A stretch of DNA of 20,000 nt from NCBI GenBank assembly GCA_035559535.1, contig DATMBG010000042.1, positions 120,063 to 140,062 of the forward strand. The letters are read 5' to 3'. The stretch comes from Candidatus Limnocylindrales bacterium. Its GTDB lineage: Bacteria; Moduliflexota; Moduliflexia; Moduliflexales; JAUQPW01. Below the pieces are notes generated by a model. That model saw nothing but the letters and a program-made list of their open reading frames with translations, made no database searches and had not been told where the DNA came from. Positions 1 through 20,000 of this stretch are shown piece by piece; position 1 is the stretch's first letter; every line of letters starts with the position of its first letter. Made by a program: the position numbers and the translations under genes.

Positions 1-1
1 G

Positions 2-922
2 GGATTCCGCGGATTTTTGCGCTTCCTGAATCAGGAAAGATTCGATGTGATCAATGCCCACCGCTCGGAAGGATACTGCTTCGTTGCCCTGGCTGCTAAA
101 CTGGCTCAAAATAAACCGGCCCTGGTACGAACCCGGGGGGATATGCGTCCGGTCCGAAATAACCCCTTAAACCGATTCTTGTATGGAAAATGGACCGATA
201 AGGTGATTACCTCTGGGGAAGTCATTCGAAGGAATCTATGCCGGGATCTCTTTCTTTCTGCTCATCAGGTTCAAACCATCTACGGGAGTGTAGATCTCCA
301 AAGATTTCATCCTTTTTTAGATGGAAGGGTGAAAAGAAAAGAACTTACCCTTGAGGAAAACGTCAAACTTATCGGCATCATCGGAAGAGTAGGATACATC
401 AAGGGGCATCAATATCTTATCGCAGCGGCTTCCAAGATTATTCAGATAGATCCTTCGGTCCGATTTTTATTGGCGATTAAGGAAGAAGATGAAGACATTG
501 TGCGACTCAAAGACCTCATCGGGCAACTCCATCTTTCCCCTTATTTTATCCTGACAGGGTTTCATCCGGATATTGAGAAGGTCATGGCGGCATTGGATAT
601 AGGTATTGTAACTTCTATTGGATCAGAGGCCAATTGTCGGGTAGTTTTAGAGTTGATGGCATCGGGAAAGCCAATCGTAGCTACCCAGGTTGGAATTATT
701 CCAGAGGTTATCGATAACGGCGTGAATGGAGTGCTGGTACCTCCTAAAAATTCAGAAGCCCTGGCCGAGGCCATCGGTTTTCTGTTAAAAAATCCGGAAA
801 AAGCCCGCAGTTTAGCCCAAGAAGCCCGTAAAACCGCCGAACGTAGATTTAATATCCATCGCCTGGTAGAGGAAACCGAGGCGGTTTATCGGGAGGCTTT
901 AAAGGTCAGGCTGGTAAGATAA
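2..922 (+). CDS. Glycosyltransferase family 4 (GT-B), 5'-partial
   Basis: Frame is open from the window start. Motifs IGIIGRVGYIKGH, EANCRVVLELMASGKPIVATQVGIIPEVI and NGVLVPP are typical of the Glycos_transf_1 domain. Confidence 0.9.
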   Translation, partial: GFRGFLRFLNQERFDVINAHRSEGYCFVALAAKLAQNKPALVRTRGDMRPVRNNPLNRFLYGKWTDKVITSGEVIRRNLCRDLFLSAHQVQTIYGSVDLQRFHPFLDGRVKRKELTLEENVKLIGIIGRVGYIKGHQYLIAAASKIIQIDPSVRFLLAIKEEDEDIVRLKDLIGQLHLSPYFILTGFHPDIEKVMAALDIGIVTSIGSEANCRVVLELMASGKPIVATQVGIIPEVIDNGVNGVLVPPKNSEALAEAIGFLLKNPEKARSLAQEARKTAERRFNIHRLVEETEAVYREALKVRLVR

Positions 923-939
923 GGACGAAAATTTCTAAA

Positions 940-1962
940 ATGTTGGAAGCCCATAAAATACTCGTTATTCAACTTCGTCAGGTAGGAGATGTCCTTCTCA
1001 CTACCCCCGCTTTGAGGGTCTTGCGGACCTACTATCCCCATAGCCATATAGCTTTTCTGACGGAAAGAGCTTCCGCTCCTCTGGTCAGGAATAACCCTCA
1101 TCTGGATGAGGTGATTATAAGAAATCGCTACGGTTCCTGGCGGGAAGAACTTGAACTGATCCGTCAGATTCGCCGTCAGCAATACGATTTGGTCCTTGAT
1201 TTCTTCAGAAATCCCCGAAGTGGCTGGCTTACGCTTCTCAGCGGAGCAAAATATCGGGTGGCCAGCTACCATCCTCTCAGGGCTTTTTTTTACAATATTA
1301 CACCCAAAATTCAGGCCGGCAAAGGCTATGCCACTCTGGATAAGCTCGCCTTGTTAAAGGCCATCGGCCTGGAAGGAGATCTCACTCCGCCCTATCTGGA
1401 AGTACCCGAAGAAGCCAGGGCTTATATCGAGGAATTTCTCGCCGCTCAGGGCATCTCTAAGCCTGACTTGGTCATCACTATCAGTCCTACAAGCCGAAGG
1501 CAACATCGGAAATGGATACCGGAGAAATATGCCCAATTAGCCGACTGGCTTTCAGATACCTGTGGAGCTAAAATCATCTTTCTCTGGGGACCCGGAGAAA
1601 AAGAAGAAGTGGTATCGATCCTCAAAAAATGCCATCGTCCCCATATCCTGGCCTGTCCTACCGACCTTCTTCAACTGGCTGCTCTGTTGGATAAAAGCCG
1701 GCTTCATATCGGAAATGAATCGGCTCCCCGACATATCGCGGTAGCCAGAGGAACCCCCACGCTAACCATTCTGGGACCGACAAATGAAGCAAACTGGACC
1801 TACCCTTCGCCTTTCCATCGGGTGGTCTATGAATCCGTCTCCTGCCGACCCTGTGAAAAGAAAAGTTGTGCCTACCAGATGGAGTGTATGCGATATCTGA
1901 CGGTAGAAAAGGTAGCCGAAGCCTGTAAAGAACTTCTTGAACAGATAAGGAGTGAAGACTAA
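940..1962 (+). CDS. Glycosyltransferase family 9 (ADP-heptose:LPS heptosyltransferase-like)
   Basis: KILVIQLRQVGDVLLTTPALRVLR N-terminus; RKWIPEKYAQLAD; IGNESAPRHIAVA; LGPT; C-terminal CRPC...C...CM motif. Confidence 0.9.
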   Translation: MLEAHKILVIQLRQVGDVLLTTPALRVLRTYYPHSHIAFLTERASAPLVRNNPHLDEVIIRNRYGSWREELELIRQIRRQQYDLVLDFFRNPRSGWLTLLSGAKYRVASYHPLRAFFYNITPKIQAGKGYATLDKLALLKAIGLEGDLTPPYLEVPEEARAYIEEFLAAQGISKPDLVITISPTSRRQHRKWIPEKYAQLADWLSDTCGAKIIFLWGPGEKEEVVSILKKCHRPHILACPTDLLQLAALLDKSRLHIGNESAPRHIAVARGTPTLTILGPTNEANWTYPSPFHRVVYESVSCRPCEKKSCAYQMECMRYLTVEKVAEACKELLEQIRSED

Positions 1963-1996
1963 GAGAGGGCTTCTCTACCTGCTGAAGGCTGAAGGA

Positions 1997-2024
1997 GTAG
2001 GGGCGTAAGGCCTTACGCCCCTAC
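1997..2024. repeat. GTAG-family REP palindrome, type A
   Basis: Perfect 28-bp palindrome GTAGGGGCGTAAGGCCTTACGCCCCTAC. Confidence 0.95.
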
Positions 2025-2094
2025 GTTCTTAAATCCCCAACTTGATGCAAAGGTCTGCGACCTTGCAGATTTATAATATTGGCATTTAGATAAA

Positions 2095-2122
2095 GTAGGG
2101 GCGTAAGGCCTTACGCCCCTAC
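2095..2122. repeat. GTAG-family REP palindrome, type A
   Basis: Identical 28-bp palindrome, followed by GTTCTT like the copy at 1997. Confidence 0.95.
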
Positions 2123-2268
2123 GTTCTTTAACCTTTCTCTTTATCCCCTAGATAAAAATTATGACCGAAAAGTTTTTATAGCACCTTGACAATCTACCGG
2201 CAGAAATATCTTTTTAATAAACTCCTTTTGAGGACCCCGGAGGGTACCCCATAGACATCAAACTAAGA

Positions 2269-2296
2269 GTAGGGGCATAAGGCCTTATGCCCCTAC
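2269..2296. repeat. GTAG-family REP palindrome, type A variant
   Basis: GTAGGGGCATAAGGCCTTATGCCCCTAC, with a compensatory G-C to A-T pair change. Confidence 0.95.
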
Positions 2297-2325
2297 AATT
2301 TGTAAAGCTAATTTTGGGTTATTCT

Positions 2326-2461
2326 CCTTCACCCCAGACCCCTCCCCCCTCTTCCCCCGTGGACGGGGGGAAGGGGTGGGGGCGGAGAGGGGAGTGGAGA
2401 GTTGATCTGGAGACTTGCCGGCTCCTTGCTCCCCTTGTGGAAGCGGGACCGGGGGTGAGGG
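2326..2461. repeat. GC-rich REPIN/MITE-like palindromic element (second repeat family)
   Basis: Imperfect terminal IR CCTTCACCCC...GGGGTGAGGG. Internal hairpin CCCCCGTGGACGGGGG; the same core occurs reversed at 8411-8432. Confidence 0.6.
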
Positions 2462-2467
2462 GAAAGA

Positions 2468-2495
2468 GTAGGGGCGTAAGGCCTTACGCCCCTAC
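2468..2495. repeat. GTAG-family REP palindrome, type A
   Basis: Identical 28-bp palindrome. Confidence 0.95.
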
Positions 2496-2548
2496 AAGAA
2501 ATGGAACGCTTAGGGTGCCTGATGGAATAAAGAGATAGGAGGATAAAG

Positions 2549-3256
2549 ATGAAGTATCGCGAAATAGCCGAAGAAATTTCTTCTCATCTGGAACTGGACA
2601 TTCCTCCCATAGGCCTTTCGTTTGTCGAAACCCTACCGGATGGAATACCTGTATTTGACCGGGATACACCTTCTGCCTGTAGCTTCTGGCGAAAAGCGGA
2701 GTCCGCCATCTTCTATGCTCCGGCAGAAAAGCATTTTAACTGCCCGGTGGGTTCAAAGGTCATGGGATTTGATATGCCCGAAGCGATTCAAGAGGAACTT
2801 AAAGGATTTGTTCAGAAGATGTGCAATGCCGGCTATTTATCCCCGGAAGAAGCTGAAAAACTTCCTTCCATCAAGAAGAAAAAGAGTGGAATTGTCTACG
2901 GACCTTTGAAGGATTTCCCCCTGGAACCCGATTTAATCTTAATGTGGTTGACGCCACGCCAGGCCATGCTATGCGGCGAGGCTGCCGGAAATGTCCGTTG
3001 GACCTCAATTTCCCCCTCTGCTACCTTTGGACGACCGGCCTGTGCAGCTTTACCCATTGCATTTGAACAAGGACGATCTACCCTCTCCCTGGGTTGTATG
3101 GGTATGCGAACCTTTACCGAAATTCAAGAAGATAAAATCCTGGCGGTTCTCCCAGGGAAAAGGATTCAGGAATTTCTTGAAGCCCTGAAGGTCACCCTTG
3201 AAGCTAATCGGGTCATGAAAGCCTTCTACCAGGAACATAAAGCAAAGTTCTTGTAG
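2549..3256 (+). CDS. DUF169-family Cys-rich protein
   Basis: AGGAGG SD. Motifs PIGLSF, ACSFW, NCPVG, YGPL...PDLIL, PACAA and SLGCMGMR resemble DUF169. Confidence 0.7.
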   Translation: MKYREIAEEISSHLELDIPPIGLSFVETLPDGIPVFDRDTPSACSFWRKAESAIFYAPAEKHFNCPVGSKVMGFDMPEAIQEELKGFVQKMCNAGYLSPEEAEKLPSIKKKKSGIVYGPLKDFPLEPDLILMWLTPRQAMLCGEAAGNVRWTSISPSATFGRPACAALPIAFEQGRSTLSLGCMGMRTFTEIQEDKILAVLPGKRIQEFLEALKVTLEANRVMKAFYQEHKAKFL

Positions 3257-3317
3257 GGGCGTAAGGCCTTACGCCCCTACAAGAACACGGAGCCTTACGC
3301 CCCTATAAGAACACGGA
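3247..3317. repeat. Type A REP (3253-3280) extended to a 40-bp palindrome, plus a 26-bp tandem duplication
   Basis: GTTCTT-REP-AAGAAC at 3247-3286. 3266-3291 is repeated at 3292-3317 with one mismatch. Confidence 0.9.
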
Positions 3318-3418
3318 GTATAGAGGCTAAATAGCGATTCAAGAAGGAATACTCAGTTCCCTGAGAGCCGGTAGTTGAAGCAGGGGGAAGTTTCTTTCAT
3401 TAAATTCTATTTTTTTCC

Positions 3419-3447
3419 TTGACGGAAATTTTCTTTGAAGCTATTAT
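3419..3447 (+). promoter_or_regulatory. Sigma70-type promoter of the GntR gene
   Basis: TTGACG (3419-3424), 17 nt, TATTAT (3442-3447). Confidence 0.7.
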
Positions 3448-3467
3448 TGTTATAGTGTTCTATAACA
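3448..3467. promoter_or_regulatory. Candidate GntR operator 1
   Basis: TGTTATA-GTGTTC-TATAACA inverted repeat directly after the -10 box. Confidence 0.7.
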
Positions 3468-3504
3468 CTTTAAGTTCAAATTCCAGATTGGGGAATTTTT
3501 GGCC

Positions 3505-4521
3505 ATGCAACTTTCCATTGATAAAAATAGCGGCTTCTCGATCAAGGCACAGCTTGCCGAGCAGATCAAATTCTTGATCAAGACTGGTAAACTGCAGCCC
3601 CATGAACGGCTTCCGACGGTTCGACAGCTGGCCGGCTTTCTAAGGATAAATCAGAATACCGTCTTTACCGTTTATAAAGAGTTGGAAAAGGAAAAGTTTC
3701 TTTATTGCTTACATGGTAAGGGGTGCTTTGTAGCCGAGCAGAAGGCCCGAACGGAGGAGAAAAACATGTCCGAGCTCCTGGAAATTTTGGAGGAGGCAAT
3801 TGCCAAGGCAAAGGCGAAAGGGATTAGCCCAGAAGAGTTTGCTCTGGCCGCTTTCAGTAGAGCCCAGATGGAAGCCAGGAAGAAACCTCGTCCCCTCGAA
3901 GTTCATTTCATCGAGTGTAACCAGGCGGATTTGAAATTCTACAAAGAGCAACTGGAGAAGGAGGTTGGGATTGAAATTAAGACCTTTCTGGTAGATGAGG
4001 TAGAGCGGCAAATCAACACTGGATATTATCCTTCGAAGGATATAGATCTCGCGGTGACGACCTTCTTTCATTTGCATGAAATCAAGGAGCTCTTGAAAAA
4101 TGCCCCCTTTGAGGTTATCGGAATTATGGCGGGTCCTCATATTAAAACGCTCATGGAGTTGTCCAGTTTACCGGAGAAAACCCGGCTTGGAATTGTGTGT
4201 ATTAGCTGGCGTGGAGTTAAAAACATGGAGGGATCCATCCTTAACTCGGGACTTACCAACGTCATTCCGATTCCTTTTCCTATGACCGATCTGGCTTTAT
4301 TTAAGGAGAAAATTCAACAGGTAGATACCGTTTTAACTTCCCAGGCCTGCTTTGAGAAAGTTAAAGCTCAATTACCTCCCCAGGTAAAATTGATCGTATA
4401 TGACCGGGTGTTAGACCAGGGAGGAATCCAGATGCTGAAAGAGGCTATTGAGGAAATCCGGCAGAGGAAGCAGAAAGGGATTGAAAGTCAACAACCGGAC
4501 TCTGGAAGCCAACCCGGGTAG
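3505..4521 (+). CDS. GntR-family transcriptional regulator, PlmA-like C-terminal domain
   Basis: wHTH motif LPTVRQLAGFLRINQNTVFTVYKELEKE...GKGCFV. The long alpha/beta C-domain (LPEKTRLGIVCIS...GIQMLKE) resembles cyanobacterial PlmA as recalled. Start is ATG 3505 or TTG 3499. Confidence 0.85.
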   Translation: MQLSIDKNSGFSIKAQLAEQIKFLIKTGKLQPHERLPTVRQLAGFLRINQNTVFTVYKELEKEKFLYCLHGKGCFVAEQKARTEEKNMSELLEILEEAIAKAKAKGISPEEFALAAFSRAQMEARKKPRPLEVHFIECNQADLKFYKEQLEKEVGIEIKTFLVDEVERQINTGYYPSKDIDLAVTTFFHLHEIKELLKNAPFEVIGIMAGPHIKTLMELSSLPEKTRLGIVCISWRGVKNMEGSILNSGLTNVIPIPFPMTDLALFKEKIQQVDTVLTSQACFEKVKAQLPPQVKLIVYDRVLDQGGIQMLKEAIEEIRQRKQKGIESQQPDSGSQPG

Positions 4522-4612
4522 GATATCCCGTTTCTATGTGACCCCTCTGGAAAAGGGGTCTGGATTACCAGACCTTCCTTTAGTTTCTAAGGGTTGTTTT
4601 CTTTTTCCAGCT

Positions 4613-4632
4613 TGTTCTAGTTTTTTAGAACA
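4613..4632. promoter_or_regulatory. Candidate GntR operator 2
   Basis: TGTTCTA-GTTTTT-TAGAACA, followed by extra half-sites at 8-bp period (TTAGAACT ATATAACC). Confidence 0.65.
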
Positions 4633-4674
4633 TTAGAACTATATAACCTCGCAACAACCGGGTGGTTTTTCTTC

Positions 4675-4702
4675 GTAGGGGCGTAAGGCCTTACGCCCCT
4701 AC
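4675..4702. repeat. GTAG-family REP palindrome, type A
   Basis: Identical 28-bp palindrome. Confidence 0.95.
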
Positions 4703-4734
4703 AAAGTTTTGAAAAGTTAATCTAACTCAAGGCT

Positions 4735-5787
4735 ATGAAGAAGGATAGGCGAAAGACTCATCATGCAGGCGTAAAGCGTTTAAACGTAAGTTCCTCTTCT
4801 GTTGGAGGGAAATCCCAAAAAGCTCTTCTCTTTATGGCATTTGCCCTGATTTATGTGGTTTGGGGATCGACCTATCTGGCCATGCGTTTTGCCATTGAAG
4901 CGATCCCACCTTTTCTCATGATAGGTATACGATTCTTGATTGCAGGGTCCATTCTTTACAACTGGGCCCGTTTTCAGAGTGCTTCTAAACCTACCCGCAA
5001 ACATTGGGGGAACGCTACCATTATTGGAATCTTACTTCCGGCCTTTGGTACCGGTGGAGTAGCCTGGGCCGAACAATTTGTCCCTACCGGTTCTTGTAAG
5101 GGCGTAAGGCCTTACGCCCCTACTTTTATCCACCATGCCCATGTGGATGATTTTGATCGATGCCTTCCGACCGGGGGGACACGACCAAATCTACGGGTCC
5201 TGATCGGACTTATCGCCGGGTTTATCGGAGTCGCCCTTTTGATAGGTCCCGGAATCCTTACCGAAGAGGGTAAAAACATAGATCCCATGGGAGCGGTTGT
5301 TTTGATTGCCGCTGCCATTTCATGGGCGGAGGGTTCCATCTTCTCCCGCCATGCTATTCTCCAGCCGGTTCCTTTCCAGACAGCAGGGATGGAAATGCTT
5401 GTAGGAGGTATACTCATGACCACCCTGGGACTCCTCCTGGGAGAAGGTTCTCGTATCCATCTTACCACACTTTCTGCGCGTTCCCTGCTTTCACTTTTAT
5501 ATCTCATTGTATTCGGTTCTCTTATAACCTATGTGGCTTATATCTGGTTACTCAAGAAAACTTCTGTAGCGGCTGTACCCACCTATGCCTAGGTTAATCC
5601 CATGGTTGCCATTTTTCTTGGCTGATGGCTTGCCGAGGAGGCTATTGGGTTAAGAATACTTCTGGCGGCCGCCATTATCATAGGTTCCGTAGCCGTAATT
5701 ATTGGACAACAGGAGCGCCCATCGCCTCGAACTTCCATATTCCCGCGTATACTCCGGATCCAGACCCGTCATGAGTTGAATGGTTAA
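4735..5787 (+). pseudogene. EamA/DMT (YedA-like) transporter pseudogene
   Basis: IYVVWGSTYLAMR...PPFLM..RFL motif. REP inserted at 5096-5123 with a local frameshift. In-frame TAG at 5590-5592 in TYA*VNP and TGA at 5623-5625 in FLG*WL. Homology continues to TAA at 5785-5787. Confidence 0.85.
5096..5123. repeat. Type A REP inside the EamA gene
   Basis: GTAAGGGCGTAAGGCCTTACGCCCCTAC, one mismatch to consensus. Confidence 0.95.
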
Positions 5788-5828
5788 TGGATCTCAGAGG
5801 AAACTTTAAAGGAGGTAAAGCGAAAGCG

Positions 5829-6254
5829 ATGACCCCGACCGTAACAAAACAGGAACTGGAGCAACTCTTGCTGGAAACCCCCTTTGCAAAAATTTATGGA
5901 TTCAAAATCCATGAGATCGGAGAGGGTCTATGTACCGTTCAGGTGCCTTTTCAGGATATTTTCGAGCGCCCGGATAAAATCCTAAGTGGACCGGTATTCA
6001 TGGCGGCAGCCGATGTGGCCATGTGGCTGGCCATTATGACCCAACTTGGAAGAACCCCCGGGCTGGTAACGGTTGAAATGAAAACGGCCTTTCTCCACGC
6101 AGCCAGACAGGAAGATTTTTTTTGTACGGCCAAAATCCTGAAACTGGGTAGACGCCTGGTTTATGGAGTTGCCGAGTGTTTAAACAAAGACGGTAAATTA
6201 TTAACCCATCACACCCTGACCTATATCCGACCCGATTCCGGTTCCTATTTTTAG
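5829..6254 (+). CDS. PaaI-family (hotdog-fold) thioesterase
   Basis: PFAKIYGF, LSGPVFMAAADVAM, VTVEMKTAFL, KLGRRLVYG. GGAGGT upstream of ATG 5829; alternative start at 5787. Confidence 0.85.
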   Translation: MTPTVTKQELEQLLLETPFAKIYGFKIHEIGEGLCTVQVPFQDIFERPDKILSGPVFMAAADVAMWLAIMTQLGRTPGLVTVEMKTAFLHAARQEDFFCTAKILKLGRRLVYGVAECLNKDGKLLTHHTLTYIRPDSGSYF

Positions 6255-6313
6255 CCGGGATCGTTTGTCACTCTTGTACCGGTCGGATACCTACGGAAAG
6301 GGACGCTGATCTT

Positions 6314-7099
6314 ATGAATCCCCATCAATTGATCCAGGAGGCGTTTAGCAAACAGGCAAGTCGTTTCGAGGAAAAAGGTCTCACCCTTGCAAACCCGGAA
6401 TATCTACAATGGATGATTGCTCCCCTGACTTTACAAAGCAATTTCCGGGTACTGGATGTTGCAGCCGGAACAGGTCATCTCAGCCGTGCTATGGCACCCT
6501 ACGTAGAACAGGTTGTGGCCCTTGATACAACCCCTGCGATGCTGGCGCAGGGAAAACATTCTTCCCGGCAGGCTAACTTAAAAAACATTTTCTTTCTGAG
6601 AGGCCTCGCAGAAACCTTACCCTTCCCGGATAATACCTTTGACAGGGTCGTCTGTCGTTTTGCCCTGCACCACTTTGTGAATCCCCGAATTCAGATCGAT
6701 GAGATGGTTCGGGTCTGTCGCCCCCATGGAAAAGTAGGCGTTATTGACCTGGTATCCCCTGAAAATGACGTACAGGCCGCAAATTACAATCGTCTGGAAC
6801 GGTTAAGAGATCCTTCCCATACCCGGGCCTTGACGGCAACCGAGCTGAACAACCTGCTACGGGAAGCCGGATTAACCGGGATCTATGCCGAATCCCGCAG
6901 GATCGAAGTGAATGTCCAGCGCTGGTTAGACCTGACAGATCCGGAGCCAGAAACCCGTCAGGTGATTTTAGAGGAACTCTCACGGGAAATCCAGAGTTCA
7001 GGATCAACCGGGATGGATCCCTTTATGCGGGATCAACAACTGATGTTCTTTCATACCTGGAGGGTCGTGGTCGGAATCAAAGGGGAAGAAGCCGGTTAA
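6314..7099 (+). CDS. Class I SAM-dependent methyltransferase
   Basis: VLDVAAGTGH motif I; AETLPFPDNTFDRVVCRFALHHF; RDPSH. Confidence 0.9.
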   Translation: MNPHQLIQEAFSKQASRFEEKGLTLANPEYLQWMIAPLTLQSNFRVLDVAAGTGHLSRAMAPYVEQVVALDTTPAMLAQGKHSSRQANLKNIFFLRGLAETLPFPDNTFDRVVCRFALHHFVNPRIQIDEMVRVCRPHGKVGVIDLVSPENDVQAANYNRLERLRDPSHTRALTATELNNLLREAGLTGIYAESRRIEVNVQRWLDLTDPEPETRQVILEELSREIQSSGSTGMDPFMRDQQLMFFHTWRVVVGIKGEEAG

Positions 7100-7145
7100 T
7101 CTGGATAAAAGTCTGATCCCGTCTTTTAATTTTGTTTCCCTTAAT

Positions 7146-7165
7146 TGTTCTAGTTTAATAGAACT
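7146..7165. promoter_or_regulatory. Candidate GntR operator 3
   Basis: TGTTCTA-GTTTAA-TAGAACT just upstream of the SD of the next gene. Confidence 0.6.
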
Positions 7166-7188
7166 TTAAAACAATGGAGGCCAAAATC

Positions 7189-7467
7189 ATGGATAACTTT
7201 AATCTGTACCTTTCAAAGTTTATCGCAGCAGAAAAACCTTCTGAGTTAAAACCTATTCGGCAAAGGAGGACCCTCTTCCTCAAAAAGGAGGAATCGGTTT
7301 TACAATCCGATGATGAAGAAAACTTATGTTATGAGGGTAATGGGGTGCAGGGCCGGCCGATTCTGAGTGTTGCTTTTAACTGGAGATGGAAAAATGCCCT
7401 GGACCTATTCTTAATTATCCTGGCAAGTCTGGCTTTGGTAGGTGTTTTAGCTTTTTTAACCGGCTGA
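7189..7467 (+). CDS. Small hypothetical protein with a C-terminal transmembrane helix
   Basis: GGAGG SD at 7176-7180 before ATG 7189. Hydrophobic tail LFLIILASLALVGVLAFLTG. Confidence 0.55.
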   Translation: MDNFNLYLSKFIAAEKPSELKPIRQRRTLFLKKEESVLQSDDEENLCYEGNGVQGRPILSVAFNWRWKNALDLFLIILASLALVGVLAFLTG

Positions 7468-7549
7468 TATCTTTCCCTGACAGAAGCGACGGGATTCCAG
7501 GCGAGGAACTTCTTCCTGGTAAAGAAGGTTCCGGTCTTCCATGGGGATC

Positions 7550-7837
7550 TTAGGAGCCCGGCATCCCATTGTTTTTAATTTCTTCCGGAGATTTAATTTC
7601 TGGGTTGCGTTCTGCAGGCAATGGAGGAGGCTCTTCTCTTTTAGGAGGTCTGTAAGGCCGATTGATTTCTTCTTGCATTTCGGCGGTGATGGTTTGTTTC
7701 ATTTCCTCTGCAACCCGCTTAAATTCACCCAGAGTTCGCCCCAGCGTCCTCGCCACTTCTGGAAGCTTTTCAGGGCCTATCACCAATAGAGCAATGATAA
7801 AAATCAAGACTAATTCCGGTAAACCAATTCCAAACAT
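7550..7837 (-). CDS. tatB: Twin-arginine translocase TatA/TatB-family subunit (TatB-like)
   Basis: [41 protein letters not shown]. Confidence 0.8.
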
Positions 7838-7942
7838 AGTAGGAAGAAAAAGCAAGAACGTGGGAAAGAATATATTCTTTCTCTAGGTTCTTGATTCCTG
7901 AAATCTTTAAAGGGAATCTTACACTCCCTTTTTAAGGATATG

Positions 7943-8308
7943 TTAGTGCCCTCCTTCTTCTTCGATGATGATACGACGTTTTCGTTTTGCAAGATCTACT
8001 TGCTTCGAGATCATATCGGCTACTTTCGGTGCATCGGGAATAGATTTAAGCGTTAGCCTGGGTTCTGTCACATCTGAACTTATAACAATAATATCTCCAA
8101 GTCCGTACAATCTTTGAAGCAAGGATTGTCGAACGGTAATATCTGCAACTTTATAGAGGGGAATTCGGTTGTATTCTTTACTGAGCAGTCCGTTATTGAT
8201 GAGCAGGTAGTCCTCGGTCAGGATGTATTTCGTAGATAGACTCGCCCAAATATTGAACCCCCAGAAGCTGGGTCTCAGCTCCAGGAGGGTTACCGTATCT
8301 TTTTCCAT
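7943..8308 (-). CDS. Bacterial PH-domain protein (bPH_2-like)
   Basis: YILTEDYLLINNGLLSK...IPLYKVADITVRQSLLQRLYGLGDI. AGAGGT SD before MEKDT. Confidence 0.8.
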   Translation of the reverse strand: MEKDTVTLLELRPSFWGFNIWASLSTKYILTEDYLLINNGLLSKEYNRIPLYKVADITVRQSLLQRLYGLGDIIVISSDVTEPRLTLKSIPDAPKVADMISKQVDLAKRKRRIIIEEEGGH

Positions 8309-8398
8309 AAATTTACCTCTTTTTATGAAAAGATTCACGGATAAAACCTGGATAGTACCTGTAACAATTTAGTAGGGGTCACTTTTTCTCTCTGAACA

Positions 8399-8444
8399 CC
8401 CCCCTGGCCCCCCTCCCCGTCCACGGGGAGGGCCGGAGAGGGGG
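8399..8444. repeat. GC-rich hairpin repeat (same family as 2326-2461)
   Basis: CCCTCCCCGT-CC-ACGGGGAGGG at 8411-8432. Confidence 0.6.
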
Positions 8445-8695
8445 AAAAGGTTTTACGTCCAAACCAAATCTTGGTATGTGATATGAATAACCTGGATAAA
8501 CCCTATCACCAGGCTATAATAAATCTTACATACACAGATCCTGCGGGTCAAGCAGAAACTTCCAATTTTCTGGACTCTGGTCAAGACTTCGGTATAAAAC
8601 TTGAGGATCTATCTTTACAGATGAGGAAGCAGACCTTATCTTATAAAGGATATAAACCAGAATTTAAATAGAAAAGAATTTAGGAGACTCAGAAA

Positions 8696-11509
8696 ATGGA
8701 TTATAAAAACACTTTAAATTTACCTAAAACCGATTTTCCCATGAAAGCCAATCTCCCGAAGCGGGAGCCTGAGATCCTTAAAGGTTGGGAAGAACAAAAA
8801 CTTTACCAGCAAATCCGGCAGAAGTTTGCCGATAAAACCAAATATATTTTACATGATGGGCCCCCTTACGCCAACGGACATATTCATATTGGGACTGCCC
8901 TTAACAAGATCTTAAAGGATTTTGTGGTTAAATCTCACTCCATGATGGGCTATAATGCTGTGTACGTTCCGGGATGGGATTGCCACGGATTACCTATCGA
9001 ACATCAAGTTGAGAAGACCCTGGGTGATAAGAAAAGCCAGATGGGCAAAGATGAAATACGTAAACTTTGTCGGCAGTATGCCCGTAAATTTATCGATATC
9101 CAACGAAATGAGTTTAAGCGCCTGGGAGTTCTGGGTGACTGGGAGCATCCCTATACGACCATGGATTACAGGTACGAGGCCGATACCATCCGGGAACTTG
9201 CTAAGTTTGTAGAAAAAGGGAGTGTTTACAAGGGCTTGAAGCCGGTTTACTGGTGTATCCATTGTGAAACTGCACTTGCTGAGGCCGAAGTGGAGTATTA
9301 CGATCATGAGTCTCCTTCGGTTTATGTAAAATTTCCATTGGTATCGGACCCGGAACGTATCCTTCCGGTCCTAAAAGATAAAAAGACCTACATCCTTATC
9401 TGGACGACGACGCCCTGGACTTTACCGGCTAACCTGGCCATTGCGTTTCATCCGGAGTACACTTACACGGCCGTGCAGGTAAACGGAGAGGTTTATATTG
9501 TAGTCAAAGAATTGTTGGAAGAAACGCTGAAGAAGGCCGGAATCAAGGATTTCACGGTTCTTGGAACTTTCCCCGGGAAAGTAGTGGAAGGATTGGTTGC
9601 TAAACATCCCTTTATAGATCGAGAATCCAAATTAATCCTGGCCGATTATGTGACTCTGGATCAAGGAACCGGTTGTGTTCATACGGCCCCGGGTCATGGG
9701 CAAGAAGATTACGAAAGCGGCGTAAAATATGGATTAGAGATTTATACGCCGGTCGATAGTCAGGGACGGTTTACCTCGGATGTTCCGTTCTTTGCCGGGA
9801 TGAATGTTTTTAAAGCCAATTCGGCCATTATTCAGAAAATGCGGGAAAATGGATCTTTACTGGCCGAGGAGAAACTGACGCATTCGTATCCCCATTGCTG
9901 GCGGTGTAAAAACCCGGTAATCTTCCGTTCTACTCCCCAGTGGTTTATTTCCATGGAAGTAGACAATTTACGCCAGAAATGCCTTGTGTGGATCCAGAAG
10001 GTAACCTGGATTCCTTCTTGGGGAGAGGAAAGGATTTCCAACATGATTGCCCATCGGCCTGACTGGTGTATTTCCCGGCAGCGGGCCTGGGGAGTTCCTA
10101 TTGTAGCCTTCTATTGTAAAGCCTGTAATTATCTACTTCTGGACAAAAAGATCATAGACTTTGTTGCAGACAAGGTAGCTATCCATGGAGCGGATATTTA
10201 CTTTACGGCTTCCGAGGAAGATCTTCTCCCCGAGGGAACATCCTGTCCTCGCTGTGGGGGGAAGGAATTTGTTAAAGAAACCGATATTCTGGACGTATGG
10301 TTTGATTCCGGGGTCAGTCAGGCAGCCGTATTGGCCGTTCGAGAGGATTTGGCCTGGCCGGCGGATATGTATCTGGAGGGGAGCGATCAGCACCGGGGAT
10401 GGTTTCATAGTTCCCTGCTGGCGGCCGTAGGAACCCGGGGAGCCGCTCCTTACAAATCGGTCCTGACCCATGGTTTTGTGGTGGACGGTCAGGGAAGAAA
10501 GATGTCCAAATCCCTGGGTAACACCATTGCCCCACAGGATGTTATCAACAAGTACGGCGCAGAGATTCTCCGTTTATGGGTATCTGCCGAGGATTATCGG
10601 GATGATATTCGCATTTCCGATGAAATCTTGAAGCGACTGGCAGACGCTTATTTCCGGATTCGGAATACCTGTCGGTACCTGCTGGGAAATCTCTACGATT
10701 TTAATCCGAACCGGGATATGATCCCCTATGCCCAACTGGAAGAGTTAGATAAGTGGGCACTCCACAGGCTCCAAAAGTTGATCGAGCGGGTTCGAAAAGC
10801 CTTTGAAAAATTCGAGTTTCATATTTTCTTCCATGCCTTTCATAATTTCTGTGCAGTGGATATGAGTGCCCTTTATCTGGATATCTTGAAAGATCGACTT
10901 TATACCTCCAAGGCCAACTCCCCCCAACGTCGGGCGGCTCAAACGGTCCTGTGGGAAGTTTTAACGGCCATGGTTAAATTGATGGCTCCCATCCTTTCCT
11001 TTACGGCTGAAGAGGTCTGGCAGCATCTTATCAAGATCGACCCCGAACTCGGTCGAAGAGAAGGAGGAAGTGTCCATCTACAAACCCTCCCGGAGGTTAA
11101 TCCTACCTATGTGAACGAACAACTGGCCACCAATTGGGATAAACTCCTGGAGATCCGGGGTGAAATCTCTAAGGCCCTGGAACAGGCCAGAAAAGAAAAA
11201 TGGATTGGCCACTCCTTGGATGCCGCCGTGCACCTATACGTCTCCGAGGAACTTTATCGGTTCCTTCAAGCTTATGAAAAGCAACTGAGTACCCTCTCGA
11301 TCGTTTCGGCAACCGTACTTTATGAGCCCACGGTTCAACCCCCAGGGGATGTTTTTACCAGTGAATATGTTAAAGGGCTCCGGGTCAAAATCACAAAAGC
11401 TGAAGGGGAGAAGTGTGAAAGATGCTGGCAGTACAGTCCCTATGTAGGAAAGAACCCGCAACATCCCACCCTTTGTGAGCGGTGCTCGGCGGTTGTATCG
11501 GATTTATAA
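8696..11509 (+). CDS. ileS: Isoleucine--tRNA ligase (type 1)
   Basis: [56 protein letters not shown]-terminal CERCW...CERC zinc finger; directly upstream of lspA. Confidence 0.99.
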
Positions 11510-11513
11510 GGTG

Positions 11514-11560
11514 ACAGGCAAAAGCCTGTACTTCCCTAAAGGGACAGGCAGGACGCCTGC
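11514..11560. repeat. Two short hairpin repeats between ileS and lspA
   Basis: ACAGGC-AAAA-GCCTGT (11514-11529) and ACAGGC-AGGAC-GCCTGC (11544-11560). Confidence 0.55.
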
Positions 11561-11569
11561 ACTCCCAAG

Positions 11570-12040
11570 ATGCCCAGATATTTGGCTGCCCTGCTTATCA
11601 TAGCCCTGGTTGTGGGGCTGGATATTATAACGAAGTTTCTTATTGTCCAAAACCTGGTTTTGTACCGGTCTAACATCTCTGTTATTCCAAACTTTCTGGA
11701 TATTGTGTACTATAAAAATACCGGGGCAGCCTTTGGGATTTTAGCCGGTTTTTCTTTTAGCCATTACTTCTTTCTGGCTATTTCGTTTATAGCTCTTGTG
11801 ATGCTCTTCGTGGCGTTCAAATACGCTTCCAAAGAAGGAAAACTGGTTCAGATTGCCCTACCTCTCCTCATAGGCGGAACCTTGGGAAATTTAATCGACC
11901 GCATACGGTTGGGGGCCGTGATCGATTTTATCCTGGTTCACTGGTATGATAAATTCTACTGGCCTGCCTTTAATGTTGCCGATTCGGCCATCACCGTGGG
12001 GGTTGTTCTACTTATTTTAGAAATGCTCAGAAAAAAATAA
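11570..12040 (+). CDS. lspA: Lipoprotein signal peptidase (SPase II)
   Basis: LDIITK, NTGAAFG, GGTLGNLIDR, VIDF, WPAFNVADSAI. Confidence 0.98.
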   Translation: MPRYLAALLIIALVVGLDIITKFLIVQNLVLYRSNISVIPNFLDIVYYKNTGAAFGILAGFSFSHYFFLAISFIALVMLFVAFKYASKEGKLVQIALPLLIGGTLGNLIDRIRLGAVIDFILVHWYDKFYWPAFNVADSAITVGVVLLILEMLRKK

Positions 12041-12054
12041 AAGAAGGAGTCTTT

Positions 12055-12528
12055 ATGGCAGAAGTAACTTATGTTTCCCATGTGAAGATTGAACGTAAGG
12101 TAGGTCCCTTACGGTTAGCCTATTTACCTGCTGAATCGGAGCCTGTACGCTTCGGGGTACACGGCGCAGTGGCCAGACATTATGGTATCAGCCCCGACGT
12201 TTCAGAACCCCATGCCACCACCCTGGATTATATTGTTGCCGCAACGGGTGGATGACTAACCGGTACCTTTGGAGGTGCGCTGGAAGCGCGCAAGATTGAG
12301 GCAAGTAATGGACGTTTAACAGCCGAAGTCAGGGGTGAAATCGAAACCGAGAATAAAGTACTGGTGATCAAGCGTATTCATGTGATTTATTACCTTAAGG
12401 CACCGGCCAGTGCCCGGGAGACCATCCAGCGGGTGCATGATTTTCATAAGGATTATTGTCCGGTTTACCGATCCCTGTACAAAGCCATTACCATCACGAC
12501 CGAATATCGATTAGAAGAGCTGGTTTAA
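12055..12528 (+). CDS. OsmC/Ohr-like protein with in-frame TGA, probable selenoprotein (157 aa, U67)
   Basis: AAGGAG SD. The frame continues past TGA 12253-12255: YIVAATGG-U-LTGTFGGALEARKI...IKRIHVIY...DYCPVYRSL, ending at TAA 12526-12528. Confidence 0.8.
12267..12294 (+). promoter_or_regulatory. Candidate bacterial SECIS hairpin
   Basis: GTGCGC-TGGAA-GCGCGC (12275-12291), apical loop 25 nt after the UGA with G at loop position 2. A competing hairpin GTACCT-TTGG-AGGTGC (12263-12278) is also possible. Confidence 0.5.
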
Positions 12529-12586
12529 ACTTTTTACCCCTTAGGTTAAACTCAAAGGGTTAAGGTTTCCCTACCAAAATGGAACT

Positions 12587-12614
12587 GTAGGGGTGCACGG
12601 CCGTGCGCCCCTAC
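12587..12614. repeat. GTAG-family REP palindrome, type B
   Basis: GTAGGGGTGCACGGCCGTGCGCCCCTAC, extended by ACT/AGT flanks. Confidence 0.9.
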
Positions 12615-12618
12615 AGTC

Positions 12619-12717
12619 CTTGGCCACAAGGACGTGAGGACCACCATGATTTACACCCACGTCCTCCAGAAAGGCGCCATGGCCATTCGCAGCCCATTGG
12701 ATTCACCTCCTCGATGA
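12619..12717 (+). pseudogene. intI: Integron integrase C-terminal fragment (inverted relative to the rest of intI)
   Basis: Translates as [32 protein letters not shown], the typical IntI C-terminus with the catalytic His and Tyr. Confidence 0.9.
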
Positions 12718-12796
12718 ACCCGGTACAAGAGATCTCAATTAAAATGCTCTCTGAGTCCCCTTAAAGGATTCCGTTCAAATTCCAAACACCGGCTTA

Positions 12797-12863
12797 GCTC
12801 AACCCAGGATTCGTGGGGTAGGGAGCGAAGCGGAGCCACCCCACGAATCCTTTTACGTCAGGC
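12797..12863. repeat. Long hairpin, attC-like or another REP family
   Basis: 14-bp perfect stem AGGATTCGTGGGGT...ACCCCACGAATCCT, flanked by GCTCAAC and GTCAGGC. Confidence 0.4.
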
Positions 12864-13148
12864 ATGCACGGACTCCTTCTTCCTTTGGGTCGAGATACCC
12901 AGCTTTCAAAGACTCACTTCGTCTGACTTACTCGGATCTTTGAAGTGCGTGCCCACTCTTGCGACTTCGTTTAGCTTAATCAATAGTTTTAGTGGCACCC
13001 TGCCGATGTGCCGCTCTCTTTGCTAGCTCTTCTCCCTCGATGCCAGTTATAAAGCTCAGCGTCATTGGGCTACACGAGTGTATGAACTTCGGGCCAGCTC
13101 CGCCTTCCTTGCTAATCGTTTTATAGGTTCCTTGGAATTTAACATATA

Positions 13149-13176
13149 GTACGGGCGCACGGCCGTGCGCCCGTAC
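13149..13176. repeat. REP type B variant at the intI break point
   Basis: Perfect palindrome GTACGGGCGCACGGCCGTGCGCCCGTAC, abutting the codons for GYDIRTV. Confidence 0.9.
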
Positions 13177-14062
13177 ACGGTGCGGATGTCGTAGCCATTT
13201 GTAAGCAAGTGGGTGGCAAAGGAGTGGCGGAAGGTACGGGGGCTGACAGGCTTGGTGATGTGGGCATCGCGGGCCGCCTGGCGGATTGCCCTTTGCAGGC
13301 CGCTTTTATCCAGATGGTGGCGGCGTACGATACCCGTAGGAGGGTCTACATGATAGTAAGTCAAACGTCCTCGTTTGATGGTAGTTGGAGGGGAAGACAT
13401 ATTGCCATCTCCATTCCCGGTTGGCATGAGGGTACTTGCGCTCCAGGGCATAGGGTAGGTAGACGGCGCCATAGCCTTTAGCCAGATCCTCCTCGTGCAG
13501 GCGCTTCACGCGCTGCAGGTGTTCCTGGAGGGGGGGATGAGGCTGTCAGGTAACAGCGTCACCCGGTCCTGGTCACCTTTGCCGTCCCGAACGACGATGG
13601 CTCGTTGGGCAAAGTCAATGTCCTTCACCCGCAGTCTTAGGCATTCCATCAGGCGCAGGCCGGAGTCGTAGAGGAGTTAGGCCATCAGAAGGCGGGTGCC
13701 GGACAGGTGGTTGAGGACCCGGCGCACCTCCTCTTGGGTCAGGATAGTGGGCAACCGTTTCGGTTTTTTAGCGTGCAGGGCGTAAATTACGCCCAGGTCC
13801 TTTTTCAGCACCTCGCGGTAAAGGAACAGGAGGGCGCTGAGGGCTTGATTTTGTGTGGATGCGGCGACGTTTTCCTTCACCGCCAGATGGGTAAGGAAGG
13901 CTTCGACTTCGGTGCTACCCATTTCATTGGGGTGACGTTTGTTATAGAACAGAATATAGCGTCGGATCCAGTCCACGTAGGCGTTTTCGGTGCGGATGGA
14001 GTAGTGTTTGAGTCGCAGGGCATCACGCACCTGATGAGGAACTTTTTGGGTTTTGGTTCCAT
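13177..14062 (-). pseudogene. intI: Integron integrase pseudogene (N-terminal and central part)
   Basis: [58 protein letters not shown], IntI-specific [34 protein letters not shown]. Frameshifts near 14035, 13533 and 13350-13385; TAA at 13677-13679. Confidence 0.95.
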
Positions 14063-14156
14063 GGGGTTTCCTCAGTCTTGTTTAGTGGTGGTTTTTGTGC
14101 TCTACTGTTTAGCAAGTAAGGTAAATCAGGCCATATAGCAAGAGAATACCTTTGGG

Positions 14157-14260
14157 ATTATTATACAAGAAAGTTTCCGCAAATGCAACTTGACAAAGAT
14201 ATAAAAAGATATAAATTATGCTCAATTATTATTAGACAAGAAGGTTTCCGCAAATGCAAC
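14157..14260 (+). repeat. 33-bp direct repeat pair in the intI-attI region, enclosing a possible Pc promoter
   Basis: ATTATTA(T/G)ACAAGAA(A/G)GTTTCCGCAAATGCAAC at 14157-14189 and 14228-14260. TTGACA (14190-14195), 16 nt, TAAATT lies between them. Confidence 0.75.
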
Positions 14261-14276
14261 CCTGAGGACGTTTTAT

Positions 14277-14351
14277 GACGTCTTATATGGAATCTGTATA
14301 AGACGTCTCAGAAGGGAAAAGACGCGGATTCCGTATAGTCCATAGTTAGTC
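14277..14351 (+). other. Putative attI site
   Basis: Lies between the intI start and the first cassette. Core GTTAGTC at 14345-14351 (one mismatch to GTTRRRY). 11-bp IR GACGTCTTATA-N9-TATAAGACGTC at 14277-14307. Confidence 0.45.
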
Positions 14352-14419
14352 CGCCTTGCTTCATCCAACACGGGTGAGTACAATTCACGTAAGATATCAT
14401 ATTTGAAAGAGGTGTAACT

Positions 14420-14653
14420 ATGGCGTCTACGGCAGCTATCAGGACAGTGACAAAAATGCTGGAATCCTTGCCGGAAGCGGTGCAAGAGCAGGTGGTCGAG
14501 CATCTGCGCGAGTATCTTGCAGACCTGCAGGACGAACTGGAGTGGGATCGCTTGTTTGAACGAACACAACCCCAGTTAGTGGCCGTTGCCCGTCGTGCGA
14601 AGCAAGAAATTGCCCAAGGGCACGCACAACCAATGGACTATGAGCGGTTATGA
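14420..14653 (+). CDS. Putative type II antitoxin (integron cassette)
   Basis: GAGGT SD; 77 aa, acidic (LQDELEWDRLF...ARRAKQEIAQG); ATGA overlap with a RelE-like toxin remnant. Confidence 0.7.
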   Translation: MASTAAIRTVTKMLESLPEAVQEQVVEHLREYLADLQDELEWDRLFERTQPQLVAVARRAKQEIAQGHAQPMDYERL

Positions 14654-14908
14654 AGTTGGCCACTTTGCCATCTTTCTGGGCAGCCTATGAGTCTCTCAGC
14701 GAAGCCATCAAGCGCAGCGCCAGGAAAGCCTATCGTTTGTGAGCACAGAGTCCATTTCATCCTTCCCTGCATTTCAAGTGCATCAATCGCGAAGAGAATG
14801 TTTGGTCTGTAAGGGACGTGATTATCGCGCTTTGGGCTTCTTGAAGGTGACGCGGTGACATGGTTTTGGATTGGTGGTCACGATGAGTACGAACGTTTCG
14901 TCTTGTGA
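14650..14908 (+). pseudogene. RelE/ParE-superfamily toxin pseudogene
   Basis: MKLATLPSFWAAYESL...ARKAYRL*AQSPFHPSLHFK...VWSVR / YRALG / VTWFWIGGHDEYE. TGA at 14740-14742 and frameshifts near 14815-14845. Confidence 0.8.
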
Positions 14909-14922
14909 TGGGAAGGAAAGCG

Positions 14923-14989
14923 GGCTAGCGGCACCGAGCTCAGCCGCTGCTCCCTCGGCTCGCTGCAGCAGAGCTCGGTGCCGTTAGAC
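14923..14989 (+). mobile_element. attC recombination site
   Basis: Degenerate R'' GGCTAGC; 13-bp stem CGGCACCGAGCTC/GAGCTCGGTGCCG; R' GTTAGAC; directly after the TA genes and downstream of intI/attI. Confidence 0.75.
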
Positions 14990-15035
14990 GCCCTACGCAC
15001 AGATTGCCTGCAAGCACCAAGATGATGGAGCAAGA

Positions 15036-15529
15036 ATGACGCGACGGAAAACGGGTAAGAAGAGTCCGGCCAGCAGCACCGCAGCCCCTTCGGCTTCGAG
15101 GCTCAGCTCTGGGCGGCGGTGAACGCCCTGCGGGGCTCCATGGACGCCGCCGAGTCCAAGCATGTCGTGTTCGGTCTGCTCTTGCTCACGTACATCTCAG
15201 ACGCCTTCGAAGCCCACCACGCTAAGCTTGAAGTCGAGCGCAACGAGGGCGCCGACCCCGAGGACCCTGACGAGTGCCGGGCCGAAAACATCTTCTGGGT
15301 TTCGTTTGAGGCGTGCTGGTTGCACCTTCAGAAGAATACCCGCCACCCCACCATCGGCCAGCTCGTCAACCACCCCACGGCGAGAGCCGGGGGCTCCCGA
15401 CGCCGGGAAGCACTGGTGGTCATCGAGCAAGACAATCCCTCCCTCAAGGGAGGGCTTTCCAAGGACGACGCCAGGTCTACGCTGGACACGACATCACGTG
15501 GCCAGCGGTGGGTCTTTCCGCTGACGTAG
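15036..15529 (+). pseudogene. hsdM: Type I restriction-modification M subunit, N-terminal remnant
   Basis: [39 protein letters not shown]...[17 protein letters not shown]...[10 protein letters not shown]. Frameshift near 15090; truncated before the MTase domain. Confidence 0.85.
15365..15410 (+). mobile_element. IS200/IS605-end-like mini-insertion in hsdM
   Basis: GTCAACCACCCCACGGCGAGAGCCGGGGGCT hairpin plus a TCCCG-ACGC-CGGGA hairpin; encodes residues not expected at this place in HsdM. Confidence 0.5.
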
Positions 15530-15650
15530 CGACTCACGCAGGCGAGGGAGTTGGCGAGTGAGGAGCGAGCGAGCAAGGGAAGAGAGATGTATGCGAATCA
15601 ATTCCTATCAAGAGGCAGCTTTTTGCTATGATAGACACGGAAGGTGCACG

Positions 15651-18631
<2,981 letters not shown>

Positions 18632-18635
<4 letters not shown>

Positions 18636-20000
18636 CCATCTTTCCGGGTATTCGCATCGAAGGTGGCCTGCTCGGGCCGGACACGCTGGAGCAGGTTCTT
18701 GCCGGTGATCTTCCGGGGCAGAACCCCAAAGACTTCGGTCTCGATGGCGGGCGAAGCCTTACCGACGAGATTGCGAGTGTCTTCGCTGACGCGCGCGCCG
18801 AGTGGGAGGTGTTCCAGCGGCGGCTGGAACGGCTTGCCGCTGACGATCTCGCGACTTCCGTCACCCGCGACGCCTGGATGATCCCGTTTCTGAGTCTTCT
18901 GGGCTACGAGCTCCGGTACAACCCGCGCGCCTACGAGGTGGATGGCCTCACCTTCGCCATCTCCCATCGCGCTGGAGAAATGGAGGACGCTCCGCCAGTA
19001 CACATCGTCGGCGCGCGGCAGGAGCTGGGCCGCGTCGCCCCGACGGGCCGGCCGCGGCTCGCGCCGCACTCGCTGGTGCAGGAGTTCCTCAACCGCAGCG
19101 AGCAGCTCTGGGGGATCGTCACCAACGGCCTCACCCTGCGCCTCCTGCGCGACAGCACCTACGTGCGCCGCCAGGCCTATGTCGAGTTCGACCTCGCGCA
19201 GATTCTCGAGGAGCAGCGCTTCCTCGACTTCTCCGTCCTCTTTCGCCTCCTCCACCGCTCGCGGCTACCGCGGTCAGTGGCCGACGCCCGGGACTGCCTT
19301 CTGGAGCGGTACTACCAGCGCGGCCTCGAGCAAGGCGGCCGGGTGCGGGAGCGGTTGCGCGACGGCGTCGAGGAATGCATCAAGCGCCTGGCGAACGGCT
19401 TCCTCGCGCACTCGGAGAACAGCGAGCTTCGGCAGCGTGTGGCGCTAGGAGCGAGTGGCGAATCGCGAGTGGCGAGTAGTGGACTACGGCCGCTCAGTCC
19501 GGAGGAACTCTACCAGCAACTGCTGCGCCTCGTGTACCGGCTCCTGTTTCTGTTGGTCTCCGAGGATCGTGGCCTGATCAGTGCCGAGCCCCTGTACCGC
19601 GAGCACTACGGCGTGGCGCGCCTGCGGCGGCTCCTCGACAGGCGCAGCGCCTACACCGAGCACGACGACATCTGGTGCAGCCTCAGGGTACTGTGGAAAG
19701 TACTCTGCGACGAAAATTACGCCGCGCTTTTGGGTGCGCCGCCGCTCAACGGCGAACTCTTCGAGCCTTGCCATCTCGACGCCTGCACCATCGCCAACCG
19801 CGATTTCCTCGAGGCGTTCTGGCATCTCGCGTATTACCGTGAGTCGCCTTCCGCGCCGCCGCGTCGGGTCAACTATGCTGCCCTCGACGTCGAGGAACTC
19901 GGCTCGGTGTACGAGAGCCTCCTGGACTACCACCCGGTGGTTGAGGCGAGTGGCGAGTGGCGAGTGGCGAGTGAAGGGCCAGTAGGGGCGCACGGCGGTG
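18632..20000 (+). CDS. Type IIG/Eco57I-like N6-adenine DNA methyltransferase (DrmMI-like), 3'-partial; absent from the ORF track
   Basis: ATGA overlap with the helicase. MTIFPGIRIEGGLLGPD, GIVTNGLTLRLLRDS, LVYRLLFLLVSEDRGL, LNGELFE, RVNYAALDVEELGSVYESLL. The start, middle and end segments share one frame. Confidence 0.85.
19945..19972 (+). repeat. Heptamer tandem repeat (GGCGAGT)x4 inside the CDS
   Basis: Four perfect units; degenerate arrays also at 17904-17938 (reverse), 18063-18083, 18420-18447 and 19450-19477. Confidence 0.9.
19982..20000. repeat. Type B REP, cut by the window edge, in frame in the MTase
   Basis: GTAGGGGCGCACGGCGGTG (VGAHGG). Confidence 0.75.

What the first reader, a model, noticed from the sequence alone, without database searches (positions are those of the whole stretch)
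12055..12528. Hidden selenoprotein: OsmC-like gene appended to ileS-lspA
Seen: the ORF track stops at 66 aa, but the frame stays open for 90 more codons after the TGA with no other lesion. The TGA falls where OsmC/Ohr proteins have their first catalytic Cys (AATGG-U-L), and the second Cys (CPV, residue 135) is present. A hairpin with a UGGAA loop lies 25 nt downstream. Known: OsmC-like bacterial selenoproteins exist and need SelA/B/C/D. Inference: a Sec-dependent redox or sulfur-handling protein probably co-transcribed with ileS-lspA (14-nt gap), which is an unusual context.
Basis: partly seen in the sequence, partly recalled or inferred. Interest (0 to 1): 0.7.

Follow-up and report, generated by a model that had tools for sequence, protein, structure and literature searches.

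The report
Hidden selenocysteine OsmC-like redox gene
A small gene that looks cut in two by a stop codon is really one 157-residue OsmC-type redox protein in which that codon is read as selenocysteine, and the same hidden form occurs, usually mis-annotated, in many soil and sediment bacteria.

Summary
ORF 12055-12528 (+) has a single in-frame TGA at 12253-12255 (codon 67), and the Pfam OsmC match runs across it.

Evidence that the TGA encodes selenocysteine:
- **Sec machinery:** the genome has selA, selB, a Sec-type selD and tRNA-Sec (anticodon tca).
- **Conserved TGA:** the TGA sits at the same column in all 80 best homologous loci from species-representative genomes. These are mostly Acidobacteriota, with six or more other phyla. 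It is also kept in a 96% and a 41% identical homologue. More distant homologues have Cys there.
- **selB co-occurrence:** 45 of 50 genomes holding the TGA form have selB above the curated cut-off.
- **SECIS-like hairpin:** GYGCGC-UGGAR-GCGCGY lies at 12275-12291. It is paired in 99.2% of cells across 82 distinct sequences. Its synonymous sites are almost frozen, and there is one compensatory G-C to A-U change.

The fold is OsmC/Ohr. U67 aligns with the first catalytic Cys and C135 with the second Cys.

The protein is not the curated OsmC-like selenoprotein family (NF041052, motif UxxT): it scores 22.7 bits against a 95-bit cut-off. It is a separate OsmC clade, and NCBI annotates one member as 66-aa and 90-aa fragments.

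The ileS-lspA linkage is shared only with the same-genus genome. The peroxidase function is inferred.

The parts
8696..11509 (+). ileS (isoleucyl-tRNA synthetase), first gene of the same-strand run
   Evidence: Pfam tRNA-synt_1 E 6.6e-143, Anticodon_1, zf-FPG_IleRS. No in-frame TGA; 23 TGG codons.
11570..12040 (+). lspA (signal peptidase II), ends with TAA 14 nt before the OsmC-like start
   Evidence: Pfam Peptidase_A8 E 5.4e-38; coordinates.
12044..12049 (+). Shine-Dalgarno-like AAGGAG, 5 nt before the ATG
   Evidence: Read directly from the sequence. The same AAGGAGTCTTTATG is present in the same-genus genome.
12055..12528 (+). Complete OsmC-family selenoprotein gene, 157 codons plus TAA
   Evidence: Translation with TGA=U. 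Pfam OsmC residues 56-150. AF2 model pLDDT 90.9. Foldseek top hits are OsmC/Ohr structures.
12253..12255 (+). UGA codon 67, read as selenocysteine; aligns with the first catalytic Cys of OsmC
   Evidence: TGA at this column in 83 of 83 loci examined, that is the window, G001, G014 and the 80 best genome-contig loci. It aligns with the Cys of AHAGCFSMAL in 1ukk. 46 of 120 listed protein homologues have Cys here.
12275..12291 (+). SECIS-like hairpin: stem 12275-12280 / 12286-12291, loop UGGAA 12281-12285 (or a 7-bp stem with a GGA triloop)
   Evidence: RNAalifold consensus. 99.2% of cells paired in 82 distinct sequences, with one G-C to A-U compensatory change in 2 sequences. Third-position entropy is 0.00-0.59 bits at codons 74-76 and 78, against 1.21-1.94 bits at 39 other conserved degenerate codons.
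12457..12459 (+). Cys135 codon (TGT) in the CPV motif; the second (resolving-type) Cys
   Evidence: Invariant in alignment A1. Aligns with the Cys of EGCPVSRAL in T. thermophilus OsmC 1ukk.

Best explanation
12055-12528 is one intact gene for a 157-residue OsmC-superfamily protein. Codon 67 (UGA) is decoded as selenocysteine by SelB and tRNA-Sec. Decoding is directed by a short GC-rich hairpin (GYGCGC-UGGAR-GCGCGY) that starts 19 nt downstream of the UGA, inside the codons for G-A-L-E-A-R. Sec67 sits in the middle of the first long helix at the position of the OsmC/Ohr peroxidatic Cys. Cys135 (CPV) sits at the resolving-Cys position. The most likely chemistry is therefore a selenol-based hydroperoxide or other oxidant reduction via a selenenic acid, resolved to a Se-S bond with Cys135 and recycled by a cellular thiol reductant. 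Shown here: reading frame, OsmC fold, alignment of Sec and Cys to the OsmC pair, Sec machinery, wide conservation of the TGA, and RNA-level constraint on the hairpin. Inferred: actual Se incorporation, peroxidase activity, the substrate, the reductant, and co-transcription with ileS-lspA. The confidence given is for 'genuine Sec-decoded OsmC-family gene'. For the peroxidase chemistry alone I would put about 0.55.
For: Frame and family:
- One in-frame TGA only.
- The Pfam OsmC match crosses it.
- AF2 model pLDDT 90.9 with residue 67 inside helix 56-78.
- Foldseek finds 63 PDB matches at E <= 0.001. The top ones are 2onf, T. thermophilus OsmC 1ukk and E. coli OsmC 1qwi/1nye, followed by Ohr structures, with TM 0.54-0.74.
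- In the profile-vs-PDB alignment, column 67 aligns with the Cys of 'AHAGCFSMAL' and C135 with the Cys of 'EGCPVSRAL' in 1ukk.

Sec machinery in the same genome:
- selB 408.6 bits (cut-off 242).
- selA 622 bits.
- selD 388.6 bits, itself with 1 in-frame TGA.
- tRNA-Sec 74.5 bits, anticodon tca.

Conservation of the TGA:
- Kept in G001 (96% identity) and G014 (41% identity).
- Present in 80 of 80 best loci from the genome-contig scan. By record title these are 61 Acidobacteriota, 5 Thermodesulfobacteriota and 4 Chloroflexota. There is one each of Binatota, Bacteroidota, Poribacteria, Deferribacterota and Bacillota, and 6 records have no phylum assigned.

Co-occurrence: selB is above cut-off in 45 of 50 genomes that hold the TGA form, against 2 of 14 control genomes.

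Hairpin:
- 99.2% of 492 cells paired, against at most 68.3% when the partner is slid. Two sequences change G-C to A-U on both sides, at the cost of an Ala to Val change.
- Synonymous sites are frozen at codons 74-76 and 78.
- Of the 120 listed protein homologues, 61 carry W at the column and 60 of those 61 have ALEAR downstream. 46 carry C, and only 3 of those 46 have ALEAR.
- W forms are 90-93% identical to loci where the codon is TGA.
- selD of the same genome has a comparable 7-bp GC-rich stem with a GGU loop starting 20 nt after its UGA.

Both halves are under purifying selection between G000 and G001: 10 synonymous vs 2 nonsynonymous codons before the TGA, and 13 vs 5 after it.

TGA is not a general sense codon. 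Twelve other Pfam-supported ORFs in the window have no in-frame TGA, Trp is encoded by TGG, and one ORF stops with TGA.
Against: - No direct evidence of selenium incorporation or of expression.
- The single-sequence fold of the hairpin region is not better than shuffles (z = -0.98).
- No Rfam family matches.
- Covariation is thin. The stem is almost invariant: 1 pair has a double change, and 28 of 500 shuffles reach that count. Support rests mainly on suppressed synonymous variation.
- For the peroxidase function, similarity to characterised OsmC/Ohr is remote (13-17% identity; TIGR03562 23.3 bits against a cut-off of 85.8).
- The catalytic Arg/Glu equivalents and the dimer were not tested.
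- There is no conserved gene neighbourhood to point to a partner. The largest neighbour family occurs in 7 of 83 loci.
- selB was not found above cut-off in 5 of 50 holder genomes, all of them MAGs.
Confidence: 0.9

Rival explanations
1. The TGA is a true stop. The locus is a pseudogene, or two separate small genes (66 aa and 90 aa), as public annotation has it.
For: Table-11 gene calling stops at 66 aa. NCBI records of a KSB1 homologue list a 66-aa 'hypothetical protein' and a 90-aa 'OsmC family protein'. In G001 a TTG directly after the TGA allows a 90-aa ORF call.
Against: The TGA is at the same column in 83 of 83 loci across many phyla. The window has CTA, not a start codon, after the TGA. 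Residue 67 lies in the middle of one predicted helix of a single domain. Both halves show an excess of synonymous changes. The Sec machinery co-occurs.
Confidence: 0.03
2. The TGA is read through, but as a standard amino acid. This would be either Trp, as in a TGA=Trp code, or Cys/Trp by near-cognate suppression, not selenocysteine.
For: 61 of 120 listed public protein calls carry W at this column. This shows only that some gene callers chose a TGA=Trp table.
Against: Twelve other ORFs in the window have no in-frame TGA, use TGG for Trp, and one ends in TGA. The G014 homologue uses TGA as its real stop as well. A conserved hairpin with frozen synonymous sites is unexplained by plain suppression. 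A Trp at a catalytic Cys column, where homologues have Cys, is chemically implausible. selB is present in 45 of 50 holder genomes.
Confidence: 0.04
3. It is a genuine selenoprotein, but not a hydroperoxide reductase. It would be an OsmC-fold redox protein with another substrate, for example disulfide or persulfide exchange, or a YhfA-like role that is still unknown.
For: It falls below every curated peroxiredoxin subfamily cut-off (TIGR03562 23.3 vs 85.8; no Ohr hit). The nearest solved sequences are 'hypothetical proteins' 2opl and 2onf. The family has a conserved ~55-residue N-terminal part with invariant H36, Y43 and D58, for which no OsmC equivalent was established here. The structure of E. 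coli YhfA (1ml8) is also among the matches.
Against: The Sec/Cys pair sits exactly at the OsmC peroxidatic and resolving columns. The best structural matches are OsmC and Ohr enzymes. The most frequent neighbour, in only 7 of 83 loci, is an AhpC/TSA-DsbD_N protein.
Confidence: 0.35

Closest known systems
OsmC-like selenoprotein of the literature (Sargasso Sea 2005; COG1765/YhfA type, motif UxxT; NCBIfam NF041052 OsmC_like_Se)
   Same: PF02566 fold, with Sec in place of the first conserved Cys on the first long helix and a second Cys kept. Both types can occur in one genome: G043 holds L028 (this clade) and L126 (NF041052, 164 bits).
   Different: The window protein scores 22.7 bits against a cut-off of 95. 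BLASTP against a true member is not significant (E = 6). The motif is U-L-T-G-T, not U-x-x-T; the true member reads AF-U-LMT. The papers were seen as table and legend passages only.
OsmC peroxiredoxins (E. coli 1qwi/1nye, T. thermophilus 1ukk) and Ohr (for example 1usp, 1zb9, 6eb4)
   Same: Same fold (Foldseek E 1e-8 to 4e-6, TM 0.54-0.74). The two redox residues are at the same columns.
   Different: Sec instead of the first Cys. Identity is 10-20%. The protein is below the TIGR03562 cut-off and has no TIGR03561 hit. Dimer and Arg/Glu equivalents were not tested. That Cys59/Cys125 of E. coli OsmC are the peroxidatic and resolving residues is recalled, not taken from a call.
Cys-containing orthologues ('OsmC family protein', for example the Tenacibaculum ovolyticum and Flavobacterium sp. 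entries P0007 and P0022)
   Same: 52-58% identity over the full length, with the same N-terminal part and the same invariant residues.
   Different: Cys at column 67. The stretch that encodes the hairpin is free to vary (ALRVR, SLAVR, MLAAR and others; only 3 of 46 keep ALEAR).
PDB 2opl and 2onf (structural-genomics 'hypothetical proteins' of the OsmC superfamily)
   Same: Nearest solved sequences (E 2.5e-4 and 5.3e-4). 2onf is the top Foldseek match.
   Different: Both have Cys at the column and no known function. 2opl lacks the second Cys in the alignment shown.

Membership tests
OsmC/Ohr superfamily (Pfam PF02566) | Sequence match above the Pfam gathering score | tested here: met
   55.4 bits against 27.5, residues 56-150.
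OsmC/Ohr superfamily (Pfam PF02566) | OsmC fold | tested here: met
   AF2 pLDDT 90.9, pTM 0.82. Foldseek top hits are OsmC, Ohr and OsmC-like structures, probability 1.00, TM 0.54-0.74.
OsmC/Ohr superfamily (Pfam PF02566) | Two conserved redox Cys positions, one on the first long helix and one in a C-P/C-x motif on the second | tested here: met
   U67 and C135 align with the two Cys of T. thermophilus OsmC 1ukk. C135 is invariant in A1.
OsmC/Ohr superfamily (Pfam PF02566) | Intertwined homodimer; catalytic Arg and Glu near the peroxidatic residue (features recalled from the OsmC/Ohr literature) | not tested
   No dimer was predicted and the model coordinates were not readable in the script box. 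Invariant D58, 9 residues before U67, and R79/R107 are candidates only.
OsmC peroxiredoxin subfamily (TIGR03562) / Ohr subfamily (TIGR03561) | Score above the curated NCBIfam cut-off | tested here: not met
   TIGR03562 23.3 bits against 85.8; no TIGR03561 hit at E <= 0.01.
Curated OsmC-like selenoprotein (NF041052; literature motif UxxT) | Score above the curated cut-off (95 bits) | tested here: not met
   22.7 bits. A true member from G043 scores 164.4 bits and shows no significant BLASTP similarity to the window protein.
Curated OsmC-like selenoprotein (NF041052; literature motif UxxT) | U-x-x-T redox motif | tested here: not met
   The window has U-L-T-G-T, with invariant G at +3. The true member has U-L-M-T. 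The motif is as listed in the tables of PMC1088965, PMC2398784, PMC9312934 and PMC13188914.
Bacterial selenoprotein (SelB/SECIS-dependent UGA recoding) | In-frame UGA conserved among homologues and aligned with Cys in others | tested here: met
   83 of 83 loci have TGA. 46 of 120 listed homologues have Cys.
Bacterial selenoprotein (SelB/SECIS-dependent UGA recoding) | Stem-loop shortly downstream of the UGA with G in the apical loop (the 16-37 nt spacing rule of bSECISearch is recalled, not from a call) | tested here: met
   6-7 bp GC stem with loop UGGAR starting 25 nt after the UGA. 99.2% of cells paired, frozen synonymous sites, one compensatory change. The single-sequence z-score is not significant.
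Bacterial selenoprotein (SelB/SECIS-dependent UGA recoding) | selA, selB, selD and tRNA-Sec in the genome | tested here: met
   All are above the curated cut-offs.
Bacterial selenoprotein (SelB/SECIS-dependent UGA recoding) | Selenium actually incorporated at the UGA | not testable with these tools
   Needs 75Se labelling or mass spectrometry.

The most novel reading that the evidence does not exclude
This may be an uncurated selenoprotein family in its own right. It is an OsmC-superfamily clade, unrelated at BLASTP level to the known 'OsmC-like (UxxT)' selenoprotein. Among its nearest relatives the Sec form is the majority state: 61 W(=TGA) against 46 Cys among 120 listed clusters, and 80 of 80 best genomic loci. 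It is centred on soil Acidobacteriota but spread over many phyla. A minimal SECIS is written into the G-A-L-E-A-R codons and locks that peptide in Sec forms only. Sec and Cys states appear to have switched repeatedly: 8 changes on a weakly supported FastTree tree, where well-supported branches force only 1. Gene callers systematically split it or call the residue Trp.
Probability: 0.5. Interest if true: 0.5.

Novelty: new member of a known kind. Interest (0 to 1): 0.4.

Why it matters
Three points matter.

- **Annotation.** This gene and its many relatives are recorded as fragments or with Trp at the catalytic site. NCBI records of one KSB1 homologue list a 66-aa 'hypothetical protein' plus a 90-aa 'OsmC family protein'. 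No NCBIfam model reaches its cut-off for this clade, so selenoproteome counts that rely on those models would probably miss it, above all in Acidobacteriota.
- **A clean natural experiment.** In Sec forms the hairpin freezes both the codons and the peptide ALEAR. In Cys forms the same stretch drifts. This makes it a compact system for studying SelB recognition of a very short SECIS.
- **Biochemistry.** A Sec-for-Cys OsmC-fold enzyme with natural Cys orthologues at 52-58% identity would allow a direct comparison of selenol and thiol catalysis in this fold.

It does not change what is known in kind. OsmC-like selenoproteins have been listed since 2005.

Tried and rejected
- **Rfam scan** of 12150-12650 at E <= 10: only four chance-level matches and no SECIS family.
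- **Single-sequence folding:** not better than shuffles, so it was not used as support.
- **Conserved neighbourhood:** all-vs-all clustering of 294 flanking ORFs from 83 loci gave no family in more than 7 loci. Representatives were AhpC/TSA+DsbD_N, an ECF-type sigma factor, a nitroreductase, an FAD oxidoreductase and two with no Pfam match. No operon partner can be claimed.
- **ileS/lspA linkage:** tblastn of the window's LspA and IleS against 82 other loci hit only G001. The context is therefore specific to this genus among the loci searched.
- **Same-order relatives:** none of the 7 same-order genomes searched gave a match with this query. They are 77-97% complete, so this is 'not found', not 'absent'.
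- **RNA runs:** no RNA holder was listed.
- **Model coordinates:** not available in the script box, so the Sec67-Cys135 distance and the Arg/Glu geometry were not measured.
- **P0005** (NCBI 'OsmC family protein', 157 aa) was considered as evidence that NCBI already annotates a Sec form. This was rejected, because JGI members of the same cluster also read Cys. It is more likely a genuine Cys form that still keeps ALEAR.
- **Not run:**
  - A metagenome scan for the DNA of Cys forms. The protein-level contrast stands in for it.
  - A dimer prediction.
  - Wrong locus coordinates.
  - Wrong frame.
  - More than 50 loci in one call.
  - A report section left out.

Full report
**Observation**

The table-11 ORF at 12055-12255 is 66 codons long and ends at TGA 12253-12255. 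Reading that codon through gives one 157-residue frame ending at TAA 12526-12528, with no other interruption. The sequence around the TGA is VAATGG-U-LTGTFGG, and residue 135 is the Cys of DYCPVYRS. lspA (11570-12040) ends 14 nt upstream, preceded by ileS (8696-11509). AAGGAG lies 5 nt before the ATG.

The hairpin is GUGCGC (12275-12280), UGGAA (12281-12285), GCGCGC (12286-12291). Its loop begins 25 nt after the UGA.

**One gene, OsmC fold**

- The Pfam OsmC match (55.4 bits, cut-off 27.5) covers residues 56-150 and so crosses the TGA.
- An AlphaFold2 model built on a 24-row alignment has mean pLDDT 90.9 and places residue 67 in the middle of helix 56-78.
- Foldseek against the PDB gives 63 matches at E <= 0.001. 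They are led by 2onf, T. thermophilus OsmC (1ukk) and E. coli OsmC (1qwi, 1nye), followed by Ohr structures (TM 0.54-0.74, 10-20% identity).
- In a profile search of PDB sequences, column 67 aligns with the Cys of AHAGCFSMAL and C135 with the Cys of EGCPVSRAL in 1ukk.
- Between the window and the same-genus genome G001, codons 1-66 differ at 10 synonymous and 2 nonsynonymous codons. Codons 68-157 differ at 13 and 5. The part after the TGA is therefore under the same kind of selection as the part before it.

**Sec machinery**

The window's own genome (G000; 5.6 Mb, 58 contigs, 95.8% complete) carries:
- selB, 408.6 bits;
- selA, 622.1 bits;
- selD, 388.6 bits, itself with one in-frame TGA;
- tRNA-Sec, 74.5 bits, anticodon tca.

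TGA is not a general sense codon here. Twelve other Pfam-supported ORFs of the window contain no in-frame TGA, use TGG for Trp, and one ends in TGA.

**The TGA is conserved far beyond this strain**

- A search of 40 relatives found the gene in G001 (96% identity, 1 TGA) and in G014 (41% identity, 1 TGA at the same column, and a second TGA as the real stop). There was also one weak partial hit.
- None of the 7 same-order genomes gave a match with this query.
All 80 carry TGA at this column: 72 by a strict motif and the other 8 by a looser one.
- By record title these 80 comprise 61 Acidobacteriota, 5 Thermodesulfobacteriota and 4 Chloroflexota. There is one each of Binatota, Bacteroidota, Poribacteria, Deferribacterota and Bacillota, and 6 records have no phylum assigned.
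- One of the 80 (L066, genome G080) is flagged as unpublished. Without it the count is 79 of 79.
- Of the first 50 of these genomes, 45 have selB above the curated cut-off and 48 have a match at E <= 1e-30. In the control genomes the figure is 2 of 14. Without G080 it is 44 of 49. The other loci were not tested for selB.

**Cys forms, and how databases show the Sec forms**

Of 982 proteins found at E <= 0.001, 120 were listed. At the column:
- 61 read W, and 60 of those 61 are followed by ALEAR;
- 46 read C, and 3 of those 46 have ALEAR;
- 3 read another residue;
- 10 did not match the motif used.

W forms are 90-93% identical to genomic loci in which the codon is TGA. The W is therefore most simply a gene caller's choice of a TGA=Trp table. 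This is an inference, because the same contigs were not read.

In one cluster, NCBI records of a KSB1 bacterium list a 66-aa 'hypothetical protein' and a 90-aa 'OsmC family protein'. Many further 66-aa members sit in the same cluster. The one full-length NCBI 'OsmC family protein' seen (P0005) shares its cluster with JGI calls that read Cys, so it is probably a true Cys form.

**The hairpin**

RNAalifold on 83 ungapped 72-nt stretches predicts only this stem. On the 6-bp version, 99.2% of 492 cells pair. When the partner is slid, 9-68% pair.

Variation is slight:
- G-C/G-U at the outer pair (42 and 38 sequences);
- C-G/U-G at the next pair (72 and 9 sequences);
- one double change, G-C to A-U, in two sequences (L071, L082), which also turns Ala into Val.

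The count of pairs with double changes (1) is reached by 28 of 500 shuffles, so covariation alone is weak. The stronger signal comes from synonymous sites. Among 44 conserved four- or six-fold degenerate codons, third-position entropy is 1.21-1.94 bits at 39 of them. It is 0.59, 0.16, 0.00 and 0.10 bits at G74, A75, L76 and A78. At R79 it is 1.14 bits, and C or T, both of which pair with G, make up 81 of 83 sequences (the residue numbers printed there are one too high).

The selD gene of the same genome has a 7-bp GC-rich stem with a GGU loop that starts 20 nt after its UGA. Against: the window's own 86-nt stretch folds no better than shuffles (z = -0.98), and Rfam has no match.

**What it most likely does**

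Sec at the peroxidatic column and Cys at the resolving column of an OsmC fold point to a selenol-based reductase of hydroperoxides or similar oxidants. This is inferred. The protein is below every curated peroxiredoxin subfamily cut-off. The nearest solved sequences are proteins of unknown function. The dimer and the Arg/Glu equivalents were not examined.

Gene neighbourhood gives no help. The largest flanking family, an AhpC/TSA-DsbD_N protein, occurs in 7 of 83 loci.

lspA/ileS adjacency occurs in 1 of 82 other loci, namely G001, where the gap is 45 nt. The link to ileS-lspA is therefore confined to this genus among the loci searched and says nothing about function. Co-transcription is plausible, since no terminator-like site lies between the genes, but it is untested.

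**Comparison with what is known**

'OsmC-like protein' has been on lists of prokaryotic selenoprotein families since the Sargasso Sea study. It is described there as COG1765/YhfA type or PF02566, with motif UxxT and 3-5 sequences per survey. The sources are PMC1088965, PMC2398784, PMC1976440, PMC9312934 and PMC13188914. Only table and legend passages were seen, and supplements were not opened.

NCBIfam NF041052 'OsmC-related (seleno)protein' fits that description. A true member found in genome G043 (164.4 bits, 1 TGA) reads AF-U-LMT. The window protein scores 22.7 bits against that model's cut-off of 95 and has G, not T, at +3. It shows no significant BLASTP similarity to the G043 member (E = 6). 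G043 also holds a member of the present clade (L028), so the two are paralogous lines.

Full-text searches for OsmC with selenoprotein, selenocysteine or SECIS returned 6, 6 and 16 papers. In the five selenoprotein papers opened, only the UxxT family is listed; the others were seen as search listings only. I therefore file it as a new member of a known kind: an OsmC-fold selenoprotein, but of a clade for which no curated model was found here.

**Evolution**

On a FastTree tree of 83 Sec and 46 Cys rows, the state needs 8 changes, against a shuffled mean of 38. Well-supported branches force only one change, and the tree is poorly resolved. After G001, the window's nearest rows come from Binatota, Bacteroidota and Acidobacteriota. 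Together with the gene not being found in same-order genomes, this suggests horizontal spread. It is not shown.

**Verdict**

This is a real, intact selenoprotein gene. Interest is moderate, mainly for annotation and as a compact SECIS model.

Noticed in passing
G000:C52:81291-81686 (-) = L106:1459-1902 (-); G000:C44:2939-3229 (+) = L113:1375-1818 (+): G000 has five OsmC-domain genes, and three of them carry one in-frame TGA. Besides the window's gene there is one with U at the first Cys column (GA-U-TSMT, 58.5 bits to NF041052, below cut-off). The other has U at the second Cys column (GR-U-PLYG) with the first Cys kept. In 30 other genomes the TGA is kept only in same-genus G001. Homologues of the first gene at 44-59% identity have no stop. 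Sec at the resolving-Cys position of an OsmC fold was not on the family lists seen.
   Followed up: partly
G000:C29:76668-77594 (+) = L010: selD itself has an in-frame TGA (CGG-U-AAKL). A 7-bp GC-rich hairpin with a GGU loop starts 13 nt after it, so this is a Sec-type SelD.
   Followed up: partly
window 12586-12617 and 13149-13176: There are two copies of a GC-rich perfect palindrome with core GGGCGCACGGCCGTGCGCCC. The genome holds 43 sites within 2 mismatches and none for the reversed control. Variants keep the palindrome by paired changes, and sites are often clustered 0.2-2 kb apart. The nature of the repeat (REP-like element or recombination site) was not determined.
   Followed up: partly
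window 12619-12717 (+), 13062-13472 (-), 13677-14030 (-): A tyrosine recombinase gene lies in pieces. The N-terminal SAM-like domain and part of the catalytic domain are on the minus strand (Pfam Phage_int_SAM_4 E 7e-33, Phage_integrase E 3.7e-9). The last 32 codons ([15 protein letters not shown]...) are on the plus strand just after the first palindrome. The layout looks like an inversion between the two palindromes. Homology between G000 and G001 downstream of the OsmC-like gene ends near 12572. G001 also has an integrase N-terminal fragment downstream.
   Followed up: partly
window 15119-19999 (+): An HsdM_N-only ORF (136 aa), a 1025-aa SNF2/helicase protein and a 456-aa open-ended ORF with no Pfam match lie beyond the integrase remnant. 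This looks like a mobile or defence-type region next to the housekeeping ileS-lspA block.
   Followed up: no
L126 (G043:C172:8389-8769, -) and L028 (same genome): One Binatia MAG carries both the curated NF041052-type OsmC-like selenoprotein (U-L-M-T) and a member of the present clade, each with its own TGA.
   Followed up: partly
P0005, P0122, P0123 (protein cluster 1): A Pyrinomonadaceae Cys form still reads ALEAR (one member reads ALGAR) right after the Cys. This is what a recent Sec-to-Cys switch with a not-yet-decayed hairpin would look like. Its DNA was not fetched.
   Followed up: no
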